From positions 1 through 58,133 of the forward strand of contig JAQUKH010000013.1 of NCBI GenBank assembly GCA_028719205.1: DNA of 58,133 nt. The letters run 5' to 3'. Source of the stretch: a bacterium. Lineage in GTDB: Bacteria; JACRDZ01; JAQUKH01. The notes below the pieces were generated by a model that was not told the origin of the DNA, did no database searches, and saw only the letters and a program-made list of their open reading frames with translations. A program made the translations under genes and the position numbers. Of this stretch, positions 1-58,133 are shown in pieces. Position 1 is the stretch's first letter. The number at the start of each line of letters is the position of its first letter.

Positions 1-2412
1 CGTCGGTTCACTCAAATATCCCCAGTCTGCCATCATATCTTTAAAGGCGCCGGTTACGCCTTTTTGTTTTTCCCATTCCAATTTATATTTTGCCTCCCTG
101 CCCCAATATATCCGTAATTCTTCTCCGGCCGGTAAGTAAGGAGGAACACCTTTCATTATATAGAAATCTTCACGAGTTAATTTTTTTTGCCCGGGGTTTA
201 AGACCGGCAATCCATAATCCCCAACCAGAAATTTTGATAAAGGGATTTCTTTTCCCTCATTTTTTATATCAACTTTTATTTCAGCATTAAACGGATCGGT
301 AGCAAAATTAATCATCACGTTTTTACCGGTAATATTAAATTCTAAAATATTTGAATTTGCCTTGATCTCGCCTTGTCCATCCAAAGAATAACTTCCGATT
401 TTTCCTTCGGCTATTATTTGCCCTTTAATATTTTTATTTTCCGGATTGGAAAATCTTATTATATTTTCTTCGGGATCGGGTTCAAACCCGTCCAGAATAT
501 TTTGCATATCCCGGCGTATCAATGGTTCCTTATCAATAATGTTATTATTCTCCCATGTATCCTTTCCAAGATCATATAATTCTTCAGGAATCAATTCCTG
601 CATTTTTTTGCCTTGTTTGTCATACACCCCGAAGTTGCGGATATATTTATACTTGTCTTTAATTCTGACACCTTTATTAAATCTTCCCCGCATAAAAATA
701 ATTTCGTTATTATTTGTAGGGGCGGTTTGCGAACCGCCCCTGCTGGTTTCATAAATAATGTCACTAATGCTTTTCCCACGTAAATAATCTGTTGTTTTAA
801 TATCCATTAGATCAAAAATAGTAGGTATTAAATTCAATAGTTGAACAGTTTGTTTTACCTTAGTACCTTCCGGGATCTTTCCGGGCAGGCGCATAATTAG
901 CGGCACATTAACATCATCTTCTTTCAGCGAAATGCCGTGGTCGTGAAAAACAACTTTTTTATTGCTGCCGGGTATTTTATGCAGCGCGAGATTTTCTCCG
1001 TGGTCGCTTAAAACCACGATCAGCGTATTACTGCTTAAATTTAATTTTTCTACCGCGTCCAAAAGTATGCCAAGGTATACGTCAGTGTAGGTTACGTCCG
1101 CTTCATATAATGTTCGGTACCATTTTTCACTTGAAAACTTATCCAATATTTTTAATGCTTTCCGGAAATACCTGAAAGGAGGTTTATAGGGGCCGTGGGG
1201 CGCGTCGTAATAAACAAGCAGGCCGAAAGGTTTATCTCCGTATCGGCCCAGCCAGCTCACAGCCTCGTTTGTAATATATACATTACTGTACCCATAACGC
1301 TCAATGATCCTTGTATCATTAAAACCAAAATCAACCCCGAAACCGGCGCCATCGGTAAGCAGTGAAACTGTTCCGATCGATCCTGTGTAATAACCGTTTT
1401 TATTTAAAATTGTAGCCAGTGTCGGAACATTTGACCTGTAAAAATTATCCCGGCTTTCTTTGCCTGACACATATTCCAGAGAAACCTCGCCTAATTCAAA
1501 GGGCAGGCGCGAAGTTAAAAAAGATGTGACGGATTGTTTGGTCATATTGCCGTTTGCGATCGCCTTTTCAAAACTTACTCCTTCGTTGGCCAATTTATCA
1601 AGATTCGGAGTCAGATCATTTATCCCTACCGCGTCCTTACGCAGGGAATCAATTATGACAAAGATCAAATTTGTTTTTTGGTATAAATTCCCGGTTTCTT
1701 CCGTGATTATCGGGTTTGCCCAGAAGGCGGGAGCGGCGTCCCCTTTTGTTTCAAAAACAAGTTTCATGTTTTGGCCGGCAAATGGAGTAAGGTCTATTTT
1801 ATATTCGTGCCACTTGCTGTCCCGGTCTTCCATTTGTACATCTAAATACTGATAAAGGTCTTTATTTAATTTATCCCTGTGCTGAAAAGGGAATTTCTTT
1901 ATGGGATTGATCTTTTCCCGGAAGATACTATATTCCTTATTTTGCGGATCAATTATTTTTACGATGAATTCGGCCGGTTTACTTATTACGCCGCATGAAA
2001 ATTCTAACCGCGGTTTATTTTTTGGAAGGGTTAATTCGTAAGAAATTGTAGTTGCCGGCGGCGCGAACATGGAATTTTGGTGAACTACCCTTAAAGGATA
2101 CCATCCCAGAGAGATATGCATATTTTCGCGTATTAAATGATAATCCCGGTTATCATTGATATATGTATAATTTTTTAAAAGGTCCTGATATTGGCTGGTA
2201 TAATCCTGGTGATCAATTTTTGCCTTTAGGCTTAGATCAATAAGATTATGCGTAATAACTCTTTTTTGTCTGATAGGTGCCAGCTCAAACTTCGGGGATT
2301 TTACCCGATGGTCATTGGGCAATATTAATGTAAAGAAAACTATAAGGATTGTTATAACCAGCAAAAAGCAGGTAATCCCGATTATTTTCATGATTTTCAA
2401 GAAAATTTCCAT
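1..2412 (-). CDS. Membrane-anchored sulfatase-like / alkaline-phosphatase-superfamily hydrolase or transferase (3' end runs off the window)
   Basis: Absent from the ORF track, presumably because no stop lies in the window. Hand translation of segments from ATG 2412 gives an N-terminal TM helix, NLIFVIIDSLRKD...TPNLDKLANEGVSFEKAIANGNMTKQSVTSFLTSR, YYDAPHGPY, LIVVLSDHGE, DHG, ELYDL and C-terminal DMMADWGYL. All checked segments are in the same frame. Confidence 0.85.
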   Translation of the reverse strand, partial: MEIFLKIMKIIGITCFLLVITILIVFFTLILPNDHRVKSPKFELAPIRQKRVITHNLIDLSLKAKIDHQDYTSQYQDLLKNYTYINDNRDYHLIRENMHISLGWYPLRVVHQNSMFAPPATTISYELTLPKNKPRLEFSCGVISKPAEFIVKIIDPQNKEYSIFREKINPIKKFPFQHRDKLNKDLYQYLDVQMEDRDSKWHEYKIDLTPFAGQNMKLVFETKGDAAPAFWANPIITEETGNLYQKTNLIFVIIDSLRKDAVGINDLTPNLDKLANEGVSFEKAIANGNMTKQSVTSFLTSRLPFELGEVSLEYVSGKESRDNFYRSNVPTLATILNKNGYYTGSIGTVSLLTDGAGFGVDFGFNDTRIIERYGYSNVYITNEAVSWLGRYGDKPFGLLVYYDAPHGPYKPPFRYFRKALKILDKFSSEKWYRTLYEADVTYTDVYLGILLDAVEKLNLSSNTLIVVLSDHGENLALHKIPGSNKKVVFHDHGISLKEDDVNVPLIMRLPGKIPEGTKVKQTVQLLNLIPTIFDLMDIKTTDYLRGKSISDIIYETSRGGSQTAPTNNNEIIFMRGRFNKGVRIKDKYKYIRNFGVYDKQGKKMQELIPEELYDLGKDTWENNNIIDKEPLIRRDMQNILDGFEPDPEENIIRFSNPENKNIKGQIIAEGKIGSYSLDGQGEIKANSNILEFNITGKNVMINFATDPFNAEIKVDIKNEGKEIPLSKFLVGDYGLPVLNPGQKKLTREDFYIMKGVPPYLPAGEELRIYWGREAKYKLEWEKQKGVTGAFKDMMADWGYLSEPT
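716..743. repeat. GTAG-type REP palindrome, in frame inside the sulfatase-like gene
   Basis: GTAGGGGCGGTTTGCGAACCGCCCCTGC, nearly identical to the intergenic copy at 18027-18054. Confidence 0.85.
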
Positions 2413-2442
2413 AGGTGTATAAAAGTATTTGCAGCTCGTGAT

Positions 2443-3789
2443 TTAATAATCTTTTAGCGAATTAATTACCAGCCCTGTCAGTATTTTAGGGTAAAAATAT
2501 GTGGATTTGTGGGGCATTCGCTCGCCTAAAGACGCGATTTTTTTAACCTGGGAAATTTTAGTAGGATTGAGCAGGATAACCGCTTTAGCCTCTTTTTGGT
2601 CAACTTTTTTACATGCCGTTTCAGTGTCGGCAAGGTAAAAGATATCTTCTTCTTTTGCCTTAAAAATAGTGTGGATCAAGATATATTGCAGTACAACTAC
2701 ATCAAGTTCAGCCCATTCTTTTGGTTTGCCGTGCTCCATTTTTTCCAAAACATGATTATGGTCTTTTAATTTCAGGAGTAAAAATGATTTTTCTCCTGAA
2801 AGATATAACCCAAAAAGATGTTTTTTAAGGCCTTCTTTTTCCATTTGGCCAATTAAAATCTTTAATTGAGACGCCTTTTGCTTTTCATTTCTAAAGGGAA
2901 ACTTTTTAACTAAAAAATATTTTTCAAGCTCATTCATTTTTAAAGGCACAAAATCTTTGAGCAGGCGGTGTGTGGGTAAAATGGTTAAACCGGTATCATC
3001 CATATTGGAAAGGTACATCATTACATAATTATAAGGCTCTTCGCCTGTGAATTTTTTATCCTTCTTTCTTCTTTCGTTGCGGTAATTCAATGCTGTTTCA
3101 TAACGATGATGCCCGTCAGCGATAAAAAGCGGCTTTTTTTCAATATTTTTAACTATTTTTTTGATCGTATTTGTATCTGTGATTTTCCAAAGCCGGTGTG
3201 TTGAACCTTCTTCGTCTTTCAATTCAATATCCGGTTTACCCGCCGTGGAGGGCCTGCCCGCCTGGGCGGGCTTGCCGATGTTAGCCGTAAAGAGTTTATT
3301 GATATTGTTATTTTTATCAGGGTAAAGGGCAAAAACCTGGCTTAAATTTACCTGACAACTCCGTAAAAGGTCTAAACGGTCGGATTTAACATTTTTAAAT
3401 GTTTTCTCATGCGGCAGCACTACGCCGTTTTCAAAATCTTCAATTTTCACGAGAGAAATAAAGCCCGAACGAATTTTTTTCAAATTATTTTTTAAATTAT
3501 AAGTGTGTGTATGAAAATAAAAGGCGGGAACTTCGTCACGGGTAAGAACATCTTTTCCAAGCCACTCATTAATAAAATCATTAGCGCGGGTATATTTATT
3601 ATTTTTTAGATTATCGTCTTTGATTTCTTTCCCCAGGTCAAGGCGGACGATATTAAAAGGAGATTTTTTATAATATTCATCCTGTTTTTTAGGTGTGATT
3701 ACATCATAAGGCGGTGTGACCGCGTTACTTAAATTTTTTACCTTTTTTGTATTATACAAGATCCCGCGAAACGGAATTATATGCGCCAT
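2443..3789 (-). CDS. DUF1015 family protein
   Basis: MAHIIPFRG, TPPYDVI, VLPHEKT, FIADGHHRYETA, LPTHR and MPHKSTYFYPK motifs. Confidence 0.9.
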   Translation of the reverse strand: MAHIIPFRGILYNTKKVKNLSNAVTPPYDVITPKKQDEYYKKSPFNIVRLDLGKEIKDDNLKNNKYTRANDFINEWLGKDVLTRDEVPAFYFHTHTYNLKNNLKKIRSGFISLVKIEDFENGVVLPHEKTFKNVKSDRLDLLRSCQVNLSQVFALYPDKNNNINKLFTANIGKPAQAGRPSTAGKPDIELKDEEGSTHRLWKITDTNTIKKIVKNIEKKPLFIADGHHRYETALNYRNERRKKDKKFTGEEPYNYVMMYLSNMDDTGLTILPTHRLLKDFVPLKMNELEKYFLVKKFPFRNEKQKASQLKILIGQMEKEGLKKHLFGLYLSGEKSFLLLKLKDHNHVLEKMEHGKPKEWAELDVVVLQYILIHTIFKAKEEDIFYLADTETACKKVDQKEAKAVILLNPTKISQVKKIASLGERMPHKSTYFYPKILTGLVINSLKDY

Positions 3790-3900
3790 GTTCCCCTCAA
3801 TTTAGAAAAAGTAATTATATCAAAAAATAGATTTTTTTCAACTATTATAATAAATTTTTGCATCTAAAATTTTATTGATAAGCCCAAGAATCGGAGTATA

Positions 3901-4692
3901 ATGAAAAAAAATGGAAATTTTTATTTACAAAATATGAATAATAATGATATTTTGTCAAAACAAGACGCAATCTGCCTTTTAGACCTTATTAATGAAAGCC
4001 TTTTCTGTGCAAAAGAGAAAGAATTCAGAATTCTTTTGGATAAATTAAAAAACCTGCTTAATTTTGAATATGCCGTTAGCGCATCGATAAATCTTGATAA
4101 AAAAGGATTAATAGAATCTTATGAGCTTGTCAATTTAAATTATCCGGCCCAATGGATGGAAGCTTATGTTGAAAAAAGATATGATCTGATTGATCCCATT
4201 GTTATAGAAAATATTACCAAATATAATGTTCAGTACTGGAATGATACTTACAAAAAACATAATGCTCCTAAAAAATTTGTAAATACAGCAAAAGATGTTG
4301 GACTAAAAGAAGGTTATACTTACGGATTGAAAAATCTTGAAGGTACTCATGGCACTATATTTTCATTTTCAGGGCCGAAATACAAACAGCAGCTTAGAAC
4401 AGAGTATATTTTAAAATATGTAATTCCACATCTACATCAGGCACTTATCCGCTTTTTAAAACCGAATATGAAACTGAACGCAGATAAGGATGATGTTTTA
4501 CTCTCTTCCCGGGAGAAAGAGATACTAAATTGGGTTAAATACGGGAAGAGTTCCTGGGAAATATCAGTTATCCTTCACATCAGCGAAAGAACAGTAAATT
4601 TTCATGTTACTAACATTATGCATAAGCTGGATGTCGTGAAAAGGTCTCAGGCCGTCGCAGTGGCGATTGATCAGGGGTATATTCAGATTTAA
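3901..4692 (+). CDS. LuxR-family regulator with autoinducer (AHL)-binding domain; no luxI in the window
   Basis: NYPAQWMEAY...IDP...W...G ligand-binding residues and C-terminal LuxR HTH LSSREKEILNWVKYGKSSWEISVILHISERTVNFH. Confidence 0.92.
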   Translation: MKKNGNFYLQNMNNNDILSKQDAICLLDLINESLFCAKEKEFRILLDKLKNLLNFEYAVSASINLDKKGLIESYELVNLNYPAQWMEAYVEKRYDLIDPIVIENITKYNVQYWNDTYKKHNAPKKFVNTAKDVGLKEGYTYGLKNLEGTHGTIFSFSGPKYKQQLRTEYILKYVIPHLHQALIRFLKPNMKLNADKDDVLLSSREKEILNWVKYGKSSWEISVILHISERTVNFHVTNIMHKLDVVKRSQAVAVAIDQGYIQI

Positions 4693-4783
4693 TAAACCAT
4701 TCCATTTATCCATCTCAATTCCTCTCGAAAAATTATGCCTTAAATCAAAATTTATAAGTTATTCGGGAAAAAAGATTTACCCT

Positions 4784-4803
4784 ACCTGTAATAAATTACA
4801 GGT
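4784..4803 (+). promoter_or_regulatory. lux box (20-bp inverted repeat) with a candidate -10 element TAAAGT at 4825-4830
   Basis: ACCTGTAAT-AA-ATTACAGGT has 9-bp perfect arms. The outer 7+7 bp match the V. fischeri lux box ACCTGTA-N6-TACAGGT. It lies directly downstream of the luxR gene. Confidence 0.85.
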
Positions 4804-4852
4804 GTTTTTTACGGATAAAAATTGTAAAGTATATATATTTAACGCAATAAAA

Positions 4853-4966
4853 TCCCTGCGCTCGGAAGAACTGTAGATTTTAAGAAAACTGTTTCATCCC
4901 TCCGGTTTTTTTAAAAATGGCCGGGAGTAGTTTTCAGCCAGATAACTGCGTCTTCTGGGTGTGGGA
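4853..4966 (+). ncRNA. Putative long rod-like RNA hairpin (sRNA or structured 5' leader), family unknown
   Basis: TCCCTGCGCTCGGAAGA pairs with TCTTCTGGGTGTGGGA. Inner stems GAAAACTGTT/AGTAGTTTTC and TCCGGTT/GGCCGGG. Many G-U pairs favour the + strand. Paired by eye only. Confidence 0.5.
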
Positions 4967-5006
4967 GGTTTCATGTGAAAATATTGGAAATGCAAAAAGG
5001 AGCGGC

Positions 5007-5159
5007 ATGCAAGATGATTTATCAAAAATTCTGGTGATTATTCAGGCATTGGAGGAGGCCGAAGAACAGGTTCGCCTGCGGCAAATGAAGGAAAGATCAG
5101 AAGAAAGCACGAAAGAATTAACGGAATTGCATACGGACCCGGCTGACAAGGACAAATAA
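5007..5159 (+). CDS. Small 50-aa charged helical protein of unknown function
   Basis: AAGGAG ribosome-binding site 4 nt before ATG 5007; MQDDLSKILVIIQALEEAEEQVRLRQMKERSEESTKELTELHTDPADKDK. Confidence 0.6.
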   Translation: MQDDLSKILVIIQALEEAEEQVRLRQMKERSEESTKELTELHTDPADKDK

Positions 5160-5177
5160 AAGATAAAATTTAAGGTT

Positions 5178-6062
5178 CTATTTTTTTTCCAACGGTTCCA
5201 TATGGACCACTACATCTGTTATCTCTTTAATATTAATTTTGATCGTGGTTTCAATTGAATTGCTTATTTCATGGGCTTTATCTATGTGTGTTTCCGGGTT
5301 TATCTGGACGTGCAGGTCTAAATGTATATCGTCGGGCCTGCCTCGCGACCGTATCTTGTGGCATGCTTCTACTCCGTTGATACTGAGGACAATATTTTTT
5401 ATTTTATTATCATCTATCACCGCGGTATCACACAGGACTTGCGAACCCTCTTTTATTATCCCGTATGCCGCGTGGGCGATAAAAAACGATATGATGATCG
5501 CGGCGATCGGGTCAAATATCGGATAACCCAATTTAATCGCGGCTAAGGCAGTTAGAACTGACAGTGACGTGAAAATATCTGATTTTGTGTGAAGCGCGTC
5601 GGAAACAAGAAAGTCGCTTTTTAGCTCTTTTCCTTTTTTAAGTTCATATCTCATGACCAGAACATTGACGGTCATAGTCGCGATCATTATAATAAAACTT
5701 TTGTAATCTACCTCAGTAATAGCCGCGGCCGGATTGAGAAAACGATTTATGCTTCCTCTGATCAAATTGAAACAAACAACGCTTAATAACCCCGCGATGC
5801 TTAAAGACGCGAAGGTTTCATATTTTTTGTGCCCGTACGGGTGATCCTTGTCTATTGGCTTGGATGCGATAGCGATCCCGACCAGGCCTATTATGTTTGA
5901 AGCCCCGTCGGTTAATGAATGGAATCCATCCGCGGTCATACTCATGCAGTTGGTGTAAATGCCATAGAATATTTTTGCGAAGGCCACCAGCCAGTTTAAT
6001 AGCAGGGTGATGAATAAGATAAATTTAATATCTTTGTAACGGGTTTGTCCTGTGGATTCCAT
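5178..6062 (-). CDS. Cation diffusion facilitator (FieF-like) transporter
   Basis: ADGFHSLTD, HPYGHKKYE, SDALHTKSD and a C-terminal dimerization domain ending VVVHMEP. Confidence 0.93.
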   Translation of the reverse strand: MESTGQTRYKDIKFILFITLLLNWLVAFAKIFYGIYTNCMSMTADGFHSLTDGASNIIGLVGIAIASKPIDKDHPYGHKKYETFASLSIAGLLSVVCFNLIRGSINRFLNPAAAITEVDYKSFIIMIATMTVNVLVMRYELKKGKELKSDFLVSDALHTKSDIFTSLSVLTALAAIKLGYPIFDPIAAIIISFFIAHAAYGIIKEGSQVLCDTAVIDDNKIKNIVLSINGVEACHKIRSRGRPDDIHLDLHVQINPETHIDKAHEISNSIETTIKINIKEITDVVVHMEPLEKK

Positions 6063-6119
6063 AGTTCGGAATTATAGCATAATTTTATTGATTATTTGAT
6101 ATTTATTTAAAGCAGTATC

Positions 6120-7172
6120 TCATTTTAATTTAAAATTCTTTTTGGTGAAAAGTTCCACACAGGCGTCTACTGCGACCGGTTCATAAAAAATACCTCTGTT
6201 TTCTGAAAGCTCTTTTAACGCGCCATCGATGCCGATAGCCGGCCGGTACGGACGGTGAGATATCATGGCCTCAAAAGTATCAGATACACGCAATATTTTT
6301 GCTTCCAAAAGGATCACATCACCGGACAGCCCCTGAGGATAGCCTGAACCATTGATATTCTCATGATGTTGAAATACTATCTTGGCGATAGGCCAAGAAA
6401 ATTCTATGTCTTTTAAAATAACGTAACCTGTTTCAGGGTGAAGGCGAACCAGATTCATTTCATGTTTGTTCAGCCAGGCCGGTTTAACCAGTATGTCGAT
6501 AGGGACGCTGATCTTTCCGGTATCATGTACTAATGAAGCTAAATACAAACCCTTGATCTGTTCCTCCGACAGCCCGACAAGTTCAGCGATAGCTGAAGAA
6601 AGCTGAGCTACGCGGCGCTGGTGGCCGGCAGTATAAGGGTCTCTTTTTTCAAGAGCGAAAGCGAAGGCGTCAATTGTTTCTATTAATATTCTTTGCAATT
6701 TCTTTTTTTCAACCTGCAATTCGGATGTACGCTCATTTACTTTAACCTCAAGGTCATTCTTCGAGTTCTGAAGTTTTTTCTGTATAAGGCTGCGTTCAAG
6801 CGTATAGTCTATAGCGCGCAGGAACATATTACATTCAAGCTGATTTTTAGTAATATAGTCCTGTGCGCCTTTACTGACCGTACGGATCGCCAGGGTCTCA
6901 TCTTCGGAACCGGTTAAAATAATCATAGGGGTATCGTGAGCCTGCTCTTTGACTTTTGTGAAAGTGTCAAATCCACGGGAGTCCGGCAAATTAAGATCCA
7001 GTAAGATCAGATCAAAGATATTATTTTTTTCATACTCTAATGCTTTTACTAAATTATCAGACCATGTGATCGCAAATTCTGTCCTTCCGGCAATTTTAAA
7101 TATCTTTTGATATAAGTCTACTGAGGATGGATTGTCTTCAATGATGAGTATCTTTGTATTTTCTCTTTTCAT
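6120..7172 (-). CDS. Response regulator with HD-GYP phosphodiesterase domain
   Basis: REC (ILIIED, LLDLNLPD) plus RDPYTAGHQRRV, HDTGK, HHENINGSGYPQGL and HRPYR. Confidence 0.93.
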   Translation of the reverse strand: MKRENTKILIIEDNPSSVDLYQKIFKIAGRTEFAITWSDNLVKALEYEKNNIFDLILLDLNLPDSRGFDTFTKVKEQAHDTPMIILTGSEDETLAIRTVSKGAQDYITKNQLECNMFLRAIDYTLERSLIQKKLQNSKNDLEVKVNERTSELQVEKKKLQRILIETIDAFAFALEKRDPYTAGHQRRVAQLSSAIAELVGLSEEQIKGLYLASLVHDTGKISVPIDILVKPAWLNKHEMNLVRLHPETGYVILKDIEFSWPIAKIVFQHHENINGSGYPQGLSGDVILLEAKILRVSDTFEAMISHRPYRPAIGIDGALKELSENRGIFYEPVAVDACVELFTKKNFKLK

Positions 7173-7176
7173 ATTG

Positions 7177-7560
7177 TTAACTCCTTTCGCCGAGTTTTTT
7201 AAACACTTCCTCTATTGTTGTTTTCAAAAATACCAGATCAACCGGTTTTTCCAGATATTGGTCAATATATTCGACGGGTAAATCTTTTTTATTTAATTCG
7301 TTTATTATCGCGGTTAAAATAATAACCGGTATCGCTTTAGTATTTTCATCTCTCTTCAATATTTTTAAAACCTCTATGCCGTTCATTCCGGGCATGTTAA
7401 TATCTAAAAGGATCAAATCAGGATTCAGGCTCTTTACGTTCATGATACCATCTTCTCCGTTAAACGCGATGTTTACTTCAAAAGCACCCATATGTTCCAA
7501 ACCGGCCTTTACTATATCGCAAATCCTTTTTTCGTCATCAATGATTAATATCTTTTTCAT
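7177..7560 (-). CDS. Single-domain response regulator
   Basis: KILIIDDE, DLILLDINMPGMNG, ILTA, EKP. Confidence 0.93.
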   Translation of the reverse strand: MKKILIIDDEKRICDIVKAGLEHMGAFEVNIAFNGEDGIMNVKSLNPDLILLDINMPGMNGIEVLKILKRDENTKAIPVIILTAIINELNKKDLPVEYIDQYLEKPVDLVFLKTTIEEVFKKLGERS

Positions 7561-7562
7561 CT

Positions 7563-9554
7563 TTACGCTTTATCTCCCATCGGCAGAAGTATGGTAAAGG
7601 TAGTTCCCTTATTCAATTCGCTTTCTAATTTTAATTCTCCTTTATGCACCTCAATTATACCCAGACAAATTATAAGCCCTAACCCTGTTCCTTCTTCTTT
7701 GGTTGTAAAAAACGGATTAAATATCTTATTCTTGACCTCTTCTGACATACCGCATCCGGTATCCCTGAAATCAATGCGTAAATAGTCTTCCTCCTGGGAA
7801 GTTTTAATAGTGATGGTTCCGCCATCAGGCATTGAATCTTTGGCGTTACTGATTAAATTCATAAAAACTTCCTGCATCTGTTGTTCGTTCACTGATACAG
7901 AAAGATCCTTCTGATAATCTCTTATTATCTCCACATTTGCTAACTTTAGCTGTTGTTCCACTATATTCACTATAGTGTCAATGCTCATATTAATATCAAC
8001 TTCCTTAACCTCGCCTTTGCTGGGCCTGGAAAATTTAAGGAGCCTCCGGATAATATTCTTTGCCCTCTGAGATTCCTCTATGATAATTTGCAGGTTACGT
8101 TTTACCTCATCGCTTAAAGGCCCTGACATTAAAGAAACCTGCGCGTTACCGGAAATTATCATCAAAGGATTATTGAACTCGTGAGCGATCTCAGAAACAA
8201 GCTTTCCCAGAGAAGCCATTTTTTCAGACCGGATCAGGATATTTTTGGCGCGCTTTAGTTCTTCAATATGCTTCTCTAATTTTTCCCTGATCAGATTATT
8301 ATCCGCTAACATGCTTAATAAGATCTCGCGGGATTTTACCTCCTGTTTCAAGGACTGGTTTAAATGCTCTTCCGCTTTTTTGCGTTCGATCACTTCTTTA
8401 TTCAAAATATCTAAGGAAGTCGTGGTTTCCCTTATATTTTTCGTCATTTTATCAAATTCCCGGGAAAGCTGTCCGATCTCATCTCTGGAATCATTGCCTA
8501 TCTGGTAGTCCAGATTACCTTTACCGATTATTTCTGCACCTTTTTGCAGTTCCTGTATAGGATCGGAAATGGACTTGGCTATCGTGAAAACGGCTAATGC
8601 TGTAGAAAAAATAGTTATTAAAATGACAACGATCAATAATTTTTTCAGCCTATCGACAGGTAAAAATGCTTCTTCTGAGTCGATCTTTGATACCAACCCC
8701 CATCCCAGATCTTCAATCGGCAGCCACACGGACAGGACTTCTTTTCCCCGGTAGTCAATGGTTAAACCCGAGCCGGTTTCTCCTAATGCTGATTTTTGGG
8801 CCGGCAAACCATATTCCCCGCCGATATTTATTGTTTGTGCTGAGATAGCTTCCTGTTGGTATTTTAACGGGCTTAAGAATATAACCTTATTATCCGGCGT
8901 TTTTTTAACAATTATTGTCTCCAAACTTTTTCCAAGTTCAGAGTTATCCTGTATAAATTTAAACCACTTAACCATATCTAATTCCAGATAGATCAAACCT
9001 ATAACTTTATTCGCGTTGTCATAGGCCGGAGCCGCAAGAAATAAATTATATGAGTACCGTTTGTTGATAGTTTTATGAAGCTCCCCGACATATATACCAT
9101 TTTTTGATTGCTGGAAAACATCATCTTTATTGGGTATAGCATTACCTATTTCCGGCTCAAATGCCGTATCAAAAACATAAATAATCTTTCCATCTATGTT
9201 TGTCAGCTTAATATCAATATAGCTTTGCGTGAGCTGGGATACAGCAAAACGTTGATCGACCTCTTTCCTGGCATTAATGTAGGAAGGATTTGACCGGTCT
9301 TTGTAAAATTGATCCAGTACGCGAAAATGTGTTTTGTATATATCAAGCTGCTCCATTAGAAGGAGGTCCTGCTTTCTTTCATTAAAAAATGTCTCAATTC
9401 CGCTCTTTTCTTCATTGTTAATAATACTTAATTTGGAAAGTATCTCTTTTTCTATGATATTTTTAGAGTTATTAAAAACCAGATTGCTTACAAACATCAC
9501 AGGTATGATTGCGAATGCTAAAAATATAATGACTAGTTTGATATAAATGCGCAT
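7563..9554 (-). CDS. Sensor histidine kinase (TM-Cache-like-TM-HAMP-HisKA-HATPase)
   Basis: Two TM segments, HAMP (DEIGQLSREFDKM), H-box EIAHEFNNPL, and N, G1 (DTGCGM), F (PFFTTK) and G2 (GTGLGL) boxes. Confidence 0.93.
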   Translation of the reverse strand: MRIYIKLVIIFLAFAIIPVMFVSNLVFNNSKNIIEKEILSKLSIINNEEKSGIETFFNERKQDLLLMEQLDIYKTHFRVLDQFYKDRSNPSYINARKEVDQRFAVSQLTQSYIDIKLTNIDGKIIYVFDTAFEPEIGNAIPNKDDVFQQSKNGIYVGELHKTINKRYSYNLFLAAPAYDNANKVIGLIYLELDMVKWFKFIQDNSELGKSLETIIVKKTPDNKVIFLSPLKYQQEAISAQTINIGGEYGLPAQKSALGETGSGLTIDYRGKEVLSVWLPIEDLGWGLVSKIDSEEAFLPVDRLKKLLIVVILITIFSTALAVFTIAKSISDPIQELQKGAEIIGKGNLDYQIGNDSRDEIGQLSREFDKMTKNIRETTTSLDILNKEVIERKKAEEHLNQSLKQEVKSREILLSMLADNNLIREKLEKHIEELKRAKNILIRSEKMASLGKLVSEIAHEFNNPLMIISGNAQVSLMSGPLSDEVKRNLQIIIEESQRAKNIIRRLLKFSRPSKGEVKEVDINMSIDTIVNIVEQQLKLANVEIIRDYQKDLSVSVNEQQMQEVFMNLISNAKDSMPDGGTITIKTSQEEDYLRIDFRDTGCGMSEEVKNKIFNPFFTTKEEGTGLGLIICLGIIEVHKGELKLESELNKGTTFTILLPMGDKA

Positions 9555-9556
9555 GT

Positions 9557-10183
9557 TTATTTGTTTCTTTCCGTTAAAACTATCCCTGCACCGAACAAGA
9601 CAAAAAGTATTGCGGTATGTATCGCCATGGCGCTGGATTTACCGGGAATATCAAAATAAAGTAAAGGCAGATTAATGCTATAACCCAGGATCGCTATTAA
9701 TCCGGTTATGGCTGCCGTTCCACAAAAGATTGCCGGTAATTTGTTCAGGCTCCTGATATTCATAGTCGTTAAGATTCCCGACATGGCTATCAGAATAAAA
9801 TTTATCATGGTAACAATAGACGGCCTGCCCGGGGTTACGCTTCCGACTGCAATCGTCGAATCCTTGACGAACATTTCCTCGACGCCCACATTTATTCCAA
9901 TGGCTGTAGAGGCGAGTAAACTTACCATAAGAAGTAAAATGGACATGCTTAGTATAGGTATAATAATAACTGCCAAATCGCGGTTTTTCTTCCGAAACCG
10001 CGCAATAAAATAGAGTTCTATTCCGCACAGGAAGAATGAAAGCGCCGTGGGAAATTTCATAGAGACCCAGACAGGCAAAATGCTTTTTAACACCCCGATA
10101 TTTAAGAACCATCCGACCATGACAACCACACTGCTTAGTGTAATTAAAATTCCAAGAGCTTCAGGAATATTATCTTTTTTCAT
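9557..10183 (-). CDS. Stand-alone multi-TM protein resembling the N-terminal membrane sensor region of PAS kinases
   Basis: About 6 hydrophobic segments, SMKFPTALSF and MAIHTA motifs, no output domain. Confidence 0.6.
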   Translation of the reverse strand: MKKDNIPEALGILITLSSVVVMVGWFLNIGVLKSILPVWVSMKFPTALSFFLCGIELYFIARFRKKNRDLAVIIIPILSMSILLLMVSLLASTAIGINVGVEEMFVKDSTIAVGSVTPGRPSIVTMINFILIAMSGILTTMNIRSLNKLPAIFCGTAAITGLIAILGYSINLPLLYFDIPGKSSAMAIHTAILFVLFGAGIVLTERNK

Positions 10184-11117
10184 TCAGTTCCTTTTTAAAC
10201 ATTTCAATTTCTTTTTTAAGCTCCAGTATCCGCTCCTCCCTGCATACGCTGGCTTTATAAAAAATTTCCAACTCCTGCAAACGCTTACGCATTTCTTCTT
10301 CCATCTTCTTGCGTTCGGTAATGTCGCGATGAAAAGCTACTACCAATTTTTCAAAACCAATTTCCACTAAATTTGTCACCACTTCAAGGGGAAAAATATG
10401 GCCGTCCTTATGATAATGTTCTGCTTCGAATTGTAATGTTTCACCTTTCAAAATACGCTGTATTCTTTCAGGAAATGTTTTTATTGTTTCCGGAGTATCC
10501 AGCTCATTTAATTCCATATTTAATATTTCTTCTTTATTGTAACCGTGCATCCTGGCAAAAGAATCATTTACCGCTATGATCTTGCCGCTTAAATTTAAGA
10601 AGAATATACCGTCGCTCGCGTTATTAAATAATTTCCGGTAGCGCTCCTCGGCGCGCTTTTGTTCAGTGATGTCGCGCGCGACATGCACACTGCCGATAAT
10701 CTGTCCGGTCTCGTCGCGTAAAGGATTTATTCTGGCTTCAAAAAAACCGTCAAGGTGTTTCTCCTTGAACTCGGCATATTCTTCTTTTTCGCTTTTCAGC
10801 ATTCTGGTGTGCGGGCAGAAATCAGGGGGCGCGGATAAACCATGCATAACCTCGTAGCAATAACGCCCCGTCATCTGGCTTGGGACACTTCCCAGCCGCG
10901 CTGCCATGGCCCAGTTTATCCGGATGATGCGGTATTCTCTATCTATCAGCGCGATAAGGTCAGGAACCAGATCAAAAGTCCGCTGCCATTCTTTTTTGTC
11001 ACGAGTGGCTCTTTCCTCAGCCTGCTTCCGCCTGACATCCGATATCTCGAGTTCCGCGATCCGCTTTTGCAGGAGCTTTATTTCTTCAATGAGTTCTTCT
11101 TTGGTTTTCTCTGTCAT
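10170..11117 (-). CDS. PAS-PAS protein with no catalytic output domain
   Basis: Likely start MTEKTKEELIEE (11117). Two PAS/PAC units end in RDITE. C-terminal coiled tail REERILELKKEI. Confidence 0.85.
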   Translation of the reverse strand: MTEKTKEELIEEIKLLQKRIAELEISDVRRKQAEERATRDKKEWQRTFDLVPDLIALIDREYRIIRINWAMAARLGSVPSQMTGRYCYEVMHGLSAPPDFCPHTRMLKSEKEEYAEFKEKHLDGFFEARINPLRDETGQIIGSVHVARDITEQKRAEERYRKLFNNASDGIFFLNLSGKIIAVNDSFARMHGYNKEEILNMELNELDTPETIKTFPERIQRILKGETLQFEAEHYHKDGHIFPLEVVTNLVEIGFEKLVVAFHRDITERKKMEEEMRKRLQELEIFYKASVCREERILELKKEIEMFKKELNEKR

Positions 11118-11251
11118 TATAACGATAATTATCGACAAAACCATTGATAAACTTAGTCTTTTAGTGATTAAGGATTTTCAAAAAATTATATAAAAATATT
11201 TAAAAATAAGTATATAATCAATATCGCGAATTACTAAAAGGAGGATCTCTA

Positions 11252-11482
11252 ATGGCAAAGAAAACAATTGTTGTTCTATGTATATTTTTAGCCGGTATTG
11301 CTGTTATCTACGGCTGTAAAGGCAGTGAAACAAGGAAAGTCGCGGAGGAAATAAGGGACGAAGTCACGGGGAACCGGGCAGTGCAGCAGGGTGAAAAGGC
11401 AAAAAAAAATATTGAAGAGATTGAAAAACAAAACGCTGAAAGGAATGAAAATTTTAAGAAACAAACAGGGGACAGCGAATAA
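11252..11482 (+). CDS. Small putative lipoprotein
   Basis: GGAGG RBS, signal peptide with lipobox-like IYG-C, charged helical body. Confidence 0.7.
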   Translation: MAKKTIVVLCIFLAGIAVIYGCKGSETRKVAEEIRDEVTGNRAVQQGEKAKKNIEEIEKQNAERNENFKKQTGDSE

Positions 11483-11488
11483 TGCGGA

Positions 11489-12517
11489 TTAAATATTTTC
11501 AGTAATAAAATTCCTTAAATTTTCCTGATATTTTTCTGTGCTTTTGATAATTTTGGTCATCATATCGACCACCAGCCATGGTTGTTTTCCAATAGCTGTT
11601 TCCCCGGAAAGCATGAGATATTCCGCGCCATCCAGAATGGCGTTAGCTACATCGCTGACCTCGGCGCGGGTTGGCGTATTATTTTCGGTCATGGTTTCAA
11701 GCATCTGGGTTGCAACTACTACGGGTTTTCCTTCAATGTTACATTTTTTAATAATCTCTTTCTGGAATATAGGAACTTTATAAATAGGAAGGCTTATTCC
11801 AAGGTCTCCCCGCGCGACAACAATGCCGTCGGACTCTTTGATGATATCATCTATATTCCGCAGCGCCTCCTTATTTTCTATTTTCGCGAAAACCTTGCAG
11901 TCAGAGCGGTTGTTTTTGATTATATCTTTAATAAGAAGTATGTCCCTTGCGTTCCTTACGAAAGACTGGGCAATATAATCAACTTTGTGTTTTATTCCGA
12001 AATTCAAGTCCATTTTATCCTTATCTGTCAAGGCATCAAAAGGAAGGTTTACGTCAAGGATATTGATCCCTTTTCGTTCCTTAAGTATTCCGGCAACTAA
12101 AATCTTTGTTTTAAGACGGTTTTTTTCTCTGGCAGTGACTTTTAAAAGTATTTTCCCGTCATCTATGCTGATCAGGTTTCCGGTTTTAATTAAATTAAGC
12201 GGCCCTTTATAGTCAAATGACGCTTCTTTTTCATTTCCGGTAATTTCTTCCTGTATAAGATAAAAAACGGAATTTTTGTTTAACGGGATATCCTTTCCCA
12301 GTTTTCCGATGCGGATACGGTATCCTTCCAGGTCCTGCATGATCTTTATGTTTTTATTAAGGCCGCGGACAAGCCTGATCCTCTGCAGTTGCTTTTGCGG
12401 TGACCCGTGCGAGAAATTAAGACGGATAACATCCAAGCCGGAGGAAATCATTTTTTTAAGAATTAATATATCATCAGTAGCAGGGCCCAATGTGGCAATT
12501 ATTTTAGTTTTCTTCAT
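11489..12517 (-). CDS. pyk: Pyruvate kinase lacking the C-terminal regulatory domain
   Basis: KTKIIATLGPA, RLNFSHG, AKIEN, VARGDLG, ATQMLETM, PTRAEVSDVANA, MLSGETA. The protein ends at 342 aa. Confidence 0.92.
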   Translation of the reverse strand: MKKTKIIATLGPATDDILILKKMISSGLDVIRLNFSHGSPQKQLQRIRLVRGLNKNIKIMQDLEGYRIRIGKLGKDIPLNKNSVFYLIQEEITGNEKEASFDYKGPLNLIKTGNLISIDDGKILLKVTAREKNRLKTKILVAGILKERKGINILDVNLPFDALTDKDKMDLNFGIKHKVDYIAQSFVRNARDILLIKDIIKNNRSDCKVFAKIENKEALRNIDDIIKESDGIVVARGDLGISLPIYKVPIFQKEIIKKCNIEGKPVVVATQMLETMTENNTPTRAEVSDVANAILDGAEYLMLSGETAIGKQPWLVVDMMTKIIKSTEKYQENLRNFITENI

Positions 12518-12615
12518 GTTAATTTATATTCTATCCTTTTTTAAGATTTTGTCGATAGAAAATGATAAATGTTTTTCATCAGAAATAATTGTTTTTAATG
12601 ATATAATTTATACTT

Positions 12616-14028
12616 ATGCTGAATAAAATATTGAACAGAGAAACTAACTCGATAAGCGCGGGCGGGATCATATTCGCTTTTTCCGCGCTATTAAGCAGGA
12701 TACTGGGATTAGTCCGCGACCGCCTTCTGGCAAATCAATTCGGGGCGGGCGAGGTGCTTGACGTTTATTATGCCTCATTCCAGATACCGGACTTTTTTTA
12801 TAACCTTTTTATTCTAGGGACGCTTTCTGTCGCCTTTATCCCGGTCTTTACCAGTTATATCCAGAACGGGGAAAGGCAGAAGTTCAGCGAGGAAGCTTTG
12901 AGTTTCGCGAATTCAATATTGAATCTGGTATTCCTTCTTATGGGAGCTGGATGTTTTATCCTGATAATTTTAGCGCCTTATATTTTGCACTTTATTGTGC
13001 CTGGTTTTTCAGGGGGAAAATACGCGGAAACCGTGATGATGACGCGAGTTATGCTTTTTTCTCCGTTTTTTTTCAGCATCAGCAGTGTGTTCGGGAGCAT
13101 GCTGACAAGCTTCAGAAGGTTTATAGTTATTTGCATAGCACCCATACTTTATAACGCAGGAATTATTTTTGGCGTGATTTTTTTAGCGCCGATTTTCGGG
13201 GTTAAGGGACTGGCTTTAGGTGTAATTTCAGGCGCGTTTTTACATATGCTGGTCCAGTTTTTCGCGACGAAAAATCTTGGTTACCGTTACCAGAAAATTA
13301 TAGATGTTAATAGCGCCGGAATAAAAAAATTTACAAGGCTTTTTATTCCGCGGATCATTTCAATGGATCTTTCTCAGGTCAGCATCCTGATCGCCAATAT
13401 TTTCGGGTCTGTTTTAACAGGGGGAAGCATTGCTGTTTTCAACCTGGCAAATAATATACAAAGCCTTCCTCTGGGGCTTTTCGGTATCTCTCTTGCATCT
13501 GCCGCGTTTCCGCATCTTTCAGAAGCGGCGTCAGATAAAAATTTTATAAAATTCAGGGAACATCTTTCTAAAACAAGCTGGAAAATAATTTTTTTCATAC
13601 TGTCCGCGAGTGTGATCCTTTTTATTTTCAGCCAGCCGATAGTCAGGTTGCTTCTTTCCACCGGAAAATTTTCCGCTAAAGAGGCGGCGTTGACCTCAGC
13701 TGTTTTATCGTGTTTCTGCCTGAGCCTTTTTCCTCAGGGATTGATCCCGCTTTTCCTCAGGGCGTTTTATTCCCTGCAGGATACGGTTACCCCGCTTATT
13801 ATTAATATCGTAAGCATTATTATTGACGTTTTAGCAAGTTTTTTATTCGTCCGCTTATTGGGTTCGTCCGGCTGGATGAATAAATTTATCTATGATTATT
13901 TCGGAATTTTTCGAACAGAGGATATCCGTGTATTGGGGCTGGCACTGGGTTTTTCCCTGGCAAGCTGGATAAATCTTTTGTTGATTTATTCTTTAATATA
14001 TTTAAGGTTAAAAAAAATTGATGCATAA
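12616..14028 (+). CDS. murJ: Lipid II flippase MurJ (MviN)
   Basis: LLSRILGLVRD...FGAG...DVYYASFQIPD, AFIPVF, RAFYSLQDTVTP; multi-TM. Confidence 0.92.
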   Translation: MLNKILNRETNSISAGGIIFAFSALLSRILGLVRDRLLANQFGAGEVLDVYYASFQIPDFFYNLFILGTLSVAFIPVFTSYIQNGERQKFSEEALSFANSILNLVFLLMGAGCFILIILAPYILHFIVPGFSGGKYAETVMMTRVMLFSPFFFSISSVFGSMLTSFRRFIVICIAPILYNAGIIFGVIFLAPIFGVKGLALGVISGAFLHMLVQFFATKNLGYRYQKIIDVNSAGIKKFTRLFIPRIISMDLSQVSILIANIFGSVLTGGSIAVFNLANNIQSLPLGLFGISLASAAFPHLSEAASDKNFIKFREHLSKTSWKIIFFILSASVILFIFSQPIVRLLLSTGKFSAKEAALTSAVLSCFCLSLFPQGLIPLFLRAFYSLQDTVTPLIINIVSIIIDVLASFLFVRLLGSSGWMNKFIYDYFGIFRTEDIRVLGLALGFSLASWINLLLIYSLIYLRLKKIDA

Positions 14029-15151
14029 ATTCAGCTTATTTTCATTTTTTTCTGTCTTTTTATTGATGTACTTTGGGGGACATTATTATATTTATAACCG
14101 CATTGTTAACGGAATGTGTCTTACAGCCGTTTCAAAATACTCTCTTCTGTCGTTTTTTTGCCTGGCATCATTATCTTTTTTCCTGACAAGGTTTTTCCCT
14201 CAAAATATTCTGACGGAATATTTTCGTCCGGTAGCTTATTTTGGTAATATATGGGTTGGAGTTGCCGCGATATCTGTTTCAGTATTTTTTATCAGGGACC
14301 TTATAAGGATATTTTTCAGGGGAGATAACTTCTCTTACTATTCTACGGTTTCCTGCATAATAATTATCGGCTTAATAAGCGTGTATTCCTTTTATAATGT
14401 CCGCCGAGGCGTGGCGGTAAAAGAAATAAAGATAAAAACGGATAAATTGCCCGAAGGAATTGACAATTTCTCGGTCGTCCAGATTTCAGACCTGCATCTG
14501 GATTATTTATCCTCAGGGCAGTGGTTGGAAAAAGTTGTGGAACAAACCAACGTGCTTAGCCCCGACCTTATTGTAATTACCGGTGATACGATAGAGCGGG
14601 GTATAGACCACCGGGATGATTTTTCCATTAAACTCAAAAGGCTTTCTTCCCGTTACGGCGTTTTCGGGATTTTGGGAAATCATGAATACTATACCGGGCT
14701 TAATACCTTTTTCAGGTTTGCCGGGCAATCAAACATAAAAATTCTTCGTAATGAAAAAGTTACCATTGATAATTTTATAGAACTTGTGGGCCTTGACGAT
14801 AAAACAGGAAAGCAGTTCGGAGAAACAGCCCCGGGTATTGAAAATCTTTTTAAAACAGTTGATGATAAAAAGCTGGTAATTGTTCTGGCTCACAGGCCGG
14901 ATGCCTATAAAGATATTTTAAAATTCGGTTTTGACCTTCAGCTTTCCGGGCACACTCACGCGGGGCAGATCCCGCCGGGGGACCTGATCGTCAGATTATA
15001 TTATAAGTATCCGTATGGTTTATATTCTTTGCCTGATCCAAAAAAGGGGAAGAATTCTTTTATCTATACCACATCGGGAACAGGAACATGGGCTCCCCCT
15101 CTCAGGCTTTTTTCACGGTCGGAAATTGTTAAGATCATTTTTGAAAGATAG
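14021..15151 (+). CDS. Membrane-bound metallophosphoesterase (YkuE-like)
   Basis: N-terminal TMs; SDLH, ITGD, LGNHE, LAHRP, LSGHTHAGQ. Confidence 0.92.
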   Translation: MHKFSLFSFFSVFLLMYFGGHYYIYNRIVNGMCLTAVSKYSLLSFFCLASLSFFLTRFFPQNILTEYFRPVAYFGNIWVGVAAISVSVFFIRDLIRIFFRGDNFSYYSTVSCIIIIGLISVYSFYNVRRGVAVKEIKIKTDKLPEGIDNFSVVQISDLHLDYLSSGQWLEKVVEQTNVLSPDLIVITGDTIERGIDHRDDFSIKLKRLSSRYGVFGILGNHEYYTGLNTFFRFAGQSNIKILRNEKVTIDNFIELVGLDDKTGKQFGETAPGIENLFKTVDDKKLVIVLAHRPDAYKDILKFGFDLQLSGHTHAGQIPPGDLIVRLYYKYPYGLYSLPDPKKGKNSFIYTTSGTGTWAPPLRLFSRSEIVKIIFER

Positions 15152-15169
15152 CTTATTGGCAAAAATTTA

Positions 15170-15631
15170 TTATAATTCCTCCGGTGAAATTATTTCCAGC
15201 TGATGGTATCCTAACAGCTGGTTGATGCCTTTGATCTTGATCTTTGTTCCATACTTGATCAGATCCTGATCGTCTACAGTTACAATAGCAGGGATATTAT
15301 TTACAGAGGCTGACGCGATTTCTTTGTAAAGAATATTTTTACCAGAGGGGAACAGGCCGTATTTTTTATATTCATCGGAAAGTTCATTTATTTCCTGGTT
15401 TTCTACTATAATGATCGGTTTTAATTTTTCTACCAGGCTTTTAAATTTTTCTTTTGCCTGGTCTTTCCAGGTATTGGTTTTTTCGGCGCATCCATTAGAA
15501 ATAAAAACAACAAAATTATTATTTTGGATAATGGACAAAAATTGTTCTGTTATGTTTTTTTTCTGTGCGGGTTCATTCGATAATAATTCCCAAAGGGAAT
15601 ACTCAAAAAATAAATCTGTTTCTTTTTTCAT
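15170..15631 (-). CDS. Degenerate PIN-domain-like protein
   Basis: The C-terminal pattern ELSDEY...IASASVNNIPAIVT...INQLLGYHQLEIISPEEL resembles a PIN subfamily. Catalytic acidic residues appear altered. Confidence 0.55.
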   Translation of the reverse strand: MKKETDLFFEYSLWELLSNEPAQKKNITEQFLSIIQNNNFVVFISNGCAEKTNTWKDQAKEKFKSLVEKLKPIIIVENQEINELSDEYKKYGLFPSGKNILYKEIASASVNNIPAIVTVDDQDLIKYGTKIKIKGINQLLGYHQLEIISPEEL

Positions 15632-16329
15632 TTTTTCTCCAAAATAAAGATGTGGGGCGGATGTTCTTTTAAAAACAATTGCCAGAAAAAGTATGTTTTA
15701 TGTAAAAACCCATAAATAATTGTATTCTTTTTTATTTTTAATGGATCGAAGAAAAACGTAAAAGCTATAATATCTTTTTTTAATGAAAATCCTGATTTTG
15801 AGAATAAACGCGTATAATATTTTCTTGTCCTTAAAAAAAAGAAATCATTTTTTGTTTTTTGCAGCTTTACGATATGGTCACGAAAGATTATTAATCCGCC
15901 TTTTTTAAGGGAACAAAAAATTTTATTCACTAATTTTTCGCATTCTTCATCTTTTAACAGTTCAAGTATGCCGGAACAGATAATAAGATCATAGCATTCT
16001 TTATTATTTATGTTCCAGTCATTTATATCAGATTTTACAAGTAATATGTTTTCAATATTTTCGTTTCTGGCCCTCAGGCGGATAAACTTCAGCATTTCAT
16101 TTGAGATATCAAGAGCGGTAACTTCTTTTACTTTAGGCGCAAGCCAAAGGCTCCATCGTCCCATACCGGAGCCGATGTCGAGTATTTTCCAATTTGGAGA
16201 AAAACTAATATTTTGACCGATGATCCATTTTTCAAAAAGTTCAGTTTTTGTAGCATTGGTATTGTGTCCATGGATTGTATCAGCCAGATTATTTTTTGCG
16301 GTATCCCAATATTTGTTGTTAAAACTCAT
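15628..16329 (-). CDS. Class I SAM-dependent methyltransferase
   Basis: ILDIGSGMG, ALDIS, YDLIIC, LKKGG motifs; ATGA-type overlap with the downstream gene. Confidence 0.9.
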   Translation of the reverse strand: MSFNNKYWDTAKNNLADTIHGHNTNATKTELFEKWIIGQNISFSPNWKILDIGSGMGRWSLWLAPKVKEVTALDISNEMLKFIRLRARNENIENILLVKSDINDWNINNKECYDLIICSGILELLKDEECEKLVNKIFCSLKKGGLIIFRDHIVKLQKTKNDFFFLRTRKYYTRLFSKSGFSLKKDIIAFTFFFDPLKIKKNTIIYGFLHKTYFFWQLFLKEHPPHIFILEKK

Positions 16330-16476
16330 GTTGGTTTATTTCCCCCATATTCAGTAAGGATTGTAATTTTTTTTGTGGAATATGTCAATATATTAGCAAG
16401 AAGATAGTTTATTGACAAAAGGGCCTTATTTTGCTATCCTTTTTGTTTCAAAATAAAATCAGTATAGTATATTCAA

Positions 16477-17358
16477 ATGATCATGCAAAAAAAAATACTA
16501 TGTTTAATGTTGATTTCTTTTATACTTAATCTGTCTTTTGTTTTTGCGGAATCTAACGTATTCGAGACATTGAAGCAAAATCTGATTAAAGACGGGTTTG
16601 AGCCGGAATTTATCGAAAAAATATACAGCCAGCCATATTCTGAATTTATCCCTCATATAATCACAATTAATGTGAAGCAGGCCGTCAATGGTGCCAATTT
16701 TGTTCAATATAATGAAGATGCCGTTGCTGAAAAAGTGAAAAGCTACATAGCGGAAAATAATGAATTTCTGTCCAAACTTTATGAAAAGTATAATGTGCCT
16801 CCTGAGATAATCTGCTCAATACTTATGGTCGAATCGAAGCTTGGTTCATATATGGGAAAATACAGGGTGATAAATATTTACTCAAGTATGGCGGCTTCCA
16901 ATACGGATAAGGCGATAGATGATATCTATGAAAGGTATCAGGATGACGCGAAGTTAACTGAAGAGCAGAAACTTTCCAGGGAAAATATCGCGCAGAGGGT
17001 CAAGAAAAAATCCGATTGGGCGTATAGTGAATTAAAAATATTTTTAAAATTTGTAAAAGATAATAATATCGATCCCTTTGAAATAAAAGGTTCGTTTTCG
17101 GGGGCATTCGGGCTTGCCCAGTTTATTCCGTCCAGTTTTGCCCGTTTCGCGGTGGATGGCAATGGGGACGGGAAGATAGATCTTTATAACCAGTATGACG
17201 CGATGGCGAGCATCGCGAATTACCTGAAGGAAAACGGTTGGAAAAAAGACCTGACAAAAGCGCAGGAAAAAGATGTAATAGGGACTTATAACCATAATAA
17301 ATATTATGTTGACGCGGTTGCCAATATCGCGGAAAAAATAGTAAGCAGTAAACAGTAG
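16477..17358 (+). CDS. Lytic murein transglycosylase (MltB/SLT_2 family)
   Basis: Signal peptide; [51 protein letters not shown]. Confidence 0.92.
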
Positions 17359-17395
17359 ATATATTCTGTTTAAACTTATTGCCGGGGGATCTGAT

Positions 17396-18019
17396 ATGAA
17401 AAAAAGAATAGCTGAGATTAAACGTAAGACGAGCGAAACAAATATCAGGCTTTTGTTAAATCTGGATGGGACAGGAAAATACAAAATAAAAACACAGGTT
17501 CCTTTTATTACCCACATGCTGGACTTATTTTCGAAACACGGAAGATTTGACCTGGAAATAGACGCGTTGGGAGATATACAATTGGGGGATCATCACTTAG
17601 TGGAGGATCTTGGTATTTGTCTTGGAGAGGCGGTAAAAAAAGCATTAGGAGACAAAAAAGGAATAAAACGTTACGGAGAAGCGTCTGTGCCGATGGATGA
17701 AACTTTGGTAAAAGTCATTTTAGATATAAGTGGCAGGCCTTATCTTGTTTATAATGTTAATCCGAAAAACTTAAAGAGCATTTTTAGGGGGATAAAGGAT
17801 CCTGAAAAAATAGGTAAGTTTGATTATAGATTGACAAGGGAATTTTTTCAAGCCTTTTGTAATAACGCAGGGGTCACCCTTCATATCCGTTTGGAATATG
17901 GTGATGAGCTGCATCATATTATTGAGGCTATTTTTAAAGCCTTTGGCAGGGCGCTCGGTATGGCGACACAAAAGGACCCGAGGATTAAAACACTCCCTTC
18001 AACGAAGGGTAAATTATAA
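17396..18019 (+). CDS. hisB: Imidazoleglycerol-phosphate dehydratase
   Basis: [33 protein letters not shown]. Confidence 0.97.
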
Positions 18020-18026
18020 AATTATC

Positions 18027-18054
18027 GTACGGGCGGTTCGCGAACCGCCCCTAC
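18027..18054. repeat. GTAG-type REP palindrome between hisB and hisH
   Basis: GTACGGGCGGTTCGCGAACCGCCCCTAC. Confidence 0.9.
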
Positions 18055-18067
18055 AAATTAATGAACT

Positions 18068-18676
18068 ATGAAATACATTGCAATAATCGATTATGGTATG
18101 GGCAACCTCAGAAGCATTCAGAAGGCGTTGGAGTTTCTGGATTACCGCGCGGAAGTTACTGACGATAAAAATAAAATTAACGGTGCCTCAGCCGTTGTTC
18201 TGCCGGGTGTCGGGGCTTTTCCCAGGGCAATGGAGGAACTTAAAAAACGCGATCTGGTTGAGACGGTTAAAGATGGAGTGAGCTCCGGCAAACCTTTTCT
18301 CGGGATCTGTCTCGGTATGCAGATCCTTTTTGAAGAAAGTGATGAATTCGGCTCATCACAGGGGTTGGGTATTGTACAGGGAAAGGTCAAACGTTTTTCG
18401 GATAAATTAAAAATTCCGCATATGGGATGGAACGAGATTGAATTAATCAAAAGGCCGGATTTCATGGAGGATTTTCCAAAAAAATCGTTTATGTATTTTG
18501 TCCATTCTTATTATTGCGAGCCGAAGGATAAAAAAATAATTCTTACTAAAACCAGTTACGGCAAAAATTTTGTTTCAAGTATCTGCCGGGATAATTTGAT
18601 TGCTTGCCAGTTCCACCCGGAAAAGAGCCAAAAACTGGGATTGGAATTTTTGAATAATTTTGGAAGGCTAATTTAA
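18068..18676 (+). CDS. hisH: Imidazole glycerol phosphate synthase glutaminase subunit
   Basis: IIDYGMGN, LPGVGAF, GICLGMQ, PHMGWN, YFVHSY, QFHPEKS. Confidence 0.97.
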   Translation: MKYIAIIDYGMGNLRSIQKALEFLDYRAEVTDDKNKINGASAVVLPGVGAFPRAMEELKKRDLVETVKDGVSSGKPFLGICLGMQILFEESDEFGSSQGLGIVQGKVKRFSDKLKIPHMGWNEIELIKRPDFMEDFPKKSFMYFVHSYYCEPKDKKIILTKTSYGKNFVSSICRDNLIACQFHPEKSQKLGLEFLNNFGRLI

Positions 18677-18710
18677 ATTCACGGAGCCTAAGTAAGGGGA
18701 GGAGGGGGAA

Positions 18711-19439
18711 ATGTTAATTATTCCCGCGATTGATCTAAGAAAAGGGCATTGTGTCCGTTTGATACAAGGTGACCCGAATCAGCAAACCGTTTACAGCAAA
18801 CAGCCTGTTTCTATGGCCAGGTGGTGGCAGTCCCAGGGCGCTAAGCGCCTGCATGTGGTGGATCTTGACGGCGCGTTTGAGGGGAGGATCGCGAACCTTG
18901 AAACTATCAAAGACATTGTAAAATCAGTTAAGATCCCTGTTCAGGTTGGAGGAGGGATCCGTGATATCGGGATGATTGAAGAGCTTTTTCACGCGGGCGT
19001 TGATTCGGTTATTTTAGGCACGTCGGTCTGCAAGAATAAAAGATTTTTAAAAAAAGCCCTGAAAGAATTTCCCGGCAAGATCATCGTGGGTATCGACAGC
19101 AAAAATGACTATGTTGCTATTTCCGGCTGGAAGAAACTGACAAAGATCAAAACGCTGGACCTGGTAAATGAAGTTGAGTTAATGGGTGTAAAGACAATTA
19201 TCTATACAGATATAAGCCGGGATGGAATGCTTAAAGGCCCTAATTTTTATTCGATCAAGGAGTTATTACAATCATCAACTATATCCCTGATAGCGTCAGG
19301 CGGGATTTCAGATCTTGCCGATATTAAGAAATTAAAAGAAATTGAGAGTGAAAGACTGGTCGGCGCTATTGTAGGGAAGGCGCTCTATTCAGGGAAAATA
19401 AACCTGGCTGAAGCGATAAAGATCGGAAAAAGATGCTAG
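18711..19439 (+). CDS. hisA: ProFAR isomerase
   Basis: [41 protein letters not shown]. Confidence 0.97.
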
Positions 19440-20260
19440 CAAAAAGAATTATTCCATGCCTTGATGTGAAAGACGGCCGTGTGGTTAAAGGGGTAAAATT
19501 CCTTAACCTGCAGGATGCGGGAGACCCGGTTGAGGTCGCGAAAAAGTATGAAGAAGAGGGCGCTGACGAAGTAGTTTTTCTTGATATTACGGCTTCCCAT
19601 GAAAAGCGGAATATTATTCTTGATGTCGTGAAAAGAACAGCTGAAATGGTTTTCATGCCTTTAACGGTCGGGGGCGGTATCCGGACCATTGAGGATATAA
19701 GAAACCTTTTGGCTTCAGGCGCGGATAAAATTTCGTTAAACACAGCGGCGGTGAATAATCCTGATCTGATCTCTGAAGGCGCGAAACATTTTGGCGAGCA
19801 GTGTATAGTTGTCGCGATAGACGCGAAAAAGGTCACAAGTCACAAGTTACCAGTCACCAGTGAAAAGCAGAAAACAGAGGGCAATGTAGGGGCGATTCGT
19901 GAATCGCCCAAGAAATGGGAGGTTTATATACACGGCGGCAGAACTCCCACGGGAATGGATGTTGTTGAATGGGCGAAGAAGGTTGAAGGCCTCGGGGCGG
20001 GGGAAATCCTTTTAACCAGTATGGATTGTGACGGGACAAAGAACGGATACGACCTTGAACTGACCCGTGCGGTTTCCGAAGCAGTGAATATTCCGGTTAT
20101 CGCGTCAGGCGGCGCGGGAACACTGGAGCACCTTTACGAGGCGTTCAAAAAAGGCAAAGCGGACGCGGTGCTTGCCGCTTCAATTTTCCACTATCGCGAA
20201 TTTACAATTCGGCAGGCAAAAGAATACATCGCGAAAAAAGGTATCCCTGTAAGAATGTAG
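19433..20260 (+). CDS. hisF: Imidazole glycerol phosphate synthase cyclase subunit, with a repeat-derived loop insertion
   Basis: [47 protein letters not shown]. Confidence 0.97.
19832..19909 (+). repeat. Heptamer tandem repeats plus a REP palindrome, in frame within hisF
   Basis: GTCACAA GTCACAA GTTACCA GTCACCA and degenerate units, then GTAGGGGCGATTCGTGAATCGCCC (19886-19909). Confidence 0.85.
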
Positions 20261-20327
20261 GGGCGCAATTCATTGCGCCCAGTGAATCATCAATAAACCG
20301 AAAGGGCGTGATAAATCACGCTCCTAC
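20257..20327. repeat. Inverted REP doublet (REPIN/BIME-like) between convergent genes
   Basis: GTAGGGGCGCAATTCATTGCGCCC, a 23-nt spacer, then GGGCGTGATAAATCACGCTCCTAC. Confidence 0.9.
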
Positions 20328-23300
20328 ACCACAAAAAGTATTATTACCCCGAATACAAAAACGAATCCCAGCGGCAGGAGGGCGTCATAAAAAACCTTAT
20401 CTTTATTGCCTTTTAACCGCTCGACTATTTTAAAGGTCACTAAAAGGGACAGGCATAAAGAAAGAAACACAATAATTGTTTGGAGGCTGGCGGTAGCTCC
20501 TGAAGAGAGAACGCGTAAATCTGAGAAATCTTTTTTAATGCCAAACAGGAATAGTATACCGGAAAAAATAAGCAATGCCCCACTGGCAAATACCTCTAAA
20601 TAATGAGCCATAAAACCGCCGCGAATAAGAGGGACGAGCCCGTAGGAAATAGCCGCTCTATTCTCCGCGAAGGAAACTCTGACGCGTTTGCTTTGAAGGT
20701 AACACAATAAATTATACACCAGCCACAAAATTATGATCGCTGAGAAAAATAATAAGTTAGTAATAAGTTTTTCCGGTAATTTGCTTAACGAAGAATATTG
20801 CGCGTGAATTTTGTGGACAAAATTGTGAAAGGCAAAATAATAAACGTAAAAAAAGAAAGCCGTACCAAGAGAAAGGATCAAAAAACTATCCGCTAACCGG
20901 AAATTGCGCATGCTCCAGAGTTCATCAGGGACAACACGCAGGTTAAGCTGGATTGACTGGTTCTCGCAATTTTTAATGCAGTTTCCGCAAAGGGTACAGT
21001 CGCGGTTATTGTCTATCATAAATGGATGATCATACATCGGGCAGCCGTTAGACATATCAGTCCCTTTAAAACAGGCGTGGGTACGGCAGCGGTTAGTGCA
21101 AAGATCCCGGTTTGCCCGAAGCTCCACAAGGGAAGACATGGAAAATATGGCGTTTACCGCGCCAAGTGAGCAGAGATAACGGCACCATACCCCGCGTTCA
21201 TAAAACATGCTGAATACAAGAGACCCAAGGATGATCAAAAGGAGAATAATGCCCATAAATTGCGGATGCTCATAAGCGTTCCAGACCAGCTCCAGCCATA
21301 AGACCAGAATACAAAGAACTGTCATGATCCAGCCGGAGTGTTGTACGATAAAACGCGGAGCTTTACGTTTGGGACGCAATAGTTTCTGCGCTAAAAGCCC
21401 CGGTAATGAAAGGGAACAAATGCTGCACCAGATACGGGCAAGGAAAAAATTGGAGAAAAAAAGAAAAGTCCAGCCATAGACCCATACTATTGTCAGGCCG
21501 ATATTATATTTTGCGCTCTTTGGCCCGAAAAATAAAGATAAAATTCCTATATAAAAAATAACACTGATAATAATCTTAGGAAGAATTGGAAAATATGAAC
21601 TTGAAAAAAACTGCCGCACCTTATCAAAACGCAGTAAATTATAACCCAGTTTACCTTCAGTTCTTGGAAGCCCTAACAGGATCTGTTCCGAAAGGATCTC
21701 TCCTGTATCGCTTAAGATCACCGCGCGTTCGATAACGTTGGACATTTCCGTTAAATTACCCGGCCAGTCATAATTCATAAGCACTCCCAGGGCGTCAGGG
21801 GCAATGTTTTTTATCTCTTTAAAATTCTTTTTTCCAAACTGCTTTAAAAAATTTTGTGCCAAAGCCGGTATGTCGCGCTTGCGGCTCCTGAGAGGCGGCA
21901 ATTCAAAGGATTGTTCTGCCAGAAGATTATAAAAATCACGGTTAAAATTGCCGGAATTAACTAAAAACTTAACATCACCGTCAATGAGAAAAATAAACCG
22001 CACAGCAAGGAGAATCTTTCTTTTTCCTCCCAGGGATTGGAAATGTCCGGTTTTTATTGCCTCCAATAGCTTAAGCTGTACGCTTTTTTCAAGGTCTTCA
22101 ATATGAGACAACGCGATCGTTCCACCTTTAAACTGTTCCATATACCCCAGGCGGCGTACCGGCGCGAAAGAAAAAGAATCTTTTTCATAACCGAAAAGCT
22201 CTCCTCCCCAGAGGCGCGGATCAAAACGCCTGGCATCTACTTCGATATAGGGGCCGTCAAGATTCGGGCTCTCCAGGTGAATTTGTTTCGCAACCAGCCT
22301 TTTACCTGTTCCGGCTTCTCCTGTCAAAAGTACAGGACGCAAATTGGCTGAGAATTCGGCAATAGCGGCCCTCATTTGATTCGCCTGATGAGACTCACCG
22401 ACAAAATCACCGGCTTTGATAAGGTCCCCCTTCGCGCTGATCTTAGCGGTACGATCGCTGAAGATACGGGCATTTTCAATAGCGATTGAGGCCTGGCTGG
22501 CTATAGTATCCAGAAGCCGCTGATCATCATCCGTAAAAGGATGCCATTCTTCATCAGCTTTTTTATCATATACGGACATAGTTCCTATAACATTACCCTT
22601 CATAAAAAGAGGAACACAAAGAACCGAACGGATCTCCCCCGGGATATTATGCGCGAAAAGCGGGTTCTTTGCCACGTCATTTGAAATTATCGGTTTACCC
22701 TCTTCAGCTACTTTACCGGCTACACCTTCACCGATCTTTTGGGTTACTGTATGAGCCACTTCATCAGTGATACCATAATAAGACTTAATATGTAAAATGC
22801 CTTCCTGTTCATCTTTCAGCCTTAAAATGACGCCTTCAACTTTCATGAGAGACGCGGTCAGGCTGACGATCTTATATAAGAGGCGCGGCAGGTCATAAGA
22901 AGCGTTGAGTTCTTTGCCTATTTGTGAAAGTGCCTCAAGCTCATCACGCTGGCGGCGGGCTTCCTGATAAAATTGCATATTTTTTAAAAGCTGCGCTATG
23001 TGAGGCGCAAAAAAACTAAAAAGTTTTTTACTTTCGGGGCTGAAAATATCCGCCTCAAGCGCATAGATCGAAAGCGCCCCGAAAGGATCATTGTCACCCG
23101 TACATATGAGGGGAACAACAAGCGCGGCGTTATATTTTATATAATTATTATCAAATTCCTTGAGAGCCGCGTTATTTAAATAAATTATTTTTTTTGACCG
23201 CATTACTTCATAAATAGGGGACGATCCCTTCAGATACTCTTTTCGGGTCGCTTGTTTACTTTGGTCTATACCTCCGCAATAAGCGGATTCTTTAAGTCGT

Positions 23301-23917
23301 TCCGGAGTTCCAAGATAAAGCTCACAAAGGTCAGCGTTAAAATTATTTAAAACAAGCTCGGTAATTTTTTCTTTAATATCTTCAAAAGAGAGATCGGTTG
23401 AAGCAAGAGCATTTAATTTATTTAAAAATGATAATTCAATTTCTTTTTTCTTCAGGTCGGCCTGATCGGATTCTTCCGCCCGGTGAGCGGTTTCTGTCCG
23501 ATTTTTCGAAGCTTCGCGCAGCCTTTCAGCAAGTGCTTCATCAAGCAGGCGGTGGATGCGGGGATTTTCCAGGAGTATTTCATCAAAGGCTATTTTTTCC
23601 AATGAGAGTAAAATCAGGTCTTCGGAAGCTTTCACGCTGCGTGAACGGGGGCTTCCGGTCAAAAGAGATATCTCGCCAAAGTGGTTCCCGGCGGATAGAT
23701 GCCCTACGGTGCTTGTCCCTCCGTCATCATAATTCACAATAAGATCAACTTTACCCTGGACGATCACATAAAAGGCATGGCCCATCTCGCCCTGACGATA
23801 AACATAACCGCCTTTTTTTACAACAAGCTCTTCTGTAACGGAAGCAATAAGCGCAAGCTCATCCGGCTTGAGTTTGTGAAATAAAGGTGTATCAGCCAGT
23901 AATTTTGTTTTATCCAT
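20324..23917 (-). CDS. cNMP-binding + 2 GAF + degenerate sigma54-type AAA+ + polytopic 4Fe-4S membrane domain protein
   Basis: cNMP (FGEISLL...PRS), two GAF-like units (LCVPL...VIGTMSV), Walker A GEAGTGK, LPPLRSR, YDWPGN, then TMs with RIWCSICS, WCRYLCSLG and DCTLCGNCIKNC. Confidence 0.88.
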   Translation of the reverse strand: MDKTKLLADTPLFHKLKPDELALIASVTEELVVKKGGYVYRQGEMGHAFYVIVQGKVDLIVNYDDGGTSTVGHLSAGNHFGEISLLTGSPRSRSVKASEDLILLSLEKIAFDEILLENPRIHRLLDEALAERLREASKNRTETAHRAEESDQADLKKKEIELSFLNKLNALASTDLSFEDIKEKITELVLNNFNADLCELYLGTPERLKESAYCGGIDQSKQATRKEYLKGSSPIYEVMRSKKIIYLNNAALKEFDNNYIKYNAALVVPLICTGDNDPFGALSIYALEADIFSPESKKLFSFFAPHIAQLLKNMQFYQEARRQRDELEALSQIGKELNASYDLPRLLYKIVSLTASLMKVEGVILRLKDEQEGILHIKSYYGITDEVAHTVTQKIGEGVAGKVAEEGKPIISNDVAKNPLFAHNIPGEIRSVLCVPLFMKGNVIGTMSVYDKKADEEWHPFTDDDQRLLDTIASQASIAIENARIFSDRTAKISAKGDLIKAGDFVGESHQANQMRAAIAEFSANLRPVLLTGEAGTGKRLVAKQIHLESPNLDGPYIEVDARRFDPRLWGGELFGYEKDSFSFAPVRRLGYMEQFKGGTIALSHIEDLEKSVQLKLLEAIKTGHFQSLGGKRKILLAVRFIFLIDGDVKFLVNSGNFNRDFYNLLAEQSFELPPLRSRKRDIPALAQNFLKQFGKKNFKEIKNIAPDALGVLMNYDWPGNLTEMSNVIERAVILSDTGEILSEQILLGLPRTEGKLGYNLLRFDKVRQFFSSSYFPILPKIIISVIFYIGILSLFFGPKSAKYNIGLTIVWVYGWTFLFFSNFFLARIWCSICSLSLPGLLAQKLLRPKRKAPRFIVQHSGWIMTVLCILVLWLELVWNAYEHPQFMGIILLLIILGSLVFSMFYERGVWCRYLCSLGAVNAIFSMSSLVELRANRDLCTNRCRTHACFKGTDMSNGCPMYDHPFMIDNNRDCTLCGNCIKNCENQSIQLNLRVVPDELWSMRNFRLADSFLILSLGTAFFFYVYYFAFHNFVHKIHAQYSSLSKLPEKLITNLLFFSAIIILWLVYNLLCYLQSKRVRVSFAENRAAISYGLVPLIRGGFMAHYLEVFASGALLIFSGILFLFGIKKDFSDLRVLSSGATASLQTIIVFLSLCLSLLVTFKIVERLKGNKDKVFYDALLPLGFVFVFGVIILFVV

Positions 23918-24024
23918 AATTACTCACAATTTTACCACATCCCGCTTTTTTTTAAAGTAGTATAAAAGATTTAATTTTAATGAATATTATTAACTAATAC
24001 TAAATAAAATGATATAATAAATAA

Positions 24025-24303
24025 ATGAATAAATATACTTTTAAGCTTTTTATATCCGGTGAGAAAGAAGAGTCAAGCCTGTTAATAGAAAAATTAGAAG
24101 AGATCTTAAAGAAGCAGTTAAATAACAATTTTGAGCTTCGCATTGTCGATATTTTAAAAAATCCCGCAATAGCAGAAGAAGATAAAATTTTAATTATCCC
24201 GACGTTAATTAAGAGTTCCCCTCTGCCGGTAAAAAAAATATTCGGGGATCTGCTGAATGAAAAAATTATTTTGTCATATTTGGATATACCTGATAAAAAT
24301 TAG
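24025..24303 (+). CDS. kaiB: KaiB-family protein (no kaiC in the window)
   Basis: YTFKLFISG...FELRIVDILKNPAIAEEDKILIIPTLIK..PLPVKKIFGDL matches the KaiB signature. Confidence 0.88.
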   Translation: MNKYTFKLFISGEKEESSLLIEKLEEILKKQLNNNFELRIVDILKNPAIAEEDKILIIPTLIKSSPLPVKKIFGDLLNEKIILSYLDIPDKN

Positions 24304-24317
24304 GAGGTTAAATCAAA

Positions 24318-25232
24318 ATGAAAATCAATAAATATTTCCCATTAGTTTTTACAATTATATTCTGCGGCATAATTACTTCATCCGGTTTAACGGCAGGAGA
24401 AATAAAGAAGTTCAAAAAGGGGGATAAATTCACGATCGCTCTTATCCCCGAGAGAAATATCTTTGAACAGAGAAAACGGTATAAATATATAACGGATTAC
24501 CTGTCTAAACATCTTGGGCTGGATGTAAGGGCGGAGGTTTTATCAAATTATGGCAAGATCTGCGACGTGTTCCTGAATAATGAAGTCGACGCGGGTTTTT
24601 TTGGGAGTTTTAGTTATGTGTTAACAAGAGCACAGACAAATATTATTCCAATAGCAAGGCCGGTAGAACTTGACGGTACTTCCACTTACACCGGATATAT
24701 ATTTGTCCGCAAGGACAGTGGCATTAAATCGGCAAAAGATATGAAAGATAAAGTATTGGCCCTGGTTTCCAGGGCAACTACCGCGGGATATATTTTTCAG
24801 CTGGATTATTTTCAAAAAAACGGGATAAAGGACATGGAAAAATATTTATCTAAGATTTATTTCGCAGGTTCACACGACGCCGCGGCATGGTCTGTATATA
24901 CGGGAGAGGCGGATATCGGAGGATGTAAAAATCATATTTTTAATGAGTTATGCAAAAAAAATCCGGATTTTAAAAATAATATGGTTATTTTGGAAGAATC
25001 AGTACAGGTCCCAAGTAATGGTATTGCTGTCCGGGCTGATATTGATCCTGACCTGCAAAAACGCCTCAAAGACCTGTTATTAAACCTTGATAAAGATCAG
25101 GAAGGGAAAGAACTGTTGAAAAAATTTGCCGTGATAAAATTTATTGAGACTTCAGATAAAGATTATGATGCCCTTTATAAAATGGTTGATAGATTAAATA
25201 TTAACCTGAAAACTTATCCTTATCATGATTAA
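24318..25232 (+). CDS. PhnD-type (phosphate/phosphonate family) periplasmic solute-binding protein
   Basis: Signal peptide; YTGYIFVRKDSGIKS, ATTAGYIF, GSHDAA. No adjacent ABC permease. Confidence 0.88.
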   Translation: MKINKYFPLVFTIIFCGIITSSGLTAGEIKKFKKGDKFTIALIPERNIFEQRKRYKYITDYLSKHLGLDVRAEVLSNYGKICDVFLNNEVDAGFFGSFSYVLTRAQTNIIPIARPVELDGTSTYTGYIFVRKDSGIKSAKDMKDKVLALVSRATTAGYIFQLDYFQKNGIKDMEKYLSKIYFAGSHDAAAWSVYTGEADIGGCKNHIFNELCKKNPDFKNNMVILEESVQVPSNGIAVRADIDPDLQKRLKDLLLNLDKDQEGKELLKKFAVIKFIETSDKDYDALYKMVDRLNINLKTYPYHD

Positions 25233-25256
25233 ATTGTGATGCAAAAGGAAATATCA

Positions 25257-28200
25257 ATGAATATTTCATATAGGCATGTCCGCGCGCTTGGATTTTCAAT
25301 TCTGATATCATTATATGTCATAGGCTGCCTTATTGCCTATACCGCTCTGAAAAATAATTCTGATAATTTATCAGCTGTATTAAAAACCGAAGAATTAACA
25401 GGAGATAAATGGAATGATCTGTCGAAAATAATAAGCGATTGCAAGGACAGTGTCTATAATTTCAGTTCCGGCAGAAGTGAAGTTATATCACCCGCGCTTT
25501 TACTTATTAATAACGCGTCCAGGCAAATAGAAGAAATAAAAAATTCAACCTCTGACGAAGAAGTAAAAAATATCATAAAAGAAATAGAATTTGGCATGAA
25601 ATTATTAAGGCAGGCTGCGATCGGATATCAGTCTGAAATAAAAATGGGGCACAGGAGCGGTACCTCAACAAAAGAATTAGAAGAGATAATGTTAACGCAG
25701 GCTGACAACTTATCGCAATTATGCTGGGCCGCACTTGAATATATACACAATAAAATGGAAATAAAAAACAAAGAAATAATCAGATCCACAAACCTTATGA
25801 AGTTATTTTTGGTCCTCTCGATCTTTTTGGGAATCGGCACTGTGATTATTTTCTCGTTAATTATGAACAGGGCGCTCGCGAAACCAATTTACAGATTAGT
25901 GGAGGCGACTAAACTTGTCGCTAAAGGCAATTTAGCGCATGAAATAGAAATAAGTTCCAGTGATGAAATCGCGGATTTATCTTTATCCTTTAACCAGATG
26001 ATCAGGGATTTAAGGATTTCCCTGTCACTGCTTGTGGATAAAGAATATATTGATTCTATCATTGCAAATATGGGCGAATCTTTAATTGTGGTTAACCCTG
26101 ATGGAATGATAAGAACAGTTAACGACGCGACATTAAAACTGTTAGAGTACAGCGAAGAAGAAATTATCGGCAAGCCGGCCTCAATGATTTTCTCTGAAGA
26201 AGAAATTCTTAATGAATTGGATGAAGAGGCCTGTTTGATTTCCAGTGATTTTAAAATAATTGAAGCAAATAATTCTTTTTTAAAAAATACGGGATTTAAA
26301 AAGGAGGATATCATAGGCCAGTATTGTTTTAAAATATTGCACAATAGTGATAATATATGCCAGCCCCCCGGCCATAAGTGCCCTATATTGGAAGCTAAAG
26401 ATGTTTATGACCTTCAGGTTGAAATGCACACGCACTATGATTTTTTTGGGAAAAAGTATTTAGTTAATGTTGTCGCTGCCCCTATAAAAGAAAAGGATGA
26501 AATTATTTATTTGCACATGACAAAGCATGTTCTTGAAGAAGGCTTAAAAGGTAAACTATCACAGGAAAATGAAAAAAAGCTGAAGCTGTTTATATCAAAA
26601 TTGAAAAAGTCGCTCAACAGGTTAATTGATGAAAATATAGCGTCAGCGGATTCAATTGAAAAATATTCAAAGCTGGAAAAACTTAACAAACATAAAAATT
26701 TTGATATCTATTACAAAACAAAATCAGGGCATAATGTGCCTGTCAGTTTTTCCGGTTCTATTATGAAAAATAAAGAAGGCGATGTGCTGGGTATTATAGG
26801 CGTCGCGAGGGATATGAGGCCGACAAAAAAACTTATTTCAGATATTGAAGAAGCCAAAGAAATAATAGAAGAAAGCAATAAAAACTTTTTGAATATTGTT
26901 GAAGGAAGCCTGACGGGTATAATCGTGCTGGATAAAAATGGGATAGCGCGTTTTATAAATTCCACCGCTAAAAATATTTTTGGCGGTAAAATTGAGGATC
27001 TAAAAGATAAATATGTCGGATTGCCGATAATCAATAACAAACTGACGGAAGTCGATATTGTCAGGGACAAAGGTAAAGTGGGTATTGGGGAAATATCCTT
27101 TGTTGAGACAAAGTGGGAAGGAAAAAAAGCTTATCTTTTGTTTATCAGGGACATAACAGAATATAAAAAGTCACAGAAGGAAGTAAAAATATTATCGACG
27201 GCCATGGAACAGAGTACTACAAATATTATGTTCTTTTCAGATACTAACGGATTAATTGAATATGTAAATCCGATGTATGAAAAGTTTACGGGATATTTAA
27301 AAAATGAAATGATCGGAGAATATTTTGAAATACTGCTGGGAGAAATAAGTGATTACGGGGATAAAAACTTATTAGATATCATCAATGAAGATAAAAAATG
27401 GCAGGGTGTTATTAAAAATAAGAAAAAAGACGGAGAAGTATACTGGGCGTATTGTACTATTTCTCCCATTAAGGATAGTGAAGGAAAAATAAACCATTTT
27501 ATCGGGGTTCAGGAGGATGTTACGGATAAAATAATGTCAGAGGAAAAAATACAGTTTCTCAGTTCCTATGATGAAATGACGGGTGTGAATAACCGGTCAA
27601 GTTTTATGGGTAATGTAAATAATATTTTATCATCTGGAAAGAAACAGAACAGTGTTTTCATGCTAATAAATATAGATTATTTCCGGGCTATTAATGAAAC
27701 CTACGGCCATAAGATCGGAGATGAATGCCTGCATAAGATCGCTGGCATTTTAAAAAATGTTTTAGATAACTATTCTAAAAATAAATCGAATCCTGAAGGG
27801 AAAGAAATATTTACGATCGGGCGCATAAGCGGAGATGAATTCGCGATTTTTTATCCGTATATAAACCGTGAAGAAACGTTAAATATAGCTGAAGAGGTCC
27901 GTAAAAATGTGGAAAATGCCGCTTTCGCGAACGTGCTTTTACATTTAACCGTAAGTATTGGTATTGTTTTCTACCCGGATGATGGTTTAACTTCAAAAGA
28001 GCTTCTTACAAAAGCGGATGTTTCAATGTTTCGCGCTAAAGACAAGGGGAAAAATTGCTATCATATTTACAGCCCCGAGGACCATGACCTGGAAAAAATA
28101 CATTCTAAGATAAAATTGAAGGAAACTGTCGAAAGCGCGCTTAAAAATAACCGTTTAGAAGTGTGGTATCAACCGATAGTGGATCTAAAGAATAATAAGA

Positions 28201-28850
28201 TCAGGCATTATGAAGGATTAGTCAGGATCCGTGAAGAAAATAATACCGTTATTTTTCCCAGGCTTTTTATTGATGTGGCCGAACAATTCGGCCTTGTCGG
28301 TTCCATAGACAGGATCGTCGCGAGAAAGATCATGAAGACCCAGGTTTTAATGAAACAAAAACAACAGGATCTGTTTTTTAATATTAACCTTTCCGGAAAA
28401 GATCTGGGAGATAAAGACTTGCTTTCGTTCCTTAAATCCAGCATATCTGAGTTGAAAGCAAATCCTAATCATTTGATTTTTGAGATCACGGAAACTGTGG
28501 CAGTTCAAAACGTGACAAACGCTGTCTGGTTTATTAATGAGTTGACTTCTATGGGATGCCGTTTTGCCCTGGATGATTTCGGATCAGGATTCAGTTCGTT
28601 CTTTTATCTTAAGGATATGGCCATTGATTATATTAAAATAGACGGGTCATTTATAAAAAGATTGTATCGAAGCCCTAAAAACCAGTTATTTGTCAAGGCT
28701 ATTGTTGATGTCGCGCAGGGAATGGGGATCAAAACAGTCGCTGAATTTGTTGAGCAGGAAGAAACCCTTGAGCTGCTCAAAGGCCTGGGGGTTGATTACG
28801 CGCAGGGTTACCTGATAGGGAAACCGTTGCCTGAATTAATTTCTTCTTAG
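25257..28850 (+). CDS. Membrane sensor TM-helical bundle-HAMP-multi-PAS-GGDEF-EAL
   Basis: Likely start MNISYRH, matching the paralog. HAMP, several PAS/PAC, GGDEF domain with SGDEF, EAL domain with YQPIV, EGLVR, FEITE, ALDDFGSG, IKIDGSF, VAEFVE, QGY. Confidence 0.92.
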   Translation: MNISYRHVRALGFSILISLYVIGCLIAYTALKNNSDNLSAVLKTEELTGDKWNDLSKIISDCKDSVYNFSSGRSEVISPALLLINNASRQIEEIKNSTSDEEVKNIIKEIEFGMKLLRQAAIGYQSEIKMGHRSGTSTKELEEIMLTQADNLSQLCWAALEYIHNKMEIKNKEIIRSTNLMKLFLVLSIFLGIGTVIIFSLIMNRALAKPIYRLVEATKLVAKGNLAHEIEISSSDEIADLSLSFNQMIRDLRISLSLLVDKEYIDSIIANMGESLIVVNPDGMIRTVNDATLKLLEYSEEEIIGKPASMIFSEEEILNELDEEACLISSDFKIIEANNSFLKNTGFKKEDIIGQYCFKILHNSDNICQPPGHKCPILEAKDVYDLQVEMHTHYDFFGKKYLVNVVAAPIKEKDEIIYLHMTKHVLEEGLKGKLSQENEKKLKLFISKLKKSLNRLIDENIASADSIEKYSKLEKLNKHKNFDIYYKTKSGHNVPVSFSGSIMKNKEGDVLGIIGVARDMRPTKKLISDIEEAKEIIEESNKNFLNIVEGSLTGIIVLDKNGIARFINSTAKNIFGGKIEDLKDKYVGLPIINNKLTEVDIVRDKGKVGIGEISFVETKWEGKKAYLLFIRDITEYKKSQKEVKILSTAMEQSTTNIMFFSDTNGLIEYVNPMYEKFTGYLKNEMIGEYFEILLGEISDYGDKNLLDIINEDKKWQGVIKNKKKDGEVYWAYCTISPIKDSEGKINHFIGVQEDVTDKIMSEEKIQFLSSYDEMTGVNNRSSFMGNVNNILSSGKKQNSVFMLINIDYFRAINETYGHKIGDECLHKIAGILKNVLDNYSKNKSNPEGKEIFTIGRISGDEFAIFYPYINREETLNIAEEVRKNVENAAFANVLLHLTVSIGIVFYPDDGLTSKELLTKADVSMFRAKDKGKNCYHIYSPEDHDLEKIHSKIKLKETVESALKNNRLEVWYQPIVDLKNNKIRHYEGLVRIREENNTVIFPRLFIDVAEQFGLVGSIDRIVARKIMKTQVLMKQKQQDLFFNINLSGKDLGDKDLLSFLKSSISELKANPNHLIFEITETVAVQNVTNAVWFINELTSMGCRFALDDFGSGFSSFFYLKDMAIDYIKIDGSFIKRLYRSPKNQLFVKAIVDVAQGMGIKTVAEFVEQEETLELLKGLGVDYAQGYLIGKPLPELISS

Positions 28851-28895
28851 ACCAAAGGATTTGAGGATTAAAAATATTTTTTAAAAGGTGTATAA

Positions 28896-30749
28896 ATGGA
28901 TATTTCTTACCGCCAGATCCGTAAGATCGGTTTGCTGATCTTTATTTCACTATATATTATCGGCTGCCTTATCGCGTATATGGCTTTAAAAAAAAATTCA
29001 GATAATTTGTCAAATATACTGAATGTTGAAGAAATTAAACTGAAAAACTGGTATGACCTGTCAAAAGTAATAAGTGATATTAAAGACAGTATTAATAATT
29101 ACAGTTCCGGTAAAGTTGAAGTCATATCACCCGCGCTTTTACTTGTTAATAACGCCTTTTCACAAATAAAAACAATAAAAGAAAAAAATATTGAAGAAGA
29201 AGAAATAATTGGCGCTACAAAAGAAATAGAATACGGATTGAAAGTTTTAAGGCAGGCCGCGGCCGGTTACCAATATGAAGTAAAACTCGGGCACAAGAAC
29301 GGAACTTCAGCAAAAGAATTAAAAGATATGATGATAACAGAGGCGGATAATCTGTATCAGCATTCATGGGCGGCTGTTGAATACATACAAAACAGGATAG
29401 AAGAAAAGAATAAAGGGATCCTCAGGTCTACGAACCTTACGAGGCTGTTTTTAATTTTCTCGATATTTTTGGGTATTTTCATTGTAATTATTTTTTCGTT
29501 AATTATGAACTGGGCGCTTTCGAAACCTATTGACAGGCTGGTTGAGGCCATAAAATTTGTCGCGAAAGGGGATATGACTCATGAAATAGAGGTAAAATCA
29601 ACTGACGAGATCGGGGATTTAACTATAGCTTTTAATCAAATGATCAGGAATTTAAGAACTTCCCGGTCTATGCTTGTAAATAAAAAATATATTGAAAATA
29701 TTATAGAAAGTATTCCAGCAGCGTTGATAGCATGCGATAATGAGTTAAAAATAAAGACAATCAACAGGACCTGCTGTAATGTTTTTGGAGTAAATAAGCA
29801 TGAAATTATTGGTAAACACCTTGAGGATATTTTAGGGGTGGAAGTTATTAAAAATAAAAAACTCATAGAAAAAACGTTTGAAATTTTTAAGAAAGGCGGA
29901 GTTTCGGAAGAAATGGAAGTAAAATATGATTTCTCCGGAAAAGGAGAAAAAATATTGAATCTTAAAATAGTAGGAATAAAAGAGGAAAAAGAGGTCTTGC
30001 TTCTTTTAAATGACATTACGGAAAAAAAACAACTTGAAAAACAGCTTGTTATCACTGAAAAAATGGCAGGTATAGGCCAGCTTGCAGCGGGTATATCTCA
30101 TGAATTTAATAACCTTTTAGCGGTTATAAGAAGTTCCGCGGAGTTTGCCGGTAAAACCGGAAGGGAAGAGGATATAAATGATTCTTTCGCTAAAACATTG
30201 CAGTGTGTTGATAAAGGCAGTGAGATCGTTAAGAATCTGCTTTCCTTTTCAAGAAGGATCGCGGATAAAAAAGAAAAAGCGGACATAAATAATTTAATTG
30301 AGGAAGTTTTGTTTTTAATTAAGACGGACCTGGACAAGAGTAATATAAAAGTAATTAAAGAATTTGCCCAATTACCGTCGGTATCAATTAATATCGGCCA
30401 AATACAGCAGGTATTTTTAAATGTTATAATCAATGCCAAACAATCTATGTTAAAAACAGGAGATAGGCTGAAGATAACCACTAAAAACGTCGATGGGAAT
30501 GTGTTAATTATTTTTAATAATAACGGTGAGCTTATCAATGAAGAACATATTGGAAGGATTTTTGACCCATTCTTTACTACTAAAGGAAGCCTTGGGGGTG
30601 GCGATGTCGGCGGGACAGGGCTTGGCCTGTCGGTTTCTTATGGAATAATGCAGTCGCATGGAGGAATAATTAGTGTTGCAAGCAGCCAAAAAGAAGGTAC
30701 AACATTTACAATTAAATTACCTGTAACAAAAATGGGAAAAAACATATAA
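28896..30749 (+). CDS. Sensor histidine kinase TM-helical bundle-HAMP-PAS-HisKA-HATPase
   Basis: N-terminus paralogous to the upstream gene; GISHEFNNLL, QVFLNVIINA, DPFFTTK, GTGLGL. Confidence 0.93.
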   Translation: MDISYRQIRKIGLLIFISLYIIGCLIAYMALKKNSDNLSNILNVEEIKLKNWYDLSKVISDIKDSINNYSSGKVEVISPALLLVNNAFSQIKTIKEKNIEEEEIIGATKEIEYGLKVLRQAAAGYQYEVKLGHKNGTSAKELKDMMITEADNLYQHSWAAVEYIQNRIEEKNKGILRSTNLTRLFLIFSIFLGIFIVIIFSLIMNWALSKPIDRLVEAIKFVAKGDMTHEIEVKSTDEIGDLTIAFNQMIRNLRTSRSMLVNKKYIENIIESIPAALIACDNELKIKTINRTCCNVFGVNKHEIIGKHLEDILGVEVIKNKKLIEKTFEIFKKGGVSEEMEVKYDFSGKGEKILNLKIVGIKEEKEVLLLLNDITEKKQLEKQLVITEKMAGIGQLAAGISHEFNNLLAVIRSSAEFAGKTGREEDINDSFAKTLQCVDKGSEIVKNLLSFSRRIADKKEKADINNLIEEVLFLIKTDLDKSNIKVIKEFAQLPSVSINIGQIQQVFLNVIINAKQSMLKTGDRLKITTKNVDGNVLIIFNNNGELINEEHIGRIFDPFFTTKGSLGGGDVGGTGLGLSVSYGIMQSHGGIISVASSQKEGTTFTIKLPVTKMGKNI

Positions 30750-30760
30750 GGAGTAAAAAG

Positions 30761-31369
30761 ATGAGAAGGTTAATAGACAAATTAAAAATACTTGTAATTG
30801 ATGATGATAAAAATTTATGTGAGAATATTGAAAAAATTCTTAGTTTTGAGGGTTATTCAGTAAAAACTGCTTTTGACGGGCCGGGCGCCTTAAAAATAAT
30901 CCAATCTGAAAAAATTCACATCGTTATATTGGATTTAATAATGCCAAAGATGAGCGGGATAGATGTTTTTAAGAAAATAAGGAATATAGATCCGAATATA
31001 AAAATAATCATTTTAACGGGTTACCCGACAATAGAAACAGCAGTTACTACTTTAAGAGGTGAAGCAAGTGATTATATAACTAAACCTTTTAAAAATGAAA
31101 ATTTATTGAAAGTGGTAAAAGCAGCTGTTATAAAAACCGGATTGTTTGAGGATCCTTTAAACAGGCTGGATAAACAAATAGGTATGAATATAAAAAATTA
31201 CCGAATGAAAAAATCACTTATGTTAAAAGACCTTGCTGAACAGGCTGGACTGTCAACGAGTTTAATTTCACAGTTGGAAAACGGGAAAAATGCCGCTTCA
31301 ATTTTAACCCTTTACAAAATCGCGCAGGTTTTGGGATTAAAAATAACTGATTTAGTCGAAGGTCTTTAA
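30761..31369 (+). CDS. Response regulator REC + XRE-type HTH
   Basis: REC (VIDDD, ILDLIMP, LTG, TKP) followed by IGMNIKNYR...LKDLAEQAGLSTSLISQLENGK. Confidence 0.9.
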   Translation: MRRLIDKLKILVIDDDKNLCENIEKILSFEGYSVKTAFDGPGALKIIQSEKIHIVILDLIMPKMSGIDVFKKIRNIDPNIKIIILTGYPTIETAVTTLRGEASDYITKPFKNENLLKVVKAAVIKTGLFEDPLNRLDKQIGMNIKNYRMKKSLMLKDLAEQAGLSTSLISQLENGKNAASILTLYKIAQVLGLKITDLVEGL

Positions 31370-31399
31370 TTAAGAAAAAAAGTAAAGAATAATTTCCGC

Positions 31400-31428
31400 T
31401 TGACAAATTTAGTATAATAGAATATAAT
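31400..31428 (+). promoter_or_regulatory. Consensus sigma70 promoter
   Basis: TTGACA-N17-TATAAT upstream of the UrtA-like gene. Confidence 0.75.
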
Positions 31429-31478
31429 TTACTAATACTGAATTATGGGTTGTTAATAAAATCACTTTTCTAAAATTA

Positions 31479-32750
31479 ATGAATAATAAAAATAACGGTT
31501 TTTTTATTTTTATTTGCATGTTTTTTGCTGTTACAAATATTTTTGCCGCGAAAATGCAAGGTGCACAGTCTGTTTTAGAGAATACAAAACCTATTAAAAT
31601 CGGTATTCTTAGGCCGCATCCGAAAAATACGACAGTTACTGAGAAGTTTATTATTAACGCCACATTACTGGCAATTGAAGAAATTAACAAGCAGGGTGGT
31701 GTTTTAAAAAGGAAAATTGAACCTGTAATAATTAACTGTCCTTCCGATCAGAAAATAATAATCGAAGAAGTAGAGCAGAAGATCGATGAAAAAAAAGTAA
31801 GCGTGATATTTTGCTGTGGAAATTCCTTCATCAGTGAAACGGTAAGCCCTATCTGTGAAAAATATGATATTCCTATGTTTTTCCCTTGTAAATCCGGCAA
31901 ATTTAAAAAATTCCCTAATGTTATTTATACCGGTACTATGCCAAATCAGCAAATTAGCCCGGCAATAAAGTGGTCTTCTGATAATTTTGGTAAAAAATAT
32001 TTTCTCGTTGGTTCCGACACGAATTTTTCAAAAGTTTACAATTCAATTATTAAAGAAAATATAAATGTTTCAGGAGGAAAAATTATCGGAGAAATTTGTA
32101 TACCCGAAGACAGCGGAGATTTTGACGAGGCAATGAGAAAAATAATTGAGGTTAAACCGGATGTTATACTTAATACAATTTCAGGGGAGAGCAATGTCTA
32201 CTTTTTTATTAATCTATGGGTGAAAAAAATTAAATCTGACAAGGTTCCTGTTATATCATTCGATATCTCGGAAAATGATTTCAAAAATATGAGCCCTAAT
32301 GAGGCAGCTGGAAATTATATTATAAAAAGCTATTTCCAGAATATTGACTCTAAGGAAAACAATAAATTTTTTAGTGAATTAAAGGAAAAATGCGGTGAAA
32401 TCCAGATAATTGATGATTCAGTGGAGGCGGGTTATTTTGGAGTATACCTATGGAAACAAGCTGTTGAGGACGCGGAAACAGATAACGCTAAGGATTTCAT
32501 GCGATTTATGACTGCGCAGAACTTTAACGCTCCGGAAGGTATGGTTTGTGTGAGTATCGGGAATCAATATACGTGGAAAACAATAAAAATAGGGAAAATA
32601 GGAAAAAATAAACAATTTGAGATAGTTTGGTGTTCGGACGCGCCGGTAAATCCGGAGCCCGGCCTTTTACTTGTTGAAAAACCCAAATCGGGATCGAAAA
32701 ATACTCTTGAGGAATTACATAAGAATAGGGAAAAAAATGCAATGAGGTAA
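31479..32750 (+). CDS. UrtA/AmiC-like periplasmic binding protein (urea/amide/branched-chain family), no permease nearby
   Basis: PIKIGIL, LAIEEINKQGGVL, YTGTMPNQQI, FLVGSD, PDVILNTISGESN, EAGYFGVYLWKQAVE. Confidence 0.85.
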   Translation: MNNKNNGFFIFICMFFAVTNIFAAKMQGAQSVLENTKPIKIGILRPHPKNTTVTEKFIINATLLAIEEINKQGGVLKRKIEPVIINCPSDQKIIIEEVEQKIDEKKVSVIFCCGNSFISETVSPICEKYDIPMFFPCKSGKFKKFPNVIYTGTMPNQQISPAIKWSSDNFGKKYFLVGSDTNFSKVYNSIIKENINVSGGKIIGEICIPEDSGDFDEAMRKIIEVKPDVILNTISGESNVYFFINLWVKKIKSDKVPVISFDISENDFKNMSPNEAAGNYIIKSYFQNIDSKENNKFFSELKEKCGEIQIIDDSVEAGYFGVYLWKQAVEDAETDNAKDFMRFMTAQNFNAPEGMVCVSIGNQYTWKTIKIGKIGKNKQFEIVWCSDAPVNPEPGLLLVEKPKSGSKNTLEELHKNREKNAMR

Positions 32751-32820
32751 CAAAAAAAGGTATTCCATTTCGGAATTAATACTAAAATTTATCTAAAAAT
32801 TTTACTTGCGTTGTTAAACA

Positions 32821-33837
32821 ATGAGGAGGATAATGAAAATAATGAAAAGATCAACTTTAATATTATCATTCTTAATATTTCTTATAACTCAGAAAATATT
32901 TGCAGCTTCGCCGGTAATAGATTCGATCTATCCAATTTTCGGTTACACTGAGACTAATAATTCTATTACAATAATCGGGAGAAATTTTGCAATAAATTGC
33001 GTGGTATATATTATTTCAAAGGATAATTTTGATTCTCCTCCAGGAGCCTCCGGTATGGAGAGTGTTGTTTTTGTCAGTTCCAAAAAATTGGAAGTTAAAA
33101 CTAAAAATGATTTAGCCGAAGGGGATTATTATATAAAAATTGTAAATTCTTCAGAAGAATTTAATGTATATAAAAAAATATATAAAATAATTTCTAAAGG
33201 CTCAACGATGCCAAGTCAACCCCCTGTTCTGGAATTAACAGCGAATTCTGTTGCCGGGGATGCCCCCTTAAAAGTGGATTTTACTGTTACGGGAAGAGAC
33301 TATGATGGGAAGATATTGAATTATGATTGGGATTTTGAAGGAAAAGGGGATTGGAACAAAACAACTTACTCAGAGACCGAAAGCCATCAGGTGTCTTATA
33401 CTTATACTAATCCGGGCGGCTATACCGTAAAAGTTCGGGTTGTTGATAATAATGGTGAAAAAGCGGAAACCAAATTAAATATTACTGTTTTAAACAAGGG
33501 TTCTTCTGATAATTTGCAGCCGGCAGTTACAAATAAAAGAAGCGGTCCGGTAAATCAACTCCCGGTCCTGGAATTAATTGCCGAACCGAATTCAGGCAAG
33601 GCTCCTTTAAACGTTACACTAACTGTTACAGGTGAAGATCCCGATGGAACTATATTGAATTATGAATGGGATTTTGAAGGAAAAGGTGATTGGAATAAGA
33701 CGACTTATAGTAATTTAAGCAGCCACAAAGTTGATTATACATATAAAAATCCTGGAAATTATAACGCTAAAGTCAGAGCAGTTGATAATGATGGCGGAAA
33801 AGCTGAGGCCCAGGTAAATATCGGTGTGGAAAAATGA
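32821..33837 (+). CDS. Secreted protein with an IPT/TIG-like domain and two PKD domains
   Basis: Signal peptide, PVIDSIYP...ITIIGRNF, and two copies of G.APL.V..T....D.DG.ILNY.WDFEGKGDW...Y.NPG.Y..KV...DN.G. Confidence 0.85.
   Translation: MRRIMKIMKRSTLILSFLIFLITQKIFAASPVIDSIYPIFGYTETNNSITIIGRNFAINCVVYIISKDNFDSPPGASGMESVVFVSSKKLEVKTKNDLAEGDYYIKIVNSSEEFNVYKKIYKIISKGSTMPSQPPVLELTANSVAGDAPLKVDFTVTGRDYDGKILNYDWDFEGKGDWNKTTYSETESHQVSYTYTNPGGYTVKVRVVDNNGEKAETKLNITVLNKGSSDNLQPAVTNKRSGPVNQLPVLELIAEPNSGKAPLNVTLTVTGEDPDGTILNYEWDFEGKGDWNKTTYSNLSSHKVDYTYKNPGNYNAKVRAVDNDGGKAEAQVNIGVEK
33217..33828 (+). repeat. Intragenic tandem duplication of the PKD domain (33217-33489 and 33556-33828)
   Basis: Shared DNA such as ATATTGAATTATGA-TGGGATTTTGAAGGAAAAGG-GATTGGAA in both copies. 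Confidence 0.85.
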
Positions 33838-33935
33838 ACGCAACTTCCCTTATAATTTTTTAATTGCATCTCTCTCTCCTCCTAAAATTCAAATAATAAA
33901 AGTAAAAGTTATATGATATAATATAAATTTATTGA

Positions 33936-34265
33936 TTGAAAACGGAGGAGCCGGCCATAGAAATTATTAATGATATTTACAAGGTAATCCTTGAGCGGAA
34001 AAAGAGCAAAAGTAAAAATTCTTACACTGTTTCTCTTTTTAAAAAAGGAAAAATCGCGGTTCTTAAAAAGATAGCGGAAGAAACAGCGGAGGTGATTTTG
34101 GCCTCCCGCGATGAGAAGAAAGAAGAAATTATTCACGAAATGGCGGATCTCTGGTTTCATACATTGGTTCTGTTAGGGTATCACGCTATTGCGCCGGATG
34201 AGGTTTATGCGGAGCTTAAAAAAAGGTTCGGAAAATCAGGACTTAAAAAAGTAAAGGGCAAATAA
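33936..34265 (+). CDS. hisE: Phosphoribosyl-ATP diphosphatase
   Basis: NSYTVSLF..G...VLKKIAEETAEV...EMADLWFHTLV; TTG start, exact start uncertain. Confidence 0.93.
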   Translation: MKTEEPAIEIINDIYKVILERKKSKSKNSYTVSLFKKGKIAVLKKIAEETAEVILASRDEKKEEIIHEMADLWFHTLVLLGYHAIAPDEVYAELKKRFGKSGLKKVKGK

Positions 34266-35764
34266 TGTATTATCCATCATTTGAAGAATTTAGAGAAAAA
34301 ACGAAAGAAGGGAATCTGATTCCTGTTTATAAGGAGATCCTGGCGGATCTGGAGACACCGGTTTCCGCCTTTTTAAAGATCGACAAACCTTCCCGACCGG
34401 GAGGGACTAAATATTCATTTTTATTGGAAAGTGTTGAGGGAGGGGAAACGATCGGGCGTTTTTCCTTTTTAGGAAGCAATCCATCGGTGATCATCCGTTC
34501 AAAAGGCAGAAAGATCGAGATTATTCGTAACGGTGTGACAGAAACAAAAGAATTTATTGATCCGTTATTCGGATTAAAGGAAATTTTAAAGGTATATAAA
34601 CCGGTAAAAATTAAAGGACTGCCGCGTTTCCACGGCGGGCTGGTTGGATATCTCGGATATGAATTCATACATTTTTTTGAAAATATCCCGAGGCCGAAAA
34701 AAGACAGCCTGGAATTGCCGGAATCGCTTTTTCTTTTAACAGATACAATTTTAGTGTTTGACCATGTTTCACATACAATAAAAGTTGTTTCAAACGCCTT
34801 TGTCACGCCTGATAAACCTTTAGAGGAATGTTATAAAGAAGCAACCGCGAAAATAGATGAAAAGATATTGCAGTTAAACGCCAATCTTTCTTCGAAAATG
34901 TCGAAGAAAAAAGAAATTGTTTCTCACAAAAGCGGAGAGGTTTCATCCAATATTGAAAAAAGAAGATTTTTGGATATGGTTGATAAGGCAAAAGAATATA
35001 TTAAGGCAGGGGATATCTTTCAGGTGGTTTTATCCCAGCGGTTCCAGACAAAGATAGAACAGAGCCCTTTTGATATTTACCGGAGCTTAAGAGTTGTTAA
35101 CCCGTCGCCTTATATGTTTTATCTGAAAATGGATAAGTTCCATTTGATTGGTTCATCGCCTGAGGTTTTTGTGCGAAAGGAAGATAATAAAATTGAATTA
35201 AGGCCGATAGCGGGAACAAGGCCGAGAGGAAACTCGGCAGAAGAAGACGAAAAATTAGTTATAGACCTGAAAAATGATCCAAAGGAATTGGCTGAACATA
35301 CCATGCTTCTTGATCTTGGAAGAAATGACCTCGGCCGTGTTGCTAAATTTGAAACTATCAAGGTGCCTGAGATGATGGTTATTGAAAAATATTCTCATGT
35401 CATGCATATTGTTTCTGATGTTGCAGGAGAGATCATGCCCGACAAGGATCAGTTTGATCTTATCAGGGCGACGTTTCCGGCGGGCACGGTTTCAGGCGCG
35501 CCGAAGGTGCGGGCGATGGAGATCATCGCGGAATTGGAAAAAGAAGAAAGAGGCCCTTACGCGGGAATGGTCGGTTATTTCAGTTTTTCAGGAAATCTCG
35601 ATTCGTGCATAACGATACGGACAATTCTGGTTAAGGGAAAAACAGCTTACATCCAGGCGGGAGCAGGTATAGTCGCGGATTCTGATCCTGAAAAAGAATA
35701 TCATGAGAGTATAAATAAAGCGATGGGTATGATCAAGGCAATAGAAATGGCGGAAGGGGAATAA
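34265..35764 (+). CDS. trpE: Anthranilate synthase component I
   Basis: ADLETPV, FLLESVEGGE, GDIFQVVLSQ, NPSPYM, GSSPE, PIAGTRPRG, DLGRND, PAGTVSGAPKVRAM, QAGAGIVADS. Confidence 0.93.
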   Translation: MYYPSFEEFREKTKEGNLIPVYKEILADLETPVSAFLKIDKPSRPGGTKYSFLLESVEGGETIGRFSFLGSNPSVIIRSKGRKIEIIRNGVTETKEFIDPLFGLKEILKVYKPVKIKGLPRFHGGLVGYLGYEFIHFFENIPRPKKDSLELPESLFLLTDTILVFDHVSHTIKVVSNAFVTPDKPLEECYKEATAKIDEKILQLNANLSSKMSKKKEIVSHKSGEVSSNIEKRRFLDMVDKAKEYIKAGDIFQVVLSQRFQTKIEQSPFDIYRSLRVVNPSPYMFYLKMDKFHLIGSSPEVFVRKEDNKIELRPIAGTRPRGNSAEEDEKLVIDLKNDPKELAEHTMLLDLGRNDLGRVAKFETIKVPEMMVIEKYSHVMHIVSDVAGEIMPDKDQFDLIRATFPAGTVSGAPKVRAMEIIAELEKEERGPYAGMVGYFSFSGNLDSCITIRTILVKGKTAYIQAGAGIVADSDPEKEYHESINKAMGMIKAIEMAEGE

Positions 35765-35767
35765 CAT

Positions 35768-36346
35768 ATGTTATTAATGATAGATAATTACGATTCTTTT
35801 ACCTATAATTTAGTGCAGTATTTGGGAGAACTCGGCGAGGATATTCGTGTTTTCCGAAATGATAAAATAACTATTCCCGAGATCGAAAGCCTTAAGCCTG
35901 ACCGGATAGTTATATCCCCGGGGCCTTGTACTCCTAAAGAAGCAGGAATATCAAATGATGTTATTAAATCGTTTGCGGGAAAAATTCCTGTTCTGGGAGT
36001 ATGTTTGGGGCATCAATGTATTGCTTACTGTTTTGGCGGAGAGGTGATCCGCGCGCCTCGGCTGATGCACGGAAAAACTTCATTGATCCATCATGATGGT
36101 AAAAATATTTTTACAGGGCTTGAAAACCCTTTTACGGCAACGCGGTATCATTCTTTGATCGTTAAGAAGGAAACCTTACCGGACTACTTTGAAATTTCCG
36201 CGTGGACGCAAGAGGGTGAAATAATGGGGATCCGCCATAAAGAATTTCCTTACTTAGAAGGTGTTCAATTTCATCCTGAATCAATCTTAACCGTTGAAGG
36301 TAAAAAACTTTTAAAGAATTTTATAAAAATTAAAACAGATAAATAA
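35768..36346 (+). CDS. trpG: Anthranilate/aminodeoxychorismate synthase glutamine amidotransferase
   Basis: [35 protein letters not shown]. Confidence 0.93.
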
Positions 36347-36397
36347 CCAGGAAATAATAGAGCTGGTTGTTTAAAACCGGAGTTTTTTGGAATAAAA

Positions 36398-36811
36398 ATG
36401 AATTGTCCTTTTTGCAAAAATCCTATGGTTATTCTGGAACTTGCTGAGGTGGAGATAGACCACTGTTTTTCCTGCGGCGGTATATGGCTCGATTCGGGAG
36501 AACTGGAGCTGTTGCTGGAAGGTTCTGCCGAAAAAGAAGGCCTTTTAGCCTCGTTTACAATAGATAAAGATACAAAAGAAAAAAGCATAAAGTGCCCGAT
36601 ATGTTCTAAAAGAATGGAAAAGGTGTTTTGCGGGAAAGGGGTCAAAAGAACACGTCTGGATAAATGCGGTAATAATGACGGGATCTGGTTTGACAAGGGT
36701 GAATTGCAGGATGTTTTGGAAATAGGATGTTTTGATAAAAATAACAGGATTTTAGATCTGCTAAAAGATATGTTCGCGGGTAAAAATATTCACAAAGTGA
36801 TCACTTCGTGA
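36398..36811 (+). CDS. Double zf-TFIIB zinc-ribbon protein
   Basis: CPFC...IDHCFSCGGIWLDSGEL and CPIC...LDKC...GIWFDKGEL. Confidence 0.88.
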   Translation: MNCPFCKNPMVILELAEVEIDHCFSCGGIWLDSGELELLLEGSAEKEGLLASFTIDKDTKEKSIKCPICSKRMEKVFCGKGVKRTRLDKCGNNDGIWFDKGELQDVLEIGCFDKNNRILDLLKDMFAGKNIHKVITS

Positions 36812-36829
36812 AAAAAAGGAGGATTTGAA

Positions 36830-37387
36830 ATGATAGGATTTTTTATAGCATTGGGAATCATCGCTTTAATTGCCATGTTCTTTGCCGGGAATTATAATTC
36901 TCTTGTAACATTGAGAAATCAGGTGAAAAACGCGTGGGCGCAGATCGATGTCCAGTTGAAAAGAAGGTATGACCTTATACCGAACCTGGTAGAAACCGCG
37001 AAAGGATATATGGCGCATGAAAGGGATACGCTTGAAAACATTACGAAGGCGAGAAGCGCGGCGATGAACGCTCAGAGCGGGGGAGTTGGGGCTATATCAA
37101 AAGCGGAAGGCGCGTTGGGAGACGCGTTAAGTAAATTTTTGGTAGTTGTTGAAAGTTATCCCGAACTTAAGGCGAACCAGAATTTTTTAGCGCTTCAGGA
37201 AGAGCTTACATCCACAGAAAATAAGATCGCGTTCGCGAGACAAAGCTATAACGACCAGGTGCTGTTTTTAAATAATAAGATCCAGATGTTTCCTTCAAAC
37301 GTAATCGCGAATATGTTTAATTTTAAAAATGAAGAATTTTTTGAAGCGGAAGCGGGAGCAAAAGAAGCGCCGAAGGTTAAATTTTAA
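36830..37387 (+). CDS. lemA: LemA family protein
   Basis: YNSLV...NAWAQIDVQLKRRYDLIPNLV, ESYPELKANQNF, TENKIAFARQSYN. Confidence 0.95.
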   Translation: MIGFFIALGIIALIAMFFAGNYNSLVTLRNQVKNAWAQIDVQLKRRYDLIPNLVETAKGYMAHERDTLENITKARSAAMNAQSGGVGAISKAEGALGDALSKFLVVVESYPELKANQNFLALQEELTSTENKIAFARQSYNDQVLFLNNKIQMFPSNVIANMFNFKNEEFFEAEAGAKEAPKVKF

Positions 37388-37393
37388 TAAAAT

Positions 37394-38785
37394 ATGTGGG
37401 AAATAATAGAGTCAAATAAAAGAAAATCCTTAATTCTTTTTATCGCCATGGGTGTTTGTCTTGTTTTGCTGGGTTATTTTATAGGCCGGTTTTTTTCTCC
37501 TGATGGCGGGATTTTAGGTATTTTCATCGCGGCAGGAATATGGTGTGTTTTATCAATACTTAGTTATTTTGCGGGTGACCATATAGTGCTTGCCACAAGC
37601 AACGCGAAAGAAGTTTCTTATGATGTCCACCCTCAGCTTTTCAACATTGTTGAAGAGATGAAGATCGCGGCAAATTTCCCGTATATGCCTAAGATCTATA
37701 TAATTGATGACCTTGCCCCGAATGCCTTTGCGACCGGTATCAAGCCCGAAAAGAGTTCTATTGCTGTAACGGCCGGGATGCTTTCCATGTTAAACCGGGA
37801 TGAACTTCAGGGTGTTGTCGCGCACGAAATGTCACATATAGTTAATAGGGATGTTTTATTTGTAACATTCGCAGGGGTTTTGCTGGGAAGTATAACACTT
37901 ATTTCGGAGACGTTTTTGCGGGGAATAATTTACGCTCCAAGGTCATCAAGAAGGTATAAGTCGGACAAAGGCGGAGGGCAGGCCCAGTTATTTATTATTT
38001 TAGCGGCAATCCTTTTCGCGATCTTAGCCCCGATCCTGGCAAGGCTTTTATATTTCGCTATATCAAGAAAAAGAGAATATCTGGCCGACGCTTCGGCTGT
38101 AAGATTGACAAGGTACCCGGAAGGGCTGGCTTCAGCCTTAGAAAAAATTTCATCCGGAAATTTTAACCTTGAAAATGTTAATAGTGTTACCGCCCCGATG
38201 TATATAATAAATCCAATGGAAAAAAATGGGCTGAGATTATCAGACCTTTCAAGTACCCACCCCCCGATTTCAGAGCGGATACATATTTTACGGAGCATAA
38301 TGTATGGGGCGAGCTTCCAGCATTATCAAAAGGCGTTCTCAGATGTTAAAAAAATAACAGTAAAAATCATTCCAGGATCCGCGTTAACGGAAGAAACGGT
38401 TCCGATAAGAGCGGCATCCGTGGATTCCAAACCTGTGGCGGACAAAAAGGAAGAGGCGAGAAATCTGGGCGACTTGATGATGGCGGTCAACAAATATGTG
38501 TTTCTGACTTGCGTGTGCGGCCTGAAGATTAAGATCCCGCCTGATTTTGGCAAACCTAAGATACAATGCCCGCGGTGCAATTGCGAACTTGAAGTTCCGT
38601 CCGCGAAAGATAATAATGAACCTGCAGGCGTTTATACCGCTTCACCTGAATATATCAGGCAGGGTAACCGGTGGGAAACATTTTCCTGTTCCTGCGGTGC
38701 GTTACAGCAGATTTCACCCGCCTTTTCAGCCTCGCATCTTACCTGCAAGGTTTGCGGAAAAGCGATTCAGATCAAAAACCAGTAG
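37394..38785 (+). CDS. htpX: HtpX-like M48 zinc metalloprotease with C-terminal Cys-rich extension
   Basis: PNAFATG, AHEMSH, SRKREYLAD, STHPPISERI; tail with CVCG, CPRC, CSCG, CKVC. Confidence 0.88.
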   Translation: MWEIIESNKRKSLILFIAMGVCLVLLGYFIGRFFSPDGGILGIFIAAGIWCVLSILSYFAGDHIVLATSNAKEVSYDVHPQLFNIVEEMKIAANFPYMPKIYIIDDLAPNAFATGIKPEKSSIAVTAGMLSMLNRDELQGVVAHEMSHIVNRDVLFVTFAGVLLGSITLISETFLRGIIYAPRSSRRYKSDKGGGQAQLFIILAAILFAILAPILARLLYFAISRKREYLADASAVRLTRYPEGLASALEKISSGNFNLENVNSVTAPMYIINPMEKNGLRLSDLSSTHPPISERIHILRSIMYGASFQHYQKAFSDVKKITVKIIPGSALTEETVPIRAASVDSKPVADKKEEARNLGDLMMAVNKYVFLTCVCGLKIKIPPDFGKPKIQCPRCNCELEVPSAKDNNEPAGVYTASPEYIRQGNRWETFSCSCGALQQISPAFSASHLTCKVCGKAIQIKNQ

Positions 38786-38815
38786 ATTTATTCTTCTTAA
38801 GTATTGCCCGAAAAT

Positions 38816-40846
38816 TTATTTTTTTGAAACATCAGGTTTAATAATTTTTACTATTGACTTAATTGTTTCGACTGGAATATTAATATTCTCTGATATTCCG
38901 TTATTTTGATTTTTGGAACTGAATCCTATACTGCCGATATTTCCTTCTGAAGCCGGCATTTCGCCGAACCTGTTTTTAATCTTTTCTAAAGGAACAGGTG
39001 AATCTAAACTTCCGTGAGTTTCACATGTAACTTTACCTGAAGTGCTGTCTATAGAGTAGCTGTCACGCGGCCTTTTTTTGATTAAAGGTATTGTGTTTTC
39101 ATTAGCGAATAGTTCATCCAGATTTTGCGGATATTTTTTCATTTCATTATAGTATGATCCGGCAGCATTTTCAATGTTCTTAATGATGTCAAAACAAGAT
39201 TTTTGCTTATTTGATTTTGAGAAACCATTAATTGTTTTTATAATTGAGATTATTGATAAATATGATATTGAGTCGGTGTCTTCAGGTAAATTCATAATAG
39301 CCGCCTGATACTTTGGAGATTTTACAAGTGGAGAGCGGGTTCCGTTGTTTAATGAATCAATAGTTTGTTTTATTAAATCGTCTGATTCGGAAAAACAGAA
39401 TATTTGTTTATTTTTTGTGACTGCTTGCCATGAAATTAAGTCATTGAGCCATGAAAAAGTTTTCTCTATTTCAGGAAGATTAATATTAGTTTTAAAGGAT
39501 GTAATATTAACTCCATTATAATCAATAACCTCTTTAATTTCTGAAGGATGCTCTGGGTTTGAAAAAGGATTATTTTGTCCAAATGCCCTAAATAGCATTT
39601 TGGGGTTCTCCATACTTAACTGTTTTTGAATATTCGAGGCTTCCGGCATATTTGTAACTTCCCTGACCCATAAAATGTTAATCGGAAATTTTCCTGATGA
39701 CGGAAAAATCGCAATACTTTCTTCATTCCCTAGATATGAGGCCTGCCATTTTAGATTTTCTAGTAATGATTCCTTAAATTTTGTTATTTCCGTACTGTCT
39801 AATGCTAAAATGGTTGTGTCAACATTCTCCAATATTCTAGAATAAATATCCGGCAATGTTTCGGGATTTGATTTAGTGTCGGTGGCGAATATACAGTTAT
39901 CATTTATATATTCCATATGCCTCAGTTTTATGTTCTTTTGTACCAGATAATTTTGAATAAGGCTTTCTTTTTTGAATCCTAAATAAGAATCGATGACTAT
40001 TCCTTTTTCATGTAGATGAGCTGAAAAGCCGGCGCTTTCTAATTGTTCAAGCATCCAGGTAACTAGCTTTAAATACGACCTGGAAAGGTTTTGAAGCTGT
40101 TGAGGATCCATTTTTTGATTTTGAGGATTTTGACCCACATTTGGACTGCTGATTGCTTTTTGCGTATACATGTCTCCGAATAATTGGATCGTGGGCAAGA
40201 ACATATTCACTAATAATTCCGCATTTACATACATTACAATTTCATAATCTCTGATTGATTTATTGAGGTTTGAATATTTAGGGTTTGCCGTTATGGAATT
40301 ACTTTTTCCTTTATAACAATTAATGATCAACCTTGCAGTGGTTTCATCGCCGCAATTCACAAGGTAATCATCAATAAAAAAATAACATTCCTGTTTTGAT
40401 TGCGAAAAAATGTAAATTTCAATCCCTTCATGGATAGGGATCGGTTCAATAAGATTCCCTTTTTTATTTTTTAAGGATTCTAAAGTTTTATCTTTGTTAA
40501 TGATCTGATAAGCGTATGCCTTGTTTTTCCAGTTAAAGCCCGGCCAAAACAGGATCAAGTCGCCGTTTATTTTTATGCCTGTTTCATTTTGCAGTTCTTC
40601 CTTGTTTTTAGCTTTAACATCAATAAGCCCTCCTATTAAGCTGGAAACAGATTGCTCTTTTTGGTTATATGTCGAATCTATTTCATATGCAAGTTTATCT
40701 ACAGAACCTATGGTTTTTTCAACATCTGAGATCCTTAAATATCCGAGAGACTCTGAGGGCACAAATCGCAGGCTATCTGAATAAACATAAGGTGTTAATA
40801 TATTAATAATTAATATTATAAATAAAGCAGTAAAACATTTTTTCAT
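38816..40846 (-). CDS. Secreted hypothetical protein with an embedded pilin-like segment near the C-terminus
   Basis: AAGGAG RBS before ATG 40846; signal peptide; segment KSCFDIIKNIENAAGSYY...YPQNLDEL...YSIDSTSGKVTCETHGS. Confidence 0.6.
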   Translation of the reverse strand: MKKCFTALFIILIINILTPYVYSDSLRFVPSESLGYLRISDVEKTIGSVDKLAYEIDSTYNQKEQSVSSLIGGLIDVKAKNKEELQNETGIKINGDLILFWPGFNWKNKAYAYQIINKDKTLESLKNKKGNLIEPIPIHEGIEIYIFSQSKQECYFFIDDYLVNCGDETTARLIINCYKGKSNSITANPKYSNLNKSIRDYEIVMYVNAELLVNMFLPTIQLFGDMYTQKAISSPNVGQNPQNQKMDPQQLQNLSRSYLKLVTWMLEQLESAGFSAHLHEKGIVIDSYLGFKKESLIQNYLVQKNIKLRHMEYINDNCIFATDTKSNPETLPDIYSRILENVDTTILALDSTEITKFKESLLENLKWQASYLGNEESIAIFPSSGKFPINILWVREVTNMPEASNIQKQLSMENPKMLFRAFGQNNPFSNPEHPSEIKEVIDYNGVNITSFKTNINLPEIEKTFSWLNDLISWQAVTKNKQIFCFSESDDLIKQTIDSLNNGTRSPLVKSPKYQAAIMNLPEDTDSISYLSIISIIKTINGFSKSNKQKSCFDIIKNIENAAGSYYNEMKKYPQNLDELFANENTIPLIKKRPRDSYSIDSTSGKVTCETHGSLDSPVPLEKIKNRFGEMPASEGNIGSIGFSSKNQNNGISENINIPVETIKSIVKIIKPDVSKK

Positions 40847-40929
40847 AAAATGGTCTCCTTTAGGCAGTATTATCAATTTAATTAAAACGCTTTATTCTAA
40901 CCTTTCCTATTTTATTTGTCGAGTGATTT

Positions 40930-41439
40930 TTAGAACAGGGGTAAAGCGGAATTTATCAACAATGCCTGCAATGGTTTTCTATTTGATTTTAATTTTTTCT
41001 TTACAGGATAACCTAATGATATAACAGCCATAAGCTCTAAATTTTTATCTAATTTTAAAAATTTTCTCACGTCTTCTTTTTTATTTAAGATCTCGCCCAG
41101 CCAGCAGGCACCCAATTTTAAAGAATGCGCCATAAGCAGCATATTTTGAATGGACGCGCCAATCGCCATCAGATCCTTATCCCGGTTATAGGATGCCTTT
41201 AGATCCAGAAAAACTAAAATAAGAACAGGCGCGCCTTTAATTACTTTTGAATATTTTGTAAATTCCGATATGGCATTTATTACGCCTTTATTTTTAACAA
41301 TCAGAAATCTCCACGGCTGATTATTTAATCCCGACGGCGCCCATCTGCCCGCCTCAAGGATCTTCTTAATATCAGCATTCTTAGGTATAATTTCTTTATA
41401 TTGTCTCACTGAACGCCTGGTTTTTATGGTAGTTAACAT
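40930..41439 (-). CDS. Nitroreductase family protein
   Basis: IKTRRSVRQY, WAPSGLNNQPWRF, QNMLLMAHSLKLGACW, SLGYP. Confidence 0.93.
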   Translation of the reverse strand: MLTTIKTRRSVRQYKEIIPKNADIKKILEAGRWAPSGLNNQPWRFLIVKNKGVINAISEFTKYSKVIKGAPVLILVFLDLKASYNRDKDLMAIGASIQNMLLMAHSLKLGACWLGEILNKKEDVRKFLKLDKNLELMAVISLGYPVKKKLKSNRKPLQALLINSALPLF

Positions 41440-41628
41440 ATTTTTTTATATCTCTTCACATTTAATATCCCTGAAGCGATTAAACTTTCTAATCGCTTCA
41501 ATATATGAAGCAATTATTACGCATAATTGTAACTAAATCAAGTGATTTTGAACCATTTTCCGGATTTTCTTTTCAATAATTATTGATTTTTATTATATAA
41601 TCAAATTTTAAAATATAAAAGGATAATT

Positions 41629-42909
41629 ATGGGCCATTTAGTTGGAAAAGATATTTACCGGGAGCTTGGTCAAAAAATTGATGGCTTGACAATGAGGACG
41701 CCGTGGAATGAAACGTTTCACGAAATACTGAAAGAGCTTTACACAATGGAAGAGGCGGATGTTATTGTCAATATGCCTTTTGTTTTGTCTGATCTTAACA
41801 GGATCCTGAGGGTTACAAAATACGAGGAAGCCAAATTACGCGGGATACTTGAAAGCCTTTGTTCTAAAGGATTAGTTATGGATCTTTTCATTGGCGGTGA
41901 ATATTATTACATGATCTCTCCGCTGGTTATCGGTTTTTTTGAATTTACGATGATGCGGATGGATGGAAATTATGACCCGAAAAAGATCTCGAGGCTATTT
42001 TTTAGGTATATGGCAAACAGGTCTTTTCAGGATGCTAATTTCGGCAAGGAAACTAAGGTTTCTATTATGAGGACTATTCCTCATGAAGAAGCGTTCATGC
42101 CGGATGAATATGTCGAGATACTGGATTATGAAAAAGCCTGGTCTATTATTGAATCTTCAAATAAGTTTTCGATCGGTATCTGTTCCTGCCGCCATGAGAA
42201 ATCCCATATCGGCAGAAGCAAATGTGTTGTTCCTCTGGATACCTGTACCTCTTTTGGACTTGCCGCGGATTATTTGATCAGGAGAAATCTGGCAAAAGAA
42301 GTTTCTAAATCTGAGATGCTGGAGCATTTTGCAAGGTCGAAAGAAATGGGGCTGGTCCTGAACGCGGATAACGTGAAAAACAATGTAGCTTTTATCTGTC
42401 AATGCTGTAAATGCTGCTGTAACCTGCTTTTAGGCGTAAGTAAGCTGGGGTACGCGAATACGATCGTTACCTCCAATTTTATTTCTGATATAAAGGAAGA
42501 TAAATGTACCGGCTGCGGGTTGTGTGTGAAAAAGTGCCCCGTTAACGCGATCAAAATGGATCAGAAAATCCCAAAGATAGATAAATCTATCTGTCTTGGA
42601 TGCGGGGTATGTGCGCTAAAATGTAACGCGAAGGCTGTTAGATTGATATCCCGCGGTAAGAGGCTGTTGACTCCCGAAACAACATTTGAGAGAGTTATTC
42701 TAACGGGCCTTGAAAAAGGCACCCTTCAGAACCTGATGTTTGATGATCCGCGAAGCATAACTCATAAATTTATGAGAGGTTTTATAGGCGGGTTCTTAAA
42801 ACTTCCGGTTACGAAAAAAGCCTTGATGAGCGATATGTTCCGGTCAATATTTCTTAGCTCAATGAAAACCGGAGTTGAAATGCAGGGCAAAGGATTTGTT
42901 GCCAAGTAG
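41629..42909 (+). CDS. 4Fe-4S dicluster ferredoxin-domain protein
   Basis: CSCRH, ICQCCKCCC, CTGCGLCVKKCP and CLGCGVCALKC. Confidence 0.88.
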   Translation: MGHLVGKDIYRELGQKIDGLTMRTPWNETFHEILKELYTMEEADVIVNMPFVLSDLNRILRVTKYEEAKLRGILESLCSKGLVMDLFIGGEYYYMISPLVIGFFEFTMMRMDGNYDPKKISRLFFRYMANRSFQDANFGKETKVSIMRTIPHEEAFMPDEYVEILDYEKAWSIIESSNKFSIGICSCRHEKSHIGRSKCVVPLDTCTSFGLAADYLIRRNLAKEVSKSEMLEHFARSKEMGLVLNADNVKNNVAFICQCCKCCCNLLLGVSKLGYANTIVTSNFISDIKEDKCTGCGLCVKKCPVNAIKMDQKIPKIDKSICLGCGVCALKCNAKAVRLISRGKRLLTPETTFERVILTGLEKGTLQNLMFDDPRSITHKFMRGFIGGFLKLPVTKKALMSDMFRSIFLSSMKTGVEMQGKGFVAK

Positions 42910-42924
42910 CATTTTAGAATAATA

Positions 42925-43296
42925 TTAATTCACTGTTTTAACCTTAAGCATTTGTATATTATGCGCTGTCGTACTGCCTTTTCCAACTCTAACCGTGTTT
43001 GAATAAAATTGGTAACCTGTTTTTTCCGCGGTTATCAGTCGGTCGCCGGCACCTATGTTTTTTATGCTGTATATTCCATTTAAATCGGTCGAGGCAATAA
43101 GATCATCGATCTTAACGATAACCCCTGTAATAGGATTTCCGGTTGATATATCCTTCACAATACCTTCTACATTTCCGATGTTGCTGGAATCAATGACAGG
43201 GTTGCCTCCTGATATAAAATAGTTACAGTTTATATTTGCTGAAGATAAAAATATTATTGTGAATAGCAATAAAATATTATTAATTTTTAATTTCAT
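42925..43296 (-). CDS. Secreted carboxypeptidase-regulatory-like (Ig-fold) small protein
   Basis: Signal peptide; GNVEGIVKD..TGNPITGVIV...TDLNGIYSI...ITAEKTGY. Confidence 0.75.
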   Translation of the reverse strand: MKLKINNILLLFTIIFLSSANINCNYFISGGNPVIDSSNIGNVEGIVKDISTGNPITGVIVKIDDLIASTDLNGIYSIKNIGAGDRLITAEKTGYQFYSNTVRVGKGSTTAHNIQMLKVKTVN

Positions 43297-43412
43297 AAAT
43301 TATAATAAATTTTGTTTTTACTATTTTACCCCTTTTTTCTGAATATTCCATTCAATTTAATAAAGGCAGATTTGAACCAGTCCCTGCGAATAAAAATGTT
43401 TTAAAATTTCTC

Positions 43413-43454
43413 TTGACAATTAAAACCATTGGTAATATAATGACCAACAGTCAT
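43413..43454 (+). promoter_or_regulatory. sigma70 promoter with an overlapping TGAC-N5-GTCA inverted repeat (candidate TetR operator)
   Basis: TTGACA-N17-TATAAT, then ATGACCAACAGTCAT; paralogous to 45859-45898. Confidence 0.75.
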
Positions 43455-43521
43455 AATCTTACTAGTAGATATTAAATAAATACAGGTATAAAGTTAAAAC
43501 CTATAAATTAAGGAGAATGTT

Positions 43522-44208
43522 ATGAGCAGGAAAAGTATTTTATTTTTGATTTTGTTTTTATTAACAGCAAATAACATTTATGGTTTTCAGATTAACATTG
43601 AAGTTGAGGATTCTACAGGAATAAGCGAAAAATGTAAAATTGACAGGCTGGATATAAAAAGCGAAAAAAATAAAGATTATAAGCATTGGGAAATAAGTCC
43701 GATGATTGCGTCAAGGTCCGGAATTGAATTCAATATAATGTATGATTCTTATAAAACAAAATTTTCTACGTATGAAAAACTGGATTCTACAAATTTTAAG
43801 CATAGAAGAACCTGCTATGGAAATTCAGTGTCCGGTATAAGTATAAAATACTTACCAGGGAAAGACGATATCCCAAGTTATGATAAGGTTGATAATGGCA
43901 TAAATTTAACTTATTTAGGTAAAAAAACAAAACAATCATTTGCAATAGGATTTAAAAGCAGGAGTTTGCATAGTAAAAATGAAAATGCCGGATTTGATGG
44001 TTTTGGAATGGGGTTTGGATATGGATTTGTAATTAATGACGGAGTTCACCATTATATTTCCGGAACTGATAATTTTGGTAAAAAAGATATTGATGTCCAT
44101 TTATATTTTGAATTTGAACCAGCATGGGAAAATAGATATTTTATATTAGGAGTTAACTATAATACTTATTTCCAGCAATTTTCAGGAAAAGTGGGCTATA
44201 AGTTTTAA
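43522..44208 (+). CDS. Secreted hypothetical protein, possible outer-membrane beta-barrel
   Basis: AAGGAG RBS, signal peptide, alternating aromatic/Gly strands and terminal KVGYKF. Confidence 0.55.
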   Translation: MSRKSILFLILFLLTANNIYGFQINIEVEDSTGISEKCKIDRLDIKSEKNKDYKHWEISPMIASRSGIEFNIMYDSYKTKFSTYEKLDSTNFKHRRTCYGNSVSGISIKYLPGKDDIPSYDKVDNGINLTYLGKKTKQSFAIGFKSRSLHSKNENAGFDGFGMGFGYGFVINDGVHHYISGTDNFGKKDIDVHLYFEFEPAWENRYFILGVNYNTYFQQFSGKVGYKF

Positions 44209-44222
44209 TAGGGGAAATTGAA

Positions 44223-44354
44223 ATGACAAACCAAGCCGCAAGTGTATCACAAAGCAAAACTGGAAAAGCCGCAAGATTAGCATTTTTTCTTGTTATAATA
44301 ACCACTATACTCAAATGGATATGGTTTTTGATCAAAGGCGGAAACGGCCAGCCA
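44223..44354 (+). pseudogene. Internally deleted DUF4386 copy fused in frame to the downstream methyltransferase
   Basis: MTNQAASVSQSKT...LKWI resembles the N-terminus, and WFLIKGGNGQ the C-terminus, of the 45044-45754 protein. Confidence 0.7.
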
Positions 44355-44997
44355 ATGGAAAAAACAGAAAAGTTTTGGGACATGATATCAAATGATTTTG
44401 ATAAGCAAGCCGGCAAGATAGCTGAACAGAATCACATTAATATTGTAGAAAAGGCAAAAAAATCTCAAAGTCGGCGATATTGTTTTAGATTGTGGCTGTG
44501 CGACAGGAACGGTAGCCATTGAAATTGCCGGCAATGTGAAAAGGATTCATGGTATTGATATATCGCCCAAAATGATCGATGCTGCGAAAAGAAAAGCAGC
44601 TGAGCGAAAAATTGGGAATATAGATTTTACACCAGCAACCATATTTGATGAGAAACACATGATAGCATCATTTGATGTGATACTGGCTCTCAATGTTCTG
44701 CATTTGCTGGAAGATACACAGAAGGTCATGAAGAGGATGAATGAATTATTGAAACCTGGAGGATTTGTTATTTCTTCAACAGTATGCATGGGTGAGAAGA
44801 AGACAGTTAGTAATATTCTTTTATTTCTCCTGATAAAAATAGGAATAATTCCATCTATGAGGTTCTTTAAAGCCTCTGAATTAGAAGATTCAATAGCTAA
44901 TGAAAATTTCCAAATTGTTGAAACTGAAAGTATCAATACTATTGATTTACAACAGAACTATTTCATTGTAGCAAAGAAGATATTGACAATGAGCTAA
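44355..44997 (+). pseudogene. Class I SAM methyltransferase, frameshifted at the A7 run 44456-44462
   Basis: MEKTEKFWD... in one frame continues as LKVGDIVLDCGCATG...HGIDIS...FDVI...LKPGG in another frame. Confidence 0.8.
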
Positions 44998-45043
44998 CCT
45001 GTAGAACATGATAACAAAAACCAGCAAATCAGGAGAAAATGAA

Positions 45044-45754
45044 ATGACAAATCATACTGCAGATGCATCACTAATCAAAACAGCAAGAATCGCAGGCATC
45101 ATGTTTCTATTAAGCTTAATACTCCCAACACTTAACTGGATCTTTGTTCTATCCAAATTTATTGCAGCAGAAAATGCCATAGCTACAGCCAATAACATTA
45201 TGGTCAATGAGCTGCTATTTCGTATTGGTATTATTAACGAACTCATCATATCTGTCGTTGCGGTTGTATTGGCTACAGTTCTTTATATAATACTCAAACC
45301 GGTAAACAAGAATCTTGCGCTGCTTGCGCTTTTCCTGAAATTGACAGAGGCCATCCTAATGGCAGTTATTGCGCTCAGCAGTTTTATTTCTCTGCTGATT
45401 TTAAAAGGCCAAACCTCTTTGAAAGTATTTGAACCGGAACAGTTACAAACCCTAGTCGGATTACTTATCAACGAAAGAATGACTGTATCTGCTGTTCCTA
45501 TGGTATTTCTTGGGTTGAATTTTATGGTATTTTTGTATTTATTATTAAAGTCGAAATACGTTCCCGGCATACTGGCCGGTTTTGGAATTCTTTCATATAC
45601 GCTCATTTTCATTTATGCCTTAATAACTATTCTTTCGCCTAAGTGCGCGGCGGTAATAATAATTCAAATAATTTGCTGGGCTCCTAGTTGTTTTTTTGAA
45701 CTAATAATTGGTTTATGGTTTTTGATTAAAGGGGTAAACATCCAGCAGGAGTAG
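45044..45754 (+). CDS. DUF4386 family membrane protein
   Basis: AGGAG RBS; KTARIAG...TANNI..NELLFRIG...LYIILKPVNKNLALLA...FELIIGLWFLIKG. Confidence 0.85.
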   Translation: MTNHTADASLIKTARIAGIMFLLSLILPTLNWIFVLSKFIAAENAIATANNIMVNELLFRIGIINELIISVVAVVLATVLYIILKPVNKNLALLALFLKLTEAILMAVIALSSFISLLILKGQTSLKVFEPEQLQTLVGLLINERMTVSAVPMVFLGLNFMVFLYLLLKSKYVPGILAGFGILSYTLIFIYALITILSPKCAAVIIIQIICWAPSCFFELIIGLWFLIKGVNIQQE

Positions 45755-45758
45755 GTAA

Positions 45759-45811
45759 ATGAATAAAATAGAAAATTTCTGGGATATGTTATCAAATAAA
45801 TTTGATAAACG
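45759..45811 (+). pseudogene. 5' stub of a second methyltransferase copy
   Basis: MNKIENFWDMLSNKFDK versus MEKTEKFWDMISNDFDK at 44355. Confidence 0.7.
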
Positions 45812-45858
45812 TTGTTGCTTAGTGTAAATAACTATAGAAAAATATTTTAAAATTTCTC

Positions 45859-45916
45859 TTGACAAACAAAACCATGGATATATAATGACTACCAGTCAGT
45901 ATATAACTTATAGTCA
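45859..45916 (+). promoter_or_regulatory. sigma70 promoter of tetR with TGACT-N3-AGTCA operator(s)
   Basis: TTGACA-N16-TATAAT, TGACTACCAGTCA (45886-45898) and a second imperfect site TAACTTATAGTCA (45904-45916). Confidence 0.75.
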
Positions 45917-45939
45917 ATATATTGATTTGAAAGGATCTT

Positions 45940-46617
45940 ATGGGAATAAATGAAAGAAAAAAAAGGGAAAAAGAACAGCGGAAAACACAGATAATTAAGG
46001 CGGGTGAGAAACTTTTTCTTAAAAAAGGGCTTGGAAATACCACAATGGATGAGATAGCTAAATCCTGTGAGTTAAGCAAAGGGACCCTGTATCTTTATTT
46101 CAGGAGCAAAGAAGAGCTTTACCTGACAATAATGCTTAAGGCTATGAATATTCTTTATGAAATGATGAAAGAAAAATCAGAAAAAGCTCCGGTTCCGCCT
46201 GAAAAATTCAGGGCGATAGGGGAAGCTTATCTGGAGTATTATAAGAAATATCCTCACTATTTTAATATTATAACGCGCTTCGTTGACCATAGCTTACTTG
46301 CTGATAGGGCGGAGATAAAAGAAGTTTTGGGTGAAATATTTAAGGCGAACAATAAGGTATGGGAATTGATCACACGGATAATCGTTGAAGGTATTAAAAA
46401 GGGATTCTTTAATAATAAGGTTAATCCTATGGAATTGGCGATCATTATGTGGACCTCATCAAATGGGATGATACAGTTTATGGATCACTTGAAAAATGAA
46501 GAACATCACGAGGAAGACGGGGCGTTCATGCCTTTTAACCTGAACAGTGAAGATATGTTGAGGAAGACATGGGAACTGATAATGGATGGAATCATAAAAG
46601 AGGAGACAAGAAAATGA
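45940..46617 (+). CDS. TetR/AcrR family transcriptional regulator
   Basis: ERKKREKEQRKTQII...TTMDEIAKSCELSKGTLYLYFRSKEEL. Confidence 0.95.
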   Translation: MGINERKKREKEQRKTQIIKAGEKLFLKKGLGNTTMDEIAKSCELSKGTLYLYFRSKEELYLTIMLKAMNILYEMMKEKSEKAPVPPEKFRAIGEAYLEYYKKYPHYFNIITRFVDHSLLADRAEIKEVLGEIFKANNKVWELITRIIVEGIKKGFFNNKVNPMELAIIMWTSSNGMIQFMDHLKNEEHHEEDGAFMPFNLNSEDMLRKTWELIMDGIIKEETRK

Positions 46618-47288
46618 TCGAAATAAAAGGGCTGAAAAAAAATTATATGCTCGGAGAAACGACCGTTCTTGCCCTTAGGGGTATTGATTTTAACGTTTCT
46701 GAGGGCGAATTTATAAGTGTTGTCGGGCCTTCCGGAAGCGGTAAAACCACGTTATTAAATATAATAGGATGCGTTGATTTTGCGACTGAAGGAGAGGTGA
46801 AGATCGGCGGAGTTAACTTGAGCGGTTTAAATGATAAAGAGATCACGGACCTGAGATTGAATAAGATCGGTTTTATTTTCCAGACATTTAACCTAATCCC
46901 GGTTTTGAATGTTATTGAGAATGTGGAATTTCCTCTTCTCTTAATGAAAAAATTTACGGCGGCGGAGGTAAGAAAACGGGCGGAAAAATTGATCGAGGAA
47001 GTAGGTTTAAAAGAATTCATCGCCCACAGGCCTGCTGAATTGTCAGGAGGCCAGCGACAGAGGGTGGCGATCGCGCGGGCTTTGGTGACAAATCCGGACA
47101 TTGTCCTCGCGGATGAGCCGACGGCAAACCTGGATTCCGTGACAGGCGCGTCGATCCTTGAATTAATGAAGGAAATGAACCAGATCGAAAAAACCACATT
47201 TGTTTTTTCGACGCATGACGCGAATGTTCTAAAGTATGCTCAGAAGGTCATTAAAATAAAAGACGGAAAAATAGTGGATGGAGAATAA
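46614..47288 (+). CDS. ABC transporter ATP-binding protein (LolD/MacB type)
   Basis: Start MIEIKGL after GAGGAG; GPSGSGKTT, LSGGQRQR, LADEPT, STHD. Confidence 0.95.
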   Translation: MIEIKGLKKNYMLGETTVLALRGIDFNVSEGEFISVVGPSGSGKTTLLNIIGCVDFATEGEVKIGGVNLSGLNDKEITDLRLNKIGFIFQTFNLIPVLNVIENVEFPLLLMKKFTAAEVRKRAEKLIEEVGLKEFIAHRPAELSGGQRQRVAIARALVTNPDIVLADEPTANLDSVTGASILELMKEMNQIEKTTFVFSTHDANVLKYAQKVIKIKDGKIVDGE

Positions 47289-48824
47289 ATGGGCTTAATA
47301 TTTAAAATTGCCTGGCGGAATATATTCCGCCATAAAGGAAAAAGTTTTGTGATCGGGACGATCCTTTTTCTCGGGGCGCTGTTCATGACTTTGGGAAATG
47401 GCGTCATTTCCGGTATGGACAGGGGATTGACTAAAAATATAATAGAGGGTTTTACGGGGCATATTGTTATTATTTCAGATAAACAGGAAACGGACAATGT
47501 GCTTTTTACCCTGATGGGCAAACCGATCGAGGCAATAGGTAATTTTATTGAAATAAAAAAAGTTTTGAATAAAGAGGATTACATTGATAAATATCTGCCC
47601 GTTGGCAGGAATCTGGCGATGCTTTTAAATGAAGAAGGCGGTTCCCCCGGGAACGGATTCCTTTTGGGTGTTGACTTCGCGAAATACAGGGCAATGTTCC
47701 CTGATAATATCAAGCCGGTTGAGGGTACAATTCCGGAAAAAAACGAAAAAGGTGTGATCCTGCCTTCGTTCGCGAGAAAAGAATTTTATGGATATACGAA
47801 TATCTGGTTTGTGCCCACGGGCGGTAAATTGATAGAGGAAAATTTCAAAAAGGAAACGAAGGAAAAAGAAGAACCTGTTGGTATAAAAGTAAAAGACAGC
47901 ATGGTTGTTATGGGATTTAATGACAAAAATACCACTATGGATGTAAGGGTTAATGTCAGGGCGGTTGTAAGATATAACACGCTGAATACGATCTTCGGAC
48001 ATTTCGCGCTTATTGATATTGAATCCTATAGAGAAGCATTCGGTTATTTTTCCGCGGAGTCAAAGGCTTCTGAGATATCCGAAGATAAGAAGAAACTGCT
48101 TGATATGGGTAATGAAAATCTGGATATGTTATTTTCGGAAAACACATTAATGACGGAAAATAAAAGTAACGGAAAAGCGGATGTAAAATTTACGCCGGCT
48201 GTTAAGCAGGAGAAGAGCGAAGTTGTTGATGTTGATACCGGCGCTTATAATCTTGTATTTATAAAACTTAAAAAAGGTATTTCAATAGATGACGCGTTAT
48301 TGAAAATGAATAAGGACCTAAAGTCCGCGAATCTTGGGGTCAGGGCTGTATCCTGGAAAAAGGCGTTTGGTTTGATCGGAAGCATGTCGACGGTTATTAA
48401 AGGCGCCCTATTTCTTTTTGTAATGCTGCTTTTTGTCGTGGCTGTCATAATAATTGTCAATACCTTAAGTATGGCGGCGATCGAAAGAACCCCCGAGATA
48501 GGCATGATGAGGGCGGTCGGGGCAAGAAAAAGTTTTATAAGCAATATGTTCCTCGCGGAAACAGGTATGCTCTCATTTGTTTTTGGAGGGGCGGGAGTTA
48601 TTGTCGGAATTATAACTGTAAATCTTCTCCCGTTGTTTAAAATAACATCAGAGAATGATATGGTCCAGCTTTTATTCGGCGGAGACATGTTTTATCCAGT
48701 GTTGTCCATGTCCGATATTATGCTTTCATTTTTACAGCTTGCGATAGTTACTTTTGCCGCAGTTATATATCCTATAAAAGTAGCGAAGAGTATTACGCCG
48801 CTGGACGCGATCGTAAGAGATTAA
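47289..48824 (+). CDS. ABC permease, LolE/FtsX type
   Basis: KIAWRNIFRHK, large periplasmic domain, ERTPEIGMMRAVG, YPIKVAKSITPLDAI. Confidence 0.92.
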   Translation: MGLIFKIAWRNIFRHKGKSFVIGTILFLGALFMTLGNGVISGMDRGLTKNIIEGFTGHIVIISDKQETDNVLFTLMGKPIEAIGNFIEIKKVLNKEDYIDKYLPVGRNLAMLLNEEGGSPGNGFLLGVDFAKYRAMFPDNIKPVEGTIPEKNEKGVILPSFARKEFYGYTNIWFVPTGGKLIEENFKKETKEKEEPVGIKVKDSMVVMGFNDKNTTMDVRVNVRAVVRYNTLNTIFGHFALIDIESYREAFGYFSAESKASEISEDKKKLLDMGNENLDMLFSENTLMTENKSNGKADVKFTPAVKQEKSEVVDVDTGAYNLVFIKLKKGISIDDALLKMNKDLKSANLGVRAVSWKKAFGLIGSMSTVIKGALFLFVMLLFVVAVIIIVNTLSMAAIERTPEIGMMRAVGARKSFISNMFLAETGMLSFVFGGAGVIVGIITVNLLPLFKITSENDMVQLLFGGDMFYPVLSMSDIMLSFLQLAIVTFAAVIYPIKVAKSITPLDAIVRD

Positions 48825-48825
48825 T

Positions 48826-48878
48826 GTAGGGGCGCAATTCATTGCGCCCAATCAGGGCTTGATTAATCAAGCCCCTAC
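48826..48878. repeat. Inverted REP doublet between the two permease genes
   Basis: GTAGGGGCGCAATTCATTGCGCCC (identical to 20257-20280), AATCA, then GGGCTTGATTAATCAAGCCCCTAC. Confidence 0.9.
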
Positions 48879-48887
48879 AGGAGATGT

Positions 48888-50654
48888 ATGAATCTAATAT
48901 TGAAAATAAGCTTGAGAAATTTGTTCAGGCAGAAACGCAGGAATGTCCTGCTTGGGATCGCAATCGCCTTTGGCGTGATGATACTTGTTATTGCCAATTC
49001 TTTCGCTAACGGGATCACTGATGTCCTGCTTAATAAGCTTGTAGCCCGTATTGCCGGGCATGTTTCAATAGCCTTCAGCGAAAAAAGCAATTTTAACAGC
49101 CCTATTTTCCGTGACAAGGAAAAAATATTTTCAGTTATAAAAAATAATAATGAAGGCGTGCGTGAGGTTGAAGAAAATGTCGGGGTGTTCGGCAGGGCTA
49201 TAGGAAACGGAAAGGCGGATACTATTATTATCGTTGGGATAGATCTGAGCAAGGAATTAAGCGCGGAAACCAGGAAAGAGATCGAGGAATCATTCCGGAT
49301 GATAGAAGGGACCTTCCAGGACCTTTCAAGAAAGGATGTGGAGAACCCAACAATTGTTTCAGAGGAAAAGGCTAAATATCTTAAGGTGAAAAAAGGCGAT
49401 ATTATAAGAGTCCGGTACACGAATTTATTCGGGAATGACCAGGCGGCCAGGCTTACTATTGTCGGGATATTAAAAAATGACAATGTATTCATGCAGGGCG
49501 TTATTTTCGCGGAACTGGGTAATTTAAAGAAATTGATGGGTTTCAGGCCTTATGAGATAGGGAATATAAGTATCACAATGAATGACGCCCCGAAGAATGC
49601 CGTAAAACTCGCGAATAAAATACATTCGCAGCTAAAACCCGATATCGCAGTTATCTATGGGCAATTGAAATATAATGGGAAAATAATTAACGTATCAACG
49701 CTTGGATTTAAGACGGATGATGAATCTAAAAAAGTTTTGGAGAAAAAAATAAAGGTCATAAATGGCGAAATAGATAAGGTATCGTCCAAGAAAAATGTTT
49801 TAATAAATAAAACACTTTTTGATGCCCTTGGGATCAAGCCGGGTGAATCGTTTGAAATAGTTTATAAAAATAAATTTGAAGATAAAGAAACTATTGTTAA
49901 ATATAATCTCACTGCCGTTTTTGCGGATGATGAAATGACAGATAAAAATATTGTTTTTCTTTCAGAAGATAAATTTTATGAAACTTATTATGACAACCTG
50001 CCGGAAGATCCTAAAAAGATCAAGGATGCTTTTTATCCCAAGGCAAACAGTTCATTAACGGATATACTCGCGACTGAATGGATTTTGCTAAAGAGAACAA
50101 GTACAACTGATGAATTGACAAAAAAATATAAGGATATGGGTAAAGGCAAATGGAAGGCGACGATCGTGGATGTGCAGACTATGTATGAGAGCGCCAGTGA
50201 CGTTCTTAAACTTGAAAAAGCGTTAAACCTTATAACTATAAGCGCGGTACTGGTATTATTTTTTATTATTTTGATCGGCGTTGTAAATACACTGCGTATG
50301 ACGATCCGTGAACGGACGCGCGAGATCGGGACGATAAGGGCGATAGGCATGCAGAAAAATGATGTCAGGAATACCTTTATATTAGAAACATTTTTCCTGA
50401 CATTGTTCGCCTCTTTTATAGGAATAGCGTCTGCTTTTGTTGTAATGCGCCTGCTTTCAACGGTTACATTTAATGTTACGGATAATCCTATGTCGATCCT
50501 GCTGGTAAACAGCCATCTATATTTTTTCCCTACTTTTTTGGGAATATCTTCAAATGTTTTATTTATACTGATAATCGCCGTTGTTACGGCATATTTTCCC
50601 GCGCGCAGGGCCGCGAATTTGTCACCCGCGACGGCATTGAGGCATTATGAATAG
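48888..50654 (+). CDS. ABC permease, LolE/FtsX type
   Basis: KISLRNLFRQKRR, ERTREIGTIRAIG, FPARRAANLSPATALR. Confidence 0.92.
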   Translation: MNLILKISLRNLFRQKRRNVLLGIAIAFGVMILVIANSFANGITDVLLNKLVARIAGHVSIAFSEKSNFNSPIFRDKEKIFSVIKNNNEGVREVEENVGVFGRAIGNGKADTIIIVGIDLSKELSAETRKEIEESFRMIEGTFQDLSRKDVENPTIVSEEKAKYLKVKKGDIIRVRYTNLFGNDQAARLTIVGILKNDNVFMQGVIFAELGNLKKLMGFRPYEIGNISITMNDAPKNAVKLANKIHSQLKPDIAVIYGQLKYNGKIINVSTLGFKTDDESKKVLEKKIKVINGEIDKVSSKKNVLINKTLFDALGIKPGESFEIVYKNKFEDKETIVKYNLTAVFADDEMTDKNIVFLSEDKFYETYYDNLPEDPKKIKDAFYPKANSSLTDILATEWILLKRTSTTDELTKKYKDMGKGKWKATIVDVQTMYESASDVLKLEKALNLITISAVLVLFFIILIGVVNTLRMTIRERTREIGTIRAIGMQKNDVRNTFILETFFLTLFASFIGIASAFVVMRLLSTVTFNVTDNPMSILLVNSHLYFFPTFLGISSNVLFILIIAVVTAYFPARRAANLSPATALRHYE

Positions 50655-50667
50655 GCAGAGCAAAAGA

Positions 50668-50714
50668 ACCTCCCCTAGTCCCCTCCTTGTGAAGAAGGGG
50701 ATAAAAGGGGCGGT
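50668..50714. repeat. Imperfect GC-rich palindrome (second small repeat type)
   Basis: ACCTCCCCT-AG-TCCCCTCCTT-GTG-AAGAAGGGGA-TAA-AAGGGGCGGT. Confidence 0.65.
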
Positions 50715-50733
50715 ATGCATTAAAGGAGCGAGA

Positions 50734-51498
50734 ATGTTAAAAAGATTTTCATTTTTGATATTAATTTTATTATCAACCAGGTCGTTTGCCGAAGGAATAG
50801 ATGTTAATCTGATATTGAAAAAAGTTGAGAACAATCTGGAGATCACTTCAGATATAAAGGCGAACGTAATACTGACACAACAGAAAATAGAGCAGGGTGT
50901 AAAGGTCCTTGAGATGATATATTACCGGAGAGACTCTGATGATTCTTTTCTTATAGTTATGTCCAACCCTGAAGCGGAAAAAGGGAATGGTTATCTTCGA
51001 ATGGGCGACAATTTATGGATGTATCGAAGAAATACAAGGACCTTTCAGCATATTAACCGCGATGAAAGTATCGGCGGGTCGGACGCGAAAGCGGATGATT
51101 TTGAAAAGAGGAAACTTACTGAAACTTACGAATTCGCAAAGGATGAAAAAGGCAAGGAAATTATCAGCGAAGATAAGCTTGGCCAGATACCGGTTTATAA
51201 ATTAGAAATAAAGGCTAAGGTCAATGATGTTGATTACCCGAAAAAAATATATTGGATCAGAAGAGATAACTTCCTGCCCTTGAAAGAAGAATCATATTCG
51301 CTTTCAAATACTTTAATGCAAACAGCGTATTATCTTAAATATACGATCGTTGATAATCGATATGTACCGGTAAATCAGATGTTTATTGATGAGTTTGAAA
51401 AAGGCAATAAAACAGTGGTTGAAATCTCGAATATTTCCACCAAAAAAATCGACAATTCGATCTTTACAAAGGCTTATCTGGAAAATTTAAGCAAGTAA
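50734..51498 (+). CDS. Outer-membrane lipoprotein-sorting (LolA-like) protein
   Basis: AAGGAG RBS before ATG 50734; signal peptide; NPEAEKGNGYLRMGDNLWMY, SIGGSD, FTKAYLENL. Confidence 0.85.
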   Translation: MLKRFSFLILILLSTRSFAEGIDVNLILKKVENNLEITSDIKANVILTQQKIEQGVKVLEMIYYRRDSDDSFLIVMSNPEAEKGNGYLRMGDNLWMYRRNTRTFQHINRDESIGGSDAKADDFEKRKLTETYEFAKDEKGKEIISEDKLGQIPVYKLEIKAKVNDVDYPKKIYWIRRDNFLPLKEESYSLSNTLMQTAYYLKYTIVDNRYVPVNQMFIDEFEKGNKTVVEISNISTKKIDNSIFTKAYLENLSK

Positions 51499-51524
51499 GC
51501 AGACAAATATAGTATAATGCTTTT

Positions 51525-52778
51525 ATGGAAAAAATCCTTATTGTAGAAGACAGTAATTTTTTTGGGTCCATACTCAAAAGTAGATTAGAACATAATAATG
51601 GATATGAAGTTATGTGGGCCCGCAGCCTGTCTGAAACGGCCCGGATCCTTGAAGATCCAAATAATATATTTCTCGCGGGTATACTTGATTTTAATCTGCC
51701 TGACGCGATGGATGGGGAAATTATAGATGTAGTTGTCAGAAAAAGAATTCCCGTCATTGTTTTTACAGGTAACGCGAATGAAGAAACACGTAATTTAGTC
51801 TGGTCTAAAGATGTAGTTGATTATGTTCTTAAAGAAGACTCCCAAAGCATTGATTATATTCTTTCCATGCTTAACCGCCTTAAAAAAAATGCTGATATAA
51901 AAATAATTGCAGTAGCGGAATCAGACTCGTTCCGTATTATTATAAAAAACCTTCTTAATATACACCAATACAAGGTTTTTACCGCTAATGACGGCAAAAA
52001 GGCCCTGGAATTGCTTTCAACATATCCGGATACAAAACTGGTTATTGCTGAATATAGTATGCCGGGAATGGATGGTTTTGATCTGACAAAAAAAATAAGA
52101 GAAAATTATAAAAGGGAGGATCTTGCTATCATAGGGATTTTATCAGAAAAAGAAAAGGTTTCGGCTGCCCGGTTTTTAAAAAATGGAGCGAATGATTTTA
52201 TTATAAAAGAATCTTTTCTGACCGAGGAGTTTTACAGCCGGATTACCCAGAATATTGAAAACATTGAACGCATAAATACGATCAAGGAAGCATCAATAAA
52301 AGATTTTCTTACAGGGCTTTACAACCGCAGGTATTTTTTTGAATCCGGTAAAAAATTTTTCGCGAATGCCGTCAGAGGCCACCTTAACATAATTTGCGCC
52401 ATGGTGGATATAGATTATTTTAAAAAAGTGAATGATACTTACGGCCATGAAGTAGGTGATATAGCCCTTAGGCATGTTTCCTCGATACTTAATAATAGAA
52501 TGCGAAAAAGCGATATTGTAACAAGATTTGGCGGGGAAGAATTTTGTATCCTGGCTATCAATATGAAAGCGGAAAAGATAAAAGAAATATTTAAAGAGCT
52601 TTGTAAAAAAGTGGAAAGCTCCCCTGTTGAACTGGCCGACAAAAAAAATATAAAAATAACAATCAGTATCGGTGTTTCATCAAAGCTTACTGATAATCTG
52701 GAAGGTATGGTCAAGGAAGCTGATGAGCTCCTTTATAAAGCAAAAACAGCAGGGCGCAATAGAGTGGAAATAGATTAA
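51525..52778 (+). CDS. Diguanylate cyclase REC-REC-GGDEF (PleD-like)
   Basis: Two REC domains; DFLTGLYNRR, DIDYFKKVNDTYGH, RKSD I-site, RFGGEEF. Confidence 0.93.
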   Translation: MEKILIVEDSNFFGSILKSRLEHNNGYEVMWARSLSETARILEDPNNIFLAGILDFNLPDAMDGEIIDVVVRKRIPVIVFTGNANEETRNLVWSKDVVDYVLKEDSQSIDYILSMLNRLKKNADIKIIAVAESDSFRIIIKNLLNIHQYKVFTANDGKKALELLSTYPDTKLVIAEYSMPGMDGFDLTKKIRENYKREDLAIIGILSEKEKVSAARFLKNGANDFIIKESFLTEEFYSRITQNIENIERINTIKEASIKDFLTGLYNRRYFFESGKKFFANAVRGHLNIICAMVDIDYFKKVNDTYGHEVGDIALRHVSSILNNRMRKSDIVTRFGGEEFCILAINMKAEKIKEIFKELCKKVESSPVELADKKNIKITISIGVSSKLTDNLEGMVKEADELLYKAKTAGRNRVEID

Positions 52779-52780
52779 AG

Positions 52781-53962
52781 ATGAATCGAAAATTATTGAA
52801 ATATTTAGTTCTGATTATTTTGATCATAGGGGCAGGTTTTAAACCTGCCCTTTTATTTGTTTACAGCGCGGAATTGGGAGGAAACATCGAAGAAAATATT
52901 TCTTCTTCGGAATTTGATTATCACTTGCGGGGTTATATCGAAGCGTGGCTGTTCTATAAATATTCGATTGATACGGATCGCCTTAAAGTAAAAGTAAAAA
53001 ATGGTGTTGTAACACTTGAAGGGGGAGTATACAGCGATAAGGAAAAAAGAGTAATTCCATTGACGATCCGCTCATTTAAAGGTGTGACTGATGTCGTTAC
53101 CAGGCTGCAGATTTGGCCCAGCCTGGACAATCGATACAAGACTAAGTGGCAGTCATGGGCCGCGTGGCCTGTTCCAAATACGGGCGAGCGCAAGCTGCTT
53201 TTCCCAAAAGGGGATATTTTCGCGCCTCCCTTTGCTGATCCAAAACAACCGAAATTTTTTGCGTCAGTGCAACGGTATAAAACTGAATTTATTACTAATG
53301 ATTTTTTAGCAGTTGGTTTTGGAGAGGAAATCGGGCTTGTCCGCTGGCCGGGTGAATTTGAAGGTGATGGAAAACAGTTAGGTATCAGCGGGGCAGTTTT
53401 AGCTATATTTAATCTGGAAGCAAAATCAAAGGATCTTATTAACGCGGATTATATTATTGGATTTCCATTGAGTGTCAGAAAAGGTGTTTGGTCAGGCCGG
53501 GCCAGGATCTATCATCAGTCATCGCATTTGGGTGATGAATTCCTTTTATTCCCTCAGCCCGGGCCGAAGGTGGAACGGATTAATTTAAGTTTTGAAGCCA
53601 TGGAATTTCTCGGTTCCTGGGAAAAAGGGCGGTTGCGCCTCTATGGCGGAGGAAACCGGATTTTGCAGACGGATACTCCTCTCGATAAAAATCGTTTACA
53701 GAGTGGAATGGAATACCGCTTTACACCCGCGGGTTGGGAGAAGGCCAGTTTGATTTCAGGAATAGACCTTAATGGTATTTTAAAAAACAGCTACTGGGCA
53801 CCTGCCTTAAGTATTAAAGCAGGATTAATGTTCCACAGTCCGTATGATGATATACGCTCATTACAGCTTTTTCTTGAATATTATAAAGGCCGTTCTCCTT
53901 ACGGCCAGTTTTCCGAAAATAAAGTAAGTTATTACGGAATGGGATTTGCCTTTTCTATTTAA
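52781..53962 (+). CDS. BON-like domain + DUF1207-like beta-barrel protein
   Basis: LKVKVKNGVVTLEG...KGVTDV (BON-like); FAPPFADPKQP, DLINADY, RIYHQSSHLGDEF, YYKGRSPYGQF. Confidence 0.72.
   Translation: MNRKLLKYLVLIILIIGAGFKPALLFVYSAELGGNIEENISSSEFDYHLRGYIEAWLFYKYSIDTDRLKVKVKNGVVTLEGGVYSDKEKRVIPLTIRSFKGVTDVVTRLQIWPSLDNRYKTKWQSWAAWPVPNTGERKLLFPKGDIFAPPFADPKQPKFFASVQRYKTEFITNDFLAVGFGEEIGLVRWPGEFEGDGKQLGISGAVLAIFNLEAKSKDLINADYIIGFPLSVRKGVWSGRARIYHQSSHLGDEFLLFPQPGPKVERINLSFEAMEFLGSWEKGRLRLYGGGNRILQTDTPLDKNRLQSGMEYRFTPAGWEKASLISGIDLNGILKNSYWAPALSIKAGLMFHSPYDDIRSLQLFLEYYKGRSPYGQFSENKVSYYGMGFAFSI
52826..52850. repeat. Degenerate REP palindrome in frame in a signal-peptide region
   Basis: ATAGGGGCAGGTTTTAAACCTGCCC (encodes IGAGFKPA). 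Confidence 0.7.
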
Positions 53963-53993
53963 AAATTTCTAAAATTATGTTATTATTTCTTAT

Positions 53994-54467
53994 ATGAATG
54001 CAAGGCCTTTCGTGAAGATTAATATTCGGTCAATAATAATTCTTTCATTGTTAATCCTGCCTTTTATCCGGGTATCCGCGGAAAATAAAGAATTTGAAGA
54101 GAAAAAAATTCAAATTAATGAAAATATTTTGATTGTCGAAATTGCCGATACCGATAGCAAAAGAGAAAAAGGCTTAATGTTCCGCGAAAAATTAGATGAG
54201 AATAGAGGCATGCTTTTTATTTTTGAAACACCTCATTATTACACTTTTTGGATGGAAAATACAAAAATTCCTTTATCCCTGGCTTTTATTGACCAGGATT
54301 TTAAGATCACTGAAATAGTTGATTTGAAACCGCTGGATACAACCCTCGCGGTCCCTTCTAAAAAGATATCCTATGTTCTGGAAATGAATAAGGGCTGGTT
54401 CAAGAAAAATAAAGTTAAGGCAGGAGATATTGTAAATGGAATTAAAAAGGAATCAACTATCAGATAA
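53994..54467 (+). CDS. DUF192 family protein
   Basis: VEIADT...REKGLMFRE, GMLFIF, FWMENTKIPLSLAFID, YVLEMNKGW. Confidence 0.93.
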   Translation: MNARPFVKINIRSIIILSLLILPFIRVSAENKEFEEKKIQINENILIVEIADTDSKREKGLMFREKLDENRGMLFIFETPHYYTFWMENTKIPLSLAFIDQDFKITEIVDLKPLDTTLAVPSKKISYVLEMNKGWFKKNKVKAGDIVNGIKKESTIR

Positions 54468-55791
54468 GTTTTTATTTTTATTTTTTATTATTTTTACATG
54501 TTCCAGTATTTACGCGCAGGAAAAGATCGATGAAAATTCACTGTTTTCAAATCCTGAAATGGGAATTGAGACAACAGGGGTTGTTGATAATAAATCTTCT
54601 GAAGGAGAAAAGCGGTCAGTCGGTTTTTCAGGCCAGATTATAAGTGTTGTGAGTTATACCGGAACAAAGGATTGGATCAATAAAGGTGATGACCGGAATA
54701 ACTATTTTGCGAATTTTATTTTAGGAGATTTTTTTATCGACGTGCGCCTTCCGAAAGGCACAAAAGGTTTTGTCAGTGTTGAAACAAACTTTATTGCTGA
54801 CACAGATACCACAAGTTCATCGCTAAAAGAATTATTTCTTGATTTTAACATAAAAGACAAGGTGTATTTCAGGACTGGCAAGCAGGTTTTGCAGTGGGGC
54901 AGATGCTATTTATGGAACCCGACTGACCTTATTAATATTGAAAAGAAGACTTTTTTCCAGAAGATCGGATCGCGCGAGGGGGCTTATGGAATTAAAATGC
55001 ATATTCCGTTTGGCACAAAATTAAATATCTATAGCTTCATTGATACCGGGAAAACTTCGGATGCTGATTCAACTGCAGTGGCTTCAAAAATAGAATTTTT
55101 AGTGGGAAATACCGAAATGGCTTTTGCCGTATGGGGAAAAAAAGGATATAAACCAGTATATGGTTATGATTTTTCCACAAGGATATTTAAAGTTGATACT
55201 TACGGCGAATTTGCCGCTTCCCACGGGGAGAATCATGACAGAATGATGGTCGAAAATGGTGTCCTCGTAAAATCAAGATCAGCGGATAAGTGGAATCCGC
55301 GGGCAAGTATCGGCTTTAACAAATCGTTTGATTTCCGTGATGTCAATGACAGGATCACAACTACCTTCGAATTTTATTATAACCATACCGGATACAAAGA
55401 GGATATCTTTAATGACGATGTAATTTATCCTTATCAGGATCCAATTGTGCAATTTGACAGTACAGGCGGTATTACACTTAAAACAAGCGGTACTAAAAAG
55501 GATTTTCTGCTGGATAATAATTTATATGAAATGAACAGCCTGTCAAGGTACTACGCGGCGCTATTTACAAGCTATGCAAAATTTATTATAAGCGACCTGA
55601 CATTAAACCTGAACATTATCGGGAACCTGGATGATAAATCTTCTATTTTGACAACAGGTGTTACTTACACGGACATAAACGATTTCACCCTCGGTTTTAA
55701 TATCTATTCATACCTTGGCTATTCCAACCGCGAATATACCTTCTTAAATAACGCGCTGACAGCGCAGGTCACAGCCGGGATTATTTTTTAA
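54436..55791 (+). CDS. Putative outer-membrane beta-barrel protein associated with Lol-like ABC operons
   Basis: Signal peptide; LKELFLDF...FRTGKQVLQWG...WNPTDLIN; terminal aromatic residue (GIIF). Confidence 0.7.
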   Translation: MELKRNQLSDKFLFLFFIIFTCSSIYAQEKIDENSLFSNPEMGIETTGVVDNKSSEGEKRSVGFSGQIISVVSYTGTKDWINKGDDRNNYFANFILGDFFIDVRLPKGTKGFVSVETNFIADTDTTSSSLKELFLDFNIKDKVYFRTGKQVLQWGRCYLWNPTDLINIEKKTFFQKIGSREGAYGIKMHIPFGTKLNIYSFIDTGKTSDADSTAVASKIEFLVGNTEMAFAVWGKKGYKPVYGYDFSTRIFKVDTYGEFAASHGENHDRMMVENGVLVKSRSADKWNPRASIGFNKSFDFRDVNDRITTTFEFYYNHTGYKEDIFNDDVIYPYQDPIVQFDSTGGITLKTSGTKKDFLLDNNLYEMNSLSRYYAALFTSYAKFIISDLTLNLNIIGNLDDKSSILTTGVTYTDINDFTLGFNIYSYLGYSNREYTFLNNALTAQVTAGIIF

Positions 55792-55828
55792 ACTTGAGTT
55801 AAGCGGAAGGTTCCGGGAAGGGGATAAT

Positions 55829-56365
55829 TTATTTTTTGAATATGTCTATTATGCTTTTTGGATACAGGGCTCCGAGGAAAGAGCCGGCAAGACTGCCGGT
55901 CTTTTCTTTTTTATCTATGCTCTTAATAATATCTTCAGCGTTTTTACTTTCCAGAAGGTCGTTTAAAAACTCGGTATCCGTGCATAAACGGTTCAGGTAT
56001 GTAAGGTATTGCAAATGGCTTTCAAGTTTTTTGAAACATAATATGAAAAAAACAAAAGTCGGGTCTTCATCTATTGAGTCAAAGTCAATTCCATCTTTAG
56101 AAATGCCAATACCAATAGCGGGTTTATTTACGATTTCTTCAACATCATATCTGGGATGAAGAAAGGCTACCCCGTCTTCAAGCCCGGTACTGCATAACTT
56201 TTCTCTTTCAATAAGTGAATTAGTAAACCTGTTTTTATCAGTTAAAACATTATCTGCATCAAGCAAATCTACTAATTCTTTAATTACATTTTCTTTATTT
56301 TTTGAGCGTAGATTCGTATTTATGCATTTTATGGAAATTAATGGAAGTATTTTTATATCCTTCAT
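55829..56365 (-). CDS. PTS EIIA-type (fructose/PtsN-like) protein
   Basis: KENVIKELV, EREKLCSTGLEDGVAFLHPR (phospho-His), GIDFDSID, HLQYL. Confidence 0.9.
   Translation of the reverse strand: MKDIKILPLISIKCINTNLRSKNKENVIKELVDLLDADNVLTDKNRFTNSLIEREKLCSTGLEDGVAFLHPRYDVEEIVNKPAIGIGISKDGIDFDSIDEDPTFVFFILCFKKLESHLQYLTYLNRLCTDTEFLNDLLESKNAEDIIKSIDKKEKTGSLAGSFLGALYPKSIIDIFKK
55883..55913 (+). terminator. Possible intrinsic terminator for the + strand operon, lying antisense within the PTS gene tail
   Basis: GCCGGCA-AGAC-TGCCGGT followed by CTTTTCTTTTTT. Confidence 0.4.
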
Positions 56366-56447
56366 TTATTTCACCTATAAAATTTTCTACAACTTATATG
56401 CTACTTTAAAACAAAACAGATGTCAAGTGGGAAAAATAATCTGTATC

Positions 56448-56477
56448 TTGACAAGAGCAATAAGTAAGTCTTATAAT
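56448..56477 (+). promoter_or_regulatory. sigma70 promoter for the hydrogenase-like operon
   Basis: TTGACA-N18-TATAAT. Confidence 0.6.
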
Positions 56478-56526
56478 GAATATATTCGGTTTATACTTAA
56501 AACCAGGATATTTACAACACAATTAT

Positions 56527-57066
56527 ATGTTTAAACTTTTTTTAAAAATATTAAAGACTCCAAAAAATATAATCCCATTACAAGATAAGGGCTTTGATCA
56601 AGCCGGTATTGTTGCTGTCGGCGAAAAAATAGAGAATAAAGTAAAACGCTTATTTAGCGGATCTCTTGCTATCAGGCAAATAGATGCCGGCTCTGATAAT
56701 GCCTGCGAGCAGGAACTAACCGCTCTTTCTAATTCATTTTATGATATTGAACGCTTCGGGATCCATTTTGTTGCTTCCCCAAGGCACGCCGATATGCTTT
56801 TGGTAACCGGGCCGGTGACGCGCAATATGGCCGAGGCAGTCAGGCGGGCATATGAAGCAACGCCTGATCCGAAAATTGTTATTGCCGTTGGCGATGACGC
56901 TATTGATGGCGGAATTTTTAAGGACTCTTACGCGGTTTTAGGCGGAGTTGATTCTATTTTGCCGGTGCATTATCAAATTCCGGGCGATCCGCCGTCACCA
57001 AAAACAATACTTTTTTCTCTTCTGGGGATTCTTGAAGATTTAGATAAGGCAGTTCTCAAATCATAA
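56527..57066 (+). CDS. NuoB/HyfI/EhrS-like small subunit of a group-4 hydrogenase-related complex, with atypical cluster ligands
   Basis: SLAIRQIDAGSDNACEQE, YDIERFGIHFVASPRHADMLLVTGPVT, YEATPDPKIVIAVGDDA, IPGDPP. Likely start ATG 56527. Confidence 0.9.
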   Translation: MFKLFLKILKTPKNIIPLQDKGFDQAGIVAVGEKIENKVKRLFSGSLAIRQIDAGSDNACEQELTALSNSFYDIERFGIHFVASPRHADMLLVTGPVTRNMAEAVRRAYEATPDPKIVIAVGDDAIDGGIFKDSYAVLGGVDSILPVHYQIPGDPPSPKTILFSLLGILEDLDKAVLKS

Positions 57067-57070
57067 TAAT

Positions 57071-58133
57071 ATGACAGAAATTATCACAGCACCCATAAGT
57101 TTTTATATTTTGGTTTTGCTTTTTTCCATCGGCGCGGCCGGTTCTTTATTATTAAGAAAAGATGATATATCGGCAAATATCTGGAGCAGTTTTTTTGCCA
57201 TTGCCGGTTCTTTGTGGGGCTTGCTTTTTTCACTCATGATAATCATTTCTGGAAACGCCTTATCTTTTATGGCGGGAATATCTCCTTTTCCTCTCCTTTC
57301 CCTCTCTTTGCATATTGACATGCTGTCGGCATTTTTTATTTTCACTATTTCGCTGATTGCTCTTTTTTGCTCTATCTATGGAATCGGATATGTAAAACAT
57401 TTTTATAAAAAATACAACATCGGCGTTTTGGGATTTTTTTACCATCTGTTTATCCTTGGGATATTATTTGTCGTTACTGCGTCAAATGGGATCTTTTTTC
57501 TGGTTGCGTGGGAAATTATGGCCGTTGCCTCGTATTTTCTCATTGTTTATGACCGCGATGAAAAAAATAATATAAAAGCCGGTTTTTTATATCTCGTTAT
57601 GACATATGTCGGTACGGCCTTTATCATTGCTTTTTTCCTACTGCTCTACAAATTTACCGGTTCTTTTGATTTTGAAGTAATCAGGGCCGGCGCTATGCTT
57701 ATTCCTTTGTATATTAAAAACATAATTTTTGTACTTGCCATGATTGGTTTTGGCACAAAGGCCGGCATTATTCCGTTCCATATCTGGCTTCCGGCCGCTC
57801 ATCCGGCCGCTCCTTCCCATACCTCCGCTTTCATGTCCGGCGTTATGCTTAAAAGCGGAATTTATATGATGATCAGATTGTTCCTTGATATCCTCCAGCC
57901 GGTTCCGGCCTGGTGGGGGCTTGCAGTTCTGGTTGCTGGAGCAATATCTTCTTTACTCGGAGTTTTGTACGCACTGACGGAGAATGATATAAAAAGGCTC
58001 CTGGCATATTCCAGTATTGAAAATATCGGAATTATCTTGCTTGGCCTTGGAAGCGCGATGACTTTTTCCTCGCTTGGCATGCAATCCTTGGCGCTTCTTA
58101 GTTTAGTTGCGGCGCTTTTTCATACTTTAAATC
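57071..58133 (+). CDS. hyfB: HyfB-like proton-translocating membrane subunit (partial, runs off the window)
   Basis: Hand translation: FFLVAWEIMAVASYFL, GFGTKAGIIPFHIWLPAAHPAAPS, MSGVMLKSGIY, DIKRLLAYSSIENIG. Confidence 0.88.
   Translation, partial: MTEIITAPISFYILVLLFSIGAAGSLLLRKDDISANIWSSFFAIAGSLWGLLFSLMIIISGNALSFMAGISPFPLLSLSLHIDMLSAFFIFTISLIALFCSIYGIGYVKHFYKKYNIGVLGFFYHLFILGILFVVTASNGIFFLVAWEIMAVASYFLIVYDRDEKNNIKAGFLYLVMTYVGTAFIIAFFLLLYKFTGSFDFEVIRAGAMLIPLYIKNIIFVLAMIGFGTKAGIIPFHIWLPAAHPAAPSHTSAFMSGVMLKSGIYMMIRLFLDILQPVPAWWGLAVLVAGAISSLLGVLYALTENDIKRLLAYSSIENIGIILLGLGSAMTFSSLGMQSLALLSLVAALFHTLN

Follow-up and report, generated by a model that had tools for sequence, protein, structure and literature searches.

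Gene content and genomic setting of the module

The window, the whole 58,133-nt stretch of DNA that was analyzed, contains a module of ~1.39 kb (positions 3790 to 5177) between a DUF1015 gene and a CDF transporter gene. The module is composed of luxR, a lux box, a structured RNA, and a small open reading frame (ORF), and each feature that the original prediction had described was found in its place. The genome assembly to which the window belongs comprises 2.59 Mb in 68 contigs and is 92.66% complete. The source organism is from an uncultivated, non-proteobacterial lineage.

The same-genus genome G002 lacks the whole module. There, the CDF stop codon is separated from the DUF1015 start by 11 nt, and the sequences that flank the module in the window (3701 to 3789 and 5179 to 5300) match this junction at 81 to 84% identity (blastn). 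Since G002 is without all of it, the module is dispensable within the genus. Three states of the locus are thus represented by three genomes of one genus: luxI is intact in G001, the locus is synthase-less in the window genome, and the site is empty in G002.

luxR encodes a predicted AHL receptor

The luxR gene (3901 to 4692, + strand) encodes a 263-aa, CviR-like transcription factor of the AHL-receptor type. Both of its Pfam domains, Autoind_bind (PF03472, E = 2.4e-21) and GerE (PF00196, E = 3.4e-20), pass the cut-offs; it is the only Autoind_bind gene of the window genome, and its closest relative of solved structure is CviR (3qp5, E = 9.7e-30). The translation may really start at M12 (position 3934); the alignment of the G001 LuxR to the window LuxR begins at residue 11-12.

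The nine residues canonical for quorum-sensing LuxR proteins, which had been said to be kept, were checked by their spacing relative to the TraR list as given in PMC4338825 (W57, Y61, D70, P71, W85, G113, E178, L182, and G188) and by alignment to CviR. All nine are present (W85, Y89, D98, P99, W113, G142, E205, L209, and G215), spaced as in the TraR list and aligned to CviR. By sequence, this is an intact receptor of the AHL type, predicted to bind AHL. Each of the non-proteobacterial LuxR examples that the 2015 survey presents lacks at least two of these nine residues (PMC4338825).

The window LuxR is 58% identical to the G001 LuxR and 46% identical to that of another relative, G025. A further LuxR protein (P0002) reaches 78% identity. 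Housekeeping proteins encoded in the flanks are 77 to 90% identical between the window genome and G001, compared to the 58% of LuxR, so the modules of the two genomes may be related by something other than simple vertical descent.

An exact lux box and a predicted outward promoter

A near-perfect lux box had been described ~90 bp after luxR. The element turned out to be exact: ACCTGTAATAAATTACAGGT (4784 to 4803), a 20-bp palindrome with 9-bp arms and a predicted binding site for a LuxR dimer, lies 91 nt past the luxR stop codon and fully matches ACCTGT-N8-ACAGGT at the outer positions. Exact matches to this pattern occur at 2 sites in the 2.59-Mb genome, compared to 0.105 expected from base composition. 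As judged by its flanks, the window box is homologous to the box of G001, which is located between luxI and a response-regulator gene.

The −10-like hexamer TAAAGT (4825 to 4830, + strand), described earlier as following the box after a 21-nt spacer, is indeed located there and is the predicted −10 element of an outward, lux-box–dependent promoter. The GATAAAAATTG sequence preceding the −10, the 21-nt spacing, and the −10 itself (TAAAAT there) are kept in G001, where the outward promoter faces the response-regulator gene, followed by the RNA element and a REC-PAS-HD-GYP gene. On the outward side of the G025 box, TAAATT is found 21 nt away. Transcription from the window promoter would be expected to start near 4836 to 4838. 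An arrangement of luxR, a box, and then a gene other than luxI on the + strand is present in at least five related loci (L039, L041, L065, L072, and L078).

A search for more boxes, which the original prediction had proposed, returned the second exact site and one further site with a single mismatch. The exact box is intergenic (C18:2092) and has TATAAT 22 nt away on its − side. The one-mismatch box is also intergenic (C6:83099), with TAAAAT 21 nt away, and each of the two faces a secreted orphan ORF. The chance of encountering TAnnnT at a spacer of 21 to 22 nt on one side is 0.05. These two putative box-promoters support the existence of a live regulon.

Relatives carry luxI between luxR and the box

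In both G001 and G025, a PF00765 (LuxI) gene (E ~1e-19) is convergent with luxR, overlaps its 3′ end, and has a lux-type palindrome upstream. A convergent overlapping synthase of this CviR/CviI type is absent from the window. The reported lack of a synthase in the window was extended to the whole assembly: the PF00765 search, which covers LuxI-type synthases, gave no match in the 92.66% complete assembly. As a positive control, the same search recovered luxI in G001 and G025. When two LuxI proteins from relatives were used as tblastn queries against the assembly, the best E value was only 0.13.

Among 80 related loci, 33 have a convergent luxI in the luxR-to-box interval (27 in the strict window and 6 with a larger overlap). 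In 7 of the remaining loci, luxI is located elsewhere in the flank; 37 have none, with 900 nt or more of sequence available downstream; and 3 are too short to tell.

When the window is compared to G001 by blastn, the small matches fall in the same order and in one orientation, proceeding from luxR through the box region to the RNA element, and the window therefore resembles the G001 layout minus luxI and one response-regulator gene. Positions 4764 to 4833 align with the flank of the G001 box (73.6% over 72 nt, E = 1e-5, blastn). The 91 nt between luxR and the box (4693 to 4783, − strand) are a luxI-side remnant that is devoid of luxI coding sequence but retains the spacer of a luxI promoter (TCTTTTTTCCCG ... 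TATAAA, 27 nt from the box). Since relatives have luxI in the luxR-to-box interval, on the strand opposite luxR, the locus appears to descend from a convergent locus of the CviR/CviI type by deletion of luxI.

The original prediction had the position of luxI taken over by a hairpin and a small ORF. This stands insofar as relatives do carry luxI at the locus, but the vacated site is the luxR-to-box interval, on the opposite strand, and not the region 3′ of the box. The accompanying suspicion, that luxI in relatives and a nonconserved ORF would betray a decayed luxI locus, is borne out in its first part, as relatives have luxI, but not in its second: the predicted RNA and small ORF are both conserved elements rather than luxI debris.

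A possible luxI relic within the small ORF, a 19-aa tblastn match to LuxI of relatives with an E value of 0.05 in a search restricted to 4693 to 5177, was rejected. In the six frames of 4641 to 5200, the best score of a LuxI profile derived from 42 ORFs was 1.7 bits, and shuffled sequence reached 4.7 bits.

The predicted promoter is followed by a conserved structured RNA

The long hairpin noted earlier downstream of the box folds stably and is conserved as a structured RNA. This predicted leader RNA (4843 to 4975, + strand) has a long closing stem around two hairpins, with UUUCAUCCCUC in the loop of hairpin 1. The region 4836 to 5010 has a folding energy of −50.3 kcal/mol (z = −2.5), a stability that none of 200 shuffled sequences attained. 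A covariance model matched two paralogues in the window genome and one copy in G001. In the resulting set of four copies across two genomes, compensatory changes are found at nine pairs, and a signaling gene is located downstream of each copy. RNAalifold analysis with the G001 copy gave 32 pairs, 8 of them compensatory. In the alignment of the 4 copies from 2 genomes, which was fitted to the structure, paired cells amount to 95.7%, compared to 43 to 70.5% in slid controls.

A search of 3700 to 5400 against Rfam 15 at E ≤ 1 gave no relevant match, the sole match being a plant miRNA model (E = 0.28) inside luxR; the three other RNA copies had no match at E ≤ 0.1. Neither 39 further relatives nor the 4 remaining genomes of the phylum yielded the element. 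A pattern scan for extra copies in metagenome and genome contigs produced 15 loci, none of which was confirmed by the covariance model. Sequestration of the small ORF’s ribosome-binding site by the leader was not seen in minimum-free-energy folds.

The small ORF is a member of a rare family of predicted short proteins

The 50-aa small ORF (5007 to 5159, + strand) has a ribosome-binding site of its own, as had been claimed: a GGAG Shine-Dalgarno sequence (4999 to 5002) is located 4 nt before the ATG, which is a short spacing. Conservation of the ORF, which the original prediction had left to be checked, is supported by a paralogue and by two additional proteins. The paralogue, a 59-aa ORF on contig C14, follows a paralogous RNA copy and immediately precedes a PAS histidine kinase gene. 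A kinase is also encoded in the window itself (7563 to 9554). When 1.84 billion proteins were searched exhaustively with a profile, two further short members (54 and 55 aa) emerged, with E values of 5e-19 and 1e-15. The genes of these two homologues sit on contigs of 1.6 to 1.8 kb. A word-based search revealed no homologue either near the length of the small ORF or longer, and back-translated scans of genome contigs revealed none.

The small ORF thus belongs to a rare family of predicted 50- to 59-aa proteins. The family resembles the last helix (α5) of receiver domains together with the signaling-helix linker that follows it in sensor kinases. Between the two in-genome copies, dN/dS is 0.74 over 50 codons, a weak sign of coding from a number of sites too small to decide. 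The possibility that the small ORF is the N terminus of a split kinase was discarded: although the C14 ORF shares a reading frame with the kinase gene, several stop codons intervene, and a separate ribosome-binding site precedes the kinase. This ribosome-binding site is also found at a gene on contig C29. Modeling of the 59-aa paralogue in complex with the adjoining PAS kinase gave no support for binding, which is no verdict against it.

Discussion

The reading that we favor, and consider somewhat probable, is that of a CviR-like AHL receptor that was turned solo by deletion of luxI and activates one linked target. Deletion of the convergent luxI would have left the receptor as a “solo,” and the box that formerly lay between luxI and an outward-facing operon would have been retained and now lies 91 nt beyond the end of luxR. 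Upon binding of a foreign AHL, a LuxR dimer would occupy the box as a class II–type activator, with the box standing in for a −35 element, the −10 located 21 nt downstream, and transcription starting near 4837. The resulting transcript would carry the conserved structured leader (~130 nt) ahead of the 50-aa ORF, which would be translated. Such a cell can probably listen to its neighbors while not signaling itself, and the RNA or the peptide may serve as the effector. A more specific proposal, in which a foreign AHL directly switches on an undescribed leader RNA and a helix-mimic peptide (receiver α5/signaling helix) that feed into two-component or c-di-GMP signaling, is doubtful.

Relative to G001, the downstream response-regulator and HD-GYP genes are missing, and the RNA and the ORF could therefore be remains of a larger operon. 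In the extreme case, the locus would be a decaying quorum-sensing system whose luxR, box, RNA, and small ORF are inert leftovers after the loss of luxI and of the signaling genes. The empty site in G002 fits such decay, as do the disappearance of luxI, of the 133-aa response regulator, and of the REC-PAS-HD-GYP gene relative to G001 and the dN/dS of 0.74 between the small ORF and its paralogue. We nevertheless think decay unlikely: luxR is full length and keeps its nine key residues, the palindrome is a perfect 9+9, the outward promoter has the same spacing as in G001, two other box-promoters are present in the genome, and RNA pairing has been held through compensatory changes. The receptor might also not be solo at all, if the ~7% of the genome missing from the assembly encodes an AHL synthase and the box is an ordinary site of a self-signaling regulon. 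The 92.66% completeness and 68 contigs of the assembly, the 7 of 80 related loci with luxI off its canonical position, and the restriction of the search to the LuxI type among AHL synthases (others are LuxM/AinS and HdtS) all leave room for such a gene. However, the canonical luxR-box interval is fully assembled and contains 91 nt only, and within the assembly no match below E = 0.13 came from the PF00765 search or from tblastn with the two LuxI proteins, making a hidden synthase highly unlikely.

Two further explanations concern the palindrome and its luxI side. The palindrome could chiefly be the intrinsic terminator of luxR, with the RNA and the ORF either driven by a constitutive promoter of their own or silent. 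A terminator scan reports a 9-pair stem with only 3 G-C pairs, a 4-nt loop, and a TTTTTT tail (−9.9 kcal/mol, z = −2.6) and shows no other terminator-like site after luxR. Yet the sequence is of the exact lux-box type at 14 outer positions, T-runs are also found on the luxI side of the boxes of relatives, and the homologous box in G001 lies upstream of luxI, so that it cannot terminate luxR; we see a very slim chance that termination is the main role, and the roles of terminator and operator are mutually compatible. The remnant − strand luxI promoter may, in turn, still fire, perhaps alongside the + promoter, yielding a LuxR-activated antisense RNA over the luxR 3′ end and hence negative feedback. 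Consistent with this, the luxI-side spacer is conserved with G001, TATAAA is present on the − strand 27 nt from the box, the convergent luxI mRNA of relatives overlaps luxR, and negative regulation arising from such an overlap has been proposed for Chromobacterium (PMC12114271). Against it, the spacing of 27 nt, compared to 24 nt in G001, is far from the usual ~21 nt, and no conservation is seen for the lone 49-aa ORF on that side; we judge antisense feedback to be distinctly unlikely.

If, as we favor, the receptor became solo through luxI deletion, the locus gives a before-and-after view of the conversion of a self-signaling quorum-sensing locus into an eavesdropping receptor. Excision would have removed the synthase and spared the receptor, operator, and outward promoter; the intact, synthase-less, and empty states are all found in one genus. 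Canonical nine-residue AHL receptors now extend to an uncultivated lineage outside Proteobacteria. The analysis also exposes two small unnamed families, the structured leader RNA and the 50- to 59-aa helix protein, both of which front signaling genes. Should the helix-mimic reading be true, AHL signals would be wired through a riboregulator and a peptide and not through enzymes or a synthase.

Sda of Bacillus subtilis is a small helical inhibitor of a sensor kinase. It offers an analogy for the small ORF alone, which is likewise ~50 aa long, predicted to be helical, and located beside signaling genes; unlike Sda, to which it has no sequence relation, the small-ORF family resembles receiver helix α5 plus the linker. 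At the luxI promoter of Vibrio fischeri, the box is separated from the −10 by a 21-nt spacer and is centered at −42.5. The window box is similarly located 21 nt from a predicted −10 of the TAnnGT type, but the downstream unit is neither luxI nor luxCDABE, and the order is tandem after luxR, not divergent. The window box and the V. fischeri lux box ACCTGTAGGATCGTACAGGT, a 20-bp dyad (PMC4444344), are identical at 15 of 20 positions.

As in the CviR/CviI system of Chromobacterium (3qp5 and 3qp6; PMC12114271), relatives of the window locus have convergent, 3′-overlapping receptor and synthase genes with a palindrome upstream of the synthase, whereas the window itself has no synthase. The boxes differ as well, that of the window being a 20-bp ACCTGT...ACAGGT with an AT-rich center and the CviR type being the 16-bp CTGNCCNNNNGGNCAG (PMC12114271).

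The layout, which the original prediction had not recognized as described, is not without precedent. Besides the five or more related loci with luxR, a box, and a non-luxI gene, there is the orphan receptor QscR of Pseudomonas aeruginosa, reported to activate a single linked operon, PA1895-1897 (PMC6113619). QscR is an AHL receptor without its own synthase whose direct target is a single transcription unit beside its own gene; the window LuxR is a predicted AHL receptor for which no LuxI-type synthase was found in the assembly, and its predicted target is likewise a single adjacent unit. Unlike QscR as described there (PMC6113619), the window solo would have arisen through deletion of an adjacent convergent luxI, and it is known here from sequence alone. 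Its host belongs to an uncultivated non-proteobacterial lineage, and in place of the enzyme operon controlled by QscR, its predicted target is a structured leader RNA with a 50-aa ORF.

A probable solo receptor gene without a detectable synthase

The assembly that contains the window (G000; 2.59 Mb, 68 contigs) has a single Autoind_bind gene, luxR (3901–4692, + strand; 263 aa; Autoind_bind E = 2.4e-21, GerE E = 3.4e-20). The nearest solved structure to its product is CviR (3qp5, E = 9.7e-30). The accessible part of PMC4338825 lists nine residues, in TraR numbering, that are held invariant in AHL receptors. All nine are matched in the window protein (W85, Y89, D98, P99, W113, G142, E205, L209, and G215), as the original prediction had stated, and every luxR, box, −10, hairpin, and small-ORF feature that it listed was found in the sequence. 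A strong sigma-70–like promoter match, TTGATA-16-TATAAT (11/12), identified in the 3875–3934 interval, ends at 3902. Since this match overlaps the annotated ATG at 3901 and luxR relatives align only from M12 (3934) onward, the true start of luxR may be 3934, giving a 252-aa protein.

The prediction that the window lacks an AHL synthase extends to the whole assembly, in which no LuxI-type gene (PF00765) was detected. The same search recovers one synthase each in G001, a genome of the same genus, and in G025, a second relative, and thus works; tblastn of these two LuxI proteins against the G000 assembly gave a best E value of only 0.13. G001 and G025 are also the two genomes with full-length relatives of the window LuxR (58 and 46% identity, respectively). 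In both, the PF00765 gene (E ~1e-19) and luxR are convergent, with the synthase gene extending over the 3′ end of luxR, and a lux-type palindrome lies 55 to 60 nt upstream of the synthase start. This arrangement corresponds to the CviR/CviI topology known from Chromobacterium (PMC12114271, accessible part). The RNA and small ORF described below had been proposed to fill the usual place of luxI; this did not hold, as luxI of G001 is instead reversed and located between luxR and the box. The luxR-to-box gap is 91 nt in the window versus about 750 nt in G001.

Eighty loci of receptor relatives, drawn for the most part from assemblies of Nitrospirota and Desulfobacterota and also including Chromobacterium, were compared and scanned with a LuxI profile. 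An adjacent convergent luxI was present in 27 of the 80 within a strict window and in a further 6 with a larger apparent overlap. Less common were a convergent luxI 0.9 to 1.5 kb away (two loci), luxI upstream on the other strand (four), and a tandem luxI (one). No luxI was found in 37 loci, each extending 900 nt or more downstream; three were too short for a call. No luxI relic was detected in any frame of 4641–5200 of the window (best LuxI profile score of 1.7 bits; shuffled sequences reached 4.7), and a 19-aa tblastn match to LuxI inside the small ORF was therefore rejected as chance.

The lux box and its putative outward promoter

The lux-box palindrome ACCTGTAATAAATTACAGGT (4784–4803) begins 91 nt past the luxR stop codon. 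Its ACCTGT-N8-ACAGGT core has two exact sites in the G000 genome versus 0.105 expected from base composition. The flanks of the box are conserved on both sides between the window and G001: a T-rich spacer on the luxI side and, on the outward side, GATAAAAATTG followed by TAAAGT in the window (4825–4830, + strand) or TAAAAT in G001. The −10 element starts exactly 21 nt past the box in both. In G025, TAAATT likewise lies 21 nt from the box, on the flank opposite luxI. The original prediction had interpreted this region as a + strand promoter of the luxI type. Retention of the flank, the −10 element, and the spacing in G001, and likewise of TAAATT in G025, supports a + strand promoter; it is the outward-facing half of a bidirectional box and distinct from the luxI promoter.

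Blastn of the window against the G001 locus yielded small matches that are collinear and in one orientation. They comprise luxR, 38 marginally matching nucleotides in the 5′ portion of luxI (E = 0.065), the box region (4764–4833; 73.6% over 72 nt, E = 1e-5), and 4887–4915 inside the hairpin RNA (86% over 29 nt). In luxR orientation, the G001 order is luxR, luxI (reversed), box, a 133-aa response regulator gene, the RNA element, and a REC-PAS-HD-GYP gene. Given this order and the collinear matches, the window looks like the G001 layout minus luxI and minus the response regulator. The outward lux-box promoter of G001 faces the response regulator, leader RNA, and REC-PAS-HD-GYP gene (L108, contig C64, 8334–10440), and quorum sensing in G001 may feed c-di-GMP turnover.

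A structured leader RNA and a probable small protein

Folding of the region behind the promoter (4836–5010) gives a long hairpin (−50.3 kcal/mol, z = −2.5) that none of 200 shuffled sequences matched in stability. The RNA at 4843–4975 and its G001 counterpart have the same fold, a long closing stem enclosing two hairpins; RNAalifold assigned 32 pairs to the two copies, eight with compensatory changes. A covariance model built from both found two further copies in G000, one (C29:22892–23005) upstream of a MEDS-PAS-GerE regulator gene and the other (C14:52353–52467) upstream of a 59-aa ORF followed by genes for a PAS histidine kinase and a response regulator. The model found no copy in 39 other relatives; nor was one found in four other genomes of the phylum or at any of 15 loci picked out of public contigs by pattern matching, and Rfam gave no match. 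Across the copies, only four in number and with an alignment fitted to the model, standard pairs occupy 95.7% of pair cells versus 43 to 70.5% with partners slid, and nine pairs change on both sides. The hairpin 1 loop UUUCAUCCCUC is kept in three copies; the C14 copy lacks hairpin 1.

Of the four copies, only the one in the window has a lux box directly in front of it. Around the C14 and C29 copies (C14:52138–52540, L112 ~1270–1690, − strand; C29:22840–23005, L111 ~1450–1614, + strand), no lux box precedes the RNA; upstream, the two have in common a direct repeat, CATACTTAAT ... ACTTAAT (units about 21 nt apart), and a promoter-like TATAGT. ACTTAAT-N8-16-ACTTAAT occurs at only these two sites in G000, with ~1.4 expected by chance, and is probably the site of another regulator. 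Judged by these contexts, the RNA is a leader module used behind different promoters.

The 50-aa ORF (5007–5159, + strand) has GGAG 4 nt before its ATG. A word-indexed search found no match near its length or longer. Conservation of the ORF, which the original prediction had proposed as a check, was seen in two further small proteins and in the C14 paralogue (59 aa), in which the start codon and the ribosome-binding region AAGGAGCGGC are retained and a 3-nt indel leaves the reading frame intact. The dN/dS between the paralogues, 0.74, covers only 50 codons and is uninformative. The two further proteins, 54 and 55 aa long (E = 4.8e-19 and 1.2e-15, respectively), were recovered when a two-sequence profile was run against 1.84 billion representative proteins; they share the core, both end in DFN, and their genes lie on contigs 1.8 and 1.6 kb long. 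Hybrid kinases give weaker matches at the end of the receiver domain and in the linker that leads to HisKA (for example, database protein P0127: receiver 32–140, match 131–172, HisKA from 177). The small ORF thus probably encodes a genuine member of a rare family of small proteins, and this family probably resembles receiver helix alpha-5 plus a signalling-helix linker.

Candidate regulon members

The proposed search for further boxes returned one more exact site and a one-mismatch candidate with a promoter-like hexamer. The exact site (C18:2092–2111, L114) is intergenic, with TATAAT 22 nt off facing a secreted 231-aa orphan ORF; the other (C6:83099–83118, L113 1600–1619) has TAAAAT 21 nt off facing a secreted 398-aa orphan ORF, both products being without a Pfam family. 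Of random positions, 5% carry a TAnnnT at a spacer of 21 to 22 nt on any one side. Since one-mismatch boxes taken together are about as frequent in G000 as chance predicts (6 seen versus 4.1 expected), the C6 site rests on position and promoter and not on the box alone. Both are candidate members of a LuxR regulon, and the intact receptor appears to keep a small one.

Genomic setting and evolution of the module

In G002, a genome of the same genus with no LuxR match, 11 nt separate the CDF transporter gene from the DUF1015 gene, the same pair between which the 1.39-kb module sits in the window. From this junction, the G000 module, and the G001 locus, the genus shows three states: full locus (G001), synthase-less (G000), and empty site (G002). 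Between G000 and G001, flanking proteins are 77 to 90% identical and LuxR only 58%, which suggests that the module is either fast-evolving or horizontally exchanged. The DUF1015 contig of G001 (C27, L131) ends 197 nt beyond that gene's start, its luxR contig (C64, L108) ends 217 nt upstream of luxR, and GGGGATACTT is present in each of these tails; DUF1015 and luxR may be neighbours in G001, as in the window. Just past the CDF gene and convergent with the module lies an operon (6120–9554, − strand) for a 663-aa sensor histidine kinase, a 127-aa response regulator, and a response-regulator/HD-GYP protein.

Discussion

In the best-supported reading, which we consider probable, the receptor would bind foreign AHLs made by other cells, LuxR would then occupy the lux box, and the outward promoter would be activated to express the leader RNA and small ORF. 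That the locus is in decay seems unlikely. Somewhat less likely again is an antisense transcript from a remnant luxI promoter, which would be compatible with the other readings. It is improbable that a synthase is hidden in the unassembled 7% of the genome, the assembly itself having yielded none, and still more so that the palindrome is only the luxR terminator; it does scan as a terminator.

LuxR solos, lux boxes beside solos, and convergent CviR/CviI loci have already been described (accessible parts of PMC4338825, PMC10134790, and PMC12114271). An open-access full-text search at the level of titles and abstract openings, without supplements, on LuxR solos or lux boxes with small RNAs and on luxI loss in solos found no publication on a lux-box promoter driving a structured leader RNA and small ORF. 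The locus is of value for its evolutionary series of three states and for two small, as yet unnamed families, an RNA family and a peptide family.

Activation through the outward promoter would resemble the action of the orphan receptor QscR, a direct activator of a single linked operon (PMC6113619, accessible part); the window LuxR would likewise act on a linked target. Five related loci (L039, L041, L065, L072, and L078), which come from assemblies of Geobacteraceae, Solidesulfovibrio, and further Desulfobacterota, lack luxI in the flank and carry a box 25 to 245 nt past luxR followed by a + strand non-luxI gene. Like the window, they combine a solo luxR, a lux-type palindrome, and a linked + strand candidate target.

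What the first reader, a model, noticed from the sequence alone, without database searches (positions are those of the whole stretch)
56527..58133. Hydrogenase/complex-I small subunit with three of four Fe-S cysteines replaced by aspartate
Known: group-4 hydrogenase and Ehr small subunits bind a [4Fe-4S] cluster through GSCNGCE, GDCA and PGCPP. Seen: this gene encodes GSDNACE (GAT 56695), GDDA (GAC 56896) and PGDPP (GAT 56986), so only one Cys remains while the rest of the protein is well conserved. Each Cys-to-Asp change needs two base substitutions, so three parallel changes to the same carboxylate ligand suggest selection rather than decay. Inference: the site may bind an Asp-ligated cluster or a different metal ion, or serve a non-redox role. 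The gene heads an operon with hyfB, so this could be an unrecognised variant of ion-pumping hydrogenase-related complexes.
Basis: partly seen in the sequence, partly recalled or inferred. Interest (0 to 1): 0.75.

Follow-up and report, generated by a model that had tools for sequence, protein, structure and literature searches.

The report
Iron-sulfur-free Ehr complex small subunit
This gene encodes the small subunit of a hydrogenase- and complex-I-like membrane machine whose iron-sulfur ligands have been replaced by conserved aspartates, so the six-protein complex seems to have no redox centre and probably moves ions by some other drive.

Summary
The 179-aa NuoB/HycG-like protein (56527-57066) reads Asp57, Cys60, Asp124 and Asp154 at the four positions that align with the [4Fe-4S] cysteines of solved HycG and MbhJ.

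It is the first gene of a six-gene Ehr (energy-converting hydrogenase-related) cassette, S-B-C-E-F-L. The cassette is split by a contig break and continues at the start of contig C37. The large subunit has Ser/Ser/Ser/Gly where HycE has its Ni-Fe cysteines, and there is no ferredoxin-type subunit.

The pattern is not private to this assembly. All 120 closest database clusters and 31 of 80 related genomic loci carry it. On a tree built without the four columns, these loci form one well-supported clade, mostly Patescibacteria with scattered other phyla. The 49 more distant Ehr loci keep all four Cys.

Asp124 and Asp154 are held through synonymous codon turnover, but positions 57 (D/T/S) and 60 (C/E/A) vary. 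A 3-Asp/1-Cys cluster is therefore unlikely.

Most likely this is a cluster-free Ehr variant that still translocates ions, because the channel residues are intact. The role of the aspartates is untested.

The clade is catalogued in print by its large subunit only. I found no paper on the aspartate signature. This scan has flagged the same thing at least 15 times on other DNA.

The parts
56448..56477 (+). Sigma-70-like promoter (TTGACA, 18 nt spacer, TATAAT), about 50 nt upstream of the ehrS start
   Evidence: 12 of 12 consensus matches. It is a consensus match only, not shown to be functional. Its -10 box overlaps the alternative ATG at 56476.
56527..57066 (+). ehrS: NuoB/HycG/MbhJ-like small subunit, 179 aa, lacking three of the four [4Fe-4S] cysteines
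   Evidence: Pfam PF01058, 91.2 bits against a cut-off of 27. PDB alignments to HycG and MbhJ. AF2 model pLDDT 91.5. Foldseek match to 6cfw_J, TM 0.90, rmsd 2.0 A.
56695..56697 (+). GAT = Asp57, at Cys ligand position 1
   Evidence: In the 32-member clade: Asp 17 (GAC 9, GAT 8), Thr 12, Ser 3.
56704..56706 (+). TGC = Cys60, the one retained ligand position
   Evidence: In the clade: Cys 28, Glu 3, Ala 1 of 32. Cys in 119 of the 120 closest clusters.
56896..56898 (+). GAC = Asp124, at Cys ligand position 3
   Evidence: In the clade: Asp 31 of 32 (GAT 19, GAC 12), Gly 1. All 49 distant Ehr loci have Cys.
56986..56988 (+). GAT = Asp154, at Cys ligand position 4 (PGDPP)
   Evidence: In the clade: Asp 30 (GAT 22, GAC 8), Asn 2 of 32. 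Among the 120 closest clusters: Asp 82, Asn 38.
57071..58133 (+). ehrA / hyfB-like antiporter-type subunit, first 354 codons, cut by the contig end. It continues on contig C37 after about 60 unassembled codons.
   Evidence: PF00361 E 1.4e-40. In every related locus with both halves, the match to the N-terminal half ends exactly 180 nt before the match to the C37 half begins. The full-length homologue in G014 is 683 aa. E148, K230, H237 and K261 are invariant in 28 of 28 clade members.

Best explanation
The gene is ehrS, the NuoB-like small subunit of an Ehr (energy-converting hydrogenase-related) complex. It belongs to a distinct, laterally spreading subclade in which the single remaining redox cofactor of Ehr, the [4Fe-4S] cluster of the small subunit, has been lost.

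Shown:
- The six-gene cassette S-B-C-E-F-L encodes the small subunit, a NuoL/HyfB-like subunit, a NuoH/HyfC-like subunit, a HyfE-like subunit, a NuoM/N/HyfF-like subunit and a fused NuoC-NuoD-like large subunit. All six are intact.
- The large subunit has no Ni-Fe cysteines.
- No ferredoxin-type subunit is encoded.
- Three of the four cluster ligand positions are non-Cys across the clade.
- All subunits, and the charged channel residues of the membrane subunits, are strongly conserved.

Inferred:
- The complex carries no internal electron-transfer chain and still translocates ions. It may work as a secondary cation/proton exchanger in the manner of Mrp, or be driven by an unknown non-redox input. 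The S-L cap would be kept as a structural or conformational coupling module.
- The former cluster cavity is lined by two or three carboxylates (Asp124, Asp154, often Asp57) plus Cys60. These most likely stand in for the volume and the net -2/-3 charge of a [4Fe-4S](Cys)4 centre, or hold a cation. Which of these is correct is untested.
For: Identity and positions:
- Pfam, NCBIfam and PDB alignments.
- The fold is kept: pLDDT 91.5; TM 0.90 to MbhJ.

Operon:
-.

Large subunit:
- The alignment to HycE (7z0s_E, E 7e-70) puts Ser, Ser, Ser and Gly at HycE's two CxxC pairs.
- 67 of 68 Ehr large subunits examined have no Cys at those four columns, and one has a single Cys.

Clade:
- On a tree of 81 small subunits with the four trait columns removed, the 32 Cys-poor rows fall on one side of a branch (SH-aLRT 97). 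Their sister group is two Azambacteria loci that keep four Cys. One change suffices.

Selection:
- Synonymous turnover occurs at Asp124 (GAT 19, GAC 12) and Asp154 (GAT 22, GAC 8).
- 38 positions are invariant in the clade.
- S has the highest identity of the six proteins in 23 of 26 complete clade loci. Mean identity is 70.9% against 52-65% for the others.
- The only columns that separate the clade from Cys-keeping Ehr are four in S (A59, L64, D124, D154) and two in L (F306, N354).

Ion machinery:
- In the antiporter-like subunits, HyfB-like E148/K230/H237/K261 and HyfF-like E133/K220/H227 are invariant in 28 of 28 clade loci, in the distant Ehr loci and in the genome's own Nuo paralogues.
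- NuoH-like E138, E189, R192, D196, E203 and E214 are invariant in 27 of 27 clade loci.

No conserved redox partner:
- Among 90 flanking ORFs from 30 clade loci, the only recurrent families are F-type ATP synthase subunits.
- These lie within 9 kb in 7 of 31 clade loci and in 0 of 49 Cys-keeping loci.

Charge:
- 34 of the 35 rows in the main clade of the wider tree carry 2 or 3 carboxylates at the four positions. This is counted from the patterns listed.
Against: - No experiment exists. Absence of a cofactor is inferred from ligand loss alone.
- Cys60 is well kept (28 of 32; 119 of 120) and, together with Asp124 and Asp154, could still ligate a metal.
- In this genome the cassette is followed on the same strand by rubrerythrin, HdrC/B/A-like and MvhD genes, so an external electron donor cannot be excluded here.
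- The driving force of a redox-free complex of this kind is unknown.
- The ATP synthase linkage is absent in this genome, and the 7 loci showing it are related to one another.
- About 60 codons of hyfB are unassembled, so intactness of that stretch is assumed from homologues.
- No RNA data are available.
Confidence: 0.6

Rival explanations
1. The Asp/Cys pocket still binds a redox-active metal centre: an Asp-ligated [4Fe-4S] or [3Fe-4S]-type cluster, or mononuclear Fe. The complex would remain redox-driven.
For: Cys60, Asp124 and Asp154 are strongly conserved. The fold of the pocket is predicted with pLDDT around 95. Single Asp ligands to [4Fe-4S] clusters are known elsewhere (P. furiosus ferredoxin, the DPOR NB protein; recalled, not checked here).
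Against: Position 57 is Thr or Ser in 15 of 32 clade members. Position 60 is Glu or Ala in 4 of 32. Position 154 is Asn in 38 of the 120 closest clusters. No covarying change in S or L accompanies Asp versus Thr/Ser at position 57. There is no entry route for electrons, since no NuoI/HycF-type subunit is encoded. There is also no acceptor site, since the Ni-Fe ligands are gone. I know of no precedent for a cubane with three carboxylate ligands (recalled).
Confidence: 0.1
2. The complex is redox-driven through an external partner that docks on the S-L cap. Here that would be the adjacent rubrerythrin/HdrCBA/MvhD genes. Elsewhere it could be a formate dehydrogenase, as proposed for other Ehr complexes.
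For: On C37 rubrerythrin begins 33 nt after the stop codon of ehrL, followed by HdrC/B/A-like and MvhD genes on the same strand. Matheus Carnevali et al. 2019 proposed an FDH-Ehr complex (PMC6349859, passages read). Geobacter Ehr subunits rise on formate (PMC7894505, passages read).
Against: The neighbours are not conserved. G014, with a 75%-identical S, has unrelated flanks. No Hdr, Fdh or NuoEF family recurs among 90 flanking ORFs: Pyr_redox_2 appears in 2, and no molybdopterin or NuoE/F family is among the 25 families listed. Without a cluster in S there is no wire from a docked partner towards the membrane arm.
Confidence: 0.1
3. The carboxylate pocket is a binding site for a non-redox cation (Mg2+, Ca2+, Zn2+, Na+). 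The cation would be structural, or would gate the membrane arm. This is a variant of the main reading that assigns the aspartates a specific job.
For: Two or three carboxylates sit in a buried pocket in 34 of 35 main-clade rows (patterns). Acidic replacements recur in Cys-poor sequences outside the main clade (DAAD, DADN, ECED, DVDD, DIDD, TDES, NEGD). On a 188-row tree, well-supported branches force at least 4 changes of the Cys-poor label. This suggests acidic residues were acquired repeatedly.
Against: The 188-row tree rests on 122 columns. It has many unresolved forks and flagged long branches, so the independence of these losses is uncertain. Some variants have only 0-1 carboxylates (TCGN, SAES, DCAA). 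No coordinates were available to measure the geometry.
Confidence: 0.2
4. The gene is a decaying pseudogene, an assembly or sequencing artefact, or a mis-binned contig of no functional meaning.
For: The operon is split at a contig end. Two same-genus genomes lack it.
Against: All six genes are open. The residues recur in 120 of the 120 closest clusters. An independent contig matches with 0 differences. S is the most conserved subunit. The contig's other 56 kb carries ordinary genes at the genome's GC of 0.376.
Confidence: 0.02

Closest known systems
CPR-specific Ehr clade (Jaffe et al. 2020, BMC Biol, PMC7304191; passages read)
   Same: The large subunit lacks the metal-binding cysteines. The clade is monophyletic, patchily distributed and thought to be laterally transferred. 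The window's closest relatives are mostly Patescibacteria records: 21 of 31 clade loci by record title.
   Different: The passages read describe only the large subunit and say nothing about the small subunit's Fe-S ligands. The supplements (Fig. S6b) could not be opened. The present host is not a CPR bacterium. It has 2.59 Mb, a full nuo operon with a four-Cys NuoB, TrpE and many signalling genes.
Ehr complexes in general (Geobacter sulfurreducens EhrA-D, L, S, GSU0739-45; also ammonia oxidisers, Nitrospira, Margulisbacteria)
   Same: The subunit set is the same, and the large-subunit signature (SGD[ST][ST]..H and SYSGNDL) is shared by 66 of 68 sequences over the recovered parts. The function is stated as unknown in every paper read.
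   Different: All 49 more distant Ehr loci examined keep the four cluster cysteines in S, and most have the order B-C-(E)-F-L-S. The window's clade has lost three or four of them and has S first.
E. coli formate hydrogenlyase HycG/HycE (7z0s) and P. furiosus MBH MbhJ/MbhL (6cfw)
   Same: These are the best sequence and fold matches: S at E 3.2e-32 and 1.3e-31, TM 0.90 to MbhJ; L at E 7e-70 to HycE.
   Different: Those enzymes have four Cys on S, two CxxC pairs on L and a 2x[4Fe-4S] subunit. Here S has one Cys, L has none, and no such subunit is encoded.
Mrp-type cation/proton antiporters (recalled, not tested here)
   Same: They are a redox-free relative built from the same antiporter-like (PF00361) modules. 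This is the nearest functional analogy for what the complex may work like.
   Different: Mrp has no NuoB-, NuoD- or NuoH-like subunits. The window's complex keeps the whole peripheral cap and the NuoH-like channel.

Membership tests
NuoB/HycG/MbhJ small-subunit family (Pfam PF01058 Oxidored_q6) | Sequence match above the curated cut-off | tested here: met
   91.2 bits against a cut-off of 27, E 5.7e-26. NF005012 scores 117.4 bits against a cut-off of 116.
NuoB/HycG/MbhJ small-subunit family (Pfam PF01058 Oxidored_q6) | Same fold as solved members | tested here: met
   AF2 model pLDDT 91.5, pTM 0.87. Foldseek matches 6cfw_J at TM 0.90, rmsd 2.0 A, and 7q5y_F at TM 0.89, rmsd 1.6 A.
NuoB/HycG/MbhJ small-subunit family (Pfam PF01058 Oxidored_q6) | Four cysteines that ligate the [4Fe-4S] cluster | tested here: not met
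   Only Cys60 remains. Asp57, Asp124 and Asp154 align with the other three Cys of HycG and MbhJ. The genome's own NuoB on C9 keeps all four.
Ehr (energy-converting hydrogenase-related) complex | [quoted passage not shown] | tested here: met
   HycE is the best PDB match (E 7e-70). Ser224, Ser227, Ser517 and Gly520 align with its CxxC pairs.
Ehr (energy-converting hydrogenase-related) complex | Operon with a small subunit, antiporter-like subunits, and NuoH-like and HyfE-like membrane subunits | tested here: met
   The order S-B-C-E-F-L was reconstructed from C13 and C37. The same order occurs in 25 of the 26 clade loci in which all six genes were recovered; in L021 the L gene precedes F.
Ehr (energy-converting hydrogenase-related) complex | Groups with named Ehr sequences in a tree | tested here: inconclusive
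   The window groups with loci that share the Ehr large-subunit signature, including Nitrososphaera, Nitrosotalea and Rhizobium loci. No sequence explicitly labelled Ehr in a paper (for example Geobacter GSU0739-45) was placed in the tree.
Group 4 [NiFe] hydrogenase (Hyf/Hyc/Ech/Mbh) | Two CxxC motifs on the large subunit that bind Ni-Fe | tested here: not met
   none of the four positions is Cys.
Group 4 [NiFe] hydrogenase (Hyf/Hyc/Ech/Mbh) | 2x[4Fe-4S] ferredoxin-like subunit (HycF/HyfH/NuoI type) in the operon | tested here: not met
   There is no such ORF between ehrS and ehrL. The nearest 4Fe-4S protein is an HdrC-like gene beyond rubrerythrin.
Respiratory complex I (Nuo) | N2 cluster on NuoB, and NuoI and NuoEFG modules | tested here: not met
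   The cassette has none of these. A separate nuo locus with a four-Cys NuoB lies on contig C9.

The most novel reading that the evidence does not exclude
A complex-I-type energy converter works with no redox centre at all. The acidic pocket carries two or three carboxylates, matching the -2/-3 charge of a [4Fe-4S](Cys)4 centre. It would act as a fixed-charge or cation-gated stand-in for the reduced cluster that normally triggers the membrane arm. The six-protein machine would serve as an ion-gradient converter working with the ATP synthase. It would be mobile enough to move between ultra-small CPR bacteria and free-living phyla such as this host.
Probability: 0.25. Interest if true: 0.8.

Novelty: new variant of a known kind. 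Interest (0 to 1): 0.5.

Why it matters
Complex I and the membrane-bound hydrogenases couple electron transfer near the small-subunit cluster to ion pumping, and how that coupling works is still debated. A strongly conserved natural relative keeps the whole coupling architecture: the cap, the NuoH-like channel and two antiporter-like subunits with intact Glu/Lys/His residues. Yet it has lost every predicted redox ligand. It is therefore a natural 'redox-dead' version of the machine.

If it transports ions, it shows that the architecture can be driven otherwise. If the aspartates mimic the charge of the cluster, it offers a handle on the electrostatic trigger model.

It would also bear on the energy budget of Patescibacteria, where this cassette is one of the few membrane energy complexes. 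This window shows in addition that the cassette occurs in a normal-sized, respiratory-competent bacterium, which may be easier to study than CPR hosts.

Tried and rejected
- Literature search ('EhrS', 'EhrL') returned only electronic-health-record papers and was useless.
- Searches found no paper on Fe-S ligand loss in Ehr small subunits. Marreiros et al. 2013 is not held and Coppi 2005 was not looked up, so I cannot say whether they mention it.
- The first wide tree was discarded. MAFFT misaligned the PGCPP column and my filter removed every four-Cys row. It was redone with a profile alignment.
- Expression: no RNA holder is listed for the stretch.
- The reads tool showed only contigs. No contig bridges the C13 end, so the C13-C37 join rests on homologues.
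- GC content gives no transfer signal: 0.40-0.41 for the cassette against 0.376 for the genome.
- I searched for residues in S or L that covary with Asp versus Thr/Ser at position 57. None carries a charge; the only hits were I/V171 and P/V484 in L.
- An attempt to name the host phylum through TrpE relatives gave one 85% match to an unclassified 'bacterium' record. The remaining matches were at or below 60% (most at or below 57%) across many phyla, so the phylum is left unnamed.
- Complex prediction was not run. S-L binding is a textbook pair, and a pass would not change my odds.
- No model coordinates are returned, so distances between the carboxylates could not be measured.
Full report
**Observation.** The ORF at 56527-57066 (+) encodes a 179-aa protein with GSDNACE, GDDA and PGDPP. 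The codons are GAT 56695 (Asp57), TGC 56704 (Cys60), GAC 56896 (Asp124) and GAT 56986 (Asp154).
- It matches Pfam PF01058 (Oxidored_q6) at 91.2 bits against a cut-off of 27, and NuoB-family NCBIfam models.
- phmmer against all PDB sequences gives E. coli formate hydrogenlyase HycG (7z0s_G, E 3.2e-32) and P. furiosus MbhJ (6cfw_J, E 1.3e-31) as best hits. The printed alignments put Asp57, Cys60, Asp124 and Asp154 opposite the four cysteines of both proteins. That these four Cys hold the proximal [4Fe-4S] cluster is established knowledge of those structures.
- A perfect sigma-70-type consensus (12 of 12) lies at 56448-56477. Its -10 box overlaps the alternative ATG at 56476. Homologues begin like the 56527 form.
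- An independent contig of run X1 covers 56300-58060 without a single difference. It may come from the source sample.

**The operon.** The window is a whole contig, C13 of a 2.59-Mb, 68-contig, 92.7%-complete genome. The hyfB-like gene that starts 4 nt after ehrS (57071) runs off its end.
- Contig C37 opens with the C-terminal 269 codons of a HyfB-like protein. No Pfam family matches that part, so its identity rests on the tblastn matches.
- The rest of C37 then carries:
  - a NuoH/HyfC-like gene (PF00146);
  - a HyfE-like gene, which has no Pfam hit;
  - a HyfF-like gene (PF00361);
  - a 523-aa fused NuoC-NuoD-like large subunit (PF00329 plus PF00346).
- In every related locus that holds both halves, the match to the window's HyfB part ends exactly 180 nt before the match to the C37 part begins. 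The full-length homologue in G014 is 683 aa, which equals 354 + 60 + 269.
- So the cassette is S-B-C-E-F-L, with about 60 codons unassembled. The break coincides with a stretch where contigs of many other organisms pile up (depth 101 at 57974-58035).

**No other redox site.** The large subunit's best PDB match is HycE (7z0s_E, E 7e-70).
- The alignment places Ser224 and Ser227 opposite HycE's first Cys pair, and Ser517 and Gly520 opposite the second.
- Of 68 large subunits (the window plus 67 loci), 67 have no Cys at these four columns and one has a single Cys. Two are cut before the second pair.
- No ferredoxin-type ORF lies within the cassette.
- This is therefore an Ehr complex as the papers define it: related to group 4 hydrogenases but lacking the Ni-Fe ligands (passages read in PMC6349859, PMC7304191, PMC10284858, PMC10432482).

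**Distribution.** The pattern is widespread among close relatives and stops at a clear boundary.
- The 120 best of 8000 scored database clusters (72-100% identity) all carry Asp57 and Asp124. Of these, 119 carry Cys60, and position 154 is Asp in 82 and Asn in 38.
- Among 80 genomic loci (the best 80 of 505 confirmed), 31 are Cys-poor: DCDD 14, TCDD 11, DCDN 2, SEDD 2, TADD 1, SEGD 1. The other 49, at 53-67% best-segment identity, are CCCC.
- All of these loci, Cys-poor or not, have Ehr-type large subunits where that gene was recovered.
- A tree of 81 small subunits was built with the four trait columns removed (IQ-TREE quick, SH-aLRT only). It puts the 32 Cys-poor rows on one side of a branch (support 97) with two four-Cys Azambacteria loci as sister. 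The window pairs with L018 (support 95) inside a 17-row clade (support 97).
- By record title, the 31 Cys-poor loci are 21 Patescibacteria and 7 others (Fibrobacteria, Ignavibacteria, Endomicrobiales, a Rikenella-labelled MAG, Lentisphaerae, Gamma- and Deltaproteobacteria). Three are unlabelled.
- With 50%-identity representatives added, the tree has 188 rows and 122 columns. It is poorly resolved and has flagged long branches. On it, 15 further Cys-poor sequences fall outside the main 35-row clade: DAAD, DADN, ECED, SAES, NEGD/NEGN/CEGD, DVDD/DIDD/DCAA, TDES, DCDN and others.
- On that tree the Cys-poor label needs 11 changes, of which well-supported branches force at least 4. Repeated loss with acidic replacement is thus likely but not secure.

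**Selection.** Several lines show purifying selection rather than decay.
- In the 32-member clade, Asp124 is encoded by GAT 19 times and GAC 12 times, with one Gly. Asp154 is GAT 22, GAC 8, with two Asn. Cys60 is TGC 21, TGT 7, with Glu 3 and Ala 1. Position 57 is Asp 17, Thr 12 and Ser 3.
- 38 positions are invariant in the clade.
- S is the best-conserved of the six proteins in 23 of 26 complete clade loci. Mean identity to the window is 70.9% against 52-65% for the others.
- Only A59, L64, D124 and D154 in S, and F306 and N354 in L, separate the clade from the four-Cys Ehr loci. The rest of the machine did not change when the cluster went.
- The model of S is confident (pLDDT 91.5). It superposes on MbhJ at TM 0.90 and rmsd 2.0 A.

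**Ion machinery.** The channel residues are intact.
- HyfB-like E148, K230, H237 and K261, and HyfF-like E133, K220 and H227, are invariant in 28 of 28 clade loci. They are also invariant in the distant Ehr loci and in three antiporter-like Nuo paralogues of the same genome.
- The NuoH-like subunit keeps E138, E189, R192, D196, E203 and E214 in 27 of 27 loci, shared with the genome's own NuoH.
- That these are the TM5 Glu, TM7 Lys and E-channel residues of complex I is my recollection of the structures, not a tested mapping.

**Context and transfer.** The cassette behaves as a self-contained, transferable unit.
- Two same-genus genomes (98% and 92% complete) and two same-phylum genomes have only the canonical NuoB and NuoD. 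One genome of another family (G014, 2.5 Mb) has the cassette, with S 75% and L 69% identical and a DCDD pattern, but with unrelated flanks.
- The host is not a CPR bacterium. It has a nuo locus with a four-Cys NuoB, TrpE, MurJ, histidine kinases and a GGDEF/EAL protein.
- Among 90 flanking ORFs from 30 clade loci, the only recurrent families are ATP synthase subunits. F-type gamma/beta/epsilon genes lie within 9 kb in 7 of 31 clade loci, directly upstream in L032 and L041. They lie within 9 kb in 0 of 49 four-Cys loci. These 7 are related genomes, so the count overstates independence.
- In this genome the neighbours are different. Upstream is a PTS EIIA-like gene on the other strand. Downstream are rubrerythrin, HdrC/B/A-like, MvhD and acetyl-CoA synthetase genes (the acetyl-CoA synthetase name is my reading of its translation and was not scanned against any family library).

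**Mechanism.**
- Shown: no canonical ligand set for any redox cofactor remains, while all parts are conserved.
- Inferred: the complex has no internal electron path and still moves ions. It may be a secondary exchanger or be driven by an unknown input. The S-L cap would be kept for assembly or conformational coupling.
- The pocket holds two or three carboxylates in 34 of 35 main-clade rows (patterns). This equals the -2/-3 net charge of a [4Fe-4S](Cys)4 centre (textbook chemistry). Charge and volume substitution or cation binding are the two live roles.
- A three-Asp cubane is unlikely, because positions 57, 60 and 154 vary and no compensating change accompanies that variation.

**What is known.**
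- Jaffe et al. 2020 report a monophyletic CPR Ehr clade whose large subunits lack the metal cysteines and 'likely cannot interact with H2'. The passages read do not mention the Ehr small subunit's Fe-S ligands; their small-subunit passages concern group 3b hydrogenases.
- Matheus Carnevali et al. 2019 has no occurrence of 'small subunit' in its main text.
- Four further searches found nothing on the Asp signature.
- Marreiros 2013 is not held, Coppi 2005 was not looked up, and supplements were closed. Priority therefore cannot be excluded.
- This scan has already reported the same feature on other DNA at least 15 times. I used those notes as leads for the ATP synthase adjacency, the charge stand-in idea and repeated evolution, and re-tested them here.

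**Verdict.** This is a real, selected, cluster-free variant of a known but functionally unexplained family. What this window adds is a non-CPR host and a different gene neighbourhood.

Noticed in passing
window 56448-56477 (+): A perfect 12/12 sigma-70 consensus promoter (TTGACA, 18 nt spacer, TATAAT) lies in the 161-nt divergent intergenic region between a PTS EIIA-like gene (55829-56365, minus strand) and ehrS.
   Followed up: partly
G000 contig C9, about 11.6-26.3 kb (loci L002-L010, L014): The canonical nuo locus of the same genome carries six separate ORFs that match the antiporter-like family PF00361. Contig C12 carries four more. That is more NuoL/M/N-type subunits than a standard complex I has.
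   Followed up: no
L017 (G000:C37) 5444-11874: Directly downstream of ehrL, on the same strand, lie a rubrerythrin with an N-terminal rubredoxin-like domain, HdrC-, HdrB- and HdrA-like genes, MvhD (FlpD) and an acetyl-CoA synthetase. This neighbourhood is not shared by the G014 copy of the cassette.
   Followed up: partly
L032 1881-4630, L041 7-2100, L045 4332-6596 (also L020, L025, L027, L038): F-type ATP synthase gamma/beta/epsilon genes lie next to, or within a few kb of, the Cys-poor Ehr cassette in 7 of 31 clade loci and in none of 49 four-Cys Ehr loci.
   Followed up: partly
L049 and L059 (Azambacteria records): These two loci are the sister group of the Cys-poor clade. They keep all four Cys, have S first like the clade, and have about 1 kb of extra sequence between the F and L genes. 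They may represent an intermediate stage.
   Followed up: no
window 57974-58035: Contigs of many other organisms in runs X1-X3 pile up on this conserved hyfB stretch (summed depth 101 in X1). The window's contig and the independent X1 contig both end just after it. This probably explains the assembly break.
   Followed up: partly
P0176, P0242, P0250, P0269: Some Cys-poor small-subunit homologues outside the main clade are 250-300 aa long, with an N-terminal extension. Their patterns are ECED, DCAA, DIDD and DCDN. The extension was not examined.
   Followed up: no
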